Source: a virus
Lineage: Duplodnaviria > Caudoviricetes
Direction: 5' to 3' (one strand)
Length of the DNA stretch: 52,063 nucleotides
IMG/VR virus record: IMGVR_UViG_3300046812_000338
Span: 1-52,063 of that record
Position numbers and translations under genes: made by a program. Below are positions 1-52,063 of the stretch, piece by piece. The notes beneath the pieces were generated by a model that made no database searches, had not been told where the DNA came from, and was given only the letters and a program-made list of their open reading frames with translations. The number at the start of each line of letters is the position of its first letter. The first letter of the stretch is position 1.

Positions 1-127
1 AGATGGCGAAGGCATTCGTCCTGCTGCTTTTCAACCTCGGCGGTGACGCCCGCACCGGCGCCCGGGCGCTCGGGGAAACCTTCGTCGACACCTACCTGGA
101 GAACCAGGGCGCGATCGCCGACTGGTA
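1..127. repeat. 127-bp terminal direct repeat, copy 1 (circular assembly overlap)
   Basis: Bases 1-127 (agatggcgaagg...gccgactggta) are identical to 51937-52063. Confidence 0.97.
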
Positions 128-1436
128 CTGCGAGATGACGCAGACGTTGATCGACCGCCTGGTCGCCCGCAACTACGGCCCCGACGTGCAGGCGCCGCTG
201 CTGACCTACACGCGCCTGGAGACTGCCGAGCTTGCCTTCAAAGACCTCGCGCTGGGGATCGAAAAAGGCGCGATCGCCGTCGACCCCGAACTGCGCGCCT
301 ACATCGGCGAGCGCTGGAAGGTGCCGGGCCAGCAGGCCGCGGCTGAGCTTGAAGAAGAGGAACCGCCCACGCCTCCCACGCCGCCGCCTCCCGCCAACGA
401 AGGCGACCCCGAAGAAGAAGGCCCGCCCGCGGCAAGCGGGGGCGCAGGCGCCCGCAGGAAGCCCCAGCCGAAGCGCACCGCGCTCGCTGAGTCGATCGCC
501 GCGGCGCTGACGGCCCCGATGACCTGGCCGGCGCTCGCTCGCGCGGCCGGCTCAGACCCGAAGAACCAGACGGCCCGGCGCGCCCGAGACGGGCTGATCG
601 CCGAGGGTGTCATCTTGCGCGGGCCGAAGAAGTCGGGGTCTGACACCCTGATCCCGGTGATCGCGCTGGAACTGCCGGCGCGCGACCTGAAGCGCCAGCC
701 GCTCGCCTTCGAGGTCACGGCCGAAGTCAACTTCGCCGCGATGGAGACGACCTACACGACCGGCCGCGAGACGCTGGTTGCCGCCTACCGCGAGGGCCAG
801 GCCCAGCAGGTCGAGCAGCTGGTCGCCGAGGTCGAGGCCGCCGAGGGCGACGCGGCCAAGCTGGCGTCGCTGACCTGCGACCCCGTCGACACCGACGTCC
901 TCGCCGGCCCCATGCAGGTCATCGCCGAAGAAGGGGTCGCCTCGGCCCGCGGCGAGCATGAAGCCCAGGTCGGGGTGCAGGCCCGGGCAGCCTTCCGCGG
1001 CGCCGAAGCCGACGCGACCGCCCTGGCGGCTCGGGTACGCGAACGCGCCGAAGCTGCCGCCCTGACGCTGTCGAGCGGCCTGTCGGCGTCGGCGAGCAAG
1101 AAAGCCGCCGCGGTGTCGACGCTGGAACCGACCGCCGCCGCCGCCGCGGTGCGCGAGCATCTGACCTCGCTGTCGGACGCGGCGCTCAATGAGCAGCTGG
1201 GCGGGGCGACGTCGCAGGCGTACAACTCCGGGCGCCTGGCCTACATGAAGGCGGCCGGGCCGAAAGAAATCTACGCATCCGAGATTCTTGACGAGAACGT
1301 CTGTTCGGCCTGCAACTCCATCGACGGCACCGAATGGACCACGCTGGGCGAAGCCGAAGTCGCCTATCCGGTCGGCGGCTACGTGGAATGCGAAGGCGGC
1401 CTGCGCTGCCGCGGCACCCTGGTCGCGGTGTACTGA
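3..1436 (+). CDS. Portal C-terminal part fused to a MuF-like head morphogenesis domain (joined protein about 815 aa)
   Basis: Continues the 50925 frame; ends with the MuF-type Cys motif DENVCSACNSIDG...ECEGGLRCRGTLV. Confidence 0.85.
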   Translation: MAKAFVLLLFNLGGDARTGARALGETFVDTYLENQGAIADWYCEMTQTLIDRLVARNYGPDVQAPLLTYTRLETAELAFKDLALGIEKGAIAVDPELRAYIGERWKVPGQQAAAELEEEEPPTPPTPPPPANEGDPEEEGPPAASGGAGARRKPQPKRTALAESIAAALTAPMTWPALARAAGSDPKNQTARRARDGLIAEGVILRGPKKSGSDTLIPVIALELPARDLKRQPLAFEVTAEVNFAAMETTYTTGRETLVAAYREGQAQQVEQLVAEVEAAEGDAAKLASLTCDPVDTDVLAGPMQVIAEEGVASARGEHEAQVGVQARAAFRGAEADATALAARVRERAEAAALTLSSGLSASASKKAAAVSTLEPTAAAAAVREHLTSLSDAALNEQLGGATSQAYNSGRLAYMKAAGPKEIYASEILDENVCSACNSIDGTEWTTLGEAEVAYPVGGYVECEGGLRCRGTLVAVY

Positions 1437-1633
1437 TGCGCTGGCGGGCGATCGCCTGCGCCCTCTTCTACGGCTTCGTGCCCTCCCGCTTCTACGAGCC
1501 GACGCCCCACTTCGAGCCGATGACGTACTTCGCTCACCTGCGCATGAATCTCGCCTACGCCTGGGTCTGGGCCACGCGCCGCGAGGACGCCGTCGACCGG
1601 GCCTTCGAGCGCGAGGTCAACGGACGTACTTGA
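1436..1633 (+). CDS. Hypothetical protein (65 aa, MRWRAIACALFY...)
   Basis: ATG overlaps the portal stop (TGATG coupling). Confidence 0.6.
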   Translation: MRWRAIACALFYGFVPSRFYEPTPHFEPMTYFAHLRMNLAYAWVWATRREDAVDRAFEREVNGRT

Positions 1634-1659
1634 CAAACCGCCAGCGGATCGGCTACGGT
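1630..1659 (+). promoter_or_regulatory. Sigma70-type promoter with partial operator palindrome
   Basis: TTGACA 1630-1635, 18-nt spacer, TACGGT 1654-1659; cttgacaaaccgccag resembles the CTTG-N8-CAAG motif. Confidence 0.65.
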
Positions 1660-1666
1660 CCCTGCT

Positions 1667-1912
1667 GTCGGGCGTCGAAACCCGACTGGGAGTGACAGAA
1701 CAGGGGTTGACGTGCAGCGTAGGCCCCGAATTGTGATTCCGGCGTTGAAAAGCCAAGCCCGCAGGCTGATCCAGTGAGCGGGCGCGGTGGCTTCTCCGAG
1801 TACACAGGAGGGGCAGCGTGGTCCGGTGGGACCTAACGGAAGGCTCCGAGGTAAGCCACGCTACGGCAAGGCTGCACCCTCGGTTGCGGGCAGCCAATCC
1901 CGCCTCCCGCTT
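1667..1912 (+). ncRNA. Candidate structured ncRNA with tRNA-like closing domain
   Basis: Intergenic, directly after a promoter. Nested stems: GGGAG 1688/CTCCC 1904, GTGCAGC 1712/GCTGCAC 1871, GCCCGC 1757/GCGGGC 1778, AGCGTGGT 1815/GCCACGCT 1855. T-arm-like GCGGG-CAGCCAAT-CCCGC at 1886-1903. Confidence 0.55.
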
Positions 1913-1926
1913 AACTTCGCTCGATC

Positions 1927-2160
1927 ATGGACGCCCACCAGCTACTCACATTCCCGGCCTCGAAGCTGACGCGCAAGCAGCGGCTCGAACGCGCCGCGCT
2001 GAAGCGCGTGATCGCCGAGCAGGCGCGCCAGTCCCTCCCGCCCGGCTACGCCGTCGGCGAGGTCCGCGTGATCGACCGCAGCGTCGAGCCGAACCCGGTG
2101 CCGCGCCCCGGCCACATCATCGTGAACTACGCGGACACCGACCTCGGCCGCTTCGGCTGA
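1927..2160 (+). CDS. Hypothetical protein
   Basis: 77-aa ORF, stop coupled to next start. Confidence 0.6.
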   Translation: MDAHQLLTFPASKLTRKQRLERAALKRVIAEQARQSLPPGYAVGEVRVIDRSVEPNPVPRPGHIIVNYADTDLGRFG

Positions 2161-2366
2161 TGATGGTCCGCTACTGCGAGCGCCACCGCCACGCCTGGCC
2201 GGTCGCCTCGCCCTGGAAGCCCGGCGAGCCGTGCCCGTTCTGGGCGAAGGTGACGAGCGCGGCGAAGGGCACCGACTGCGAGGTCAAGTCCGTCGACGCG
2301 ATCGCCAAGATCAACGACCTCGGCTTCGAGCTAGAGGGCCGCGACGAGGAAGAACGGGAATCCTGA
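2160..2366 (+). CDS. Hypothetical Cys/His-containing protein
   Basis: TGATG coupling; MMVRYCERHRHAW...CPFW. Confidence 0.55.
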   Translation: MMVRYCERHRHAWPVASPWKPGEPCPFWAKVTSAAKGTDCEVKSVDAIAKINDLGFELEGRDEEERES

Positions 2367-2584
2367 TGGACCGCCCCTGGGCCGTCATCTGCGGGGACCT
2401 CGACCGGGCAACTGGTCGGCGCTTCCCGCCCATCGTCGGGGGTGGGCGAGGGGTCGTCATGCCCTCGCAGTCAACGCAGTCGACGGCGCTCGCCACCCTC
2501 GAAGAGATGCTGCGCGATCCGGTCATCATGGAGGGCCTGCCGCGCGCCTTCGCCCAGTTCGGCGAGCAGGTCGGGATTCTCTGA
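2366..2584 (+). CDS. Hypothetical protein
   Basis: TGATG coupling; MDRPWAVICGD... Confidence 0.55.
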   Translation: MDRPWAVICGDLDRATGRRFPPIVGGGRGVVMPSQSTQSTALATLEEMLRDPVIMEGLPRAFAQFGEQVGIL

Positions 2585-2637
2585 CCGACGCCGCAAAGAT
2601 CGAGGGCCTGCGCCAGCTGCTCGCCCGCGATGGCGCC

Positions 2638-2865
2638 GTGACGTTCAAGGGCACCGGCGCCACGGTGCGCCGCGACCCCGGCTGGCACTCCGACCTGCTC
2701 GTCGACCGCTCCGACGGCTCGACCAGGCGCGTCAACGAATTCGCCCACGACCAGCTGGCCCAGGCGTATGCGATCGCCATCGCCGAGCCGGTCCCGCCGG
2801 CGCCCCCGCCGCAGGTCTTCAAGCCGACGCGCTCGCGCACCGACTTCGGCGAGTGCCCGTTTTGA
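2638..2865 (+). CDS. Hypothetical protein (start uncertain; frame is open from at least CTG 2581)
   Basis: ORF fills the gap before the protease gene. Confidence 0.5.
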   Translation: MTFKGTGATVRRDPGWHSDLLVDRSDGSTRRVNEFAHDQLAQAYAIAIAEPVPPAPPPQVFKPTRSRTDFGECPF

Positions 2866-2975
2866 AATGTATGCACGAACCTGAATAAGATTGCGGCGGG
2901 CCGGGAGGTCGCGGATCGCTTGCCGCCGCCGTCGCCTCCAGATGGGGCGCCCGGCCCAACCCTAGACTTGCCGGC

Positions 2976-4613
2976 ATGGACTTCGTCACCATCCTCGACG
3001 TCGAGCTATGCAGCGCCGGCATGGAGTGGCCGAGCGCCGGCGGCCCCGTCACCCTCACGCTGGAGCATATTGCCGACTGCGTCCTCGCCGGCCAGGACTC
3101 GCTGATTACGCCCCCGCGGCTGAAGATCGGCCACTCCGACCCTCGCTTCGCCGACCCCGACGACCCGGGCCACGACCCCTTCTACGATGGCGAACCTGCG
3201 TTCGGGTCGATCGCGAACCTGCGCCTGACCAACGACGGCGCCACGGCGACCGGCGACTACGTCTACGTGCCGCGCTGGCTGGCCGAGGTCGCCCCGTCGG
3301 CCTACCCCTCGCGCTCGATCGAGGGCGCCTACACGATCGGCGAGGGGCCGGGCGGCAAACTCGAAGCCCGCTGGGACGTCGAGACGCCGGCGGGCCGCCA
3401 CTACAGCTTCGTGCTGACGGCCTGCGCGATGCTCGGCATGCAGGCCCCGGCGGTGAAGGACCTGGAGGACCTACAGTTCCGACTTACGGAAGGTAAGGGC
3501 GTGATCGTCACCGGCGACCCCGACTCCGGGGGGGTCCCGGTCGCTGTCAGCATGGGGGCCGTGGAGACGATGACACTGACGCAGGCCCCCGCGGCGATCG
3601 TCAGCCTCGCCGGTGGCGCAGGCCCCGTCACCCTGGAGGCCGACGTCGACAAAGTCATCGACGTCTTCTACTCAGAGTTCTGCGTCGACGAGCGCTATTG
3701 GTGGTGGGCGCGCGCGGTGCGCGTCGATCCCAACGTCATCATCGCCGACGACGACGAAGGCTCGCTCTGGACGGTTCCGATCCAGACCGACGCCGACCAG
3801 AACATCACCTTCGGGGAGCCAACCCGCGTCCTCCAGACCTTCACGCCAGCACCCGAGGCCGCCGCGGCGCTGTCAGCTGCGGCGACGACGAACCCCGACA
3901 CAGGCCACACGGTGAAAGCGTTTTCGGCCCGTGAGCAGACGGTTCCGGCCGATCGCAAAGAGCGGCCAGAGGGGGGGGGTAGCGGAGGCGGTAACAATTC
4001 CGGCATGGACTTGAAAGACCTCACCGACGCGCAGCGCACCCGCCTTCTGTCGGCCCTCAGTCTCGCCGAGGACGCGACCGACGAGCAGGTCGAGGAGGCG
4101 CTGAACGCCGACGCTCCCGATGACGGGAACGGCGGCGAGGGCGGCGGCGACGGCGGCGCACCCGAGGGTGGCGACGGCGGCGAGGGCGAGGGTTCCGAGG
4201 GCGAGGGCGGCGAGTCCGGCTCCGAGGGCGGCGAGGGCGAGGGCGGCGGCGAGGGTGCCGAGGCCAGCGAGTCCCCGACCACCACCGTCGACACGACCGT
4301 CCTGACCCAGCTGCAAGACGACGCGGCAGCCGGGCGCGCAGCCCGCGATCAGCAGATCGCCGCGCATCGCGACTCGATCCTGAAAGCCGCGCTCGCCACG
4401 GGCAAGATCACGCCGTCCTCTCGCGAGGCATGGGCGACCAAGCTGGCGGCAGTGCCCGAGGCCACCGAGGCCGAATTGGAGGCGCTGCCCGAAAACCTTG
4501 TCCCGGTCGAAGAGTTGGGCCACGGCGGCTCCAGCCCGACCGACCCGGTCGCCGTCTCGGCCGAGCAGATGGGGGCCATGTTCCCCGGTCATCCCCAGAG
4601 AGAGGCTGCCTAA
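2976..4613 (+). CDS. Mu gpI-like capsid maturation protease/scaffold
   Basis: LKIGH, AYPSRSIE and LTACAMLGMQAPAVKDL protease-like motifs; acidic/helical C-terminal scaffold (ALATGKITP); lies upstream of the capsid genes. Confidence 0.82.
   Translation: MDFVTILDVELCSAGMEWPSAGGPVTLTLEHIADCVLAGQDSLITPPRLKIGHSDPRFADPDDPGHDPFYDGEPAFGSIANLRLTNDGATATGDYVYVPRWLAEVAPSAYPSRSIEGAYTIGEGPGGKLEARWDVETPAGRHYSFVLTACAMLGMQAPAVKDLEDLQFRLTEGKGVIVTGDPDSGGVPVAVSMGAVETMTLTQAPAAIVSLAGGAGPVTLEADVDKVIDVFYSEFCVDERYWWWARAVRVDPNVIIADDDEGSLWTVPIQTDADQNITFGEPTRVLQTFTPAPEAAAALSAAATTNPDTGHTVKAFSAREQTVPADRKERPEGGGSGGGNNSGMDLKDLTDAQRTRLLSALSLAEDATDEQVEEALNADAPDDGNGGEGGGDGGAPEGGDGGEGEGSEGEGGESGSEGGEGEGGGEGAEASESPTTTVDTTVLTQLQDDAAAGRAARDQQIAAHRDSILKAALATGKITPSSREAWATKLAAVPEATEAELEALPENLVPVEELGHGGSSPTDPVAVSAEQMGAMFPGHPQREAA
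4005..4613 (+). CDS. Putative nested in-frame scaffolding protein (Mu gpZ-like)
   Basis: In-frame ATG 4005 (MDLKDLTDAQ...) preceded by a G-run at 3971-3979 and AACAAT 6 nt upstream, as in the other leaderless structural promoters. Confidence 0.55.
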   Translation: MDLKDLTDAQRTRLLSALSLAEDATDEQVEEALNADAPDDGNGGEGGGDGGAPEGGDGGEGEGSEGEGGESGSEGGEGEGGGEGAEASESPTTTVDTTVLTQLQDDAAAGRAARDQQIAAHRDSILKAALATGKITPSSREAWATKLAAVPEATEAELEALPENLVPVEELGHGGSSPTDPVAVSAEQMGAMFPGHPQREAA

Positions 4614-5390
4614 ATGTCGCTGGAGAGAGTAGCCCGCTACAAGCCGGGCGAGAACATTACGGTCGCCGCCACGGTGGCCGGCGGGATCATCGTCGCGGGC
4701 CGCTTCATCGCGGTCACGGGGATCAACAAACGGCGCGGCTACGACGGCGCCCACTGCTCCGCCGGCGACGAGCGCCCCTTCGGCGTCTCCCAGCGCTCCA
4801 CGATGGACCCCGCCACCGAGGACGTCAACTCGACCGAACTGCTGACCGAGTGCGTCCGCTCCAACGCGGTCGCCCGCGTCGAGGCCGGCGAGGAAATCGA
4901 CGCGACCCCCCCGGTCGACGTCGCGGTCGGTGCCGGCGGCAAAGCCATCGTCGCCGACGTCGCAGTCGCAGCCTTCCTGAAAACCGGCGTCGTCGGCAAC
5001 AACAACGCGATCACCTGGACGGCCCGCGAGGCCGGGGTCGATGGCGACAACCTGACGATCACCCTTCAGAACACCGGCAAAGAAAAAGCCCTTTCGGTCG
5101 ACGTCAACGGCAACGACATCGTCGTCACCCTGGCGACCAACGGGGTCGGCGCCGGCGAAGTCACTTCCACCGCGGCGCAGGTCGAGGCCGCAGTCCTGGC
5201 GCACGACACCGCCTCCCAGCTGGTCACGACCGCCAACACGGCCGGATCGTCCGGCGCGGGCGTCGTCGTCGCAGTCGCGAAAACGAACCTCGCGGGCGGC
5301 GAAGAAGGAACCGCAGGCGCGGTCGCGGTCGGCAAAGCCCTCACGTCGGCGGCAGCGGCCGGCGACATCATCGAGGTCGACCTCTACTAG
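4614..5390 (+). CDS. Head decoration/cement protein (DUF2190-like) with an inserted domain
   Basis: Between scaffold and capsid; VEAGEEI...VGAGGKA and AVGKALTSAAAAGDIIEVDL DUF2190-like motifs. Confidence 0.7.
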   Translation: MSLERVARYKPGENITVAATVAGGIIVAGRFIAVTGINKRRGYDGAHCSAGDERPFGVSQRSTMDPATEDVNSTELLTECVRSNAVARVEAGEEIDATPPVDVAVGAGGKAIVADVAVAAFLKTGVVGNNNAITWTAREAGVDGDNLTITLQNTGKEKALSVDVNGNDIVVTLATNGVGAGEVTSTAAQVEAAVLAHDTASQLVTTANTAGSSGAGVVVAVAKTNLAGGEEGTAGAVAVGKALTSAAAAGDIIEVDLY

Positions 5391-5403
5391 GCCACTGAAT
5401 CTC

Positions 5404-6438
5404 ATGAAGACCAACCACACAGACCTCCAGGCCCTTCTCGACAACGTCGCCCCCGGTGCGCGCCTGACCGCAGACGGCCGCATCCCGGCGATGTCCGGCG
5501 GCGCAGGCCCCCAGAACCCGGTCGCCCAGCCTCTCGGCGGGGCCACGGTTCAGGGCACAACCGTCACCGTCGACACCTACGTCAACCCGCCGACGAAAAT
5601 CCCGGCGATCATCCGGGAGCTTGTCGGGGCCGACGCCGGGTACTTCATCGAGCGCGTCTTCGGCACGATCGGCAGCCCCATCCAGGGCGGCGCCGTGATC
5701 GTCGAAGAGACGTTCCCCGAGGACTTCTTCCTTCCGGCCGACAGCGTCCCCGCGCCTCGCGCGCCGGGCGCCGAGGCACCGCGTCTCGCCAGCACCCGCC
5801 ACGAACCGAAAGTGAAACGCCCCGAGTCGTGGGCCGGGTCGATCGAGGTCACCGACGAGGCCAAACAGCGCAACAACGTCCTCGCCGTGCGGCGCCAGTT
5901 CACGCAGGCGGCCAACAGCTTCTCCCAGATCATCCAGCAGCGCGGCATCGAAGTGCTGATCGAGGCGATCGAAGCATGGGAACGGACCCTGGAAGCGAAA
6001 ACCGTCTGGCAGGCAACGCCGGGCGCGGGCCTCTTCAACGTCGACCCGAAAACGCTGCCGGCCTTCGACATCGCCCGGGTCCTCAAACAGTTCCGTGACG
6101 ACAAAGTCGGCATCCGTCCCGACACGGCGATCATGAACACCGAAGAACTTCTCTTCCTGGAGACGATCTACACCGGGGTCGGCGCGGTGCCGACGCTGGA
6201 GTCGGCCTTCTCTCGCCAGGGGATCACCGACATCATCGGCTCCCCGCTCGTCGACGAGGGCGACGTGATCTTCGCGAAGGCCGGCGCCCCGGGCGCGATC
6301 GGCTGGGAGCTTCCGATGTCCCAGGAGATGGTCCGCGAGGGCGTCCGCAAAACCGACGTCTACGTCCTGGAGTGCCGCCCCGTCTTCGCGGCCTTCGACG
6401 CCTCGGCCGTCCTGATGCTCCAGGGCACGGACAAATAG
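5404..6438 (+). CDS. Major capsid protein
   Basis: 344 aa; position; VTVDTYVNPPTKIP, RAPGAE, IEVTDEAKQRN motifs typical of actinophage capsids; followed by a terminator. Confidence 0.85.
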   Translation: MKTNHTDLQALLDNVAPGARLTADGRIPAMSGGAGPQNPVAQPLGGATVQGTTVTVDTYVNPPTKIPAIIRELVGADAGYFIERVFGTIGSPIQGGAVIVEETFPEDFFLPADSVPAPRAPGAEAPRLASTRHEPKVKRPESWAGSIEVTDEAKQRNNVLAVRRQFTQAANSFSQIIQQRGIEVLIEAIEAWERTLEAKTVWQATPGAGLFNVDPKTLPAFDIARVLKQFRDDKVGIRPDTAIMNTEELLFLETIYTGVGAVPTLESAFSRQGITDIIGSPLVDEGDVIFAKAGAPGAIGWELPMSQEMVREGVRKTDVYVLECRPVFAAFDASAVLMLQGTDK

Positions 6439-6461
6439 AACTGCCTGCTGGTCCTGCGCTC

Positions 6462-6492
6462 GCGGCCCGCCTTGTGCGGGCCGTTTGCGTTC
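6462..6492 (+). terminator. Intrinsic terminator after the capsid gene
   Basis: GCGGCCCGC-cttgt-GCGGGCCGT followed by TTGCGTT. Confidence 0.65.
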
Positions 6493-6668
6493 TGTAGGCT
6501 CGCCGTAGCGCGCTGGCGGCCCCCGACCGAGGGGGGACCCTGAGTCTCCCGCCCGCCGTTAGGTCCCGAGCGTCGACCGGCCAGCCTTAAACGCGGTGTG
6601 GGGCGGTGCAGAGGGTAGGGGCCTAGACTTCGCCCACAGGGGCGAGGGGCGCGCCGTAGACTGGCCCT

Positions 6669-7142
6669 ATGCCCGCACCCTCCTGGACCCCCGATGTCGC
6701 CAGCGTCGCCGCGCTGATCCGGGCCAGGACGAAGATCGCAGGCGGCATCGAGGTCGGGACCTTCGACGACAGAACGCGCCCGACCGGCGACGAGGCCGAA
6801 GCCATCATCGCCCAGGCTGTCGACCACGTCATGGCGGCGATCGGCGGCGAACCCTGCAACGACTCGCTGGGGGAATCCGCCGGGGCGGCAGCCGGCATGC
6901 TCGCCGCCGTCATCATCGAGACGTCCTACTGGCCCGAGCAGGCCGAAGCCCGCGGCTCGGCGGCGTCTCGGCTGGAATCCCTCTTCAACGCCCGCATGAA
7001 GTCGCTGACGGCCGCGGTGGCCGAGCAGTGCGGTGGGCAAGGGGAAGGCACCGAGGGCGCCTCAAACGCCGGCGCGCTGGCCCAGGGCGGCTTCGATGAC
7101 GGCTACGCCCTGCTCGGCCGCGACTGGCCCGAAGCCTGGTAG
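6669..7142 (+). CDS. Head-tail adaptor
   Basis: Position after capsid; VAALIRART...TRPT...IETSYWPEQ motifs; TAGACT 6 nt upstream (leaderless). Confidence 0.7.
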   Translation: MPAPSWTPDVASVAALIRARTKIAGGIEVGTFDDRTRPTGDEAEAIIAQAVDHVMAAIGGEPCNDSLGESAGAAAGMLAAVIIETSYWPEQAEARGSAASRLESLFNARMKSLTAAVAEQCGGQGEGTEGASNAGALAQGGFDDGYALLGRDWPEAW

Positions 7143-7144
7143 CC

Positions 7145-7666
7145 GTGCCGACCGCGATCGAGTATGACGTCGAGGGCCTGGAGCCGATCGAGCATCATCT
7201 GCTCGGCATCGGGGAGCGGGCGATCGAGACGCGCCCAATGCTGGAGATGTTCGCCGCCGACCTGGAGGCCCAGATGTCGGCCCGCTTTGAGGCCGAAGGC
7301 GAAGGCGACTGGGCGCCGCTGGCCGACTCGACGGTCGCTCGCAAGGGGTCCTCGGTGATCGGCCGCGAAACCGACGCGATGATGAACTCGCTGACCGACT
7401 CCGGGGCCGAGGGGTCCCTGCGCGAGATATTCGGCGACGAACTGGTCTTCGGCACCAACCTCGTCAACGACGACGGCTTCCCCTACCCGGTCGTCTTCAA
7501 CGACGGGTCGAAAACCGGCCAGCCTGCGCGGCCCCTCTTCAACCTCGCCCACCTGGACCTGCGCCGCTTCTCGAAGCTGGTCCAGACCTACCTGATCGCC
7601 GGCGACCGTTCGGAGTTCGGCGTCGGGTCCTTCGGCATGGGCCTCACGGTGCCCTTCGGGGCATGA
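7145..7666 (+). CDS. Virion morphogenesis/tail completion protein (Mu gpG-like)
   Basis: RFEAEG..WAPLADSTVARK and FGTN...PARP motifs. Confidence 0.75.
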   Translation: MPTAIEYDVEGLEPIEHHLLGIGERAIETRPMLEMFAADLEAQMSARFEAEGEGDWAPLADSTVARKGSSVIGRETDAMMNSLTDSGAEGSLREIFGDELVFGTNLVNDDGFPYPVVFNDGSKTGQPARPLFNLAHLDLRRFSKLVQTYLIAGDRSEFGVGSFGMGLTVPFGA

Positions 7667-7824
7667 GCGAGAAGGGCACCGTCCGCGGCTGGGTGCGCCG
7701 ACCCGCCGACTACGGCGTCATGATCGCGGTCATGCGGCGCTGGTACTACGTCCACGGCCCCGAGCCGATCGGCCCCGACGTCGAGTATGCCCCCGCGCCG
7801 GGGCCGAAACCGGGGCCGAAGTGA
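7663..7824 (+). CDS. Small hypothetical protein (53 aa, MSEKGTVRGWVRR...)
   Basis: ATGA overlap upstream and GTGA overlap downstream; below the ORF-track cutoff. Confidence 0.55.
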   Translation: MSEKGTVRGWVRRPADYGVMIAVMRRWYYVHGPEPIGPDVEYAPAPGPKPGPK

Positions 7825-8501
7825 GCCTCTGGGGGCCGGTCACCGATGGCGCTGACGTCGAGGCGGCACTCGTCGCGCACCTGCGCCACTGGATGCCCGC
7901 TGCGGCCCAGTACGTGCGCCGCGCGAAGGACCCCGACAACACGCTCTGGCCCGCCGGCATCGCCGACATCCGCGAATACGGCGTCTCCCACGCCGACGCC
8001 GCGGCGCAGAAGTGGCCCGAGGACCAGCTGCCGATGCTGATCGCCCAGTCGCCGGGCATGGAAGGCGATCCGTTCACCGAAGAGGAGGGCAACGTCTCGG
8101 CGGTCTACGGGGTCGTGCTGTCGGCGATCGCGTCCTCGGTGACGATCGCCGACGCGAAGGCGCTTGCGCGCCTGTACGCCTCGGCGGCGCGCCTGGCGAT
8201 CATCCAGCACCCGAGCCTCGACGCCGGCACCGGGGTCGCTTTCGCCTCCCACGTCGCCCAGGGCGCCGAGCGAAACGGGCAGGTCCGCCGCGGCATCGAA
8301 GGCGAGCGAAACCTGATGGTCTGCTCGGTGCCCTACCTGATCGAAGTGCCGACGATCATGGTCGCCGAGGGCGGCCCGCGCGAGGTCCCCGACGACATCG
8401 AAGTCGAACCGCCCGAAGACCCGATCGTGAAGGAAGGCGGCGCCTCTGCGACCGTCGACGCGCTGACCGAGTCCGGCTTCTTCGACGCCAAACCTGAATA
8501 G
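7821..8501 (+). CDS. Putative tail terminator/neck protein
   Basis: Position immediately before the sheath gene; 226 aa. Confidence 0.55.
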   Translation: MSLWGPVTDGADVEAALVAHLRHWMPAAAQYVRRAKDPDNTLWPAGIADIREYGVSHADAAAQKWPEDQLPMLIAQSPGMEGDPFTEEEGNVSAVYGVVLSAIASSVTIADAKALARLYASAARLAIIQHPSLDAGTGVAFASHVAQGAERNGQVRRGIEGERNLMVCSVPYLIEVPTIMVAEGGPREVPDDIEVEPPEDPIVKEGGASATVDALTESGFFDAKPE

Positions 8502-8531
8502 CCGCTGGGGGGGGTCCGGCCCTATGCTGGA

Positions 8532-9980
8532 ATGGGTCGCGTGACGTCTGCCCCAGGCCATGTAGTTACGATCGGTGATCGCGCCTCTTCGCCGCTGGCC
8601 GCCGCCTCGACCTCCAACGGCTTCCTCGTCGGTGTCTGCGAAAAAGGCCCGACCGATCGGCCGATCAAGGCGATCAGCCTGGCCGACGCCGTCGACTCGA
8701 TCGGCGAACGGGTAGCGACCAACCCCTACCTCTACGACGCCGTCGACTGCGCCTTCCGCGAGGGCGCCTCGGTCGTCTACATCGGCCGCGCCGTGGGCGC
8801 CGAATCCGCCACGGCGACCCACACCGCCGTCGACGCCGGCGGCAAAATCTCTTACCACGTCAACGCCAAGTCCCCCGGCGCCTGGGGCAACAACATCGAA
8901 GTCGCGATCACGCTCACCGCCGGCTCGGTCGTGCTGGTCGTCAAACTGAACGGCACGACCGTCGAGACGTCGCCGTCGCTGGGCACGAACGCCGAAGTGA
9001 TCGAATGGGGCAAATCCTCAGAATTCGTCACGATCACCGCCGGCGAAGCCGAAGCCCTCGACGCGAAAACCCAGGCCGTCAAACTCGAAAACGGCAAAGA
9101 CGACATCGCCGGCGTCGGCACCGGCCAGATCGAAGCGGCGCTGAACGTCTTGACCGCCGACCTCGGCCCCGGCCAGGTCGCCGCCCCGGGCTTCACTTCC
9201 GAAGCGATCCACAAAGCTCTGCTGGTCCACTGCTCTGCCAACAACCGGCGCGGCCTGCTCGACGACCCGATCGAATCGACCTCGGGCGAACTCGTCGGCC
9301 ACGCCACGGCGCTGCGCGGCCCCAACGCTCGCTTCGGCTGCCTGCTCGGGTCCTGGGCCTACGTGCCGGGGGTCAGCCTCGGCACCGAACGCAAAGTGCC
9401 CTACTCCGGGATTCAGATGGGCCTGATCGCCCGCGCCGAGGCCGAAGGCAACAACCCCAACCGCGCCGCCGCCGGCCCGCGCGGCAAGTCGCGCTACGCG
9501 ACCGGCCTGGTCAAACTCTTCACCGACGCCCAGCGCGGCGAACTCGACGCCGCCGGCGTGATCGCCTCGATCCTGGTCCGCGGCATCGTCACCACCTACG
9601 GCAACGTCACCCTCGTCAACCAGACGACCGAACCCAACTGGAAGTCCTTCTCGGCCTCCCGGCTGGTCATGGCCGTCGCCGCGAAGGCCGGCCAGATTCT
9701 GGAGTCCTACGACTTCGAGCAGATCGACGGCCACGGCTACGTCTTCAAGCAGCTGCAAGGCGACCTCTCGGGCGGGGCCTGCATGCCCTTCTACCTCGAA
9801 AACGCCCTCTACGGCACCGATCCCGCCGAAGCGTTCTTCGTCAACACCGGCCCCGACGTCAACACCCCGACCTCGATTTCCAACGAAGAAATCAAGGCCC
9901 AGATCGGGTTGCGCGTCAGCCCCACCGCGTCCTTCCTCGAAGTCGAGGTTGTCAAAGTGCCGACCACGGAAAGCCTGTAG
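8532..9980 (+). CDS. Tail sheath protein
   Basis: FLVGVCEKGPTDRPIK, AKSPGAWGN, VPYSG, and C-terminal VNTPTSISNEEIKAQIGLRVSPTASF sheath motifs. Confidence 0.9.
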   Translation: MGRVTSAPGHVVTIGDRASSPLAAASTSNGFLVGVCEKGPTDRPIKAISLADAVDSIGERVATNPYLYDAVDCAFREGASVVYIGRAVGAESATATHTAVDAGGKISYHVNAKSPGAWGNNIEVAITLTAGSVVLVVKLNGTTVETSPSLGTNAEVIEWGKSSEFVTITAGEAEALDAKTQAVKLENGKDDIAGVGTGQIEAALNVLTADLGPGQVAAPGFTSEAIHKALLVHCSANNRRGLLDDPIESTSGELVGHATALRGPNARFGCLLGSWAYVPGVSLGTERKVPYSGIQMGLIARAEAEGNNPNRAAAGPRGKSRYATGLVKLFTDAQRGELDAAGVIASILVRGIVTTYGNVTLVNQTTEPNWKSFSASRLVMAVAAKAGQILESYDFEQIDGHGYVFKQLQGDLSGGACMPFYLENALYGTDPAEAFFVNTGPDVNTPTSISNEEIKAQIGLRVSPTASFLEVEVVKVPTTESL

Positions 9981-9983
9981 GCC

Positions 9984-10391
9984 ATGCGTACCGACCAAGA
10001 GCGAATCAGCGTCCGCGTCGACGACATCGACTGCGGGGTATGGCAGACCTTCTCGGGCGGCGGCGTGACGGCCGAAGACACGAAGAACCGCCCCGGCGGG
10101 ATGGGTCCCGAGGAAAGCCTCGGCGGCCCGGTCAGCCGCGACGCCTTCTCGATCGCCCGGCTCTACCGCCTGGACCGCGATCACCCACTCTTCAAGCGCC
10201 TCGACGGCCTGGCCGGCTCCGGTCGCGTCGTCGCCACGCGCCAGAAACTGAATAAAGACCGCACCCCCAACGGGGACCCGATCACCTACACGGGTACCCT
10301 CATCAAAGTGACGCCTCCCGATCACGATTCCAACGCATCGGGCCGGGCGGAACTCACCCTCGAAGTCTCGGCCGACGAGCCGATCAGCTAG
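9984..10391 (+). CDS. Tail tube protein
   Basis: 135 aa directly after the sheath; beta-rich gp19-like pattern. Confidence 0.8.
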   Translation: MRTDQERISVRVDDIDCGVWQTFSGGGVTAEDTKNRPGGMGPEESLGGPVSRDAFSIARLYRLDRDHPLFKRLDGLAGSGRVVATRQKLNKDRTPNGDPITYTGTLIKVTPPDHDSNASGRAELTLEVSADEPIS

Positions 10392-10425
10392 GCCCGTCGG
10401 TTAATCCCGACGAAAGGACTAGCAA

Positions 10426-11130
10426 ATGCCAGACGCAGATCAGGGCCTCCAGGCTGACCCTCGCCTCGACCCCAACTCCCCGGAGTACGACGCCGAGTTC
10501 GCGGCCAACCAGCCGGGCAACGGCGTGGCCGACGACACAGCAGCCCTCCAGGACGCCGCAGCGCGCGTAGAGGGCGGCGAAGACGCCGAGCTAGGGGGGA
10601 AGACGGGCCATAGCGTCCTGACCCGCCTACGGCGCGCATACGCGGCCGGCGACAGCGAGCGCACCACGACCATCGCGATCGCGCCGGGTCGATACCAGGA
10701 CCTCGCGGCCAAGTACCGGCCCCTCGACACGGACCTGCGCCGAAAGCTCCAGCGCCGCGCCGAGCGCACCGGCGCCTTCGGCCAGGAGGCCAACCTCGAA
10801 TTCCAGGCGACCCTGCTCGCCGACGCCTGCCTTTCGATCATGATCCGGCCCGAGCCGGGCGCCGAGTGGGAGGAAGCCCACAAAGTGGCCGAGGTCGCCC
10901 CGCTCACCCAGGGCGAGGTCGTGCGCTTCGACCGTCACCTGGCGGCGATCCTCGGGATCGAGTTGGTCGGCGAAGAGACGCAGGCCCAGGTCGCGCGGCT
11001 GGTCTTCGGCGACGAGGCCGGCTTCGACGTCCACTACACGCAGTTCTCGACCTGGTCGACCCAGCTGGCGCCGGGTGAAGACGACGAAGACGAAGACGAC
11101 GAGGGTGAGGGCAGCAACCGCCCTACGTAA
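10426..11130 (+). CDS. Tail assembly chaperone
   Basis: Between tube and tape measure; acidic C-terminus ending NRPT. Confidence 0.7.
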   Translation: MPDADQGLQADPRLDPNSPEYDAEFAANQPGNGVADDTAALQDAAARVEGGEDAELGGKTGHSVLTRLRRAYAAGDSERTTTIAIAPGRYQDLAAKYRPLDTDLRRKLQRRAERTGAFGQEANLEFQATLLADACLSIMIRPEPGAEWEEAHKVAEVAPLTQGEVVRFDRHLAAILGIELVGEETQAQVARLVFGDEAGFDVHYTQFSTWSTQLAPGEDDEDEDDEGEGSNRPT

Positions 11131-11147
11131 GCCTCGACGACGAGCCG

Positions 11148-11333
11148 ATGATCCGCACGGCCGCGATGGTCGGTCGTGCGGGCTTCGGGTCGGAGTACCT
11201 GGCCGCCACCGACCACGACGACATCGCGATCTTGATGGCGATTGGGGAGGCCGGCCGCGTAGAACGCGAGCGCGAGGCCCGCGAAGCCGCCCACTTCATC
11301 GGCGAGGGCACGCGCAAAGTGCTGGGGGGGTGA
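11148..11333 (+). CDS. Tail assembly chaperone, downstream (probably frameshifted) segment
   Basis: -1 frame is open from 11109, overlapping the upstream stop. Confidence 0.55.
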   Translation: MIRTAAMVGRAGFGSEYLAATDHDDIAILMAIGEAGRVEREREAREAAHFIGEGTRKVLGG

Positions 11334-11334
11334 G

Positions 11335-13911
11335 ATGACCGACGCATCCCTGATCGCGCTGCGCATGCGGCTCACCGGCGGCAAAGAGGTCGTGGCCGAA
11401 ACCGACGCCGTCACCGCCTCCCAGCGGCGCCTTCGCGACGAGCAGGGCAAATTCGTCAAGGGGTCCCAGCAGTCCACGAAGGCGACCGAGAAGCAGGCCG
11501 CCGCCCAGGCGAAACTGGCGAAGACCGCGACCTCCCTGCGCACCGTCGGGAGCGCGATGACGAAGTACGTCTCTCTGCCGCTGGCCGCGATCGGCGTCGC
11601 CTCGGGCGTCATGGCGCTCGACTTCGACCGCTCGATGCGCAACGTCAACTCGATCGCCCAGCTGCCCGAAAAGCGCTTCATCAGCCTCAAAAAACAGGTC
11701 CTCGACCTGGCGGGGCCGACCGCCCAGGCGCCGAAGACGCTCGCCGAAGGGCTATACGACCTCGTCTCCAGCGGCTTCACGGCCGACGAATCCATCCGCA
11801 TCCTGCACAAATCGGCGCTCGCTGCCTCGGCCGGCCTGACCACGACCGAGGTGTCGACGAAAGCCGTCGCCGCCTCCCTGAACGCCTACCACCTGCCCGC
11901 CCAGAAGGCCGGCTGGGTGTCCGACACCCTCTTTGAAACCGTCAACCGCGGCGTCCTGACCTTCGACGAACTCGCCCGCTCGATCGGCGACGTGCTGCCC
12001 TTCGCCTCGCAGCTGAACGTGCCGCTCAATCAGGTCGGCGCGGCGCTGTCGACGATGACGAAGGAGGGCCTGTCCTCGGCCGAGGCGGTCACCCGCACCA
12101 AAAATGTGCTGGTCACCCTGATTAAACCGGGCAAAGCGCTCACCGAAACGCTGGAAGGGATGGGGGTCAGCGGCGAAGAACTGGTCAAAAAGAAAGGGCT
12201 GCAAGGCGCCCTCGAAGCGATCGTCGGCACGACCAAAGGCGGCAAGGCGGAAATCGCCGAACTGTTCCCCAACATCCGCGCCCTGGGCGGCGTCCTCGCG
12301 CTGGTCGGCAAGAACGCCGGCTTCGCTCAGAAGGACCTGGCCGCCTTCAAAGACACCACCGGCGCCACCAACAAGGTCCTGAACGAACAGGAAAAATCAT
12401 TCGGCTTCAAGCTGCAACGCAGCTGGGCAGAACTCCAGAAAGTGCTGATCGAATTGGGCGAAGACCTGCTGCCGATCGTCGTGCCCTTCGTCCTCGAACT
12501 CGCCCACGCCGGCGCCTCGGTGGTGCAGACCTTCGCCGACCTCCCCGGCCCGCTCCAGAAAACGGCGTTGGGCATCGCCACCCTCGCCGCCCTCGCCGGC
12601 CCGATGATCCTCTTCGCCTCCAGCACGATCAACGTCGCGAAAGCCCTCGGCCTGCTGTCGACGGTGTCGGGGGGCGGGCTGCTGTCGGGGCGTGGGAAAA
12701 CCATGAAAGGGCTGCTGGCGCGCGGGGCGGTCGGGATCGGCGGCACCCTCGCGGCCCAGAGCGCCGGCGGCGCGATCGGCGGGGACCTCGGCAACTGGGT
12801 CAGCAGCGCCGGCACGGGCGCGGCGACCGGCTTCGCCCTCGGCGGCCCGATGGGGGCGGCGGTCGGCGGGGCGGTCGGCGGCGTCGCGGCGGCCTACTCG
12901 AAAGTCTCGGGCGAGCTTAAGACGGTCAGCTTCGAGCAGCGGCGGCTGGCCGGCTCAAGCAAGGACGTCGTGAACTTCATGCACCGCCAGCGCTCGGCCT
13001 CGACGGGCCTGACCGTCGCCGAACACCGCGTGGCGGGCGCGCTCAAACGGCGCAAGACCGCGACCGACCAGCTGAAATCTGCCCAGCGCCACCTGTCGGC
13101 GGTCGTCAGCGAGTACGGGCCCCACTCGCGCGCCGCCATCCACGCCGAAGCCCGGCTCACCGGCCTGACCAACCAGCACCGCCAGGCGATCAAACGCCTC
13201 CAGAGCGCCGAACGGCTGCGCGGCGTCGCCCTGTCGGCCTACAAAACGGCCACCAACGTCACCGTCCTCGCCGAGCGCCACCGGATCACCGTCCTCACCG
13301 AACTGCGCGACCGGCAGGCCAAGCTCTACACGTCGTCTAAGCAGGCGAATCCGCAGTCAGAAAAGACGCGCAACCTGGCAAACAACCTGCTCGGCACCGA
13401 AAAGAACCTCTCGAAGGCGGTCCAGCAGCACTCCCAGACGCTCGGCGACGCGGCGGCCAAAGGTGGGCAGGCATACGCGAAGTTCCTCCAGCGCGCAAAC
13501 CAGGAATCGGTGCGCGCCGGCGGCTCGATGAAAGCCCTGAACCTGAAGGCCGAACGGCTGACCACGACCCTGAAGGGCCTGGCCGAACTCGAAGTCACCG
13601 TGCCCCACGTCGAAGCCCACGGCGGTCGACGTCACCCCGGCCACAACGCCGCGGGCACGAATTGGTGGCGCGGCGGGGAAACCTACCTGGCCGAGCGCGG
13701 CCCCGAGCTTGTCAACCTGCCCCGCGGCTCGCGCGTTCTCCCGGCCCCTGCGACCCGCAAGGCGCTGGGCGACCTACCAGCCGCGCGGATTGCTTCAGAG
13801 GCGGGAGGCGGCGGCCAGCGGCTCCTGGCACCCATCATCGTCAAGGTCGGCCGTAAAGTGCTGGCCGAAGTCCAGGCCGAAGTCGAGGCCGACGCAAAAG
13901 CGAGGCTCTGA
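11335..13911 (+). CDS. Tape measure protein (TP901-family core)
   Basis: 858 aa Ala/Gly-rich; FDRSMRNV, LAEGLYDLVSSG, TVNRGVLTFDELA and ERGPELV motifs. Confidence 0.92.
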   Translation: MTDASLIALRMRLTGGKEVVAETDAVTASQRRLRDEQGKFVKGSQQSTKATEKQAAAQAKLAKTATSLRTVGSAMTKYVSLPLAAIGVASGVMALDFDRSMRNVNSIAQLPEKRFISLKKQVLDLAGPTAQAPKTLAEGLYDLVSSGFTADESIRILHKSALAASAGLTTTEVSTKAVAASLNAYHLPAQKAGWVSDTLFETVNRGVLTFDELARSIGDVLPFASQLNVPLNQVGAALSTMTKEGLSSAEAVTRTKNVLVTLIKPGKALTETLEGMGVSGEELVKKKGLQGALEAIVGTTKGGKAEIAELFPNIRALGGVLALVGKNAGFAQKDLAAFKDTTGATNKVLNEQEKSFGFKLQRSWAELQKVLIELGEDLLPIVVPFVLELAHAGASVVQTFADLPGPLQKTALGIATLAALAGPMILFASSTINVAKALGLLSTVSGGGLLSGRGKTMKGLLARGAVGIGGTLAAQSAGGAIGGDLGNWVSSAGTGAATGFALGGPMGAAVGGAVGGVAAAYSKVSGELKTVSFEQRRLAGSSKDVVNFMHRQRSASTGLTVAEHRVAGALKRRKTATDQLKSAQRHLSAVVSEYGPHSRAAIHAEARLTGLTNQHRQAIKRLQSAERLRGVALSAYKTATNVTVLAERHRITVLTELRDRQAKLYTSSKQANPQSEKTRNLANNLLGTEKNLSKAVQQHSQTLGDAAAKGGQAYAKFLQRANQESVRAGGSMKALNLKAERLTTTLKGLAELEVTVPHVEAHGGRRHPGHNAAGTNWWRGGETYLAERGPELVNLPRGSRVLPAPATRKALGDLPAARIASEAGGGGQRLLAPIIVKVGRKVLAEVQAEVEADAKARL

Positions 13912-14612
13912 TGCAGCGAAACCCGAAGGCATATGTGCGGTTCCGCGGTCGCAACTTCGACTTCAGCTGCTACATGGGCAACGGGCGGGCGAAGATCACC
14001 GGCGGGGGGGCCGAATACGAAGCGCTGAAACGCCCGCTCTCAGATGCCGCGACCGTCTTCACCGGCAACGGCCTGCTGACGCTCGACGTGCCCGTCCTCT
14101 TCGACGGCTGGGGGCCGCCCGGCATCCGCTCTGACGTCGGCCCGCATATCGACCAGGTCCTCGCGCTCTGCTTCGGGGAAGGGCGCCTGCCGCCGCCGAA
14201 CTTCATCGCCTCGGGGCCGATCCCCGGCTCGGGCAAGCGCTTCCAGATGGCGCTGCCCGAAGACCTCGAAGACCCCAAACCGATCACCGGCGAAAACGGC
14301 ACCCGCTTCCGCCTGGCGCAGGTCTTGAAGCTGATCGAGTTCAACGACCCCGGCGCGATCGAGTGGAAGTCGGCGCCCGGCTCGGGCCACGCCGGCAAGA
14401 TGGCGATCGGGCCAGGGGTGCCGACGTCGATCGTCCTCGCCCAGGCGAAAACGCTGCTTCAGGTCGGGGCCGAGGTCTACGGGGACCCGGGCGCCGCAGC
14501 TGACATCGGTGCCCTGAACGGGATCGCCGACCTGCGCAAGAAACTGAAAGCCGGGACCAGGCTGAAGCTCCCCGCCGAGGTCACCAACCTCACCGGCGCC
14601 AGCGAGGTCTAG
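13911..14612 (+). CDS. Tube initiator/baseplate protein with C-terminal LysM-like domain
   Basis: TLLQVGAEVYGD...IGALNGIADLRKKLKAGTRLKLP; follows the tape measure. Confidence 0.78.
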   Translation: MQRNPKAYVRFRGRNFDFSCYMGNGRAKITGGGAEYEALKRPLSDAATVFTGNGLLTLDVPVLFDGWGPPGIRSDVGPHIDQVLALCFGEGRLPPPNFIASGPIPGSGKRFQMALPEDLEDPKPITGENGTRFRLAQVLKLIEFNDPGAIEWKSAPGSGHAGKMAIGPGVPTSIVLAQAKTLLQVGAEVYGDPGAAADIGALNGIADLRKKLKAGTRLKLPAEVTNLTGASEV

Positions 14613-14614
14613 CC

Positions 14615-16468
14615 GTGCCGAAAGCAGCCGTCGCGGCGCGCCAGCCGGTGAAGGTCGAACGGATCGTGCCCGGGGTCCATTCGGTGCAGGGGATCAACTC
14701 CAACATCGAGGACATCGTCTTGCGCGGGCAGCCGATGATCGCCCGCATCGGCCCCGTGATCGTCGAAGCCACCCTGGTCCGCAAAATCCTCGGCGCCTCA
14801 GAACTCACCCTGACGGTCCTCGACCCCGCTCCCCGTCGGCGGCTACTGCGCTCGGCTCTGCTCGAAGAAGCCCACGAAGTGGAAATCGACGGGTTGAAGT
14901 GGCGCCTGGTCAAGGTGTCGAGCGAAGGGCAGACCTCGCCCCTGGTCCTCACCTACGAGCCGCTGATCGTCTACCTGCTGAAGCGCCTGAAGGGGCCGAA
15001 CAAAGCCTTCCGCGACAACATGACGCGGGCCGAGTTCGCCGAGGCGAGGGCCTTTGAAGCCAGGCCCCGCCCGCGCTTCATCGCCCCCGAACTGCACGTC
15101 GTGCAGGCGATCGCGTCGTCGACGGCCGGCGAAGAAGCCCAGGAAGAAGCCGAAAAGACGCGCGGCAAGGGCGTCGGCCAACACGCCAACCTGAAGATCA
15201 ACAGCCACCCGGCGACCAAAGCCCAGGCCGACATCATCGACCGGATGCTGCGCCAGGCCGAGGCGATGAAAGCGAACACGAAGGTCATGGAATCGCTGGT
15301 CCTGGCGGTGATCGACGAGTCCAACGTCGGGACGCTGTCGTCGAATCTGCTGCAAGAGGAACCGTTCACCAACCCCAACGACAACAACGCCAGCCCCGAG
15401 GACTCTGCGAAGGGCTACCTGGAAGGCTGGAATGGCGGCGTGGGGGCGATCGAGTACAACCGCGCCCACCCAGGCGACTCACCGGCCCAGATCGCGACCA
15501 ACGTGCAGGCCAACGCCGCCGGCGCCGCGCCGTATGAACGCTTCAACGCCGAAGGGCACGACTGGGTGGTCGCCTACGGGGGCGGCGCCGAGGTCAAGAC
15601 CACCGACTTCAAGCGCTACGCCTTCCAACAGACGGCCAAAGAGTCGAATTGGCACTGCATGGTGCGCCTGGCGACCGAAGTGAAATGGCGCTGCTTTGAG
15701 TCGGCCAGCTGGATTTACTTCCTCGACGACCCGACCCTGCTGCGCAGCCACCGGCGGATGCAGGTTTCCGACATCGAGCCGGGGATCATCGACCTCACCT
15801 TCGACTACGACGTCGGCAAGGAAGTCACGGAAGTCACGGTCGAAGCGCTCGCGAAGGTCTGGGCCGCGCCGCCCGGCTCGATCGCCGCCGTCGATCGCTG
15901 CGGGCCTGCCGACGGCCTCTACCTGGTCGCCCAGATCGAATCCAAGCCCTCGTCGCGAAAGGGCCTCGTCAACGTCACCCTGCGCAAGGAAGTCACCCCG
16001 CTCCCCGAGCCGTCCCCGAAGGCATCGACGTCGACGACGTCCTTCGCCAGCGGCGCGAGCGGGGCACCGGCGGCCGTGCAGTCGATGATCGCGGCGATCG
16101 ACGCCTTCGACGCGGCCAAGACCAAATACCTCTGGGGCGGCGGGCACGGCGGGTCCTTCGCCTCCCCGACCGACCGCGTCGACTGCTCGGGCTTCTGGTC
16201 GGCGGTCCTCCACGCCGGCGGCTACCTGAACACGCCGCTGACCTCGGCGCCGCTCGGCGAAGCCCTGGAGCCGGGCGTCGGGGAATGGGTGACGATCTAC
16301 TCCGACGGTCAGCACGTCCTCGGCAAAATCAAATACCCCGATGGCAACTGGCGCTGGGCCGAGACGTCCTCGTCTAACCCCGAAGGCGGCCCGGGCTGGG
16401 TGCCCGACGCCGTCGGCGAAGAAGGCGCCCGCTCCCACCCCAACGCCTCCCACCCGAAGGGCCTGTAG
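14615..16468 (+). CDS. Baseplate hub with inserted transglycosylase-like domain and C-terminal NlpC/P60 peptidase
   Basis: Hub-like halves (QTAKESNWHCMVRLA); YLWGGGH...VDCSGFWSAVL...HV NlpC/P60 motif. Confidence 0.75.
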   Translation: MPKAAVAARQPVKVERIVPGVHSVQGINSNIEDIVLRGQPMIARIGPVIVEATLVRKILGASELTLTVLDPAPRRRLLRSALLEEAHEVEIDGLKWRLVKVSSEGQTSPLVLTYEPLIVYLLKRLKGPNKAFRDNMTRAEFAEARAFEARPRPRFIAPELHVVQAIASSTAGEEAQEEAEKTRGKGVGQHANLKINSHPATKAQADIIDRMLRQAEAMKANTKVMESLVLAVIDESNVGTLSSNLLQEEPFTNPNDNNASPEDSAKGYLEGWNGGVGAIEYNRAHPGDSPAQIATNVQANAAGAAPYERFNAEGHDWVVAYGGGAEVKTTDFKRYAFQQTAKESNWHCMVRLATEVKWRCFESASWIYFLDDPTLLRSHRRMQVSDIEPGIIDLTFDYDVGKEVTEVTVEALAKVWAAPPGSIAAVDRCGPADGLYLVAQIESKPSSRKGLVNVTLRKEVTPLPEPSPKASTSTTSFASGASGAPAAVQSMIAAIDAFDAAKTKYLWGGGHGGSFASPTDRVDCSGFWSAVLHAGGYLNTPLTSAPLGEALEPGVGEWVTIYSDGQHVLGKIKYPDGNWRWAETSSSNPEGGPGWVPDAVGEEGARSHPNASHPKGL

Positions 16469-17065
16469 ATGGCAACGCTCGCCGACTACGAACCGCCCGC
16501 AGGCTCGCCGGCCCAGCACGGCTTCGTCTCCACGCCGCCGGACAAAATCGGCGATCCGTTCACGGTCACGGTCCCCGACTTCGACGAACAGCACGTCTTC
16601 CAGATTCGCTACTGGCCCCTGCGCGGCGCCACGCTGCCGGCGGTGGGCGACGAAGTCCTGGTCATCAGCGACGACAAAGCCGAGCCGTGGGTCGCGGCGT
16701 GGTGGCCGGCGGCTGGCGACGACCCCGAGGGTGGGGGGCCTGACACGGTGACTATCTTCTCCCTTGTGGTTTCCTCGCAAACGCCGCTCGCCAAAGAAGC
16801 CCCCTGGGTAAGCGCCTGGGTGCCGGCGTCCTTCTGGGAGTCGCGGATCGTCGGCTCCCTCTTCGCCGACCAGAAAGGCGTCCTGCACATCGAGCAGAGC
16901 GCCGACGGCGTCAACGTCGACGTCGATACGAGCTACGAAATCGAAGCCAACGACGGCAAAGGCTTCAGCGAGTCGCGGGTCGCGAAATTCTGGCGGGTGC
17001 GCTTCGTCAACGGCGCGGTCGCCCAGGGCGTCTTCCGTATCGCGGCTGAAGTGAGGGGCGGCTAA
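16469..17065 (+). CDS. Putative baseplate spike-like protein (OB-fold N-terminus)
   Basis: VTVPDFD...LPAVGDEVLV motif typical of the gpV/gp5 OB fold; position after the hub. Confidence 0.6.
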   Translation: MATLADYEPPAGSPAQHGFVSTPPDKIGDPFTVTVPDFDEQHVFQIRYWPLRGATLPAVGDEVLVISDDKAEPWVAAWWPAAGDDPEGGGPDTVTIFSLVVSSQTPLAKEAPWVSAWVPASFWESRIVGSLFADQKGVLHIEQSADGVNVDVDTSYEIEANDGKGFSESRVAKFWRVRFVNGAVAQGVFRIAAEVRGG

Positions 17066-19284
17066 TGGCCGAGGACGTTCTCGGCGATAGCGGCGACGTC
17101 CTCGGTGGGGGCAGCGGCGGTGGCGGCGGGGTAGCGCTCGGCGCCGCGGGCGAAGCCGGCAAGGCGCTCGTCGCCACCGACCCGACGACGACCGACGCTC
17201 GCACTCCCAAAGCCCATCAGGCCTCCCACCACACCGGCGGCACCGACCCGCTCACGCCCGCCAACATCGGCGCGGCCACCACGGGGGAACTCGCCGCGAA
17301 GGCCGGCAAAGCCGAAGCTGGCACCGAGGCGACCGCGCCGACCTACGGACGCGAATCCACGATCGCCGCGCCCCACCTGCGCGACCTGGTCACAATCCTC
17401 GACTTCGCCGAAGCCAAACACGGTGACGGCGTCGAAGACGACACGGCGATCTTCAAGACCGCGATGACCAAACTGGAAGAAGTCGGCCGCTCGGTCTTCG
17501 TCGTCACTCCGCACCGCAAGGGTGGCGGCGTCGCCTTCTGGACGGTCGGCAAAAGCGAAGCCGGCGGGGGCGAAAAATCGGTCTGCGTCCGCATCCCCTC
17601 GAACACGACCATCTCGGCCTACAGCGCGAAATTCCAGGCGCTCAAAGAATCCGGTGGGGTCGAAATGAAATGGAAGCTCTTTGGCACCACCACGCTGAAC
17701 CTGCCCACCGAAGGGATCACGGTCGAAAACGTCCGCTGGTTCGGCGGCAGCTTCATCGGCACCGGCAAAGAGCCAGAACAGCAGGGGTGCCTCGGCTTCG
17801 TGCGCTGCCGCGACGTGTGTGTGCGCGACCTGAGGGCGTCGAAATGGAGTAAGGAACCGACCGGCGCGGGCGGCGGGGTCCTGGATTTCGGCGACAACCA
17901 GCGCTGCCGTATCGAAAGCTGCACGATGACGGAATGCTCCAAAAAAGGGGGTATCAACGTCATCCAGGTCACCGATTCCTACGGCGGCGGCTCCAACGAA
18001 CGGCCCTACACCGAAGTCCTGGTCACGAACTGCATCGTCACGGGCAGCGGCGCCTCGTCCATCTGCGTCGGGATGGGGTCGGGGAGCAAATACTCCAACA
18101 CCACGCCGGTCCGGGTCATCATCGCCGACAACATCGGGGAATCGAGCGGCTGGGCGCCGATCACGGTCGAGGTCGGAGGCAACCCGCCGGCCGAAGGCAA
18201 CTTCCACCAGATCAACATCACCGGCAACCACGCGAAAAGCACGTCAGGGAGCTACGCGATCGACGTCCTGGTCGACTCCACGCCGATCATCGAAAACGCC
18301 TCGACCATCGAAAACGTGCTGATTACCGACAACCAGTGCGAATCGGCGGCCTGGGGCATCCACTCGATGGGCACCGGCACCATCTGCGAAGGCAACATCG
18401 TCAAGGCGAAAGAAAAAGGCATCTACTTCCAGGCGCCGACCAACACCTTCCTCGAACACATGCACATCCGCGGCGGCTCGATCCAGGTCAAAGAAGGCTT
18501 CGCGGTGTACATGAACAAATGCAAAAAAGGCAGCTGCGACACCGACATGAGCTACGAAGCCGGCGGCTCGGGCGAATCCGCGGCCCTCTACTTGCAGACC
18601 TGCACTCGCATCGACGTCGAGTCGAAGATTTACAACGCCCTCGGCGCCGGCATCGAGATTGAAAGCGGCGAAGGCTCCATCTCGATCCTTCCCGGCACCC
18701 GCATCTACAACCCGTCGACCAACGGCACCAAGCCCGGCATCGAAGTCCGCGGCGCCCCGTCCGGCCCGATCTGGGTCCTAGGCGCTCACTGTCGAGACGA
18801 CCGCGGCGGCGAAGCGAAAATGAAATACGGCCTCCAGAACCTCTCGGCCGAAACCAAGGTCTTCTCCTACCGCAACTTCTACCTGGGCTGGACCTCGGCG
18901 GCGACCAACGGCACACTCGCCGGCCAGAAGGACGACACGGTCGACGAAACCGGCGTCCTGGTCGGCAAAATGATCTGGAAAGCCGTCGAAGAAGTGAACG
19001 CCAAACTGGAAGCGTCCTTCTCGACGATTGAATACGCCGTCGAGAACGGAACCGTCTACCTGCGCGGGTCGATGAAATGCAAAGCTGGGGAAGAAGTCGC
19101 GGCCAACGCCGTGCTGTTCAAGATTCCCGTGGGTGGCCGCCCCGCCTCGACCCGCCTGGTTACCGAGCCGACCACCGAAGCCGTCCGGGCGGGGAAGGTC
19201 GAAGCATCGGGCGCCGTCACCTGCCTGAACGCCCTGAAAACGGGCATCAGCATCGGCTTCGACGGCGTCTTCTTCGTCATCTAG
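17065..19284 (+). CDS. Tailspike/depolymerase with pectin-lyase-like beta-helix
   Basis: HQASHHTGGTDPL anchor; DFAEAKHGDGVEDDTAIF motif; repeated ITGN/ITDN/CEGN beta-helix rungs. Confidence 0.82.
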   Translation: MAEDVLGDSGDVLGGGSGGGGGVALGAAGEAGKALVATDPTTTDARTPKAHQASHHTGGTDPLTPANIGAATTGELAAKAGKAEAGTEATAPTYGRESTIAAPHLRDLVTILDFAEAKHGDGVEDDTAIFKTAMTKLEEVGRSVFVVTPHRKGGGVAFWTVGKSEAGGGEKSVCVRIPSNTTISAYSAKFQALKESGGVEMKWKLFGTTTLNLPTEGITVENVRWFGGSFIGTGKEPEQQGCLGFVRCRDVCVRDLRASKWSKEPTGAGGGVLDFGDNQRCRIESCTMTECSKKGGINVIQVTDSYGGGSNERPYTEVLVTNCIVTGSGASSICVGMGSGSKYSNTTPVRVIIADNIGESSGWAPITVEVGGNPPAEGNFHQINITGNHAKSTSGSYAIDVLVDSTPIIENASTIENVLITDNQCESAAWGIHSMGTGTICEGNIVKAKEKGIYFQAPTNTFLEHMHIRGGSIQVKEGFAVYMNKCKKGSCDTDMSYEAGGSGESAALYLQTCTRIDVESKIYNALGAGIEIESGEGSISILPGTRIYNPSTNGTKPGIEVRGAPSGPIWVLGAHCRDDRGGEAKMKYGLQNLSAETKVFSYRNFYLGWTSAATNGTLAGQKDDTVDETGVLVGKMIWKAVEEVNAKLEASFSTIEYAVENGTVYLRGSMKCKAGEEVAANAVLFKIPVGGRPASTRLVTEPTTEAVRAGKVEASGAVTCLNALKTGISIGFDGVFFVI

Positions 19285-19306
19285 CATCAAGGAATGGGGA
19301 CTCCCA

Positions 19307-19711
19307 GTGCCTAAGGGGCGCGGCGCTCGGCGCAAGACGGCGAAGAGGCGAAATGCCAAAGCCGCTCGGGCGCGTCAGGAAAAGGAACTCGACTTCACCC
19401 AGCCCGGGGCCACCGAGGACGTCATCCGCGAGCGCAACCGCCGCATGCGCCAGGCCACCCACGACGCTGCCGCCGAGGACGGGATCGTCACCGGGACGCT
19501 GCGAGTCGCCGCGATGGACGTGGTCGAGGACCTTCAGATGGCCTACGGCCTCGAAGGCGAGGAGCATCGGGTCGCGATCATCGAGTACCTGGTCGGCGCG
19601 ATGGGCGAGTTGATCCACGCCTTCCCCGAGACACCCGAATTCCTGCCCGGCTACCTCCAGTGGCGCGACGAAAGCAGGGCGCGGGTAACCGGGCCGGTCG
19701 AGGCCGAGTAA
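19307..19711 (+). CDS. Hypothetical protein with basic N-terminus
   Basis: 134 aa; stop coupled (TAATG) to the next gene. Confidence 0.55.
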   Translation: MPKGRGARRKTAKRRNAKAARARQEKELDFTQPGATEDVIRERNRRMRQATHDAAAEDGIVTGTLRVAAMDVVEDLQMAYGLEGEEHRVAIIEYLVGAMGELIHAFPETPEFLPGYLQWRDESRARVTGPVEAE

Positions 19712-21465
19712 TGGAGCATGTAGTCAACGGCGACTTCGAGGGGGCCTTCGTCGCCGGCGTCCCCGCCAGCTGGGAAAAGATCGGCACCCAGACGATCGCC
19801 GAAGAGAAAGTCGACGTCCACGCCGGCACGAAGGCGGTCAAAGGCACGACCACTGGCCCCGGCTGCGGGATCAAACAGACGATGGCGGCCTTCGCAGCCA
19901 ACGAGCGCTGCCACCTGAGCGTCTGGCAGCACGTCGACGCCGCCGCGGTGGCCGAAAACTACCGCGTCTGCGCCGAACTCCAGATCGTCGGCGGCGAAAT
20001 GGGCGGTCTGTTCCTCAACTTCAGCACCGGCCAGTGGGAAGCGGAAACCCTCGAAAACGAGAAAAACCTCCAGCTGCTCACGCGCCCGATCAGCACCCGC
20101 TACGTGCAGCTGGCCTACGAATTCTCCGCGCCGCCGATCGGGGCCACGATCCGCCTGGTCTTGAAGCGCGTCGACGGCAACCCGTTCTCATTCTGGTTCG
20201 ACACCGCCTCGGTGGCGACGGTCGCGGTGCCGGCGCGCCCGACCTCGATCGACTGGGGCGAGTACGCCCACCACGTCCCCAACGACCCCGCGGTCCTCGA
20301 CGGGATCATCAGCGAGTTTGGGCGCCCCGACTACATCGGCATGTACCGGGAATGGGGCAAGCCGATCCTGACCCCGGCCGACATCAGGACCCTCGACGCC
20401 CGCAAAATCGTGCCGACCATCTCCTGGGAAACCAACGAAGAAACGCACAAACCGAGCCTGGCCGAAATCGCCGCGGGCGCCGGCGACGCCTACATCGACG
20501 AACAGGCCGCGATCATCGCCGCCTACGGCAAGCCGGTCATCATCCGCCCCTTCTGGGAGATGAACCTGTCGTGGATGTTCGGGGAAAGGACCCCGCCCGA
20601 CAGCTACATCGCCGGCTGGCGCTACATCGTCGAACGCTTCAAAGCCAAAGGCGCCACCAACGCGCTCTGGTTTTGGTGCCCCTCGATCGACTACGACCGC
20701 GGCGAGGGCACGAAGTTTGAAACGATCCACGACTTCTTCCCCTACTTCCCCGGCGACGCCTACGTCGATTTCGTGGGCGCCGATGGCTACTCGTCGGCCT
20801 TCTACAACGAAGAACTCAAAAAAGAGGGCTGGGCGACGATCGAAGAAATCTTCTTCTACACCTACCACTGCCTGATGGGCCTGTCGACCAAGCCGTTCAT
20901 CATCGGCGAGACGGGCGTGGCAGAGGAAGGCGGGGACAAGCCGCACTGGTTCCGCGAAGGGCTGCTGGAGACGATCCCCGAAGTCTTCCCGCGGATCGAC
21001 GCGATCTTCTACTTCAACCGCCACAACGAAGGCGAACTCGAATGGGAGATAGATAGCTCCACGGCCTCCCACGAAGCCTTCAAAGAAGCCGTCCTCGACG
21101 GCCTCTACGTCAACGAACCAGTCGCCGTCACGACCGCCTCGACGATCCGTGCCGGCTTCGGCGGGCGCGTCCCGAAGCTGCGCATACCGCTGCGCCTGGA
21201 AAACGGGCGCCTGGGCATCTGCGAGCAGGACTCCCAGGAGAACGTGGCGGCCTGCGTGTACGCGATCCTCGCCTTCGAGCGCGGCTCGCGCATCGAGGAC
21301 ATCGACTTCGGCGTCGAGGACCCGACCTTCGACACGATGCCGATCGACGTCGACGAATGGCTGGAGCAGATCAGCCGCTATGAGCCTCGGGCCAACGTGC
21401 AGACCAGCCAGGAAGTCGGCGACCTGATCGGGGCGGTCCTGGTCAACGTAGGGTTGGGGCCATGA
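19711..21465 (+). CDS. CBM-like + glycoside hydrolase family 26 + gp25/GPW baseplate wedge fusion
   Basis: VVNGDFEG N-terminus; GH26 motifs ISWE, RPFWEMN, YFPGDAYVDFVGADGY, KPFIIGETG; C-terminal ILAFERGSRIEDIDFGV...ISRYEPRA gp25 motif. Confidence 0.82.
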   Translation: MEHVVNGDFEGAFVAGVPASWEKIGTQTIAEEKVDVHAGTKAVKGTTTGPGCGIKQTMAAFAANERCHLSVWQHVDAAAVAENYRVCAELQIVGGEMGGLFLNFSTGQWEAETLENEKNLQLLTRPISTRYVQLAYEFSAPPIGATIRLVLKRVDGNPFSFWFDTASVATVAVPARPTSIDWGEYAHHVPNDPAVLDGIISEFGRPDYIGMYREWGKPILTPADIRTLDARKIVPTISWETNEETHKPSLAEIAAGAGDAYIDEQAAIIAAYGKPVIIRPFWEMNLSWMFGERTPPDSYIAGWRYIVERFKAKGATNALWFWCPSIDYDRGEGTKFETIHDFFPYFPGDAYVDFVGADGYSSAFYNEELKKEGWATIEEIFFYTYHCLMGLSTKPFIIGETGVAEEGGDKPHWFREGLLETIPEVFPRIDAIFYFNRHNEGELEWEIDSSTASHEAFKEAVLDGLYVNEPVAVTTASTIRAGFGGRVPKLRIPLRLENGRLGICEQDSQENVAACVYAILAFERGSRIEDIDFGVEDPTFDTMPIDVDEWLEQISRYEPRANVQTSQEVGDLIGAVLVNVGLGP

Positions 21466-22625
21466 CGAAGTTCGCCAGCCTGCCGATCGAAGCCACGCCG
21501 CAGGCGATGCTCGAAGAAGCGGTCGCCGAAATGGAGGCCCAGCTCGAAGGCTGGGATTCCAACCTCGGCGAGTACGAGATGATCCTCTTGCAGGCGATCG
21601 TCTGGCGCCTGGTCTGGCCCTTCATTCAGCTGGCCGCCCGCGTCGACGCCACGATCTTCAACGAGTGGGGCCGCCAGATCGTCAACGTGGTCCCCCAGGA
21701 AGCCCAGAAAGCGACCGTGCTGTCGACCTGGACGGTGCGCGACGCCCTCGGCTACACGATCAAAGCCGGCACCCAGGTCGACATCGCCCGCTCCGGTGAC
21801 GAGCGGGTCGGCTTCATCGTCGTCGCCGACGTCGAAATCCCGCCCGGCTCGACCTCCACCAAAGTCGGCGAGGTCATCCTCGAAGCCACCGTGGCGGGCC
21901 TCGACGGCAACGGGGTCGGAGAAGGCGCCGGCATCCTGATCGACGCCCTCGGCTACGTCGAAAGGATCGACATCGTCGGCCTGTCTGACAACGGCGTCGA
22001 CGCCGAGGACCCCGAACACTTCCTCGGGCGCCTGGCCGAAACGATGCAGACCTTCATCGAAGGCGTCGTGGTCGCCAACGACGTCGCGATCGTCTCGCGC
22101 AACGTGCCCGGCATCGGGCGCGTCACGGTCCTCGACAACTACAACGCCGAAACCGAAGAAGACGAACAGGAGAAGACGACCACCGTGGCGGTCACGGGCG
22201 ACCTGGGCGGCGTGGCGCCCATCTGGGCGAAGGAAGCCCTGGAGGCCGTCCTCGCCGAAAAACGGGAGGTCAACTACATCTTCTTCGTCGTCGACGCCGA
22301 CTACAACCTGATCGACGTCGAAGCCGAAGTCGTGCCCTCCCAGGGCTACTCGAAAGCCGCCGCCGCCGCCAACGCGAAAGCCGCGATCGAAGCCCTCCTG
22401 AACCCGCTCACGGCCTTCCAGGACCCACCCGGTGACGACGCGACCTGGGCCAACACGACCACCCTGCGCTTCCAGGACCTCGTCACCGTCGTCAACGATG
22501 CCGAGGGCGTCGATCACTACTCGCTGCTGAAATGGCGCAAGGGCGTCGAAGCGATGGCCGCGGCCGACATCGCCCTGGTCGGGGCGGCGCCGCTGCCCAA
22601 ACCAGACACGATCACGGTCACCTAG
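21462..22625 (+). CDS. Baseplate J/gp47-like protein
   Basis: IKAGTQV, EATVAGLDGN, GVDAEDPEHFLGRL motifs; follows the gp25-like gene. Confidence 0.88.
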   Translation: MTKFASLPIEATPQAMLEEAVAEMEAQLEGWDSNLGEYEMILLQAIVWRLVWPFIQLAARVDATIFNEWGRQIVNVVPQEAQKATVLSTWTVRDALGYTIKAGTQVDIARSGDERVGFIVVADVEIPPGSTSTKVGEVILEATVAGLDGNGVGEGAGILIDALGYVERIDIVGLSDNGVDAEDPEHFLGRLAETMQTFIEGVVVANDVAIVSRNVPGIGRVTVLDNYNAETEEDEQEKTTTVAVTGDLGGVAPIWAKEALEAVLAEKREVNYIFFVVDADYNLIDVEAEVVPSQGYSKAAAAANAKAAIEALLNPLTAFQDPPGDDATWANTTTLRFQDLVTVVNDAEGVDHYSLLKWRKGVEAMAAADIALVGAAPLPKPDTITVT

Positions 22626-22628
22626 CCC

Positions 22629-23261
22629 ATGCCGCGACCGGAAGCCTCGCCAGCTGCCGAGGAACTGTACGAAGCGCTCGCGCCTGCCTTCACCCAGGGC
22701 GACGAAGCCAACGACTGGGCGAGCCTCAAGATGTGCATGGCGATCGTCACCGGCCGGCTGGACCTCCTGCACACCTACCTGATCGACGACATTACGAACC
22801 TGCCGGCGTGGGCGGTCGTCTTCGACCCCGAACGCTGCCCCGCCGAGGCGCTGCCCTACCTGGCCCAGTTCTCGGGCGCGATCCTCACCCCCGAGATGGA
22901 AGAAGCCGCCCGGCGCGCGGCCGTCCAGACCCCCGAGGCCCTGAGCCGCGGGCGCGTGGAATCCATCGAAGCCGTCATCAAGCGCCGGCTGACGGGCACG
23001 AAAGCGGTCGTCTTGACCGAGCGCTACACCGGCTCGGCGTGGCGCCTGCGCCTGGAAACGATCGAAGCCGAGACGCCTGACCCCGCCGGCATCATCGCCG
23101 ACCTGATCCGCTTCCAGAAGCCGATCGGCATCGTCCTCTTCTTCAACACCCGCGTCGCCTGGACCTGGGGCGAGGCGAAAGTGTCGGTCGAATTCCCCAC
23201 CTGGGCCGACGTCAAAGCCGGGTTCAAAACGTGGTTTGCCTACCGCACGTTTGAACCGTAG
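22629..23261 (+). CDS. Baseplate/tail protein I-like
   Basis: DPERCPAEALPYLAQFSG motif; KPIGI near the C-terminus. Confidence 0.82.
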   Translation: MPRPEASPAAEELYEALAPAFTQGDEANDWASLKMCMAIVTGRLDLLHTYLIDDITNLPAWAVVFDPERCPAEALPYLAQFSGAILTPEMEEAARRAAVQTPEALSRGRVESIEAVIKRRLTGTKAVVLTERYTGSAWRLRLETIEAETPDPAGIIADLIRFQKPIGIVLFFNTRVAWTWGEAKVSVEFPTWADVKAGFKTWFAYRTFEP

Positions 23262-23402
23262 GCCCAGCCCACGCCTGATACCTTCGATGGGCGCGGTGTG
23301 TCTCGCGCATCCTCAGCGATTCTGGGGGCCTGCAAGCGCCTCGCGGGGACTGGGCCAGGCCGACCCTTCAATTCCCGCGAGGCGCCGCGAGGGCGCGTCA
23401 GG

Positions 23403-24002
23403 TCAGCCTTGACAGACCCACTCGCCCGACCTGCCGACCACGTCCATCCACGCCGCCGCGAGGCTCTGCCACTTCGCCGACGTTATGTCGCGGCCCCCGT
23501 AGGGCGTCGTTTCCCAGGTCGAGGGGAGGAACTGGAACCACGATTCAGCGCCCGAGGCGTTGTGGGCGTAGCGGTTGCCGGTCGACTCGCAGTACATGAC
23601 GGCGAGCATCCAGCCTTCGTCGGCCCCGTAGGTGAGCGCGGCCCCGTGGATGCAGTCGGTGATCGGGCCGGCGTCGGTGCATCTGCCCCACCGCAGGCGA
23701 TAGTGCCGGCGCTGGTAGTAGGCGGCGCGGTCCCGGCGCCAGGTCGCCTTCATCGCCTTGCGGTGGCTGGCGGTCGGGGCGCAGCCGATCCGGGCGTGAG
23801 CGGCGGCGATCGTCGAGGCGGGTGGCGCACCGCGGCGCCAGCGCGCCGGGCGCCAAACTCGACCGCTGAAGACCTCGAAGGAACCCAGCAGACATCGGGC
23901 TTCCGGGCGAGTATGGTGGTGCGTTGTGTTCTCTGATGCGGCGGGCGCGGCCAGCACGGCAAATGCAAGGGCCGCGACCGCCGCCAGGGCGAGTCGCTTC
24001 AC
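23403..24002 (-). CDS. Secreted lytic transglycosylase/Rpf-like protein
   Basis: Signal peptide MKRLALAAVAALAFAVLAAPAA; VMYCESTGN...WFQFLPSTW...W.C motif; AGGAG SD. Confidence 0.75.
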   Translation of the reverse strand: MKRLALAAVAALAFAVLAAPAASENTTHHHTRPEARCLLGSFEVFSGRVWRPARWRRGAPPASTIAAAHARIGCAPTASHRKAMKATWRRDRAAYYQRRHYRLRWGRCTDAGPITDCIHGAALTYGADEGWMLAVMYCESTGNRYAHNASGAESWFQFLPSTWETTPYGGRDITSAKWQSLAAAWMDVVGRSGEWVCQG

Positions 24003-24098
24003 GTTGTCTCCTGTCGGTGAGCGCCGCCGAACGGACGGCGCTAGTGGGGCGTTCTGGGGCCTCCCGGCCTTGCTTCGCTTACAGGTTCGGCGAGAACC

Positions 24099-24179
24099 CT
24101 AGCGGGTCAGGATGCGCCCCGACAGCCAGTAGGCGATCGGGGCGAGGACCAGGGCGAGGGCTACGTGGGCTGCGATCAT
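24099..24179 (-). CDS. Small single-pass membrane peptide (26 aa)
   Basis: MIAAHVALALVLAPIAYWLSGRILTR; start overlaps the stop of the upstream minus-strand gene. Confidence 0.45.
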   Translation of the reverse strand: MIAAHVALALVLAPIAYWLSGRILTR

Positions 24180-24634
24180 GCCGCCTGTTTCCGCGCAGGG
24201 GCGCCAAACCCTAGCGGTGCAGGCGATCGTGCATCGAGGCGGTCGAAGGCGGCGCTGACCGCCGGGGCGATGCGCCGCAGGGCCGCGCGCCCGTGGTCGT
24301 GGCGGTCGGCATCGAGGACCGGGCGGCCTTCGTAGACGGCCCGCCAGATCGGCCGCGCCTCTTCGAGCAGCTGGCGTTCTTCGAGGACCAGGGAGCGCAT
24401 CGCCGGGTCTTCGACAGCGCCGCCCGATCCCTGCGGGGCCTGGATGCGGTTGATCGCCGACGACCAGGCGGACTCGAAGGGGACCTCGCGGTCGCGCAGC
24501 AGCGCCAGGGCGCGGCACATGTAGTCAGGCGCCGAGGTCGGCTCGTCGACGCCCGGCAGAGGAAGCAACGACGCGGCCCCTACCGCTGATAGCGAGGCCA
24601 TGAGACTGTCGAACCCCAGGTCGGACGCGATCAC
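24176..24634 (-). CDS. Hypothetical protein
   Basis: 152-aa ORF in the minus-strand island. Confidence 0.6.
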   Translation of the reverse strand: MIASDLGFDSLMASLSAVGAASLLPLPGVDEPTSAPDYMCRALALLRDREVPFESAWSSAINRIQAPQGSGGAVEDPAMRSLVLEERQLLEEARPIWRAVYEGRPVLDADRHDHGRAALRRIAPAVSAAFDRLDARSPAPLGFGAPARKQAA

Positions 24635-24717
24635 TCTGGGCGGGAATCATAGCGCCGGGTGGGGCGGCCGGAAATTGCAAAGATGCCAGGCATGACCTCA
24701 CGGCCAGGCGGGCGCTG

Positions 24718-25017
24718 ATGGAGGGGAACTCGATTCCCTACGAAGTGCGCGACCTGAAGTCAGGCGTCAGTCGGCTCCACAAGCGGGTCGGCGGGATCGA
24801 GGTCAGGCAGAGCGGCCACAACACCGACATCGCCATCTTGCAGCGCGACGGCGCCGAGATGCAGGCCGACATCGCCGAAATTAAGAAGGTGGTCGAAAAG
24901 GAAGGCGAACGCAACCGGGCCTCCAACAACCGCGTGATCGCCGCCGTCATCGCCCTCGCCGTGTCGGCGCTCGGCTCGGCGGTTACCTTCGCGCTCTCGG
25001 CCGGCGGGCACCCATGA
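24718..25017 (+). CDS. Membrane protein with coiled coil and C-terminal TM (lysis cassette)
   Basis: Coiled-coil N-terminus; hydrophobic VIAAVIALAVSALGSAVTFAL. Confidence 0.6.
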   Translation: MEGNSIPYEVRDLKSGVSRLHKRVGGIEVRQSGHNTDIAILQRDGAEMQADIAEIKKVVEKEGERNRASNNRVIAAVIALAVSALGSAVTFALSAGGHP

Positions 25018-25481
25018 CGAGCGAGGACATCAAAGTCCAGCCCGAAGTTCGCTGGCGTCGCCGAATCTTCGCCATCGCCATCGTCCTCTTCCTCGCCTCG
25101 ACGGCCTGGAACGTCGGCACCCGGATCAACGTCCAGAAGGGCACCGCGGCGAGCATCGACCAGGTCATTACGACCGTCGAAGACGCCTGCAAAAGTCGCC
25201 ATGCCCTCACCGTGCAGTATCAGGTGCGGGCCAAGAACCAGCGCGTCCTGGCGAGCGTCCTGCTGCTCACGACGGGGGCGCTGCTGACGGCGATCGACGA
25301 AGGGCCATCGCCACCGCCGTCGACCTCCCCCGCCGAGCTTGAAATCAGGGCGAAATTCCTCCACCGCTACAGAGCGGCGATTCCGAAGCTGAAACACATC
25401 CTCGCCACGACCCGAATCTTCCCCCTCGAAGACTGCCACCGCCAGGCGAGGGAACTACGCGCCGACCTGCCGGCGGGCTGA
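25014..25481 (+). CDS. Membrane protein (lysis cassette)
   Basis: N-terminal TM (RRRIFAIAIVLFLASTAW); ATGA coupling. Confidence 0.6.
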   Translation: MTSEDIKVQPEVRWRRRIFAIAIVLFLASTAWNVGTRINVQKGTAASIDQVITTVEDACKSRHALTVQYQVRAKNQRVLASVLLLTTGALLTAIDEGPSPPPSTSPAELEIRAKFLHRYRAAIPKLKHILATTRIFPLEDCHRQARELRADLPAG

Positions 25482-25513
25482 AGGGGTCTGGCGCGGCGCG
25501 TAGAGTCCCCGCC

Positions 25514-26341
25514 GTGCAGAAGATTCGCGAACGCCTTCAGCGAGTGGCCGACCGCCTCACCGGCCGCCGGGCCGACCTCGCGAAGTCTCGCCGCCGGCAC
25601 AAGGTCTGGCGCGAACACGCCGAAACCCAGCACGGCAAGCAGCTGAAGGCCGAAGCACACGGGCACCCCCTGCGGGCGGCGACCTTCAAGCGCCGCGCCA
25701 CCCGCTCCCACGTCAAGGCGACCTACTGGAAAGGGCGCCTGCGCCGCGAACAGGGCGCGATCGCCACCCTCGAAGGACTCGAAGCCAGGCTGCAAGCCGA
25801 ACTCGCGACCTGGGCCAAAGAACACGGCGTCACCTTCGAGGGCCACAACAAGATTCGCGGCGGCACCCTGGAGCAGCGCGCCCACGCCGTGCAGGTGAAA
25901 GCGATGGCGAACTACAACGCCGGCACCGCGACCGTCGGCCCCGCCTACTATTCGATGGAAGGCGGCCCGCGCGACTACGCCCACGCCATCTACCACTACC
26001 CGCAGGGGCGCATCTACGACTGCTCGACCTACGCCGACGGCACCTGCTTCGTCACCGGCGACCCCTCCCCGTCCGGCCCCGACGGCTTCCGAGTCGGCGG
26101 CTACACGGGAACCGAGCTTGAGTTCAGCCACCGCGTCACCGGCAAGGTGCAGTGCGGCGACCTGGTCGTCTTCCTGCGTTACGCCGGCGACACGGTCGGC
26201 CACCACGTCGAGCGCGTCCTCGACCCCGAGGCCAAGACGACGACCGGCCACGGCGACTCCGCGATCAACATCGGCTGCAACGGCAGCTGGGACCTCTTCG
26301 GCGACGGCCTCTACGTCATCGTCAGGCCCCCGACCAGCTAG
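25514..26341 (+). CDS. Endolysin, NlpC/P60-like cysteine peptidase with basic helical N-terminus
   Basis: YDCSTY, GYTGT, GDLVVF...HHVE...GHG motifs; next to the holin. Confidence 0.75.
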   Translation: MQKIRERLQRVADRLTGRRADLAKSRRRHKVWREHAETQHGKQLKAEAHGHPLRAATFKRRATRSHVKATYWKGRLRREQGAIATLEGLEARLQAELATWAKEHGVTFEGHNKIRGGTLEQRAHAVQVKAMANYNAGTATVGPAYYSMEGGPRDYAHAIYHYPQGRIYDCSTYADGTCFVTGDPSPSGPDGFRVGGYTGTELEFSHRVTGKVQCGDLVVFLRYAGDTVGHHVERVLDPEAKTTTGHGDSAINIGCNGSWDLFGDGLYVIVRPPTS

Positions 26342-26348
26342 GAGAAGC

Positions 26349-26696
26349 ATGGACCCGACCTCGAATATCAGCCGTTGGATCACCTTCGTCGTCACCCCGT
26401 TCCTGGCCCTCGCCGGCGGCTTCATCGCCCTGAAGGCGAACACCTGGTTCGGCATGCACCTGGCGCCCGCCGAAGCGACAGCCTGGGTCACGGCCGTCGT
26501 GGGGGGCATCATCGCCCTCGCGCTGAAGTGGCTGCACACCCGCGGCCAGTTCGAGCTTGCGAAGTCGGTCGGCGTCGACCCGAAGGTCGTCGACCAGATC
26601 GTCGACGCCGTCATCGACCGGCTGCCCCAGGCTCCGCAGGTCCCCCCGGCCGGCAAACCTGGGGCGGCCGCCAACCCCGGCGCGCCGCCTGCTTAG
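26349..26696 (+). CDS. Holin
   Basis: Two TM segments; GGAG SD; follows the endolysin. Confidence 0.65.
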   Translation: MDPTSNISRWITFVVTPFLALAGGFIALKANTWFGMHLAPAEATAWVTAVVGGIIALALKWLHTRGQFELAKSVGVDPKVVDQIVDAVIDRLPQAPQVPPAGKPGAAANPGAPPA

Positions 26697-26765
26697 CTGC
26701 CATCGGGTCGCCGCGTGGCGAGTATCCCGGCCGGCTCTGCGAAGACATCCGGCGAAGCGGTCGAC

Positions 26766-26796
26766 GAGGCGCCCCCGAGTGGGGCGCTTCTTCGTT
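26766..26796 (+). terminator. Terminator ending the late/lysis transcript
   Basis: GAGGCGCCCC/GGGGCGCTTC hairpin followed by TTCGTT. Confidence 0.6.
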
Positions 26797-26798
26797 GA

Positions 26799-26829
26799 CT
26801 TGACAAAGCGCAAGCGCACCCGATAGGCT
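26799..26829 (+). promoter_or_regulatory. Promoter with CTTG-N8-CAAG operator
   Basis: CTTGACAAAGCGCAAG 26799-26814; TTGACA-18-TAGGCT; ATG 6 nt downstream. Confidence 0.8.
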
Positions 26830-26864
26830 CGGGCCATGAACCGAGTCGATCAAGGGAGTCGCTG

Positions 26865-27071
26865 ATGTTCTTCTACGAAATCCGCACCACGCGGCGCCGC
26901 AAGACCGCCACCGGCAAGCGGCGCTCGGTCACGACCGAGTACATGGAGGCGCTGAAACCCGCCTACGTCGGCGAGAAGGTCGCCGCCCTGCTGGGCAACC
27001 GCGAGGTCGTGCGCGTCACCGTCGACCCGATCAACCAGGCGAAGTTCATCGCCGCGACGAGGGCCGACTGA
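26865..27071 (+). CDS. Hypothetical basic protein
   Basis: GGGAG SD; TGATG coupled at both ends. Confidence 0.65.
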   Translation: MFFYEIRTTRRRKTATGKRRSVTTEYMEALKPAYVGEKVAALLGNREVVRVTVDPINQAKFIAATRAD

Positions 27072-27301
27072 TGGCCGCGCCCGTCTTCCGTTACCGGATC
27101 GTCGACGCGCACCCCTACCTCGACCGCGAAGAGGAATACGACGGGCTGCTGCTCAATGAGGCGGCGGCGCGCTTCGAGGACCTGACGCCGATCCCGGCCG
27201 ACCTGGTCCTCTCTGACCTCGACGAAGGCGTCGACTGGCCGTATCGGTGGGTCGACGAGGAAACGGGCCGCGAGGTCACGATGACGCGCGAGGTCAGCTG
27301 A
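27071..27301 (+). CDS. Hypothetical protein
   Basis: TGATG coupling. Confidence 0.6.
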   Translation: MAAPVFRYRIVDAHPYLDREEEYDGLLLNEAAARFEDLTPIPADLVLSDLDEGVDWPYRWVDEETGREVTMTREVS

Positions 27302-27588
27302 TGCCGGCGACGCACGACTACAGCGGCGCGAACCGCGGCTGGGGCCACGATTACACCTTCGAGCCGGTAGACGGCGGCCAGCGGGCGGTCGCGAAGGGCT
27401 GGGGCCGCGGGCTGAATGAAGGCGACTACCTGATCCTCGACCACCCTGACGGCGGCACGACCCGCTACGGGATCGCCTCGATCAGCTATTACACCGAACC
27501 CAGCGATATGTGGCGAGCCGACCTTGTCTTCGATCCTCGCCTAGCCGAGGCCGGCGAGATGTCGACGAGCGATGGGCTGGGGTCATGA
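27301..27588 (+). CDS. Hypothetical protein (MPATHDYSG...)
   Basis: TGATG coupling. Confidence 0.6.
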   Translation: MPATHDYSGANRGWGHDYTFEPVDGGQRAVAKGWGRGLNEGDYLILDHPDGGTTRYGIASISYYTEPSDMWRADLVFDPRLAEAGEMSTSDGLGS

Positions 27589-27932
27589 GGCGCTATCTGG
27601 GAACGTGGACCCGCGGCGCGAAGACCGTCCGCATGATCGAAGCCGATGACGCCCGCGGCGCGGCGCAGGTCGCCCGCGCTCACCGGCAGGGCTGGGCGCT
27701 GCGGGAGGTCGACGCGGACTTCACGATGACCGACAACCAGGCGAAGGCCATCGGCGGCCTGACGGTGCGCGGCCTCGCCCACGACCCGACGCAGCGCGCG
27801 AGCCTCCTGCGCCACGTAGACGGCTCGCGCATCTGGACCCTTACGGTGCAGTCATTCCGCGAAGACGAGCCGCCGAGGCGCTTCCAGATCGCGCCAGACG
27901 GGGCGATCAAAGAGACGACCAACCTCGACTGA
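27585..27932 (+). CDS. Hypothetical protein (MRRYLGTW...)
   Basis: ATGA coupling. Confidence 0.6.
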   Translation: MRRYLGTWTRGAKTVRMIEADDARGAAQVARAHRQGWALREVDADFTMTDNQAKAIGGLTVRGLAHDPTQRASLLRHVDGSRIWTLTVQSFREDEPPRRFQIAPDGAIKETTNLD

Positions 27933-28771
27933 TGGCCGCGGCGGTCGCATTCGACTTCGAGGACGTCCTGCCGACCGTCCGGGGGGCGCACTCCCGCGCC
28001 AACCGAGACGACGCCGAAGAAGCGGTGCAGACCGCTGTCGCCGAGATGCTGGAAAGGGGCGAACCACTGACCGCACCCTTCGTCGTCACGAAGGCCCGGG
28101 ATCGCCTGCGGAACGCCCTTCGGCGCCGCGAGCGCGGCAACTCGTCGCTCGACGCCTTCGCCGAGGACACCGAGGACCAAGCCCCCGTCGAGCTTGCGAT
28201 CGAGGAAGTCGACTTCGACTCACACATCGCCCTCTCTGACCCGGTCACCGAGGCCCGGAGGCGGGCGGTCGAAGGAAACTGCGGGTCGTGCCGGGGGTGG
28301 ACGCCCGACAATGTCCTGATCGCGCTCCAGCACTACACCCGCGTCAACGGCCAGACCCCCGTCTACCGCGACCTCGCGGCCGATCCCAACCTGCCGCACT
28401 CAAACACCGTCAGGCGTTACCACGGCACCCTCAACAAGGCCCTAACCGCTGCGGGCCTGCGGCCCCGCAAGCACCTGATCGAGCGGCCCGAATGGACGTT
28501 CGACGAGGCTCGCGAGGCGCTGCGCGACTACGTCGCCGACAACGGCCGCCTGCCCACGGCCGTCGACCTGCGGAACGCGACTGCGATCGGGCTGCCTGCG
28601 CAGATGGTCTGCTACCGCCTCTTCGGCTCCGTCTCGCAGCAGCGTCTCGCCGAGGTCGTCTACGGCGAGGACGGCGTCCGGCTCCGCTCTGCAATCGCCA
28701 TCCTGCGGCACCCAGGGTCGGGCCAGAACGAGGACCTGGCGGCGCAACTGGCGGAGTTCTGCGGTGGCTAA
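27932..28771 (+). CDS. Sigma-region-2-like domain fused to two homing-endonuclease-associated repeats
   Basis: DDAEEAVQTA...KARDRLRNALRRR..SSLD (ECF sigma2-like); repeats WTPDNVLIAL...GQTP...RYHGTLNKALTAAG and WTFDEAREAL...GRLPT...RLFGS. Confidence 0.6.
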   Translation: MAAAVAFDFEDVLPTVRGAHSRANRDDAEEAVQTAVAEMLERGEPLTAPFVVTKARDRLRNALRRRERGNSSLDAFAEDTEDQAPVELAIEEVDFDSHIALSDPVTEARRRAVEGNCGSCRGWTPDNVLIALQHYTRVNGQTPVYRDLAADPNLPHSNTVRRYHGTLNKALTAAGLRPRKHLIERPEWTFDEAREALRDYVADNGRLPTAVDLRNATAIGLPAQMVCYRLFGSVSQQRLAEVVYGEDGVRLRSAIAILRHPGSGQNEDLAAQLAEFCGG

Positions 28772-29330
28772 GCCGAAGGGCGGGGACTGGGTGAAGGCGG
28801 CGTTCGCCGAGGGCGTCCCGGAACTCGCCGGCATCGCCCGCCCTCGGCCTGCGCCGCCCTACAAAGGCGCGCTGGGGCGCTGCTGGCTCGCCCAGCACGA
28901 CGAGCGCCGGCGCCCCTGCAAGGGGCCGCTCGAACGCTTCCACTTCCTGCGCCGCGGCACGGTCGAAGACACGCTGCGCGCGGCCCTGCCCACCGCCGGC
29001 TACTACCCGACGCTTCCCGACGACACGATCACGGCGATGATGGACGGCTTCGACCGCGGGGCGCTCGTCTACATCGCCGCCTGGGACCCCCGTAATGCCG
29101 AGGTCGGCTGCGAAGGCCACCACCGGCGCTATGACAACCACGCCACGCCGCCCCTGCCGATCGGCTACCACCAAGTGCCTAATCGCGTCATCGAGTTCGC
29201 CCTCGACTGGGGCCTGGAACGCGCCTTCGAGGATCGCTTCGGCGCCGCCCTGATCGGCCTCGATGTCGACCCGCAGCCGTCCCCACCGACGCATAGACTT
29301 CACCCCGTTAGCACCCTTCCCACGACATAG
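28764..29330 (+). CDS. HNH-like nuclease
   Basis: CWL...CKGPLERFH...WDPRNAEVGCEGHH pattern. Confidence 0.5.
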   Translation: MAKPKGGDWVKAAFAEGVPELAGIARPRPAPPYKGALGRCWLAQHDERRRPCKGPLERFHFLRRGTVEDTLRAALPTAGYYPTLPDDTITAMMDGFDRGALVYIAAWDPRNAEVGCEGHHRRYDNHATPPLPIGYHQVPNRVIEFALDWGLERAFEDRFGAALIGLDVDPQPSPPTHRLHPVSTLPTT

Positions 29331-29341
29331 GAGACGCCCCC

Positions 29342-30379
29342 ATGACTGACCCCGCGCCGGCCGAGACGCCGATGCCTGTCGACAACATTACCGACGCTCT
29401 GCCCCTGCTTCGGCGGCCCTTCGCACCCGGCGCCGTGAAGTGGAAGGTGCAGTCTGAATGGCCGCGCGAGGGCACCGCCGACGGCGCGATCGTCGTCGGC
29501 TACATCGACGCCCGCCTGGTCAGCGCCCGGCTGAACAAGGTGGTCGGCGGCAACTGGTCAGAGAAGCCGATCCGCGTGGAGGGCGCGACCAACGCCCTGC
29601 TCGGCGAACTCACCGTCTTCGACCAGACGCATATCGACCTCGGCGTAGCCCAGGGGCGCACCGACGAGATGAAGCTGAAGGCGGTCCACTCCGACGCCCT
29701 GAAACGGCCGGCGGTGCGCTTCGGGATCGGCGAGTCGATCTACGCCATGCCCGAGATTCGCCTCACCTGCACCGACGACGGCTCCGAGGCGGGTGACGGG
29801 ACGCCGACGATCAAGCGCGTCACCCACGGCAACCGCAAAGGCCGGGCCGGCTACCTGACCGAGGCGGTCGAAGCCTACCTGCGCGGGCGCTACGAGGACT
29901 GGCTGCGCGACCACGGCACCGAGGCTTTCGGGGCGCCGCTCGATCACGGCGACGCGCCCGAGGGATCGGTCGGGATGGGCGAAGTCGCCGACGACAGCAG
30001 CGCCGAGCAGGCCAGCGGGCCGGCACCGGCCGCGAGCGAGAAGGCGATCGACCTGCTGGCCGACGCCCGCAAGCTGCGCGACGACATCCGCGCCGTCGAC
30101 GACAGCGCCCTGCCCGACCAATCCTTCGACGCCGCCCTGGCCCAGCGCGAACACTCAGAGGATCGGCTCGCTGACTTCGTCGGCAACCTGACCGAACTGC
30201 TCGCCGACGTCGAGCGCTTCGGGGTCCTCGAAGCCGAAGCCCACGACAAGCTGGGCGGCACCGAGGCGAAGAAGGCGATCGACAAGGCCAAGCGCCGCGC
30301 CTCTCGCGGCGAGCGGGTCGACTCGCTGGAGAAGTCGCTCGCCGAGGCCGAAGAGAAGGGAGGCGAGGGCGATGCCTGA
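29342..30379 (+). CDS. Rad52/Rad22 (Sak)-like single-strand annealing protein
   Basis: LRRPF...VKWK...YIDARLVSARLNKVVG.NW...KAVHSDALKRPAVRFGIGESIY. Confidence 0.85.
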   Translation: MTDPAPAETPMPVDNITDALPLLRRPFAPGAVKWKVQSEWPREGTADGAIVVGYIDARLVSARLNKVVGGNWSEKPIRVEGATNALLGELTVFDQTHIDLGVAQGRTDEMKLKAVHSDALKRPAVRFGIGESIYAMPEIRLTCTDDGSEAGDGTPTIKRVTHGNRKGRAGYLTEAVEAYLRGRYEDWLRDHGTEAFGAPLDHGDAPEGSVGMGEVADDSSAEQASGPAPAASEKAIDLLADARKLRDDIRAVDDSALPDQSFDAALAQREHSEDRLADFVGNLTELLADVERFGVLEAEAHDKLGGTEAKKAIDKAKRRASRGERVDSLEKSLAEAEEKGGEGDA

Positions 30380-30701
30380 CGACACCTACACGCTCGCGCC
30401 GGTCACGCTGCCCTTCCCGCCCGACACGATCATCGCGGTCGGCATGCGCCTCGCAGTCTCCGACCACGGCCTCGACCTGAAGATCAAGCGGATCGCCGTC
30501 AGCCTATGCCCGAACCGCGACATCGCGGCCGAGGGCGTCGGCGAGTGGGCGCCCGGCGTCGAGGGCGACCTGCCCACCGCCGTCGAGGTCCCGCAGATCG
30601 AGGCCGCGCTGCTGCCGTATGCGGTCTTCGACTTCGGGGGCCACTGGGCCTACGGCAGCCAGGTAACCGCGATTCGAGAGGGTGACGAGCATGAGGGCTG
30701 A
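30372..30701 (+). CDS. Hypothetical protein
   Basis: Coupled ORF in the operon. Confidence 0.55.
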   Translation: MPDDTYTLAPVTLPFPPDTIIAVGMRLAVSDHGLDLKIKRIAVSLCPNRDIAAEGVGEWAPGVEGDLPTAVEVPQIEAALLPYAVFDFGGHWAYGSQVTAIREGDEHEG

Positions 30702-31011
30702 GGTCGTTTTCGACGCGCCGACGATGATGGTCAACGTGTACGTGATCCAGGATGGGCTGGGGTCGGTCGCCCGGGTATGGACCCCCACGGGGGCCGGCTA
30801 CGACTGGACCGAGGTTCCCGTCGGCGGGGAGATGCCGGTCAGCCTGGCCTTCCCCCGCGACATCTGGGAGGCGCTGAACGCAGCGGCGGCCGACGTGCCG
30901 ATGCCGGGGCGGGCGCTCGCCGACCACCTGGCCGACACGATCGCCGTGCGCGACCGGCTGCTGGCGATGGCCGAGCGCTCTGCGCTGCGCCCCCTCCCGA
31001 GCGATGCCTGA
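30691..31011 (+). CDS. Hypothetical protein
   Basis: Coupled ORF in the operon. Confidence 0.55.
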   Translation: MRAEVVFDAPTMMVNVYVIQDGLGSVARVWTPTGAGYDWTEVPVGGEMPVSLAFPRDIWEALNAAAADVPMPGRALADHLADTIAVRDRLLAMAERSALRPLPSDA

Positions 31012-32350
31012 CGAGCCGCGCGCCGTCAACTGGCGCGACCTGCCCCCGATCCCCGAGGACGCCCAGCCATCCGTCCTCGACAACCCCGACTGGACGCCCT
31101 CCCAGACGTTCTTGCGGGCGATGGACCGCTGCGACGGCGCCGCCCTGCTCTACCTCCAGCACCGCGGCGGCGGCGCCACGCATGAGCTAAACCGCGGCTC
31201 CATCGTGCATGAGACGATCGACCGCCTGATCCGGCTGCTGATCGACGCCCACCGCCAGCGCACCGCCACGGCCGCCGGCACCGACTTCGAGTACGAGGTC
31301 ACCGCCGGCGAACGCGCCGAACAGCTGGCGACCCAGCGCGAAGACCAGATTCCCCCCGAGTACGGGCGCGAAATCCTCTACGAGGTCATGGCCGACAACC
31401 CCGAGATGCAGATCAGCGCCGAGGAACGCGACGCCTGCCGCTACATGATCGACCACTTCTGCCGCGGCACCCGCTTCGACCCCAAGACGATCATCGGGGT
31501 CGAGAAGACGCTGACGCTGGAGACGGGCGGTTTCCGCGTCCTGATCCGCCCCGACCTGCTCGAAGAACCGGAACCGCGCGTCCTGCGCATCCGCGACTGG
31601 AAGACCGCCTGGCCGCCCGACTCCGAAGACTTCCGCGCCCAGGCGTGGGACGCGCAGGGCAACCCGCGCTGGGCCGGCAACTACCAGCTGAACATGACCG
31701 CCGTGGTGGCCGCCTTCGGGATCACCGACGACGGGCTGCCGCTCGGCAACTTCGACCGCTTCATCCTCGACCTCGAATTCCCCCGCATCCTGCGCGACGA
31801 CGGCATCGACCAGCGCCGTGTCGAAGTCGACCGCCTCCAGGTCCAGGCGTTCCGCGACGACCTCGACCTCCAGCTGCACCGCCTGCGCGAGGTCTGCATC
31901 GGCAAGCGCAAGTGGCAGCCCACTCCCGGCAACCACTGCACCGAATGCACCGCCGAGGTCGCCTGCCGCCTGCCCCGAGTGCTGCGCCCGGAGTCGCAGA
32001 TGGCCGACCTCCAGACCCCCGACGACCTCGCCGAGGCGGGGGAGAAGTGGCATTTCATGACGCGCTCGGCCGAACGGCTGAAACGCCGCCTGAAGAAGGC
32101 CGCCGAGGCCATCCTGCCCGAGGACCTGGAGGCGTTCATCGTCGGCGACAAAGAGGTCAGGGGCGTCCGCATCGGCAAGGACCTCGCGCTCGTCTTCGAG
32201 GATGTCGAGAAGACCGAAGTGCCCGACCGCGACAACCTGCTCGCCGCCGCCGAGGCCGCCGCCAACTTCGGCGAGCCGTTCAACCGCGACGACCACGTCA
32301 AGAAGCGCACGTCGGTCGAATTCAAGAAACGCAAGGTGGCGGCAGAGTGA
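31004..32350 (+). CDS. PD-(D/E)XK (RecB/Cas4-like) exonuclease
   Basis: RGSIVHE, VE, RPD, IRDWKT, YQL and PGNHCTEC...C motifs. Confidence 0.85.
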   Translation: MPDEPRAVNWRDLPPIPEDAQPSVLDNPDWTPSQTFLRAMDRCDGAALLYLQHRGGGATHELNRGSIVHETIDRLIRLLIDAHRQRTATAAGTDFEYEVTAGERAEQLATQREDQIPPEYGREILYEVMADNPEMQISAEERDACRYMIDHFCRGTRFDPKTIIGVEKTLTLETGGFRVLIRPDLLEEPEPRVLRIRDWKTAWPPDSEDFRAQAWDAQGNPRWAGNYQLNMTAVVAAFGITDDGLPLGNFDRFILDLEFPRILRDDGIDQRRVEVDRLQVQAFRDDLDLQLHRLREVCIGKRKWQPTPGNHCTECTAEVACRLPRVLRPESQMADLQTPDDLAEAGEKWHFMTRSAERLKRRLKKAAEAILPEDLEAFIVGDKEVRGVRIGKDLALVFEDVEKTEVPDRDNLLAAAEAAANFGEPFNRDDHVKKRTSVEFKKRKVAAE

Positions 32351-32874
32351 ACGTCACCCTGACCTGGTCAGAGGTCGCGATCGGCGCCCGCGTCGGGGAG
32401 TCGCGCTGCCTGCGAAACCGCGCCAACGGCAGCGCCCACCGCCACGGCAAGGCCGCCGGCGCCGACTGGTCGGGCGACATCGAGGCCGCCTGCGCGGAGA
32501 TGGCGGCAGCGAAGGGCCTCGGCGTCTACTGGCCGATCACGGCGACCCCCGACGATGATCGTCACGGCGACCTCGGGTTCGGCATCCACGTCCGCCACTG
32601 CGCCCGCGCCGATGGGCGCCTGATCCTCCACCGCGACGACCAGGACGTCGGCCTCTTCATCCTCGTCACCGGCGCGGTGCCCACGTTTCGTCTCTGCGGC
32701 TTCCTCGCCGCCGCTGCGGGCAAGCAAGACGAGTGGTGGTGCGACCCCACCGGCGACGATCGCCCGGCCTTCTTCGTCCCGCAGGACGCCCTGCACCCCA
32801 TCGACGGGCTAGTCGCCCTTCGCCCCGTACCCCCGCCGGCGAGTTGGTCGTCGGCTTACGAAAGGAATGCCTGA
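32347..32874 (+). CDS. Hypothetical protein, possible degenerate restriction-endonuclease-like fold
   Basis: GTGA coupling; ACAEMAAAKGLG...GDL...HVR...PAFFVPQDAL. Confidence 0.55.
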   Translation: MNVTLTWSEVAIGARVGESRCLRNRANGSAHRHGKAAGADWSGDIEAACAEMAAAKGLGVYWPITATPDDDRHGDLGFGIHVRHCARADGRLILHRDDQDVGLFILVTGAVPTFRLCGFLAAAAGKQDEWWCDPTGDDRPAFFVPQDALHPIDGLVALRPVPPPASWSSAYERNA

Positions 32875-33152
32875 TGCCAGACGATCGCTACTACAAAGTG
32901 CTGCAAGTTGTCGGTGAGGTCGACGTCGCCGAGGCGCCGAAGTTCGCCGACCTCGGTATCCACCAAGCCGACCGGGCCGAGCGCGCCGTCGAGATGGCCG
33001 TCGACGCCGGCGGGGACGCCGGGATCGAGCGGGCGATCGCGGTCCCGATCGGCAACTGGACCGAATGCACGGTCGAAGAGGACCCGCGCCCGCGCTTCCG
33101 GGCCAAGCGAGTCGAGCCGACGACCGCCGCCGAGCCTGCCGCCAGTGAGTAA
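32874..33152 (+). CDS. Hypothetical protein
   Basis: AAGGA SD; TGATG coupling. Confidence 0.6.
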   Translation: MPDDRYYKVLQVVGEVDVAEAPKFADLGIHQADRAERAVEMAVDAGGDAGIERAIAVPIGNWTECTVEEDPRPRFRAKRVEPTTAAEPAASE

Positions 33153-33306
33153 GCGCGGGAAGTCCCCCCACGAAAGGGCGAACCGGCGCAACAAACGCGC
33201 CGCTCGCCGCTCCGCGCGCCAGGCCCGCCAGGCCGAGCGCGAAACCGCCGAGCGCCAGCGCACCGCGGCCGAAGAGGCGAAGCGAAAGCTGGAGCCAGGG
33301 CGATGA
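33145..33306 (+). CDS. Small highly basic protein (MSKRGKSPHERANRR...)
   Basis: Overlaps both neighbours; Arg/Lys-rich. Confidence 0.45.
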   Translation: MSKRGKSPHERANRRNKRAARRSARQARQAERETAERQRTAAEEAKRKLEPGR

Positions 33307-33812
33307 TGTTCACCGAGGCCCTGGCGATCGCCATCGTCAAGGGCCAGAAGACGGCGACGCGGCGGCGGATCAGCGACAACCCGCGCTCGCCGTGGGCTGA
33401 ACCGACCGGGATGACGCACGATCGCACCTGGCGCTACCCGGTCGGCATGGTCTTCACCGTCAACCCCGGCCGCGGTGTCCGGCGCGTCGCCGAATGCAAG
33501 GTCACGCGCCGGCGGATCGCCGCGCTCGTCGACCTCACCGATGCCCAGGCGCAGGCCGAGGGATTCGCCCACCGCCAGGCGTTCTTCGAGGGCTGGGAGA
33601 AGATCAACGGCGGCGTCGACTTCCTCGTCGAGCGCGTCCACGTCATCGAGTTCAAGCTCGCCGGCCTGGAGTGCCTGCTCTGCGACGGTAAGCGCTACGT
33701 CGACGACCTCGGCGAGGGCCGGCAGCCCTGCCTGGACTGCTTCGAGACGGGCATCGACGTCACCCCCGAGGCGCGCGAATTGATCGCGAAGGTCGAGGCC
33801 GAAGGTGACTGA
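33303..33812 (+). CDS. ASCH domain protein with C-terminal CxxC...CxxC
   Basis: AIVKGQKTATRR and AQAEGF ASCH motifs; CLLCDG...CLDCFETG. Confidence 0.78.
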   Translation: MMFTEALAIAIVKGQKTATRRRISDNPRSPWAEPTGMTHDRTWRYPVGMVFTVNPGRGVRRVAECKVTRRRIAALVDLTDAQAQAEGFAHRQAFFEGWEKINGGVDFLVERVHVIEFKLAGLECLLCDGKRYVDDLGEGRQPCLDCFETGIDVTPEARELIAKVEAEGD

Positions 33813-34041
33813 CCCCTGGGACGATCCGATCGAGGGCGCCGAGTGGAGCGAGAAGACGCCGCCGAAGCTGACCCGCGGCGAGTACATCCGCGACGCCCGC
33901 GGGGAGCGGCTGAAGGTCCTGGCCGCCTTCCCGATCGGGGCCACCGTGCCGGTCTGGTACGTCACCGCCTACCGACCCGGCGAGGCCACGCGGCAGTCGA
34001 GCGTCGACGTCAACGAGCCGATCCCGGTGGAAGTGCGATGA
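33805..34041 (+). CDS. Hypothetical protein
   Basis: Coupled ORF. Confidence 0.55.
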   Translation: MTDPWDDPIEGAEWSEKTPPKLTRGEYIRDARGERLKVLAAFPIGATVPVWYVTAYRPGEATRQSSVDVNEPIPVEVR

Positions 34042-34229
34042 CGCCCGAGCAGTGGGAGCGCCTGCCGGGCTGGGTGCGAGTCGCCCTGACCAGGCGCATG
34101 TTCGGCCCCGACGACGTCACCGACGTCGAGTTCGAGGTCGGCGTCAACCGCGAGCCGAAGTTGATCCGGGTGAAGCTGAAGCCGCGCGTCGAGGTCATCC
34201 GCGTCGACATCGTCCGCGAGACGCCGTGA
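34038..34229 (+). CDS. Hypothetical protein (MTPEQWERL...)
   Basis: ATGA coupling. Confidence 0.55.
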   Translation: MTPEQWERLPGWVRVALTRRMFGPDDVTDVEFEVGVNREPKLIRVKLKPRVEVIRVDIVRETP

Positions 34230-34558
34230 ACGGCTGGGAGGATCACGCCGTGGCGCTCGCCAACGTCGCCGTGATCCCCACCGACCCGCCGCCCCGGCCA
34301 GACCAGCCCGACGAATCCCTACCGCAGCTGCTCGCCCGCGTCGGGCGCAGCCTCGGCGTCGAGTGGGAGGACCTGAAGGGCGCCAGCCGCCGCAAATACA
34401 TCTGCCGCGCCCGAGCGATCGCCGCCGCCGAGGCCCAGGTCGCCGGCTACTCGTCGCCGGAAATCGGCAGAGCGCTCGGCGGTCGCCACCACTCCACGAT
34501 TCTGCATGCGATCGCGTCCCTGGCGCCGCTGCACGATGGGGGCGAGACGCCGGGCTAG
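34226..34558 (+). CDS. DnaA C-terminal-like HTH protein
   Basis: DLKGASRRKYICRARAIA...SSPEIGRALGGRHHSTILHA. Confidence 0.8.
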   Translation: MNGWEDHAVALANVAVIPTDPPPRPDQPDESLPQLLARVGRSLGVEWEDLKGASRRKYICRARAIAAAEAQVAGYSSPEIGRALGGRHHSTILHAIASLAPLHDGGETPG

Positions 34559-34567
34559 GCTGCCCGT

Positions 34568-34714
34568 GTGCCTCGCCGGAATCGCAACGCGAAGAAGATC
34601 GCCAAGCGCCACACGCGCACTGGCGGCGGCTGGATGAAGGGCCGCCAGAAGAACCAGCCCGAGCGGGCGCCGCTCACCCCGGGCGCCATGCATTCCAAGA
34701 CGCGCCTGCGCTAG
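34568..34714 (+). CDS. Small basic leaderless peptide (48 aa, MPRRNRNAKKIAKRHTR...)
   Basis: TAGGCT 34556-34561 then GTG 6 nt later; stop TAG at 34712. Confidence 0.45.
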   Translation: MPRRNRNAKKIAKRHTRTGGGWMKGRQKNQPERAPLTPGAMHSKTRLR

Positions 34715-34727
34715 TCTTCGCCGCCGA

Positions 34728-34850
34728 GCGCCCATAGCTCAGTTGCCTACTGGCACCCGCGGGGGTCGACAAAAGAGCGCCGGTCACGGTGGGAGATAGC
34801 TACCCACTCAGAAACCGGAGGGCGGGGGTTTAGGCGGCCCTCTGGGCGCA
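34728..34850 (+). ncRNA. tRNA-like RNA with expanded D-loop and a hairpin in place of the anticodon loop
   Basis: Acceptor GCGCCCA/TGGGCGC+A; D-stem GCTC/GAGC; anticodon stem CCGGT/ACCGG enclosing 29 nt with GTGGG/CCCAC; T-stem GGGGG/CCCTC with a 9-nt loop. Confidence 0.7.
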
Positions 34851-34897
34851 GCCTCTTGAAAGGCCGACGCCGCGCCCCGGGGGTATACGCTCCCGGG

Positions 34898-34997
34898 GCG
34901 CACGTAGCTCAGTGGTCAACGCGGCCTGGTAATTCGGGTCGCAAAGAGCGGTGGCCTTTCAAGCCACAGGTCGCGGGTTCGATTCCCGTCGTGCGCA
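34898..34997 (+). tRNA. tRNA-Glu(TTC) with a hairpin inserted in the D-loop
   Basis: Acceptor GCGCACG/CGTGCGC; D-stem GCTC/GAGC; anticodon arm GTGGC-CTTTCAA-GCCAC (TTC at 34958-34960); AGGTC variable loop; T-arm GCGGG-TTCGATT-CCCGT. Confidence 0.8.
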
Positions 34998-35061
34998 TCC
35001 AGGCCTCGCCTCCCGCCGCCTCGCGCCCGTTCCGTCCCCGGCCCTGGTCAGAGTGCCCGTC

Positions 35062-35646
35062 ATGGACTTCGTCCCTGAGAGAGGCCCAGAGCGCTTCCGA
35101 TTCAAGGTGCCCGGCCAGGCCGCCGGGGCGGGATCGAAGAAGGCGTTCCCCGTCACCCGCGGCGACGGGTCCTTCGTCTACACGAAGGGCGGCGTCCTGC
35201 TGCTGAACTACACCCACGACTCGAAGAAGACGGCGCCGTGGATGAAGGCGGTGAAGCAGGTCGCCAAGACGGGCTGGGGCGATCGCGCCCCGCTCGACGG
35301 CCCCCTCTACGTCGACCTCTGGTTCTATGAGATGCGCCCCGCCGGCGACTACCTGAAGCGCAAGGCGGGCCGCGTCCTGCGCCCCGAGGCACCGGCCTAC
35401 CCCGACCAGACCCAGACGCACGACTACGACAAGATGCGGCGCGCGATCAGCGACTCGCTCACCCAGGCGGGCGTGATCGCCGACGACCGCCGGGTCGTGG
35501 GAGGCGAGGGCTGGAAGCTATTCGCCGACAACTTCAACCTGACCGAGCCGTTCACGGTCGTCATCGTCGGCTCGATGAACTTCACCACCGCCGAAGAGGC
35601 GGGCCTTGTCACCCCGGACCCGGCCGGGCAGGCCGCGCTGGTCTAG
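35062..35646 (+). CDS. rusA: RusA-like Holliday junction resolvase
   Basis: FKVPG...GSKK, PLDGPLYVDLWF, HDYDKMRRAISDSLTQAGVIADDRRVV. Confidence 0.8.
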   Translation: MDFVPERGPERFRFKVPGQAAGAGSKKAFPVTRGDGSFVYTKGGVLLLNYTHDSKKTAPWMKAVKQVAKTGWGDRAPLDGPLYVDLWFYEMRPAGDYLKRKAGRVLRPEAPAYPDQTQTHDYDKMRRAISDSLTQAGVIADDRRVVGGEGWKLFADNFNLTEPFTVVIVGSMNFTTAEEAGLVTPDPAGQAALV

Positions 35647-35953
35647 TCGGGCGCCGCTCCCGCCGGGGCATCAGCTGCTCGTTTCCTCCCAGCCGACCTT
35701 TCATTCGCCCCGACGACAGCGGCATCCAGAGCCGGGCGGACTAGCTGCTCTGCACCCGCGGCCCTTCGCCCCCTGCTGACCAACCGCCCCGGGAGCTAGA
35801 GCCGGCGCCCGCGCAATATGACAGCGGAATATGACGGCGGCCCCCTCTACGACGAAACGGCCCCCGTGGGAGCCGTCCGGTCGAGCGACAAAGATGCCGC
35901 CAGCGCCCCTTCCCAGAGGCGCGGCAAACCATATCGACCAGGAGGTCCCCCGC

Positions 35954-36337
35954 ATGGGAGCAGTCGCAGAGGCACCGCCCGCAGGCAAAGGCGCGGCAGG
36001 CAACGGCAACGGCGAACCGCTCGACGGCGAGCATGCCGACGAGCAGGGCACCGAGAAAAAGGCCGCGGAGAAGAAGGCCCCGGACCTGGTCCTGGAGGGC
36101 AAGGGCCAGCTGTCGCTGAAGATCGGCGGCAAAGCGCCGGACAAGGCCACGGCGAAGATGGTCGGCGGCAAGATCACGATCCCGGCCGGCGAGTACCAGC
36201 CCGGCGAGGTCATCGAGGTCGTCTCGCGGATTCAGGTCCGCAAGGTGTCGATCATCCACAAGGTCAACGACGGCGAGACGGTCGAGGTCGAGCGCGAGCA
36301 TCAGTTCAAGCTGCTCCAGATCGAGAAGGTCGACTGA
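35954..36337 (+). CDS. Hypothetical protein
   Basis: AGGAGG SD before ATG 35954 (MGAVAEAPP...). Confidence 0.65.
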   Translation: MGAVAEAPPAGKGAAGNGNGEPLDGEHADEQGTEKKAAEKKAPDLVLEGKGQLSLKIGGKAPDKATAKMVGGKITIPAGEYQPGEVIEVVSRIQVRKVSIIHKVNDGETVEVEREHQFKLLQIEKVD

Positions 36338-36374
36338 CCGCTCGATCTTTTCCCTGCAAAGTCCGAGACACACA

Positions 36375-36418
36375 AGAGGCCGGGTCCGTTGACGGGACCC
36401 GGCCTCTATGTGTAAGCT
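36375..36418 (+). promoter_or_regulatory. 13-bp inverted repeat with a -35 box in its loop (terminator and/or promoter)
   Basis: AGAGGCCGGGTCC-gTTGACG-GGACCCGGCCTCT; TTGACG-18-TAAGCT. Confidence 0.6.
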
Positions 36419-36569
36419 GCCGTCACGGTGATGATCGACTGTAGAAGCGTACCCCATTGAGCGGCGAAAACAACGCAATCGCTGCGGGCGTCCTTCTTCT
36501 TCTGCCGATCAGCCTCGACGTCCGACGTCGGGGAGCCTCGACGTTCGACGCCGCCGACGCCCGCTGACC

Positions 36570-37310
36570 ATGCCTGTCGCGGACCCCGTGTCGGTTGCTA
36601 GCCCGTCAGAGGGGCATCGGGTCGCTGCGCCCGGAAACGAGGCGCAAGCGGGGCAAGACGGCGTCGACGAAAAATCGAAGGGTCACCGCCAGGGGGTCAC
36701 TTTCGCCGATGTTGTGGCGGGACTGGAAGAGGCCAACCGCCCGGGCACCGAGACGATGGCGCAGTTTCACCGCGCCCCGGCTGCCACGCGGACAGCCTTC
36801 TGGGCCGAGGTCCGAAAACGCACCGAGGCCCAGCGGTTGGTGTCGAGAAGAAGGGAAGCCGAAGCCGTGGAAACGGGCTTCGACTTCACCGACTACTGCG
36901 CCTGCGTGCTGCTCGCCGAGGCGGGCAACCTCTGGCGCGAGGGCGCGCGGCGAATCTGGAACCAGCGCTGGCGCGATCGCGCCTACCGGGACCGGGCGAT
37001 CGAGGAACGCGGGCGCATCGTCGACGACGGCTTCGACGGCGAGAAGGGCCGGCTGCTGAACCTGGAGGCGATCGACTACGTCTTCCGCCTGACCGGCGTG
37101 GAGGCCAACCACGGCGGCTACCTGCTCTGCCCGCTGCCCACGCACGACGAGCGCACCCCGTCCTTTCAGTGCCGCGACACGCGCTGGCGCTGCTACGGGT
37201 GCGAAGCCTACGGCTCGATCTATGAGCTAGCCGGCATCCTCTGGGACCTGCCGCGCTCGGGCGCCGACTTCAGACGAATCCACGAACGCCTACTGGAGGT
37301 CTTCCCTTGA
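36570..37310 (+). CDS. Protein with C-terminal CHC2 (primase-type) zinc finger
   Basis: CPLPTHDERTPSF...WRCYGCEAYGSI. Confidence 0.8.
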   Translation: MPVADPVSVASPSEGHRVAAPGNEAQAGQDGVDEKSKGHRQGVTFADVVAGLEEANRPGTETMAQFHRAPAATRTAFWAEVRKRTEAQRLVSRRREAEAVETGFDFTDYCACVLLAEAGNLWREGARRIWNQRWRDRAYRDRAIEERGRIVDDGFDGEKGRLLNLEAIDYVFRLTGVEANHGGYLLCPLPTHDERTPSFQCRDTRWRCYGCEAYGSIYELAGILWDLPRSGADFRRIHERLLEVFP

Positions 37311-37906
37311 GCGCAGAGCCAGCCCGCCACCTTGCCGCCGCCCCCGAGGCGATGGCGCCCGAGATGATCGTCGTCGACCCCGATGGGATGCGCGTCGGCG
37401 TCCTGGGCGACTTCGTCCAGAAGCTCGAAGACGAGATAGCCGGCCTGCAACGCGACGTGCGTGGGTGGGCCGCCCGCCACGCCGAACTGAAGCGAGACAA
37501 GGATGCCGAGGCCGAGGAATCGCCCGTCTGGCCGGCGGCCCTGCGCGTCTTCAAATACTGGCGCACCCAGTGCAAGCACCCCCGGTCGGAGTTCACCCTC
37601 GATCGCTTTGAAATGATCCGCCCCCACCTGGAGAAGCTGGCCGCCCCGGGCAAGGACCGATCCACCGACCCGGCCGAGCGCCTGGCCCACGCCGAGGACG
37701 TCTGCAAACTGGCGGTCGACGGGATCGCCTTCGACCCCTACGTCTCGGTGCGCAAGAACGGCACGAAGAAGCGCAACGACGGCTGGCATCTGGTCTTCGG
37801 CACCCGCGACCAATTCGAGAACCGCTGCAACGCCGCGCCCCTGGAGCGCATCCGCGAGGTCATGGGGCCGGCGCCCTCGGTTGACCAAGCGCAAGCCGAC
37901 GGGTAG
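37307..37906 (+). CDS. Hypothetical protein, possibly replication-associated
   Basis: TTGA coupling to the CHC2 gene; coiled coil plus helical domain. Confidence 0.6.
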   Translation: MSAEPARHLAAAPEAMAPEMIVVDPDGMRVGVLGDFVQKLEDEIAGLQRDVRGWAARHAELKRDKDAEAEESPVWPAALRVFKYWRTQCKHPRSEFTLDRFEMIRPHLEKLAAPGKDRSTDPAERLAHAEDVCKLAVDGIAFDPYVSVRKNGTKKRNDGWHLVFGTRDQFENRCNAAPLERIREVMGPAPSVDQAQADG

Positions 37907-37909
37907 ACT
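37880..37909 (+). promoter_or_regulatory. Promoter with TTG-N8-CAAG operator
   Basis: gTTGACCAAGCGCAAG; TTGACC-17-TAGACT; GTG 7 nt downstream. Confidence 0.7.
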
Positions 37910-37916
37910 CCCCTGC

Positions 37917-38132
37917 GTGAGGGCCGAGACGCAACCCGGGTCGATCGTCGGGCGCTACGAGATAGCGTCGATCGTCGGGGTCACTCGCCAGGGCGTCGCC
38001 TCGGTGATCGACCACCCCGATTTCCCGCAGCCCATCTGCTCTATCGGCAAAAACGCCGCGCCCCTCTTCTACCGGCGCGACGTCGAACGCTTCGCCGAAG
38101 AACGCAGCGCCCCGGCTGCCGCAGCTGCCTAA
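37917..38132 (+). CDS. AlpA/excisionase-like HTH transcriptional regulator
   Basis: VGRYEIASIVGVTRQGV...DFPQP...PLFYRRDVERFA; leaderless GTG 37917 is a more likely start than TTG 37881. Confidence 0.75.
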   Translation: MRAETQPGSIVGRYEIASIVGVTRQGVASVIDHPDFPQPICSIGKNAAPLFYRRDVERFAEERSAPAAAAA

Positions 38133-38140
38133 TCCTCCCG

Positions 38141-38171
38141 CTTGACAAAGCGCAAGCGCGTCTGTTAGCGT
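38141..38171 (+). promoter_or_regulatory. Promoter with CTTG-N8-CAAG operator
   Basis: CTTGACAAAGCGCAAG 38141-38156; TTGACA-18-TAGCGT. Confidence 0.8.
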
Positions 38172-38178
38172 TCGCGCC

Positions 38179-38712
38179 ATGAACCGAAGTCAACCCCAGG
38201 AGGCCACGATGACCACTGCAACCCGCCCTGCGCCCGAGGGCTTCGACGAGAAGCTGACCAGCGGCGAGTATTTCCGCCTGCATGCCGCCTCTGCGGCCTC
38301 GATGTTCGGCTACCAGCCGCCTGCGATGGCGAGCAGCTACCCGCGGGCGCTGGCCCTGCTGGCGAAAGGCGCCGCGATCAGCGACCGGCAGGCCGAGCTA
38401 GTCAACGCCGTCGTCAAGTCCCTCTCTGCCTTCGGCCCCACGGCCGGCCAGGCGGTCGAGGCCATGTACCGCGCCGCCGAGCGCCGCCTCGCCGACCCCT
38501 ACGTCGACGTGATTCGCAAGGCCGGCCCCGAACCAGGGCGGCATTCCGACTGGACCCACGACTGGACGGTCAGCGACGCGGCCACCTTCGCGGTCACCCT
38601 GCACGAAGCGGCCCGCTGCTACGTGCCCAGCACCGGCATCGGGTGGGCGCTCGCCGCGGTCCTCGACGAGCATAGCCTCGGTGGCCGCACGATCCGCGGG
38701 GAGGTTGGCTGA
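38179..38712 (+). CDS. Hypothetical protein (leaderless ATG 38179 or SD-led ATG 38209)
   Basis: AGGAGG upstream of the second in-frame ATG; TGATG coupled to the next gene. Confidence 0.65.
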   Translation: MNRSQPQEATMTTATRPAPEGFDEKLTSGEYFRLHAASAASMFGYQPPAMASSYPRALALLAKGAAISDRQAELVNAVVKSLSAFGPTAGQAVEAMYRAAERRLADPYVDVIRKAGPEPGRHSDWTHDWTVSDAATFAVTLHEAARCYVPSTGIGWALAAVLDEHSLGGRTIRGEVG

Positions 38713-39647
38713 TGGCCCGCCCCCGCGGATACGCCGACTGGTCGCCGAAGCCCGACACGCTCGCGCTGATCGACCAGGTCCAGGTCATCCTGAACGAATA
38801 CCGCGCGAACCTGCCGATGACGGCGCGGCAAATCTTCTACCGGCTCGTCGGCGCCTACAACTACCCGAAGACCGAGCGCGACTACAAGAACCTCTGCGAG
38901 AAGCTGGTCCGCGCCAGGCGCGCCCAGATGATCGGCTTCGACGTGATCCGCGACGACGGCACCACGACCGCCGGCGGTGACTGGGGGTACGTCGACCCGG
39001 CGTCCTTCTGGGAGGACCTGAAGGATTCGGGCCGCGGTTACCACCGCTACACCCGCGAGGGCCAGGAGTATCGGATCGAGTTGTGGTGCGAGGCGGGCGG
39101 CATGGTGCCGCAGCTGGAGCGCGTCGCGCAGGACTTCGGCGTCCGCGTCTACTCGACCGGCGGGTTCTCGTCGGTCACGGTCACGCACGAAATCGCCCAG
39201 CGCGCCCTGCGGTTCTCGAAGCCGACCGTCTTCCTGCACGTCGGCGACTACGATCCCAGCGGCGAGTCGATCTTCGACGCCATGACGACCGACGCCCTGC
39301 ACTTCATCGCCGGGCACTCCGGGGGCGGCTTCATCTCCGACCACGAAGAGAAGTTCAACCCGATCCGCGTCGCGCTCACCCAGGACCAGGTCGCCGAGCA
39401 TGACCTGCCGACGGCGCCGCCGAAGTCGAGCGACAGCCGCTCGGTCAACTGGTCCGACGAAACCTGCCAGGCCGAGGCGATGCCGCCCGACCTGCTCGCC
39501 GAAACGGTGCGCGACGCGCTCGCCGAGTGGACCGACGAGGACACCCAGCGCGAGGTCGAAGCGAAGGCCGACCGCGAGCGCGACCTGATCGTCGAGCGCC
39601 TGGAGTCGATCGAGTTCGGCGAGGCCGACGACGAGGATGTCGACTGA
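38712..39647 (+). CDS. Topoisomerase VI-A/JetD-like winged-helix + TOPRIM protein
   Basis: MTARQIFYRLV, IELWCEA, LHVGDYDPSGESI, EAM motifs. Confidence 0.75.
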   Translation: MARPRGYADWSPKPDTLALIDQVQVILNEYRANLPMTARQIFYRLVGAYNYPKTERDYKNLCEKLVRARRAQMIGFDVIRDDGTTTAGGDWGYVDPASFWEDLKDSGRGYHRYTREGQEYRIELWCEAGGMVPQLERVAQDFGVRVYSTGGFSSVTVTHEIAQRALRFSKPTVFLHVGDYDPSGESIFDAMTTDALHFIAGHSGGGFISDHEEKFNPIRVALTQDQVAEHDLPTAPPKSSDSRSVNWSDETCQAEAMPPDLLAETVRDALAEWTDEDTQREVEAKADRERDLIVERLESIEFGEADDEDVD

Positions 39648-39686
39648 TGCCGGCGGCCACCAAATCGTCGGGGGGGGGGGGCCTCG

Positions 39687-39962
39687 ATGACTGAGCAGAC
39701 GGAGATTCGAGCGGTGACGCCGGCAGGCGCCCGCCTCACGGTCACCGATCCCCCCGTGCCCGAGTCTGAGGGCCTATGGGTGCCGCCGAACATGAGCGGC
39801 GCGGAGACGGAGATGGCGATCGTCGTCGAGCGCGGCGTCGACTGCACCATCAACGTCGAGGCCGGCGACCGCGTCTACTTCCACGCCGGGCACTTCGCGA
39901 AGATCAACGACGTGAAGATCGTCCCCGAGGACTGCATCCTCGCGTTCGAGAAGAGGGCCTGA
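39687..39962 (+). CDS. GroES-like co-chaperonin
   Basis: 91 aa; PAGARLTV...GLWVP...AIVVERG...VEAGDRVYF...IVPEDCILA. Confidence 0.7.
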   Translation: MTEQTEIRAVTPAGARLTVTDPPVPESEGLWVPPNMSGAETEMAIVVERGVDCTINVEAGDRVYFHAGHFAKINDVKIVPEDCILAFEKRA

Positions 39963-40023
39963 TGGCGGCGATCATCGACGTCGTCAGCGTGGGCCTGGTC
40001 GTCTTCTGGCTCTGGGCGCTCGG

Positions 40024-40278
40024 ATGACCACGCTGGTCTACCAGGGCGACTTCGGCGCGATCGGCCTGTTCGGCGCGGTCAGGGTCGTCACCGGCATCGG
40101 CTACCGAGGGCAGCTGGTCCGTGTGGTCGACGACTTCGGCACCGAGCGCTACGGGATCGTCGACGTCGTCGTCGTCAATCGCATCTACCCGCCGAACAAG
40201 TGGTGGCGCCGGCGCTCGCGCGGCTACCGCGAGCGCAGCGTCGTCGTCAGATTCGGGCGGCGGGGGTACCCGGGCTGA
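40024..40278 (+). CDS. Hypothetical protein
   Basis: Coupled ORF. Confidence 0.5.
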   Translation: MTTLVYQGDFGAIGLFGAVRVVTGIGYRGQLVRVVDDFGTERYGIVDVVVVNRIYPPNKWWRRRSRGYRERSVVVRFGRRGYPG

Positions 40279-40508
40279 TGGCCTGGCGGGTGAAGATGTC
40301 GACGGCCAACGGGCCGATCGCCGACGAGGACCACGGCGGCCTGCTCGACGAGTCCTTCGACGACCTGAGCGCACCGGCGGCGATGGCGAAAGTCACCGCG
40401 CGCCTGGCCGACACGGTCGCCGACCTCGCCGCCACGGCGCCGAAGATGGCCGAGGTCGGCTTCCGGGCGCCGCTGACGGTGACGATCACCGAGGTCGACC
40501 GTGGCTGA
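40278..40508 (+). CDS. Hypothetical protein (MAWRVKMST...)
   Basis: TGATG coupling. Confidence 0.55.
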   Translation: MAWRVKMSTANGPIADEDHGGLLDESFDDLSAPAAMAKVTARLADTVADLAATAPKMAEVGFRAPLTVTITEVDRG

Positions 40509-41373
40509 GAACTCGTCGATCGCCTGGACGGATCACACCTTCAACCCGTGGATGGGCTGCGCGAAGGTCAGCCAGGGATGCAAGCACTGCTACGCCGAGA
40601 CGCTGATTACGAACCGGATGGGGCGCGACCTCTTCGGCGCCACCGAGAAGCGCAGCCGGACCTCGAAGTCAATCTGGGAGAAGCCGGTGGCGTGGAACCG
40701 CGCCGCGGCGATCGACCGCCGGCCCCGCAAGGTCTTCGTCGCCTCCCTCGCCGATGTCTTCGAGGACGCGCCCGGGCCGAATGAGTGGCGCCCCGACGTC
40801 TGGGCGCTGATCCGCGCCTGCCCGTGGCTCGACTTCCAGCTGCTCACGAAGCGGCCCGAGAACATCAACCGCATGCTGCCCGACGGCTGGGGGCGTGGCT
40901 GGCCGAACGTCTGGCTGGGCACGTCGATCGAGGATCGCCACGTCGTGGAGCGGGCGAACATCCTCGCCGGCACCCCCGCCTTCAGCCGCTTCATCAGCTA
41001 CGAGCCGGCGATCGGGCCGGTCTTCTACGACTTCCCCGAGCCGGGCGGCAGGGCGTCCGGGATGCCGGGCAACTTCGACTGGACCGAGGACGGCTGCACC
41101 GATCCCGAGCTTGACCTGACCGGCATCGACTGGCTGATCGCCGGTGGCGAGTCCGGCTCCGACCGCCGGCCGATGAACCTGGGCTGGGCGCACGACGCCC
41201 GCTTCGCCTGCCAGGAGGCGGGCGTCGCCTTCTTCTTCAAGCAGATCAGCGCCTACAAACCGGGCCAGGGCGAGGACGCGCTCGGCCGCGTCTTCCATCA
41301 GTTCCCGATCAGTTGGGACCGCGCCAACGTCGACACCCACCCCGTCTTCGCGCCCGAGGGGTCGCTGCTATGA
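40501..41373 (+). CDS. DUF5131 (phage Gp37/Gp68) family protein
   Basis: SIAWTDHTFNPWMGCAKVSQGCKHCYAE, FQLLTKRP, NVWLGTS, WLIAGGESG, FFFKQ. Confidence 0.92.
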   Translation: MAENSSIAWTDHTFNPWMGCAKVSQGCKHCYAETLITNRMGRDLFGATEKRSRTSKSIWEKPVAWNRAAAIDRRPRKVFVASLADVFEDAPGPNEWRPDVWALIRACPWLDFQLLTKRPENINRMLPDGWGRGWPNVWLGTSIEDRHVVERANILAGTPAFSRFISYEPAIGPVFYDFPEPGGRASGMPGNFDWTEDGCTDPELDLTGIDWLIAGGESGSDRRPMNLGWAHDARFACQEAGVAFFFKQISAYKPGQGEDALGRVFHQFPISWDRANVDTHPVFAPEGSLL

Positions 41374-41675
41374 GCCGCCGCAGCTATGACGAAATCGAGG
41401 CGCTGGCGGCGCAGGCCGAGGCGACCGGCGGGTATGCCCGGATCGGCGCGGCTGACGGCGAATACTTCGAGGTCCTCGCTGGCGACGAGCGAACCCGCAT
41501 CGAGGGCGAGGACCGCATCGACTTCCTGATGCACATGCTGCGCCGGTCCCAGGATCGAGAGGCCGAATTGCGCGGTGTCGACGGCTACGACCATGCCGAG
41601 CGCGAGCAGGTCCGCCGTGACGCGCGCCGCGAGGTCCTGGAGGCGGCAAACGAGGCGATGGAGCGGTTTCGGTGA
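41370..41675 (+). CDS. Hypothetical protein
   Basis: ATGA coupling. Confidence 0.55.
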   Translation: MSRRSYDEIEALAAQAEATGGYARIGAADGEYFEVLAGDERTRIEGEDRIDFLMHMLRRSQDREAELRGVDGYDHAEREQVRRDARREVLEAANEAMERFR

Positions 41676-41980
41676 GCGGCGAGGCGTACAACGGCGCCCA
41701 CGTCATCATGCTCGACGAGTTGATCGGCGGCCATCAGAGCCTCCCCGACCTGGAACGGATGCGCGACGACCTGAACCAGGTCCCCGAATGCGGCCCGCTG
41801 GCGGCCGAGCTAACCGCGATCATCAGCTTCGCTCGCGTGGAGCGCGCCCGGATCGCCCAGCGCCAGAAGCGCGCCGACGACCTCTTCGCCTGCCTGCACG
41901 ACTTCGCGTGGTGGCAGAGCGCCGACGGCACCGAGGATCGCTTCCGTGAAACCCTGGCGCAGTGGAAGGCCGAGCGGTGA
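41672..41980 (+). CDS. Hypothetical protein
   Basis: GTGA coupling. Confidence 0.55.
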   Translation: MSGEAYNGAHVIMLDELIGGHQSLPDLERMRDDLNQVPECGPLAAELTAIISFARVERARIAQRQKRADDLFACLHDFAWWQSADGTEDRFRETLAQWKAER

Positions 41981-42336
41981 AGGCCGCCGAGGCGATCACC
42001 ATCGAATACGCCGCCCGCCTGGCGCGGCTGAACCACACCGAGATTGAGTGGGTGAAGGGCGACAACCGCCACGGCTTCGACGATCGAGGCTGGCGCACCT
42101 TCCGCTTCAAGGTCTGGAATAGGCGCCCGGATACGGGCAAGCGCTGGCGCCGCTTCTACCTGCACCCGTCGGGCTTCCTGGTCGAGGGTGGCCGCGGCGG
42201 CGCCCGCATCTTCGCGCCGCCGGCAGAGGCCCTGCTCGGCCGGGACCCGATGGCCTGGCAAATCTTCGGCTTCCCCTTCGCGCGCGTCCCTGACTGCCAG
42301 AACGCGGCGGCCATCGTCGAGGCTCTGGCCCGATGA
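41977..42336 (+). CDS. Hypothetical protein
   Basis: GTGA coupling. Confidence 0.55.
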   Translation: MKAAEAITIEYAARLARLNHTEIEWVKGDNRHGFDDRGWRTFRFKVWNRRPDTGKRWRRFYLHPSGFLVEGGRGGARIFAPPAEALLGRDPMAWQIFGFPFARVPDCQNAAAIVEALAR

Positions 42337-42620
42337 CGCACGTAACCGTCGATCGCTACCCCGACCGCCCGCTCGACGAGCGCGGCACCCGCCACGACAT
42401 CTGCCCCTACTGCGGCGGCGATCGCGACGAGCTTCTGATCGCGCCCGACCTCTTCTACTGCGAGCCGTGCAAGCGCTCGACCCTCGGCCCCAACTCGATC
42501 CCGCCCGAGCAGCCGCCCGAGCAGATGACGATGCTGGGCGCCCCGCCTGCGGCCGAAGACGACGGCCCGCCGATCGACGAGGGCATGGCGTGGATGGCCG
42601 ACGAGATGCCGGACGAATGA
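42333..42620 (+). CDS. Zinc-ribbon protein
   Basis: CPYC...CEPC. Confidence 0.6.
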   Translation: MTHVTVDRYPDRPLDERGTRHDICPYCGGDRDELLIAPDLFYCEPCKRSTLGPNSIPPEQPPEQMTMLGAPPAAEDDGPPIDEGMAWMADEMPDE

Positions 42621-42708
42621 ATCTTCGGGGCCGGCTGAGGTTAGGCGTCGGTAGTGTCACCGGTGATACTGGCGTCCTGCGGATCGAGGCAGGTCGCCGG
42701 CCCCGAAG

Positions 42709-42924
42709 ATGAAATGGAGTGGTGACAAGCGGGTCGGGCCGTTCTGGTTCGGTTGGGCGCTCTGGACGATCCCGCGCCCGCGGTGCGGCTTCCTCTGGGA
42801 ACTGGAGACGATGTCCTTCCACGTCAGCCTGGGTAACGGCTACTCCGACGACATCGTCTGCGTCGGCTTCACGGTGCCCGAGCGCCTGGTCCGGCGGATC
42901 AACTGGATCGCCGGCTACCGATGA
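42709..42924 (+). CDS. Hypothetical Trp-rich protein
   Basis: Coupled ORF. Confidence 0.5.
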   Translation: MKWSGDKRVGPFWFGWALWTIPRPRCGFLWELETMSFHVSLGNGYSDDIVCVGFTVPERLVRRINWIAGYR

Positions 42925-43463
42925 CGTCCTTCGACCTCGCCAAGCGCGAAGCCGAGCGCCTGACCCCGAAGGGCTGGCCGCGCCCCCGCCGGCGAGACAA
43001 GCACGGCAAGTCCTGGCCGGCGCCCTGGATCACGCGGGTCCCCGACTTCGCCTCGATGGATCGCGACCGCGGGCTGCGCTCGATCGAGCAGCGCCTCTGC
43101 CAGGTCTGCGGCGAGGGCCACGATCCGGGCGCGGACGTCGTGATCTTCCTCGACGGCACCCTGCGCGACTCGAAGACGTATGAGCCGATCGGCGTCGTCT
43201 CGATGTCTACGCACGACTGGCCCGAGGGCATCGAGACGGTCGTGCTGCGGGCGCTCGACCAGGCGATCATGCACGACCGTTGTGCCAAGCTCGCCGCCGG
43301 CGCCTGCCCGCAGCTGCGCAAGATGCGCGACGAGGACCGCCTCTTCGCCTTCGCTGGCCCCGTCGAGTCGATCACCCATCAGACGAAGGAAGGCGTCCCG
43401 ACGCGGGTGTACATGCCGGCGCGCTCGGCGAAAGCCTGGACGCTGCCCGAGCGGGCGCGCTAG
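42921..43463 (+). CDS. Cys/His zinc-binding hypothetical protein
   Basis: PAPWI...LCQVCG...HDRCA...CPQL. Confidence 0.6.
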   Translation: MTSFDLAKREAERLTPKGWPRPRRRDKHGKSWPAPWITRVPDFASMDRDRGLRSIEQRLCQVCGEGHDPGADVVIFLDGTLRDSKTYEPIGVVSMSTHDWPEGIETVVLRALDQAIMHDRCAKLAAGACPQLRKMRDEDRLFAFAGPVESITHQTKEGVPTRVYMPARSAKAWTLPERAR

Positions 43464-43472
43464 GATCGACCC

Positions 43473-44063
43473 GTGCCGGCCGGTCGCCCATCGAAAATCA
43501 CCATGACGGTCACCCTGCCGGCGATGGAAGGCATCGGCCCCGAACGGGAGATGCCGATCACCGACGCCATCTGCCTGCTGCTGGAGCAAGGCAGCTACCC
43601 GACCAACGCCGCAAAGGCATGCGGAATCAGCGAGGCCACCTTCGCCAACTGGCTCAATAGGGGGGCGGCCTGGGCTGACGCGGACCCCGCTGAGCACTCT
43701 GAGGCGGAGATGGAGGCCAACCGGGTCTTCGTCGAATTTCTAAGCGCCGCTACACGCGCGGAGGCCCGCGGCCTGGTCTGGCATGAGCAGAACGTCCGAC
43801 GCTCGGCAGCCCAGGCTCGCGACCGAGACGGCCGGCTGAGCCTGGAGTTCCTGGCCCGCCGCCAGCCCAACGTCTACTCGAAGCGCATCGAGGTCAAGAC
43901 CGACCCCGTCAACCGCCGCCCCGCCGGCATCGACGCCGACCTGGCCGCCAGGGTGGACGAGACGTTCCGCGTCGCCGGCCTGCCCGAGGACCTGGACCCC
44001 GACGACTTCCTGCCGAACATCGAAGCGGCCGAGGACGCGGTCGAGGCTGGGGCCGAGGCGTGA
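43473..44063 (+). CDS. Putative terminase small subunit (HTH)
   Basis: MPAGRPSK; AAKACGISEATFANWLNRG; FLARRQPNVYSK. Confidence 0.7.
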   Translation: MPAGRPSKITMTVTLPAMEGIGPEREMPITDAICLLLEQGSYPTNAAKACGISEATFANWLNRGAAWADADPAEHSEAEMEANRVFVEFLSAATRAEARGLVWHEQNVRRSAAQARDRDGRLSLEFLARRQPNVYSKRIEVKTDPVNRRPAGIDADLAARVDETFRVAGLPEDLDPDDFLPNIEAAEDAVEAGAEA

Positions 44064-44320
44064 GGCAGCGAATCCGAGAGGGCGCGCTGAGCGCAGAGCG
44101 AACGCCTGTCAACCCACCTGCGCCGACGACGCTGCGGCCCCTCACCCCGCGCCCCGGCACCGAGGTCAAGATCAACCCGATCGAGCCGCCACGGATGTCG
44201 AGACGCCAGCGCCTTCGGTGGTGGTGGGACCGGGTCCGTGCGTGGCGCGATCCCGAGGGCTACCTGCGCGAGCGCGGGATCACGGTCGTCACCCCGACGC
44301 CGCGCAACGTTCAGCGGTGA
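44060..44320 (+). CDS. Hypothetical protein
   Basis: GTGA coupling. Confidence 0.5.
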   Translation: MRQRIREGALSAERTPVNPPAPTTLRPLTPRPGTEVKINPIEPPRMSRRQRLRWWWDRVRAWRDPEGYLRERGITVVTPTPRNVQR

Positions 44321-44410
44321 AGCGCACCCGCCGCGAGTCCCGCCGGCGAGGCGTCAACGAGCGCCTGCACCGCGAGGAAGCGACCGACCCCACCGATAGC
44401 TTCCGTCCCC

Positions 44411-44719
44411 GTGAGCGTGATCGAGAAGCTGCGGGCGGCGATCGGGGGACGCAACGCACTGGACGAAGCAGTCGCCCGGCGCCGCGTCTCTGACCTGATC
44501 CGCGACTACCGCGTCCTCTGCGCCGACATCGGCCCCGTCACGTATGCGGCCGATCTAGAGGCCAAAGAGGGCGCCGACCTACGGATCATCGCCTACATGG
44601 CCGTATGGCGCGACGTGCCCGCTCTGAGCGTCTGGCAAGACGTCATGGACCTCGACGCCGTCGACCTGGTCATCGACGCCGCGGTCGAGGGCTTCGAGCA
44701 TCATCTGAGCCGCGCCTAG
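44411..44719 (+). CDS. Hypothetical protein
   Basis: TAGCTT 8 nt upstream of GTG. Confidence 0.55.
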   Translation: MSVIEKLRAAIGGRNALDEAVARRRVSDLIRDYRVLCADIGPVTYAADLEAKEGADLRIIAYMAVWRDVPALSVWQDVMDLDAVDLVIDAAVEGFEHHLSRA

Positions 44720-44721
44720 CG

Positions 44722-44750
44722 CTTGACGAAACGCAAGCCGCTGCTAGGCT
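44722..44750 (+). promoter_or_regulatory. Promoter with CTTG-N8-CAAG operator
   Basis: CTTGACGAAACGCAAG; TTGACG-16-TAGGCT. Confidence 0.7.
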
Positions 44751-44789
44751 GCAAGCGCCAACGCAACCCCCCCAAAGGAAAGGCAGAAC

Positions 44790-45425
44790 ATGCAAATCAG
44801 AACCCGAAACACCGACGGGACGGTGATCGTCGACGTCATTGACGCCAGTGACGGCGCCATCGCCGGGTCGTATCAGGTCCCGATGAACGACCAGCTGGTC
44901 GTCACCGCGACCACGGCCCACTCGCCGGCGGACATCGAGGTCGGCGCCATCGAACCGATCCCGACCGAGACGACCGACGCCCCGCCCGCGACCGAAGGCG
45001 CCGAGCCGCCCGCGGCAGGCGGCGACGAAGGCAGCGCGGCCCCGGCCGACGGCGAAGGCGCCGGTGCCCCCGCCGAGGGAGCCGAAGGCACCGACACCGC
45101 AGGCGGCACCCCGCCCGCCGAAGGTGCCGACACGGGTGGCGCGGCCCCCGCAGGCGAAGAGGCCGCGGAAGGCGCAGGCGCGCCGACCACGTCCGAGGCG
45201 TCGGAGAAGCCGCTGTACACGCTGGCCGGCGAGGTCCCCGAGGGCTTCGCCCCGTCGGGCCTCGACACGCCCGACGGCGCCACCCTCTATCACTACGCCG
45301 GCGACAGCGCCGGGGCGGCTCACACCGCAGACGTAGGGATCGAAGGGCTGGACCTCTACGCCGAGGCCGACGACAACAGCCAGCCGGTCGTCGCCGCGGG
45401 CGGCCCCGAGCAGGCCGCCGCCTAG
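44790..45425 (+). CDS. Acidic protein with low-complexity PAEGA-type linker
   Basis: AAGG SD; own promoter and terminator. Confidence 0.7.
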   Translation: MQIRTRNTDGTVIVDVIDASDGAIAGSYQVPMNDQLVVTATTAHSPADIEVGAIEPIPTETTDAPPATEGAEPPAAGGDEGSAAPADGEGAGAPAEGAEGTDTAGGTPPAEGADTGGAAPAGEEAAEGAGAPTTSEASEKPLYTLAGEVPEGFAPSGLDTPDGATLYHYAGDSAGAAHTADVGIEGLDLYAEADDNSQPVVAAGGPEQAAA

Positions 45426-45433
45426 TCCGGTCA

Positions 45434-45474
45434 GTGGGAGCGGGGCGCTTCGGCTCCGCTCCCACGCCGTTCTT
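45434..45474 (+). terminator. Intrinsic terminator
   Basis: GTGGGAGCGGGGC-gcttcg-GCTCCGCTCCCAC followed by a T-rich tail. Confidence 0.65.
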
Positions 45475-45477
45475 CCC

Positions 45478-45717
45478 ATGCCGACCACCGCTCGCTTCGA
45501 GGTTTACGAGGGCTATTCGGACGGCCGCCTGACGGGCCGGTTCAAGTGGCGATTCATCGACGGGCACGGCACTCGCACCGGAATGTCTGGGCGCGAATTC
45601 GACAGCCGCGACGAGGCAAAGCAGGGGGCCGCCGACTTCGTCCTGGCGATGCGCGCCGTCACCTACGGCAAGCGCTTCGACGACCAGATCGCCGCGATCG
45701 TCGTCGACGCCGCCTGA
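45478..45717 (+). CDS. DUF1508/YegP-like protein
   Basis: ARFEVY...FKWRF.DG.G....SG..F.SR..A. Confidence 0.7.
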   Translation: MPTTARFEVYEGYSDGRLTGRFKWRFIDGHGTRTGMSGREFDSRDEAKQGAADFVLAMRAVTYGKRFDDQIAAIVVDAA

Positions 45718-45980
45718 TGGACACCACCGACCGCCGCGCCCTGCTGAACTTCCTCTGGTTCACCGAGGACTTCGAGCGCAGCCGCCAGAGCTTCGAGGAC
45801 GTGCGCTCCCGCGGCTTCCGCCAGTGGGTGCGCCAGGCGCCCAAACACGCCCAGCAGGGCATCCGCGACGCGCGAGCCGCGGCCCCTGACGGCCTCGTCG
45901 CCTTCTGCACCGCGCTCGCCCCGCACTTCCCGGTCTATGCGGAATGGCTGCAAGTGGTCGAGGAACACGACCTCGCCTGA
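45717..45980 (+). CDS. Hypothetical protein (MDTTDRRALL...)
   Basis: TGATG coupling. Confidence 0.55.
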   Translation: MDTTDRRALLNFLWFTEDFERSRQSFEDVRSRGFRQWVRQAPKHAQQGIRDARAAAPDGLVAFCTALAPHFPVYAEWLQVVEEHDLA

Positions 45981-46219
45981 TGCCGAGTGCCGCCGTCGAA
46001 GCCGCCCTGTCGCGCATGGACCTGGCGGCGGGCCTCCCACCCCGACCCGTGGCGCCGCTGGAGGGACGTGGCGGCGAGCCGGGGCAGCTGCTCGACGCGC
46101 CCCTGCGCTGGCGCTTCCTCGCGGCCCTCGACGCTGACCTCGCCCTGCACCCGCGCGCCCTGGCCGCGGCTGACCCGATCCGCTTCGGCACGATCGCCGG
46201 CAGTTGGTGGGCACGGTGA
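45980..46219 (+). CDS. Hypothetical protein (MPSAAVEAAL...)
   Basis: TGATG coupling; stop overlaps the terminase GTG. Confidence 0.5.
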   Translation: MPSAAVEAALSRMDLAAGLPPRPVAPLEGRGGEPGQLLDAPLRWRFLAALDADLALHPRALAAADPIRFGTIAGSWWAR

Positions 46220-47799
46220 ACCCCACCGAGCGCCGCGAAAAGCGGGTGGCTGCGGCCTTCGGAAACCCCGTCTACTTCGGCGAGACGTACATCCGGCCCT
46301 ACGACGACAACTGGGCGGCGCCGCTGCCCGACGTGGCGGTCGAGCTACTGCGCTTCGCCTGCCAGGCGCGCCGAGGCGTGGTCATGACGCCGCCCGAGTT
46401 CCTGAAGACGACGACGATCAGCCAGGTCTACCCGCTCTGGCTCACCTACCGCTACGCGCAGGCCGGCAAGCTGGCCCACCTGCACGGCGCCCTGATGTCG
46501 GAATTGCAGGAGTTGGCAGAACGCAACCTCTCGGTGATCGCCTGGCACATCGAGAACAACCCCGACCTGGCGCGCGACTTCGTCGATATGCACGGGCGCC
46601 CGCTCGTCGAGCCTGACCCCGAGCAAGACAAATGGACCGACGAGGAAATCATCGTGCGCCGGCCGACGCCATCGAAGGACCCGACCTGGCAGGCGAAGGG
46701 CGTGAAAACCACGATCCAGGGGGCGCGCCTGAACCACTTCATCGGCGACGACCTGGTCACGCCAGGCTCGGCGAAGTCGGTCGCCAAACAGCGCGACGCC
46801 CTCGACCGCTGGGACACCGAAGTCACGACCCGCCTGGTCGCCAACGGCCAAGCGCTGATCGCCGGCAACTTCAACCACCCGCGCGACCTGCTGTCGACGG
46901 TGGCGTCGAGGCCCAGCTACCGCGTCCTGAAGCGGCCTTCCCTGCACGTCCCGGACGATCCCGAAACCGCACCCGAGGACCCGCGCGATCCGACCGCCGT
47001 GGTCGCCCTCCCCGAGAAGTGGCCGCGTCAGCGCATCCTCGCCGAGCTATCGGAGAAGCCGTTTCGCTTCCCGGTGATCCACCTGCTGCGCGCGGCCCAG
47101 AAGGGCGGCACGATGCTGCGCGAGGCGTGGGTGACGCGCATCAGCCTCGACCAGATACCGGCGCTGGGGCGAACGATCCTCTTCGCGATCGACCCCGCGC
47201 CAGGGGCCGAGGTCGACCCCGACCCGTCCTTCTTCACGATCACGGTCGGCATCTTGACCCGGGCCAACCTCGACATCGTCGAGTCCTACGCGGCCCGCAT
47301 GGAGCCGACCGAGCAGGTCGAGCTACTGAGCGCGATGGTCGAATCGCGGCGCAGCCAGGGCCACGTCGGCGGCATCGGCATCTCCAAAGTGGCGCTGGAC
47401 AAGTACGCCCGCGGCGCCTTCGAGGTCGGCGACCCGACGCTGCGGCCCCTCCTGCACCCGCACTCAGTGGGCGAGGGGTCGAAGGTCGAGCGCCTGGGGC
47501 AGCTGGGCACGTACTTCAAGGGCGGCTGGGCGCGCGTCACCGAGGACGCCTGGCATGCGAAGACGAGCGCGCCCGACGACCGCGACCAGGAGACGACGCT
47601 CGCCGAGGAGTGGACCACGCTGCCGATGCAGCGCCACGATGATCGCCTGGACGGTGTCGACGTGCTGGTCAAAGAGGCGATGTCGGTCGGCGGGCACCCC
47701 GGCGCCCAGCAGCCGATCTTCGGTGACGGCGCCCCGCAGGACCCCACGATGCCGGTCGAGGACCCGATCACCGCCGGCATCCTTGACGAGCAGTGGTGA
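46216..47799 (+). CDS. Terminase large subunit
   Basis: Variant Walker A PPEFLKTT, GARLNHFIGDD (Walker B), AIDPA and HDDRLD nuclease motifs. Confidence 0.88.
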   Translation: MNPTERREKRVAAAFGNPVYFGETYIRPYDDNWAAPLPDVAVELLRFACQARRGVVMTPPEFLKTTTISQVYPLWLTYRYAQAGKLAHLHGALMSELQELAERNLSVIAWHIENNPDLARDFVDMHGRPLVEPDPEQDKWTDEEIIVRRPTPSKDPTWQAKGVKTTIQGARLNHFIGDDLVTPGSAKSVAKQRDALDRWDTEVTTRLVANGQALIAGNFNHPRDLLSTVASRPSYRVLKRPSLHVPDDPETAPEDPRDPTAVVALPEKWPRQRILAELSEKPFRFPVIHLLRAAQKGGTMLREAWVTRISLDQIPALGRTILFAIDPAPGAEVDPDPSFFTITVGILTRANLDIVESYAARMEPTEQVELLSAMVESRRSQGHVGGIGISKVALDKYARGAFEVGDPTLRPLLHPHSVGEGSKVERLGQLGTYFKGGWARVTEDAWHAKTSAPDDRDQETTLAEEWTTLPMQRHDDRLDGVDVLVKEAMSVGGHPGAQQPIFGDGAPQDPTMPVEDPITAGILDEQW

Positions 47800-47844
47800 A
47801 GCCGCTACGGTTGCGCTTTGTCAACCCTTCCCACTGGAGGCAGC

Positions 47845-48075
47845 ATGGATCAGCAGCCGAGCGTTTGCCGCACCGTCCTCTACTCGCGCCCGCAGAACGG
47901 CATCGAAGAGGCGATGGAGGTCCCGGCGATCGTCACCGACGTCTGGGACGCCGAGGGCGGCGGCGTCAAACTGACCGCCTTCCCGCCTGACTGCGCCCCC
48001 GAGCCGGTCGCCGGCATCGTCAAGTACGACGCCGAGGGCGGCGAGAACACCTGGGCGTGGCCCCCGCGCGTCTGA
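47845..48075 (+). CDS. Hypothetical protein (MDQQPSVCRTVLY...WAWPPRV)
   Basis: GGAGG SD; PS.gR.V.Y...PAIVT.V...W.WPPRV pattern. Confidence 0.7.
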   Translation: MDQQPSVCRTVLYSRPQNGIEEAMEVPAIVTDVWDAEGGGVKLTAFPPDCAPEPVAGIVKYDAEGGENTWAWPPRV

Positions 48076-48293
48076 TGGAGGCGCACGACACCACCACGCC
48101 GAAGGGCGCGTTCCTGGCCGAAAACCCCTACGCGGCCGAGGCCGACCGCCTGCTGGAGACGGCGATCGAGAAGCGCTCCGAACACGTCCTGCGCCGGGCC
48201 GAAACCTACGCCACGCTCGCGGTCGCCTTCGAGACGCGCCAGCAGCGCTTCGACCTGGAGCAGACGATGCGTGAAGCCGCGGGGCAGGTCTGA
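48075..48293 (+). CDS. Hypothetical protein
   Basis: TGATG coupling. Confidence 0.55.
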   Translation: MEAHDTTTPKGAFLAENPYAAEADRLLETAIEKRSEHVLRRAETYATLAVAFETRQQRFDLEQTMREAAGQV

Positions 48294-48490
48294 TGGCGGT
48301 CGCAGACCCCACCGACACGGTCGAGGTCCCGCAGACCACCCTCGACGAGACGGTCGCAGACCTCGCGGCGATCTTCGTCTCCCACAACGTGGGCATGGAC
48401 AAGCGGCGCCTGGCGCGCGAGTCGCTGGAGCGCCTGGCGCCCTACGCCACGTCGGACGTCGACAACTGGATCAAGGGGAGCGGCTGCTGA
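48293..48490 (+). CDS. Hypothetical protein
   Basis: TGATG coupling. Confidence 0.55.
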   Translation: MAVADPTDTVEVPQTTLDETVADLAAIFVSHNVGMDKRRLARESLERLAPYATSDVDNWIKGSGC

Positions 48491-48702
48491 TGGCGGCCTG
48501 CACCAACAACCTCGCCGCGGCGCTGCTCTGGAAGCTCGACCACCCGCAGCAGCACTCGTCGCAGATCGACAGCGCCCTGGGCGAATTCGTCGACGCTGCC
48601 GACCTCGACGCGCAGGCCGAGCGCGAAGGCAAGGTGGGCCGCATCCTGTACCCGCCGCCGTCTGCCGACCTGATCGCTCGCGCCCGGGAGCAGGCGCGGT
48701 GA
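48490..48702 (+). CDS. Hypothetical protein (MAACTNNL...)
   Basis: TGATG coupling. Confidence 0.55.
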   Translation: MAACTNNLAAALLWKLDHPQQHSSQIDSALGEFVDAADLDAQAEREGKVGRILYPPPSADLIARAREQAR

Positions 48703-48896
48703 GCGGCGAAAAGCCGGCTAAGGACCTGAGCGGCCACGAACTGCGCGGCAAAGCGCGGGGGCGGATGACGGACCGGCGCGAAGAGTGCCGCACCGAGCTA
48801 GGTCGCCGGCGCGACAACCTGCGCGGCGCCGTGATCCCGGCCTGGGAGTACAAGGCGCGCGGCCCCGAGCCGAGCAGCTGGGACCTGACCCGGTAG
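48699..48896 (+). CDS. Hypothetical basic protein
   Basis: GTGA coupling. Confidence 0.5.
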   Translation: MSGEKPAKDLSGHELRGKARGRMTDRREECRTELGRRRDNLRGAVIPAWEYKARGPEPSSWDLTR

Positions 48897-48995
48897 CCGA
48901 CACCCCCGCTAGGGTTCGCCCCGCTGGGCGAGCGTCGCGGCTGGACTGGGGCCGCGGCGCTCGGTCGGCTCCACCCCTACCGAGAGGACTACCCG

Positions 48996-49472
48996 ATGGA
49001 CTCAGAGCAGGCCCGCGCCACCCTCGCCGCGATCGACAACCACGACCGCGCCGTCGCCAACCTGCGCAACGCCGCCGCCATGATGGCCGACGACACGCGC
49101 GCCACGCCGATGCTCGAAGAGGCCGGCGACGCCTACGGGGCAGCGGTCGCCAAGCTGAATGACGTCGAGGTCGCGGCCATGCGCGGCGTCGAGGCGCCGA
49201 GCCTGATGGCCCCCGAGGGCCGCGACCCGGGCATCGCCCTCTACATCGTCAAGGGCGGCACCGGCGCCGGCTTCGTCGCGCCCAACCGCCCCGAGGGCAC
49301 CGACCCAGGCTCGATCGTGCTGCGCCTGACGTGCGACGCTCGCTTCCGCGGCGAGGACTACCCGGCCGGCTCTGAAGTCGTGATCCCGGAGGACTGCCTG
49401 TCTGACGTCCCTCCCGAGGGCGCCAGCACGACGAAGACGCCCGACGCGGGCAAGGACACCGCGAAGGCATAG
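48996..49472 (+). CDS. Hypothetical protein
   Basis: GAGGA SD; structured 5' leader. Confidence 0.65.
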   Translation: MDSEQARATLAAIDNHDRAVANLRNAAAMMADDTRATPMLEEAGDAYGAAVAKLNDVEVAAMRGVEAPSLMAPEGRDPGIALYIVKGGTGAGFVAPNRPEGTDPGSIVLRLTCDARFRGEDYPAGSEVVIPEDCLSDVPPEGASTTKTPDAGKDTAKA

Positions 49473-49536
49473 CGGCCCTTACGCGCCCGCTGGTCGCCTC
49501 TGACGGGGTCGGCCGGTGGGCGCTAGGCTGACCACG

Positions 49537-50025
49537 ATGAAAGCGACACCAATCGCCGGCCTGCCGTTCCCCGACGACACCGACGCGCCCGACGGGCCGG
49601 TACAGATCGGCGGCCTGGCGGCAGCGCTCGACCCGCTGGTAAAGCCGCAACGGGGGATCAAGTCGGCGAGCGAAGGCTTTGAACTCCCGGAAGCCTACAA
49701 AGACGTGCCCGGCACGACGCTGGAAATCACCCCCCCGACCGCGAGTACGCTGCTCGTCGTCGGCACCTGGCACTTCCAGAGCGCCGGGGCGGGAACGATC
49801 CTTCAGGGCACCATGAGCCTCGACGGGGTCGACCAGGCGGCCGTGGCGCTGCTGACCGTAGGCGGCGCGAACGCGCACTACCAGACGGTTTCGCAGGTCT
49901 ACGCCCTGGCGCTGGCCGCCGCCGAAAAACACACGATCAAGATGCGGGCGAAATCAAGCACGAAATCCGTCGTGTACTCGCTAGTGGCGGCCAACACGCG
50001 CTTCCTCTACGCGATGCTCGGCTAG
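49537..50025 (+). CDS. Putative tail fibre/minor tail protein (displaced from the tail module)
   Basis: TPIAGLPFPDDTDAPDGPVQIGGLAAALD N-terminus typical of actinophage fibres; beta-sandwich-like C-terminus; leaderless TAGGCT promoter. Confidence 0.6.
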   Translation: MKATPIAGLPFPDDTDAPDGPVQIGGLAAALDPLVKPQRGIKSASEGFELPEAYKDVPGTTLEITPPTASTLLVVGTWHFQSAGAGTILQGTMSLDGVDQAAVALLTVGGANAHYQTVSQVYALALAAAEKHTIKMRAKSSTKSVVYSLVAANTRFLYAMLG

Positions 50026-50687
50026 ATCAGCGCTGGTTCGGCTTCAGCTTCGGCGATCACGCTGGGCCATTCGCTCGCCAGCTGCCGGCCGAGCGCCCGC
50101 GCCCTGGCGTGGCAGGGGCGACTCTTACACCGGGCCGCGAGGCGCTTGCGCTGGGCCGTGGCGGCCTGTAGTTCGGCGAGCCGCGCCTCCCAGGGTGGCG
50201 CCGTCGTGGTCGCTTCGGGGAGGTTGGCTGCTTCAGCGCAGATCGGCATATCGCCCAGCGACGCCGTCGAGTAGGACGGGTACATGACGCTGCTGGGATC
50301 AGTGGAGTGGGCCAGCCCGTGCATATGGCCGACCTCATGGGTGACGATCAGGCAGGCGGCGATCGGGTCGGCGGCTTTGGAGGCGGCGAGGCGGATGAAG
50401 CACGTATCGCCTTCGCGCCAGTAGAGGCCGACCTCGCTCGGTGGCAGGTCGTCGGTGACGCGGGCCTGCACGTAGAAGCAGCCGGGCATCGGCTCCCCCG
50501 ACCAGCGGTTCTGAGCCAGCCGGTAGTACGTCGCTTCCTTCCCCCCGAAGGGGACTTCGGCGGCGCTCGCGACCGTGGCGTAGACGACGCAGAAGATCAG
50601 GAAGGCGCAGAAGAGGGCGATCGGGAACAGGCAGCAGGCAACGCCCAGGGCGCGGAGTCCGTCGATCAGGCGATCCGTGCGGTTCAT
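50022..50687 (-). CDS. Membrane-anchored matrixin-like zinc metalloprotease
   Basis: N-terminal TM; HEVGHMHGLAH...SVMYP metzincin motif. Confidence 0.82.
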   Translation of the reverse strand: MNRTDRLIDGLRALGVACCLFPIALFCAFLIFCVVYATVASAAEVPFGGKEATYYRLAQNRWSGEPMPGCFYVQARVTDDLPPSEVGLYWREGDTCFIRLAASKAADPIAACLIVTHEVGHMHGLAHSTDPSSVMYPSYSTASLGDMPICAEAANLPEATTTAPPWEARLAELQAATAQRKRLAARCKSRPCHARARALGRQLASEWPSVIAEAEAEPALI

Positions 50688-50693
50688 GGTCCT

Positions 50694-50745
50694 AGCCTAG
50701 CTGCTCTAGTTGCGGTTTGTCAAGTGCCTGATGCCGTGCTAGGGT
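50694..50745. promoter_or_regulatory. Overlapping divergent promoters sharing a TTG-N8-CAA operator
   Basis: Minus strand: CTTGACAAACCGCAAC (50724-50709), TTGACA-18-TAGGCT, ATG 6 nt later. Plus strand: TTGTCA 50717-17-TAGGGT 50740. Confidence 0.7.
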
Positions 50746-50924
50746 GGCGCCATCGTGTGACGCCTGCCCCTTCTCCCTCGATCTGCTCTGCCGGGTCGGT
50801 CGTAGGATGGGGGCGTGTTGGCACGGTTCATCGCCGCGGCCCCGCCAATCGGTCAGCACATGACGAAATGCGGGGCCGACGGCGTTCTAGGGGGGGTGAC
50901 ACCTTTCGCTAGCTTCGGGTGTCA

Positions 50925-52063
50925 ATGCCATCCGAAGCCGTAGAAGCAGCCCGCGCCCGACTCGCCGCCCGAGGCGGCCCCGTCGAGGCGGCAGCCGTGA
51001 GCAAGGACGCCCAGCGCGGCGCCCCGACCAAAGAGGAAGGCATATCCGGCCTGGTCATGCCGGGCCTGGGGACGGTCGGCGGCTTCAACCATCCCGAGTG
51101 GGCCTACTTCGTCGACGACCGCGAGTACGCGCCAGAGCTTCAGTGGCCCGCCTCGGTGCCGAAGATCGAACGCATGGAAACCGACGCCGAGTTGAAAGGG
51201 CTGATCCTCGCCACGACGCTGCCGATCCGCCGCTTCCGCTGGGAAATCGACCCCAACGAGGCCGACCCCAACGTCGTCGCCCACGCTGCCGAAGACCTGA
51301 ACCTGCCGGTCGCCGGCGAGGACGAAGGCCCCCGGCGCCGCGGCACCTTCAACCACGACCGGCACATGAGCCACGCCCTGCGCGCGCTCACCCAGGGCCA
51401 CTACCACTTCGAGGAAGTGCTGGAGCTTCGCGACGACGGCCTTCTGCACCTGGTCAAACTGGGCACCCGCCCGCCGCGCTCGCTGATCGCGATCCGCACC
51501 GACGAACACGGCGCCCTGGAGGCGATCGAACAGCTGCGCGGCGGCTTCACGACCGGCGGTCAGATTCTTGCCGGCGCCGCGGGTGGGGCGATCCGCGTCC
51601 TGGAGGCCGACCGCCTCGTCACCTACCTCTGGGACACCGCCGACGACGGCGACCAGGTCGGGCGCTCGATGCTGCGCGCCTGCTACCGCGACTGGCTGGT
51701 CAAGGACGCGCTGATCCGCGTCGACGCCGTCAAGCATGAGCGAAACGCGATGGGCATCCCGTGGTTTGAGGTCGACCCGGCGGCCTCAAAGGAGCAGATC
51801 GAATCCCTCGCCCAGCGCGCCGAAGAACTGCGCGCCTCGACCGTCGGCGGCGGCGCCGGCCCGGGCAAGCTGCGGATCGCCGGCGTCGAAGGCGTCTTGC
51901 CCGACACGATCGGCTCGATCCGCTACCACGACGAGCAGATGGCGAAGGCATTCGTCCTGCTGCTTTTCAACCTCGGCGGTGACGCCCGCACCGGCGCCCG
52001 GGCGCTCGGGGAAACCTTCGTCGACACCTACCTGGAGAACCAGGGCGCGATCGCCGACTGGTA
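50925..52063 (+). CDS. Portal protein (DUF935/Mu gp29-like), N-terminal part; continues at 3..1436
   Basis: Open frame from ATG 50925 (MPSEAVEAAR...GRSMLRACYRDWLVKDALIRVDAVKHERNAMGIP...IRYHDEQMAKAF), in frame with ATG 51939, which equals position 3; motifs typical of DUF935 portals; absent from the ORF track because no stop occurs before the window end. Confidence 0.9.
   Translation, partial: MPSEAVEAARARLAARGGPVEAAAVSKDAQRGAPTKEEGISGLVMPGLGTVGGFNHPEWAYFVDDREYAPELQWPASVPKIERMETDAELKGLILATTLPIRRFRWEIDPNEADPNVVAHAAEDLNLPVAGEDEGPRRRGTFNHDRHMSHALRALTQGHYHFEEVLELRDDGLLHLVKLGTRPPRSLIAIRTDEHGALEAIEQLRGGFTTGGQILAGAAGGAIRVLEADRLVTYLWDTADDGDQVGRSMLRACYRDWLVKDALIRVDAVKHERNAMGIPWFEVDPAASKEQIESLAQRAEELRASTVGGGAGPGKLRIAGVEGVLPDTIGSIRYHDEQMAKAFVLLLFNLGGDARTGARALGETFVDTYLENQGAIADW
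51937..52063. repeat. 127-bp terminal direct repeat, copy 2
   Basis: Identical to 1-127; lies inside a continuous ORF, so most likely a k-mer overlap of a circular contig. Confidence 0.97.

Follow-up and report, generated by a model that had tools for sequence, protein, structure and literature searches.

What is encoded between the portal and the protease genes of a soil phage, where a possibly undescribed non-coding RNA with a tRNA/tmRNA-like end was originally predicted, is the question raised by this locus. The window analysed here is the complete 52,063-bp IMG/VR virus record IMGVR_UViG_3300046812_000338, which has direct terminal repeats at its ends and a GC content of 0.688 and carries nearly all genes on the + strand. 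The features of the window that are discussed below are compiled in Table 1. The RNA is placed in the head-assembly module of the phage, for which no integrase was found in PHROG scans covering 20 further ORFs.

Table 1. Coordinates of the RNA, its structural elements, the promoters and the neighbouring genes in the window
Feature	Position	Strand	Remarks
Portal gene	50919-52063 and 3-1436		spans the record ends
65-aa ORF	1436-1633		between portal gene and RNA stretch
Promoter of the RNA	1630-1659	+	-35 TTGACA 1630-1635, 18-nt spacer, -10 TACGGT 1654-1659; extended -35 motif TTGACAAAsCGCmA
manA-type structured RNA	1667-1913	+	start predicted, 3' end approximate
P1, 5' hairpin	1667-1686	+	GTCGGG/CCCGAC, 1667-1672/1681-1686, loop CGTCGAAA; read from sequence
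Closing helix, 5' strand	1688-1692	+	GGGAG, pairs with 1904-1908; followed by junction GUGAC-GAA
P2	1695-1734	+	outer 1695-1698/1731-1734, inner 1703-1708/1722-1727, 13-nt loop; from RNAalifold and pair counts
Pseudoknot, 5' strand	1712-1716	+	GUGCA in P2 loop, pairs with UGCAC 1873-1877
Enlarged P3 domain	1737-1841	+	stem 1737-1746 with 1815-1819 and 1837-1841
P3a	1752-1788	+	hairpin inside P3
P3b	1790-1814	+	hairpin inside P3
P3c	1820-1833	+	hairpin inside P3
P4	1846-1883	+	outer CCGAGG/CCTCGG, inner GCC/GGC, invariant apical GCUAnGGCAAGGC
P5 and closing helix, 3' strand	1886-1908	+	hairpin GCGGG-CAGCCAAU-CCCGC 1886-1903, then CUCCC 1904-1908
orf1927	1927-2160	+	77-aa basic protein, ATG 18 nt past closing helix
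Four small ORFs	1927-2865		3' of RNA stretch
Mu-like protease/scaffold gene	2976-4613
Unassigned ORF	4614-5390
Major head protein	5404-6438
Three sister promoters	26800, 38142, 50694	-

A search with the protease protein gave 10 viral loci, seven of them close (L001 to L007, 56-81% identity) and three distant. By blastn of 1631-1930, the RNA was found in L005 (95.9%), L001 (84.1%), L002 (78.4%) and L007 (68.6%), and none was found in L003, L004 and L008 to L010. With only 1056 nt upstream of its protease, L004 is too short there to count as a locus that lacks the RNA. In L003, no RNA was found with filters off (best score 4.5 bits), and no Rfam family matches in the same slot. Only the 3' 136 nt of the RNA are present in L006, where the 5' half (promoter, P1 and P2) has been swapped for unrelated sequence. 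The known clade consists of the window copy, the full-length copies of four relatives and the half copy of L006.

Pattern scans of IMG/VR, of a metagenome collection and of 185,579 species genomes gave no new true copy. A loop-based pattern gave no loci in genome contigs and three in metagenomes, which were rejected: L015 is the contig of L006, while L016 and L017 proved on reading to be unrelated and to match by chance, and R1, a covariance model built only from the copies of the soil-phage clade, finds nothing in them. With the protease alignment (A3), 109 pattern stretches in genome contigs were obtained, none of which was confirmed, and no prophage or host was found there. The RNA has no blastn match in GenBank phages, and its sole match among PLSDB plasmids, 36 nt on a Pararhizobium plasmid, was rejected with an R1 score of 8 bits over 20 nt.

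The promoter of the original prediction is present, one base to the left of the position implied there, and is kept ahead of the RNA in L001, L002, L005 and L007. Four sites in the window fit the pattern TTGACAN{16,19}TANNNT, while 0.10 are expected and none of 100 shuffles reaches four; the extended -35 motif is common to all four promoters of the class. Further promoters of the class are found in all seven close relatives, mostly with a leaderless ATG after them. Since ATGAACCG lies 7-8 nt past the -10 box at each of the three sister promoters of the window, giving leaderless messages with the ATG at that distance, the start of the RNA is predicted at 1666/1667, and this is the first base of both P1 and the Rfam match described below. 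A generic sigma-70 scan does not call the RNA promoter because its -10 box matches at just three of the six bases. Actinomycetota typically have -10 boxes of the form TANNNT and many leaderless mRNAs, and this pattern, together with weak blastn matches of the phage to Arthrobacter phages, gives a weak hint at an actinomycetotal host.

The RNA stretch has an MFE z-score of -2.88, and two of 200 shuffles fold as well. For the five full-length copies, RNAalifold gave 80 pairs, 28 of them compensatory, and in the final structure the P2 tip was swapped for a long-range pairing, which is written as a pseudoknot. In this structure, 97.7% of the cells are paired and both partners have changed in 30 of 80 pairs, the base for the covariation being five related sequences. 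None of 500 shuffles matched these two values. When the partners were slid by 1-3 columns, 39-52% of cells were paired and at most six pairs were double-changed, a contrast that is inflated because the structure was obtained from the same five sequences. With this fold, its covariation and a promoter of a recurrent class, the stretch from 1667 to about 1913 on the + strand is a genuine promoter-driven, multi-stem structured RNA of about 245 nt, as was originally predicted.

Support differs among the individual helices. Changes on both sides were found in five of seven pairs of P1 (helix 1), in three of five pairs of P5 and, within P3, in 1/5, 1/5, 7/14, 3/8 and 3/5 pairs of helices 6, 7, 8, 9 and 10, respectively. 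The P1 hairpin and the closing helix had been recognised correctly from the start, and the five pairs of the latter are formed in all five copies, with an A-U to U-G change in L007. Two hairpins claimed inside the RNA, AGCCA..GCCCGC/GCGGGC..TGGCT and CTCC/GGAG, are identical to P3a and P3b. Two other claimed helices, GAAT/ATTC and AGCGTGGT/GCCACGCT, are lost in L002 and L007 and are displaced by the covariation-supported P2/P3 and P3c/P4. In the inner stem of P2, two of six pairs covary; because the outer P2 pairs and the P4 stems are invariant in all copies, covariation gives them no independent support, while the P4 stretch aligns with P4 of the Rfam manA model. The apical loops of P3b (ACACA), P3c (CGGUGG), P4 and P5 (AGCCA) are also invariant.

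The long-range pairing GTGCAGC/GCTGCAC (1712-1718/1871-1877), which had been taken for a stem enclosing at least four hairpins, is real but forms a pseudoknot, in which the P2 loop pairs with the 3' internal loop of P4. Four of its five pairs are changed on both sides, and all cells are paired in the five copies, among which the versions GUGCA/UGCAC, GUGGU/ACCAC, GCGGU/GCCGC and GCAGA/UCUGC are found.

That the region is protein-coding, either through the frame of GTG 1818 or through the minus-strand ORF 1379-1897, has a negligible probability: AGGAGG does lie 6 nt ahead of this GTG, whose frame is open for 182 aa in the window, and the minus-strand frame runs through the RNA without a stop in the window and L001, but the GTG frame extends over 182, 200, 126, 24 and 31 aa in the five copies, the AGGAGG motif was not found in L002, the minus frame is interrupted by stops in L005 and L002, one or more stops lie in every + frame across the RNA in each of the five copies, indels of 1 and 2 nt separate the copies, the substitutions are mostly double compensatory changes, and variable columns at codon positions 1, 2 and 3 number 11, 14 and 9 of 33, without excess at the third position. 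The overlapping ORFs had rightly been considered spurious.

The tRNA/tmRNA-like end, a supposed tRNA-elbow mimic in which an acceptor stem and a T-arm mimic would be presented to tRNA-handling enzymes, is highly improbable. Superficially, the 5-bp P5 adjoining the 5-bp closing helix looks like a T-arm on an acceptor stem, and the T-arm-like hairpin of the original prediction exists as P5, but its loop, the 8-nt CAGCCAAU, lacks TTC and is no T-loop. A short hairpin beside a terminal helix is all that the RNA has in common with the tRNA-like domain of tmRNA; CCA and a tag ORF are absent, and the sequence runs 18 nt on to the ATG of orf1927. Neither a tRNA nor a tmRNA gene is found in the window by ARAGORN, and no tRNA or tmRNA model of Rfam matches 1400-3000 at E<=10. 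Both helices of the supposed mimic have their place in the manA model of Rfam, as P5 and the closing helix.

It is this manA family (RF01745) that was obtained when the locus was compared with Rfam by Infernal, and the RNA is therefore not undescribed in the sense originally supposed. The model matches 1667-1913 over its full length (model positions 1-192 of 192) with 35.2 bits and an E-value of 5.1e-7, in scans of short stretches with laxer filters only; whole-window Rfam scans with default or stricter filters missed it. All four copies compared with Rfam match manA, each spanning the full model with E-values of 2e-7 to 2e-5, and no other Rfam family is significant. In addition to the window copy, these are L011, which is the L007 contig (38.4 bits), L001 (29.8 bits) and L002 (32.6 bits).

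The relationship was also detected in the opposite direction. R1, which matches 1661-1916 of the window at 274.7 bits, found five of 80 marine viral loci of canonical manA with default filters (E-values of 3.8e-7 to 1.4e-4); all five matches sit at the signature coordinates and none elsewhere, and the other 75 loci were unreported. The core signature GGGAGTGACnGAA...AATCCnnnCnCCC, at 1688-1700 and 1896-1908 in the window, was searched as a 21-base pattern: with a gap of 130-160 nt it is found in at least 120 viral loci, and with a gap of 180-210 nt in the soil-phage clade only (three contigs). The helix order, P1 and then a junction with P2, the branched P3, P4 and P5, equals the structure line of the manA model. 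All 119 unique sequences of canonical manA can form a pairing between the P2 loop and the P4 3' bulge, at the same position as in the window RNA, and the pairings are GGCA/UGCC (111), GGAA/UUCC (5), GGCA/UGCU (2) and GGUC/GACC (1), three of which are Watson-Crick types. The pairing marked 'pseudoknot?' in the available part of PMC2864571 (Weinberg 2010) is presumably this P2-loop/P4 pseudoknot.

Against this background, a new RNA class unrelated to manA, the likeness being convergent or due to chance, can be weighed. Every manA score is under the Rfam gathering threshold (29.8-38.4 versus 55.2 bits), and the P3 interior, about two times larger in the window RNA, is not alignable to the manA model, the Rfam alignment bridging it by local ends (95 nt here versus 46 model positions). 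Host range, GC content and genomic context are also unlike those of canonical manA: the RNA is carried by a soil phage with 69% GC instead of by a marine cyanophage or Photobacterium, the window copy sits in a head-assembly module ahead of the gene for a small basic protein and not of a metabolic gene, and the RNA of the clade has a GC content of 0.64-0.66, whereas among the canonical loci listed that of the RNA is 0.43-0.52 and that of the locus 0.33-0.46. The core has 221 nt in the window RNA and 164-185 nt in these canonical loci. The pseudoknot has five pairs (up to seven) here and four there, the P2 loop here has 13 nt, and the P5 loop has 8 nt here and 11 nt there.

On the other side, the two groups have in common the 5' hairpin, the GGGAG/CUCCC closing helix with the GUGAC-GAA junction, the order of P2, branched P3, P4 and P5, the P2 loop-P4 3' bulge pseudoknot, the 3' signature AAUCC...CnCCC with a P5 loop ending in AAUCC, the position directly upstream of a same-strand ORF and the phage-borne location. 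The junction and tail nucleotides are those of the 21-base signature, which finds manA and the soil-phage clade only and separates them by spacing. Because the match is full-length, reciprocal and accompanied by a common pseudoknot, we consider the RNA a divergent manA variant and not a new class; the window RNA is very probably a divergent, enlarged and GC-rich member of the manA family, and an unrelated new class is very unlikely.

For the function of this RNA, its relation to the following gene is of importance. A homologue of orf1927 is found 14-18 nt past the RNA in all six RNA-bearing contigs, a count beyond which about 10 further clusters of the gene family lie, and both gene and RNA are absent from L003. 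Since orf1927 is kept in L006, where the 5' half of the RNA is gone, the gene can exist without an intact RNA. The family comprises 16 clusters at 50% identity and has a conserved N-terminus, LLTxPxSxLTRKQRxxRAxxK. The AF2 model of Orf1927 shows helices at residues 3-8 and 16-35; pLDDT is 90-94 up to residue 30, and the C-terminal part is ill-defined. Neither Pfam nor PHROG gave a match, an Atlas search gave scores of at most 0.78 with TM below 0.5 and no assignment, a word-index protein search returned only the protein itself, and a locus search with the family alignment (A5) gave the same five contigs again. In the family member P0006, an N-terminal extension reads as a translated P5 hairpin, suggesting that the RNA lies upstream of this gene too. 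In canonical manA, 117 of the 120 loci listed are followed within 400 nt by an ORF of 50 aa or more on the same strand; simple ORF calling puts the median gap at 38 nt.

The phage lambda N protein with boxB is a known example of an arginine-rich peptide with its RNA target. Like it, Orf1927 is a short phage protein with an N-terminal helix rich in Arg and Lys (TRKQRxxRAALKR) beside a structured RNA; it differs in having no sequence or family match, the window RNA is far larger than the boxB hairpin, and RNA binding by Orf1927 is putative.

If the RNA is a manA homologue, we give an even chance to its being a cis-acting 5' leader of orf1927. The RNA is transcribed from its own host-type promoter, one of four of a single class, and folds into P1 followed by a junction that is closed by GGGAG/CUCCC and holds P2, a P3 with three hairpins, P4 and P5, the pairing of the P2 loop with the P4 3' internal loop locking the fold. 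Promoter, RNA and orf1927 are an accessory cassette that moves together in a small soil-phage clade. As a leader, the compact fold would act in cis on the translation start or the stability of the orf1927 message, with a ligand or the Orf1927 protein as a possible trigger, and its core may in addition survive as a discrete stable RNA.

No terminator-like site was found in 1300-3100, no Shine-Dalgarno sequence before ATG 1927, and, by scan and by reading by eye, no sequestered Shine-Dalgarno sequence or alternative pairing that could serve as an expression platform. An alternative pairing of GAUC at the P3a tip with GAUC before the ATG was dropped, since it fails in L002 and L007. Because no expression platform was found, we infer the cis mechanism from position only.

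Traces of the RNA were obtained from soil metatranscriptomes. Four runs of one study gave one contig each (217-231 nt, 95-99% alike), all wholly within 1679-1909, and their differences are those of the L005 variant, with one further change from G-C to G-U. These contigs hint that the folded RNA is present in soil and abundant enough to assemble, with the qualification that assembled contigs show no strand, ends or level and that DNA carry-over is possible; the missing library cover of the flanking ORFs does not show these to be silent. Two short library pieces (1577-1611 and 2278-2312), less than 90% alike, were rejected, as they run into unlike sequence and come from other organisms.

The main rival reading takes the manA homologue as a stand-alone stable RNA, which would form closed homo-oligomers or a particle with the basic Orf1927 protein, orf1927 being merely co-transcribed; we regard this as possible but clearly less probable than the leader function. 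In the available text of the preprint 10.64898/2026.07.01.735769, manA RNAs were seen by cryo-EM as 60-mer, decamer and octamer assemblies formed via kissing loops. According to the same text, RNA at about 3 mg/mL was used to form them in vitro. By the comparisons above, the RNAs belong to the same family, and the invariant apical loops of the window RNA could be such interfaces; the constructs described there are of less than 200 nt and differ in peripheral helices, while the window RNA has about 245 nt.

Invariant loops (P3b, P3c, P4 and P5) over stems that covary (P3b, P3c and P5) are the pattern expected for sequence-specific contacts, but loop-loop complementarity that covaries, as a kissing interface might show, was looked for among the copies and none was found. 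The RNA has its own promoter, and the soil RNA-library contigs lie entirely inside it. In L002, a tRNA-Gln gene lies directly upstream of the RNA, and manA motifs sometimes adjoin tRNAs in the account available from PMC10832533. The linkage to orf1927 in six of six contigs and the 18-nt spacing suit a leader equally well.

A function other than a leader or a stand-alone or oligomeric RNA is unlikely, given a manA homologue. A cis-acting leader of orf1927 with a persisting folded core is the function that we favour, and its main competitor is an RNA that works alone or as an oligomer, possibly with Orf1927 as its partner.

In the part of PMC2864571 available, manA was reported from marine samples, gamma-proteobacteria and T4-like cyanophages and was presented as a riboswitch candidate in 5' UTRs. 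This source and PMC9964418, as far as their available parts go, give no ligand for manA, and the latter calls its regulatory role unverified. A 178-bp manA motif on a megaplasmid of Bifidobacterium breve is described in the accessible part of PMC10832533, where the tRNA adjacency is remarked on, and the update of the family in Rfam 14.3 is mentioned in that of PMC7779021. No report of a GC-rich soil-phage variant was found among the papers retrieved on manA RNA. What is new is an enlarged manA variant in a new ecological and genomic setting, and not a new RNA class or a tRNA mimic.

Since 2010, manA has been a widespread phage-borne RNA without known function, and the 2026 preprint reports RNA cages of 60 subunits built by it in vitro. 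The known range of the family, so far marine cyanophages, Photobacterium and one Bifidobacterium plasmid, here gains soil phages of 69% GC, the Rfam threshold is shown to miss such variants, and the manA pseudoknot is now given firm covariation support. The locus offers a clean experimental setting, with a defined promoter, a predicted start and just one linked gene, from a small protein family, and with natural relatives that have the cassette, lack it or have half of the RNA, together with the traces in soil RNA libraries.

As a more speculative reading, which we hold to be rather improbable, the locus may be a two-part system, in which an enlarged manA-type RNA and an RNA-binding, Arg-rich helical protein are made early from a host-type promoter and give a stable, possibly self-assembling particle instead of a riboswitch. 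If this is true, manA RNAs would generally be stand-alone phage RNAs with protein partners, and the soil-phage variant, which has a simple cassette and a relative in nature that lacks the RNA, would become a tractable system for the study of manA function.

A phage-specific promoter class, with the sequence TTGACAAAsCGCmA...TAnnnT and a leaderless ATGAACCG 7-8 nt further on, was found in the window at three sites besides the copy driving the manA-type RNA, the structured RNA between the portal and protease genes, and is present in all seven of the close relatives (L001-L007). The leaderless ATG at window position 26836 opens a mini-ORF of 9 codons only, which overlaps the ATG of the next gene. 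An AT-rich island at 2862-2975 (+) may be a second regulatory region. It bears a promoter-like site (TTGAAA-18-TAAGAT), and on the 3' side of this site a GC-rich inverted repeat, GCGGCGG...CCGCCGCC, lies shortly before the protease gene. Coordinates of these sites and of those in the relatives are listed in the table.

Promoter sites in the window and in related viral contigs
Feature	Sequence	Position	Strand
Promoter-class copy	window	26800-26829	+
Promoter-class copy	window	38142-38171	+
Promoter-class copy	window	50694-50723	-
Promoter-like site	window	2862-2891	+
Second same-class promoter	L001	4469	+
Second same-class promoter	L002	5053	+
Second same-class promoter	L003	4367	+
Second same-class promoter	L005	4853	+
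Second same-class promoter	L007	4473	+

Elsewhere in the window, a tRNA was matched by Rfam at 34898-34997 (+) with 67 bits, and ARAGORN made no call for it. Its D-loop carries a 29-nt insertion, and the first bases of a RusA-like ORF (34951-35646) lie within its 3' part. The anticodon loop, interpreted as CUUUCAA, would make this tRNA Glu/UUC. The ORF at 38712-39647 (+) matches PHROG 6247, described as DNA topoisomerase (E 3.9e-37), and no integrase was found among 20 further window ORFs scanned.

In the relative L002, a tRNA-Gln (CTG) gene at 4137-4210 (+) ends 3 nt upstream of the -35 box of the manA-type RNA promoter, giving the order tRNA-Gln, promoter, manA-type RNA and orf1927, the small basic protein gene. 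The L006 locus (3504-3912; the same contig as L015) keeps orf1927 and the RNA's 3' half nearly unchanged, with unrelated sequence where the promoter and the 5' half would be; L006 is therefore a natural half-deletion of the manA-type RNA. In five relatives a second copy of the phage-specific promoter, accompanied by a leaderless gene, lies in the variable portal-protease stretch; this slot therefore looks like a landing place for small cassettes, each transcribed independently.

Follow-up and report, generated by a model that had tools for sequence, protein, structure and literature searches.

We analysed a window of 52,063 nt (the whole stretch of phage DNA at hand) around a tRNA-like element, hereafter e1, which stands among phage replication genes 47 nt upstream of a tRNA(UUC), hereafter t2. 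The features of the locus are collected in Table 1. A scan of positions 33800-35400 for promoters and terminators returned 0 and 0, respectively. We also considered t2 or e1 as an attP site; this was rejected since no integrase of either class, tyrosine or serine recombinase, was found in the complete phage genome.

Table 1. Features at the e1 locus (positions are those of the window)
Feature	Position	Strand	Remarks
DnaA C-terminal helix-turn-helix domain protein, upstream gene	34052..34558	+	PF08299, 50 bits
Small basic ORF, 48 aa	34568..34714	+	13 nt before e1; conserved in the relative phage
e1, tRNA-derived element, 123 nt	34728..34850	+	frame read directly and by frame scanner; family model R1
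e1 acceptor, 7 bp, GCGCCCA/TGGGCGC	34728-34734/34843-34849	+	A73 at 34850
e1 U8A9	34735-34736	+	
e1 D-stem, GCTC/GAGC	34737-34740/34775-34778	+	
e1 D-loop, 34 nt	34741..34774	+	degenerate homologue of the hairpin-bearing D-loop of the family (R1 alignment)
e1 anticodon stem, 5 bp, CCGGT/ACCGG	34780-34784/34814-34818	+	
e1 expanded anticodon loop, 29 nt	34785..34813	+	inner hairpin at 34788-34808
e1 variable loop, AGGGC	34819-34823	+	
e1 T-stem, GGGGG/CCCTC	34824-34828/34838-34842	+	one G-U pair
e1 T-loop, TTTAGGCGG, 9 nt	34829-34837	+	
Inverted fragment of a family tRNA	34855..34870	-	inverted repeat, 88% over 16 nt
12-bp hairpin, GCGCCCCGGGGG/CTCCCGGGGCGC, 6-nt loop	34872..34901	+	repeat analysis
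t2, tRNA(UUC), member of the D-hairpin family	34898..34997	+	anticodon at 34958-34960
RusA-like Holliday junction resolvase, downstream gene	35062..35646	+	

Architecture of e1 and of the spacer

The cloverleaf frame described in the initial annotation was confirmed by direct reading and by the frame scanner, which found it again at 34728-34849 with a D-loop of 34 nt, an anticodon loop of 29 nt, a variable loop of 5 nt and a T-loop of 9 nt. The helices of 7, 4, 5 and 5 bp are all present, with 21 of the 21 pairs intact. The annotation had also foreseen that tRNA detectors would miss the element, and they did: ARAGORN called 0 tRNAs over the whole window, passing over both e1 and t2, while the Rfam search of a 501-nt segment gave no match of e1 to RF00005 or the tRNA clan, either at the gathering threshold (29 bits) or at E<=10.

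Compared with the D-hairpin family to which t2 belongs, the anticodon loop of e1 has 22 extra nucleotides (34785-34806 in the MAFFT placement), followed by a normal-looking 7-nt CTCAGAA; equivalently, C32, 26 nt and A37A38 stand in place of U33-UUC. The CTCAGAA is 22 nt away from the 5' strand of the anticodon stem, there is no 7-nt anticodon loop closed by the stem, and the anticodon UUC in such a loop is missing. The claim that no anticodon could be read needs some qualification, in that the last seven nucleotides look like a normal anticodon loop. The nucleotides of the tRNA elbow are missing as well: the D-loop reads AGTTGCC, T is found at 56 and G at 58, and the T-loop has 9 nt, not 7. 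We conclude that e1 cannot decode as an ordinary tRNA and is unusable on the ribosome.

Predicted folding gave a less regular picture of the element. The folding energy of e1 was unremarkable (z = -1.41, with 20 of 200 shuffled sequences folding equally well). The acceptor was the sole firm stem of e1 in the ensemble; for the D-stem the probability was 0.49, and for the T-stem it was 0.18 in the canonical form and 0.45 in an alternative form of 6 bp. For the inner hairpin of the anticodon loop the pair probabilities were 0.78-0.98. A CCC/GGG mini-hairpin proposed earlier for the D-loop would leave a loop of 2 nt and is not feasible. The idea of a repeated mobile hairpin found no second copy of the loop insert in the window at up to 3 mismatches.

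The spacer between e1 and t2 contains further tRNA-like sequence. The inverted fragment at 34855-34870 matches positions 47-62 of chromosomal copies of the family tRNA at 15 of 16 nucleotides (E 0.002 for the L058 copy, in a small search). It covers the 3' end of the D-stem together with the 5' strand and the loop of the anticodon arm, and is complementary to the anticodon arm of t2. The hairpin that follows resembles a minihelix of acceptor and T-arm, as well as the T-arm of e1, and shares 4 nt with the start of t2. The relative phage has the 3' part of this hairpin only, BLAST similarity to the L002 record beginning at about 34879.

The D-hairpin tRNA(UUC) family

The D-loop of the neighbour t2 is extended behind G18G19U20CAA by a hairpin of 9 bp (34921-34942). 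This tRNA scored 67 bits against the Rfam tRNA model, with an insert of 29 nt, and 101.8 bits against the family model R1; its folding z-score was -3.9. A match to the Deinococcus Y RNA model at 17.7 bits, compared to a gathering threshold of 80, was also located on t2 and not on e1.

The family is defined here by alignment A1 and model R1, both built in this analysis. Its hallmark is a 7-bp hairpin inserted after G18G19U20, C or A, A, A, within a D-loop of 31-35 nt. The hairpin covaries strongly: 6 of its 7 pairs have changed on both sides, pairing holds in 95.9% of the cells, and the observed values were reached in none of 500 shuffles. The anticodon is UUC in 44 of the 46 aligned members, with CCU, UGC and ACC among the others; the hairpin-bearing scaffold as such was found with UUC, CCU, UGC, UUU, ACC and UGU. 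Outside the window, ARAGORN gave for members of the family such calls as 'tRNA-Ala(ggc)' in L010 and 'tRNA-???(ggag)' in L207.

Among the matches listed, the tRNA was present in at least 119 of 120 genome loci, 74 of 80 titles named Solirubrobacterales or Solirubrobacteraceae, and 99 of 100 loci had exactly one copy. The same build was found in 10 other phage contigs. In wider samples the tRNA was present in at least 1 of 151 genomes of the class and in at least 3 of 101 genomes of the taxonomic family; these are lower bounds, with 27-41 first-look candidates scored per genome, and scoring of 150 candidates per genome recovered 5 of 5 known positives. Four of 100 host loci contained partial 3' duplicates of the tRNA, five in all, that start at the anticodon loop, the same point at which e1 is interrupted.

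The D-hairpin tRNA(UUC) appears to be the decoder of the glutamate codon GAA in the host-type genomes. In all three of three such genomes the canonical tRNA-Glu body carried only CUC; genome G001 has in addition an odd second UUC tRNA (L226). Of 5732 codons aligned with GAA codons of the hosts, most were GAA (2538) or GAG (1739). A reassignment of GAA in the hosts was rejected, since GAA and GAG substitute for each other and share their substitution spectrum. The family tRNA has a body unlike that of canonical tRNA-Glu, and its D-arm lacks glutamate identity elements of the E. coli type. A search for a further GluRS reserved for the hairpin tRNA found a single GluRS gene in five of five host-type genomes. 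In the phage, GAA makes up 411 of 921 glutamate codons (0.446), compared to 1130 of 7706 (0.147) in the host-type loci, about a threefold difference.

With respect to origin, descent from tRNA-Arg(UCU) is a possibility suggested by the fetched class-level matches of 72-73 nt, all six of which were tRNA-Arg(UCU). Within G001 the core showed much the same closeness to the tRNAs for Lys, Met, Arg and Val (57-59 of 77 positions).

Descent, divergence and relatives of e1

With the same free loop sizes, the frame scanner reported 4 frames in the window: e1, t2 and two on the minus strand. Dinucleotide shuffles of the window (n=24) had on average 1.9 such frames each; therefore, the bare frame of e1 is not beyond chance, and it is the sequence match to R1 that identifies the element as tRNA-derived. 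In a search of the whole window with filters off, e1 scored 29.5 bits (E 2e-5), and the next background match had 14.4 bits. On the same scale family members score 91-116 bits and unrelated ordinary tRNAs 17-58. Judged by sequence, e1 is a real tRNA-derived element and a divergent relative of the D-hairpin family, which bears out the earlier suggestion of a phage-borne, tRNA-derived RNA.

Features common to e1 and the family are the acceptor GCGCCC-/-GGGCGC-A73, U8A9, the D-stem GCTC/GAGC, AAAGAGC, the anticodon stem CCGGT, the variable loop AGGNC, the T-stem start GGGTT and the length of the D-loop. On the other hand, e1 differs from the family by altered G18, U20, C56 and A58, by its 9-nt T-loop and by an unstable D hairpin. 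The R1 alignment keeps 6 of the 7 pairs of the family-type hairpin (TGGCACC/GGGGTCG) and puts them at the homologous place, although it is not the favoured fold: its pair probability is about 0.01, and the family-consistent fold has -45.3 kcal/mol compared to -55.4 kcal/mol for the minimum. The D-loop hairpin had been taken for a graft peculiar to e1; we see in it the degenerate form of a hallmark that the whole tRNA(UUC) family, in chromosomes and phages, maintains with strong covariation.

Over the 94 mapped columns the element is nearer to the chromosomal copies (up to 69 identical) than to t2 (58 identical), and from every known member of the family it differs in at least 25. Near-identities to chromosomal copies extend over 15 of 16 and 13 of 14 nucleotides (14 of 14 to the L062 type by direct reading). 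The conserved columns altered in e1 are G18, U20, the next A, the anticodon, C56, R57 and A58; in the D-loop they are columns 17, 19 and 21, where AGTTGCC replaces AGTGGTC and G18 is lost. Among columns conserved at 90% or more in the family, e1 has 29 matches and 2 changes (one compensated pair) at paired positions, and 22 matches and 9 changes at unpaired ones. This excess of changes at unpaired positions has a Fisher p of 0.043, or 0.13 with the anticodon left aside. The previous argument that all stems are intact and hence selected is a weak one at these p values and with about two chance frames per window.

A single close relative of the phage was identified (records L002/L010). Scans of viral contigs for the RusA-like and DnaA_C-like proteins returned one relative contig only, a scan of metagenome contigs for the neighbour proteins gave 151 pattern matches and no relative, and BLAST of positions 34000-36000 found nothing among 50,697 phage records. 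The whole 36.5-kb record of the relative has no e1 and has an ORF for a His-Me/HNH (homing) endonuclease at the e1 site, while its t2-type tRNA lies at another place and on the opposite strand, with no e1 beside it. The tandem 'system' formerly seen in e1 and t2 finds no support, t2 being an ordinary working member of the family.

Motif searches for e1 orthologues, which covered viral contigs with four patterns taken from e1 and metagenome contigs with one, were similarly negative. The D-arm pattern gave 3 matches in viral contigs, none of them a tRNA, and 47 in metagenome contigs, where only the match in contig L281 was tRNA-like and was not an orthologue. The T-arm 17-mer had 2 matches, both at the ends of protein genes, and the insert 19-mer had 0. 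BLAST of e1 against three host-type genomes returned only chance matches of 14-25 nt (E >= 0.28), and against the L002 and L006 records nothing. In these searches, which reach near relatives and exact motifs only, no homologue keeping the special features of e1 by compensatory change was found. The missing orthologues are weak evidence, because the phage has one known relative.

Still, elements of the same kind recur, which counts against reading e1 as a relic. On an independent phage contig of 122 kb (L006), an analogous element lies upstream of the contig's D-hairpin tRNA(UUC), at a distance of 48 nt; it has a tRNA frame, a non-canonical T-loop and an anticodon loop of 24 nt that contains a hairpin. 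A pattern search for this element matched only L006 itself, and its insert has no sequence in common with that of e1; plain tRNA debris is present at this locus, as at the e1 locus. The metagenome contig L281 contains three odd tRNA-like genes.

Interpretation of e1 and significance of the family

We read e1 as a defunct or non-decoding copy of the D-hairpin tRNA rather than a specially designed mimic, with a probability of about 0.55. The parent is of the tRNA(UUC) kind whose D-loop has an additional 7-bp hairpin in its variable part, the apparent GAA decoder of many Solirubrobacterales bacteria and a tRNA that several phages carry as well. The phage is a heavy user of GAA and keeps one working copy, t2; e1 is read as a second, separately derived copy. 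Its lesions are the 22-26 nt inserted in the anticodon loop, the lost elbow contacts (G18, C56, A58), the growth of the T-loop to 9 nt and the degeneration of the D-loop hairpin. The spot is a recombination-scarred intergenic region, with tRNA fragments beside e1 and the homing endonuclease gene at the same site in the sister phage. The descent, the lesions, the scars and the failure to find orthologues are observations, from which we infer that e1 has probably lost its function; if it is transcribed with its neighbours, the intact stack of acceptor and T-arm would serve at most as a site for RNase P or 3' processing.

Ordinary bacterial and phage tRNAs (RF00005) have in common with e1 the four-helix cloverleaf, the standard stems, the 5-nt variable loop and a tRNA neighbour. 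Unlike them, e1 fails Rfam and ARAGORN, has a 29-nt anticodon loop and is devoid of the elbow nucleotides.

The conservation of helices with changes in the loops (p from 0.04 to 0.13) is a pattern expected under continuing selection for shape and counts against a relic. It favours a functional tRNA-like RNA with no anticodon, acting outside translation as a decoy, a sponge or a processing signal, which we regard as possible but clearly less probable than a defunct copy. Through its acceptor/T stack and the retained parts of the family body, such an RNA would be bound by some factor that recognises the host hairpin tRNA, perhaps RNase P, the one GluRS, a tRNA-modifying enzyme or a defence protein directed at tRNAs. 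In this respect the changes are concentrated in the elbow and the anticodon, an analogue adjoins the D-hairpin tRNA in L006, odd tRNA-like genes occur in L281, and e1 is more similar to the chromosomal copies than to t2, as expected of a mimic of a host molecule; one GluRS gene per genome and the apparent GAA decoder would make a sensitive target. Conversely, no e1 orthologue was found, the sister phage lives without e1, and the L006 analogue is also a singleton that shares no insert sequence with it. The family D hairpin, the likeliest feature for recognition, is the least stable part of e1, plain tRNA debris lies at both the e1 and the L006 loci, and a Pfam scan of 30 phage ORFs gave no partner protein.

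Other tRNA-like RNAs that take no part in decoding differ from e1 in several ways. The non-proteinogenic tRNA-Gly of staphylococci, used in cell-wall synthesis, keeps the tRNA body but has lost the D-loop GG and the T-loop consensus, a loss that bars it from the ribosome. The preserved body and the same losses are found in e1, but the staphylococcal tRNAs differ in their normal anticodon loop, their aminoacylation and their conservation. Species 1 and 2 of the phage T4 tRNA cluster are small stable RNAs of unknown function, and the bacterial Y-RNA-like YrlA has a tRNA-like module. Like e1, these are phage or bacterial tRNA-like RNAs that do not decode; however, they have no sequence or Rfam similarity to it, and YrlA is topologically different.

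A broader proposal is that e1, the L006 element and the L281 genes form an undescribed class of anticodon-less tRNA look-alikes in phages of high-GC Actinomycetota. Such RNAs would copy the body of the host hairpin tRNA-Glu, undergo tRNA-like processing and titrate away some factor, one that either serves or attacks the single GAA decoder (candidates being the lone GluRS, a tRNA-modifying enzyme and a defence nuclease directed at tRNA), thereby aiding GAA-rich phage translation. We consider this speculative and rather unlikely.

Improbable in our view is a footprint of site-specific recombination, i.e., an att-type hybrid left by an ancestor that had integrated in the host hairpin tRNA gene, with the insert coming from the side of the element. 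Pseudogenes and partial copies of tRNAs do occur at attachment sites of integrated elements, and such relics resemble e1 in having a tRNA parent that is a hot spot of integration, a break at the anticodon loop and fragments nearby. The five host partial duplicates begin at the loop where e1 too is interrupted, the inverted 5'-side fragment in the spacer ends at the same boundary, and e1 is closest to the chromosomal copies. However, e1 differs from such relics by its full length, its pairing halves and a phage without an integrase. The complete genome has neither a tyrosine nor a serine recombinase, classical integration restores an uninterrupted tRNA and leaves no 22 nt in the loop, and the perfect pairing of the e1 halves is not needed in a hybrid from two sources.

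More doubtful still is an interrupted working tRNA gene from which a 22-nt insert between 31 and 32 would be excised to give CUCAGAA with anticodon CAG. The last seven nucleotides of the loop do have the form C-U-NNN-A-A, and the hairpin-bearing scaffold is known with several anticodons. Archaeal and eukaryotic tRNAs have short introns at non-canonical positions, which need a bulge-helix-bulge motif and a splicing endonuclease; neither this endonuclease system nor any other system for splicing small introns is known in bacteria. Short structured inserts in the D-loop or the anticodon region are the point of similarity, while the hairpin of the D-hairpin family differs from an intron in that it covaries like a retained structural arm. 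Several points speak against splicing in e1: at 22 nt the insert is much too small to be a group I intron, Rfam returned no match to a ribozyme or intron family, a Pfam scan of 30 ORFs revealed neither an RNA ligase nor a splicing endonuclease, and the T-loop (9 nt, no C56 or A58) and the D-loop (no G18) would be abnormal even after excision.

A chance cloverleaf in GC-rich DNA, for which the loose frames of the shuffled windows and of the real minus strand speak, is effectively refuted by the gap between 29.5 bits and the next background match, by the 16-nt and 14-nt near-identities to chromosomal family members and by the position of e1 just upstream of a true family member.

Taken alone, e1 is of modest interest, being probably a dead or idle tRNA copy; if functional, it would exemplify the imitation of a lineage-specific host tRNA by an RNA of a phage. 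More substantial is the widespread tRNA(UUC) family with its covarying D-loop hairpin. A full-text literature search found no earlier description of it, and the available part of a 2020 review of non-canonical tRNAs (PMC7609411) does not mention it. The D-hairpin tRNA can serve as a clue to the hosts of uncultured phages, and the phage studied here pairs a GAA-rich genome with its own copy of a GAA-type tRNA. The family also poses the question of how tRNA-Glu bodies of two very unlike kinds are both recognised by a single GluRS.

A tRNA(UUC) family with a hairpin in the D-loop

The tRNA next to the element under study (e1), here called t2, was the only Rfam match in the window (tRNA, 67 bits, with a 29-nt D-loop insertion), and its folding energy stood out (z -3.9; matched by 0 of 200 shuffles). 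A pattern derived from t2 matched other phage contigs (L004/L005, L006, L007, L008, L009, L010, L017, L034, L044 and L050) as well as at least 120 loci of the genome collection (L057-L176); a variant build was present in phage contig L022. The G+C of phage contigs with a family tRNA varied from 0.39 to 0.69. The 120 genome loci listed comprised 118 full copies, one copy truncated at the edge of its locus, and a chance match (Acetobacteraceae). Among 80 record titles of the matches listed, 74 were Solirubrobacterales or Solirubrobacteraceae, three were 'Actinomycetes bacterium', and Conexibacteraceae, Thermoleophilia and Acetobacteraceae appeared once each. The family tRNA was single-copy in 99 of the 100 loci checked from the matches listed and in all five whole genomes tested.

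The build of the family reads GCGCCnn-TA-GCTC-AGTGGTnAA-[hairpin]-AA(A)GAGC; after this come an anticodon arm, variable loop and T-arm of normal form, then A73. Across 46 distinct aligned sequences, the 7-bp D-loop hairpin was 95.9% paired, with two-sided changes in six of the seven pairs. For the whole family structure, 0 of 500 shuffles reached the observed values, while slid controls dropped to 36-50% paired. The pairing and the two-sided changes of the D-loop thus mark the extra arm, which lies in the variable 20a/20b region, as a structural feature conserved in the tRNA family. The initial annotation had considered the D-loop hairpin of e1 as grafted; instead, the arm is general to a tRNA family of chromosomes and phages, in which it covaries, and is not peculiar to this phage. 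ARAGORN missed or miscalled the family genes. Full-text searches outside the subscription journals turned up no account of this kind of tRNA, nor did the available portion of a review on non-canonical tRNAs (PMC7609411). The family, seen here in about 11 phage contigs and at least about 119 mostly Solirubrobacterales genomes, is large and apparently undescribed.

We also observed the hairpin scaffold with other anticodons, CCU, UGC (without G3:U70), UUU, ACC and UGU, in L004/L005, L008, L034, L075 and L124; two of these had longer D-loop inserts of 33 and 37 nt. A tRNA-like gene in L022 (62-163, minus strand) scored 70 bits with R1, the covariance model of the family. Its regular anticodon loop was GAAATAA, and its D-loop insert resembled the 3' strand of a D-stem joined to an anticodon arm whose loop was CTCTAAA (CUA).

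Structure and origin of the element e1

All the features that the initial annotation had listed for e1 were found at 34728-34850, and the predicted miss by detectors was confirmed, with ARAGORN reporting 0 tRNAs in the window. Rfam had no match to e1 even at E<=10. With a tolerance for e1-like loop sizes, a frame scanner detected four cloverleaf frames in the window, two of them on the minus strand and the others being e1 and t2, compared to a mean of 1.9 per window in 24 dinucleotide shuffles. The bare cloverleaf frame of e1 is not beyond chance. The folding energy of e1 was ordinary (z -1.41; 20 of 200 shuffles folded equally well). Firm pairing in the ensemble was limited to the acceptor stem (p ~1), anticodon stem (0.5-0.9) and inner hairpin (0.8-0.98), with the D-stem (p 0.49) and the canonical T-stem (p 0.18) being weak.

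Judged by its sequence and not by its frame, e1 is tRNA-derived, since it scored 29.5 bits with R1 (E 2e-5; whole window, filters off; next background match 14.4 bits) and shared near-identical stretches of 15/16 nt and 13/14 nt with chromosomal family members. In the R1 model and MAFFT alignments, e1 lined up as a sequence of the family type that has four lesions. First, an insert of 22 nt (34785-34806) separates the anticodon stem's 5' strand from a 7-nt CTCAGAA or, equivalently, U33-UUC is replaced by 26 nt. Second, AGTGGTC is changed to AGTTGCC, so that G18 is lost. Third, the T-loop has 9 nt, with T at position 56 and G at position 58. Fourth, the D hairpin keeps 6/7 pairs on paper, but a fold with these pairs lies ~10 kcal/mol above the optimum. 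Of 94 mapped columns, e1 agreed with chromosomal copies in up to 69, compared to 58 with t2; with the hairpin left aside, the figures were 60 and 53 of 76. Since e1 is nearer to the chromosomal copies, recent tandem duplication of t2 does not account for it.

The locus and the readings of e1

The window is a complete virus record (52,063 bp, direct terminal repeats, G+C ~0.69), whose head protease showed a distant likeness to its counterparts in phages of Rhodococcus, Gordonia and Arthrobacter (154 records, each <60% identity). The element resides on the plus strand in the replication/recombination module.

Features at and around e1 in the window
Feature	Position	Place	Remark
Homing-endonuclease-type gene	27932-28771		HNH-associated repeat
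PD-(D/E)XK exonuclease gene		upstream of e1	
Protein with DnaA C-terminal HTH domain	34052-34558	upstream of e1	
Small basic ORF	34568-34714	upstream of e1	
Inverted family-tRNA piece, 16 nt	34855-34870	e1-t2 spacer	15/16 to chromosomal copy
12-bp hairpin, acceptor/T minihelix-like		e1-t2 spacer	4-nt overlap with t2
t2, tRNA(UUC)	34898-34997 (+)	downstream of e1	
RusA resolvase	35062-35646	downstream of e1	

The sole close relative found, a 36.5-kb contig (~71% complete), had a His-Me/HNH homing endonuclease ORF (L002 2482-2940) exactly at the site of e1, spacer and t2. Its t2 homologue was downstream of RusA on the opposite strand, with the D hairpin kept via compensatory changes, and e1 was not found anywhere in this 36.5-kb record. 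The homing-endonuclease-type genes of the two phages fit a mosaic, recombination-prone early region.

In the host loci, five partial duplicates covering the 3' part of the hairpin tRNA were present in 4 of 100 loci (L078, L087, L090, L112). All of them started at the anticodon loop, the same point as the interruption of e1 and the end of the inverted spacer fragment. The hairpin tRNA gene in host loci is an integration hot spot. In L234 and L235, the canonical tRNA-Glu(CUC) had 3' duplicates of 25 nt, 9-13 kb away; together, the 3' duplicates indicate integrated elements at both tRNA-Glu genes.

We consider e1 to be a relic, a defunct tRNA copy, with a probability of about 0.55, because its lesions affect every decoding part, no orthologue was found in collection searches by exact motif or close protein relatives, the sister phage does not have it, debris surrounds it, and its thermodynamic support is weak.

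A more tentative possibility is that e1 is a putative functional anticodon-less tRNA-like RNA. The four cloverleaf helices retain all of their 21 pairs, even though at least 25 positions set e1 apart from any known member. Among family-conserved columns, changes occurred in 9 of 31 unpaired compared to 2 of 31 paired (one compensated pair), an excess with a Fisher p of 0.043, which becomes 0.13 once the anticodon is left out. Also in favor of function, an unrelated 122-kb contig has an analogous tRNA frame immediately before its own hairpin tRNA(UUC) (L006 9470-9725; ~87906-88136 of G005). This frame scored 48.3 bits with R1; its D-arm is normal, its anticodon loop of 24 nt contains a hairpin, and its 6-bp T-stem closes an odd T-loop of 6 nt. 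Three aberrant, CCA-encoding tRNA-like genes on a metagenome contig of G+C 0.70 (L281 176-250, 312-407, 575-697) point the same way. However, the L006 analogue is a singleton in pattern searches, its insert sequence has nothing in common with that of e1, and it is itself positioned amid tRNA debris.

Two more tRNA-like fragments were observed near the L006 analogue. Among the L281 genes, one had a non-canonical anticodon loop and one an expanded D-loop starting with AGTTGCC as in e1; the third was a 123-nt composite, seemingly with two D-arms and two T-arms, and a similar ~25-nt motif preceded each of the first two. Hairpins of 11-12 bp with acceptor-like ends followed by NCCA, resembling tRNA minihelices, open extensive tRNA arrays of phages, in which a tmRNA is encoded as well (L007 ~7270-7305; L009, minus strand, upstream of tRNA-Pro).

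An att-type recombination footprint, to which the shared break point at the anticodon loop could belong, is unlikely; no tyrosine or serine recombinase was found in the phage genome. Still less probable is a spliced tRNA with the anticodon-loop insert removed; no RNA ligase or RNA endonuclease was found among 30 window ORFs scanned in Pfam. Chance, sufficient for the bare frame, has a negligible probability given the match to R1.

GAA decoding and the probable host

In the three genomes checked (G001-G003), the canonical tRNA-Glu body had CUC only, with one such tRNA each in G002 and G003. In G001 (46 tRNAs), two tRNAs had UUC, namely the hairpin tRNA and an odd one of 71 nt (L226), a type not present in G002 or G003. 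The latter (L226/L230; G001:C1:419030-419120, minus strand; Solirubrobacteraceae) had the D-loop AATGCA (no GG) and the T-loop CTCGTAC, and may be non-ribosomal or island-borne.

GAA codons in host-type loci aligned with GAA in 2538 and GAG in 1739 of 5732 cases, then with GAC, CAG and GCG; as the genomes are related, these counts are not independent. This substitution spectrum is the same as that of GAG, so GAA means glutamate. A single GluRS gene was present in each of five genomes. The hairpin tRNA core (G001) matched the canonical tRNA-Glu(CUC) at 46/77 positions, compared to 57-59/77 for Lys, Met, Arg or Val tRNAs. Identity elements of E. coli tRNA-Glu are located in the D-arm (PMC9976931); with C11-G24, C13-G22 and a 5-nt variable loop, the hairpin tRNA does not have those named in the available portion of that paper.

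In 42 mechanically picked plus-strand ORFs of the window phage (12,390 codons), GAA accounted for 411 of the 921 Glu codons (0.446) and AAA for 184 of the 471 Lys codons (0.39), compared to 0.147 and 0.126 in 437 ORFs of host-type (Solirubrobacterales) loci; the other A-ending codons of the phage were at the host level. No tRNA for AAA was found in the phage, unlike for GAA. By inference, the host is probably a member of Solirubrobacterales; the family is also present in lower-GC phage contigs. On a plain reading, t2 supplies GAA decoding for this GAA-rich phage.
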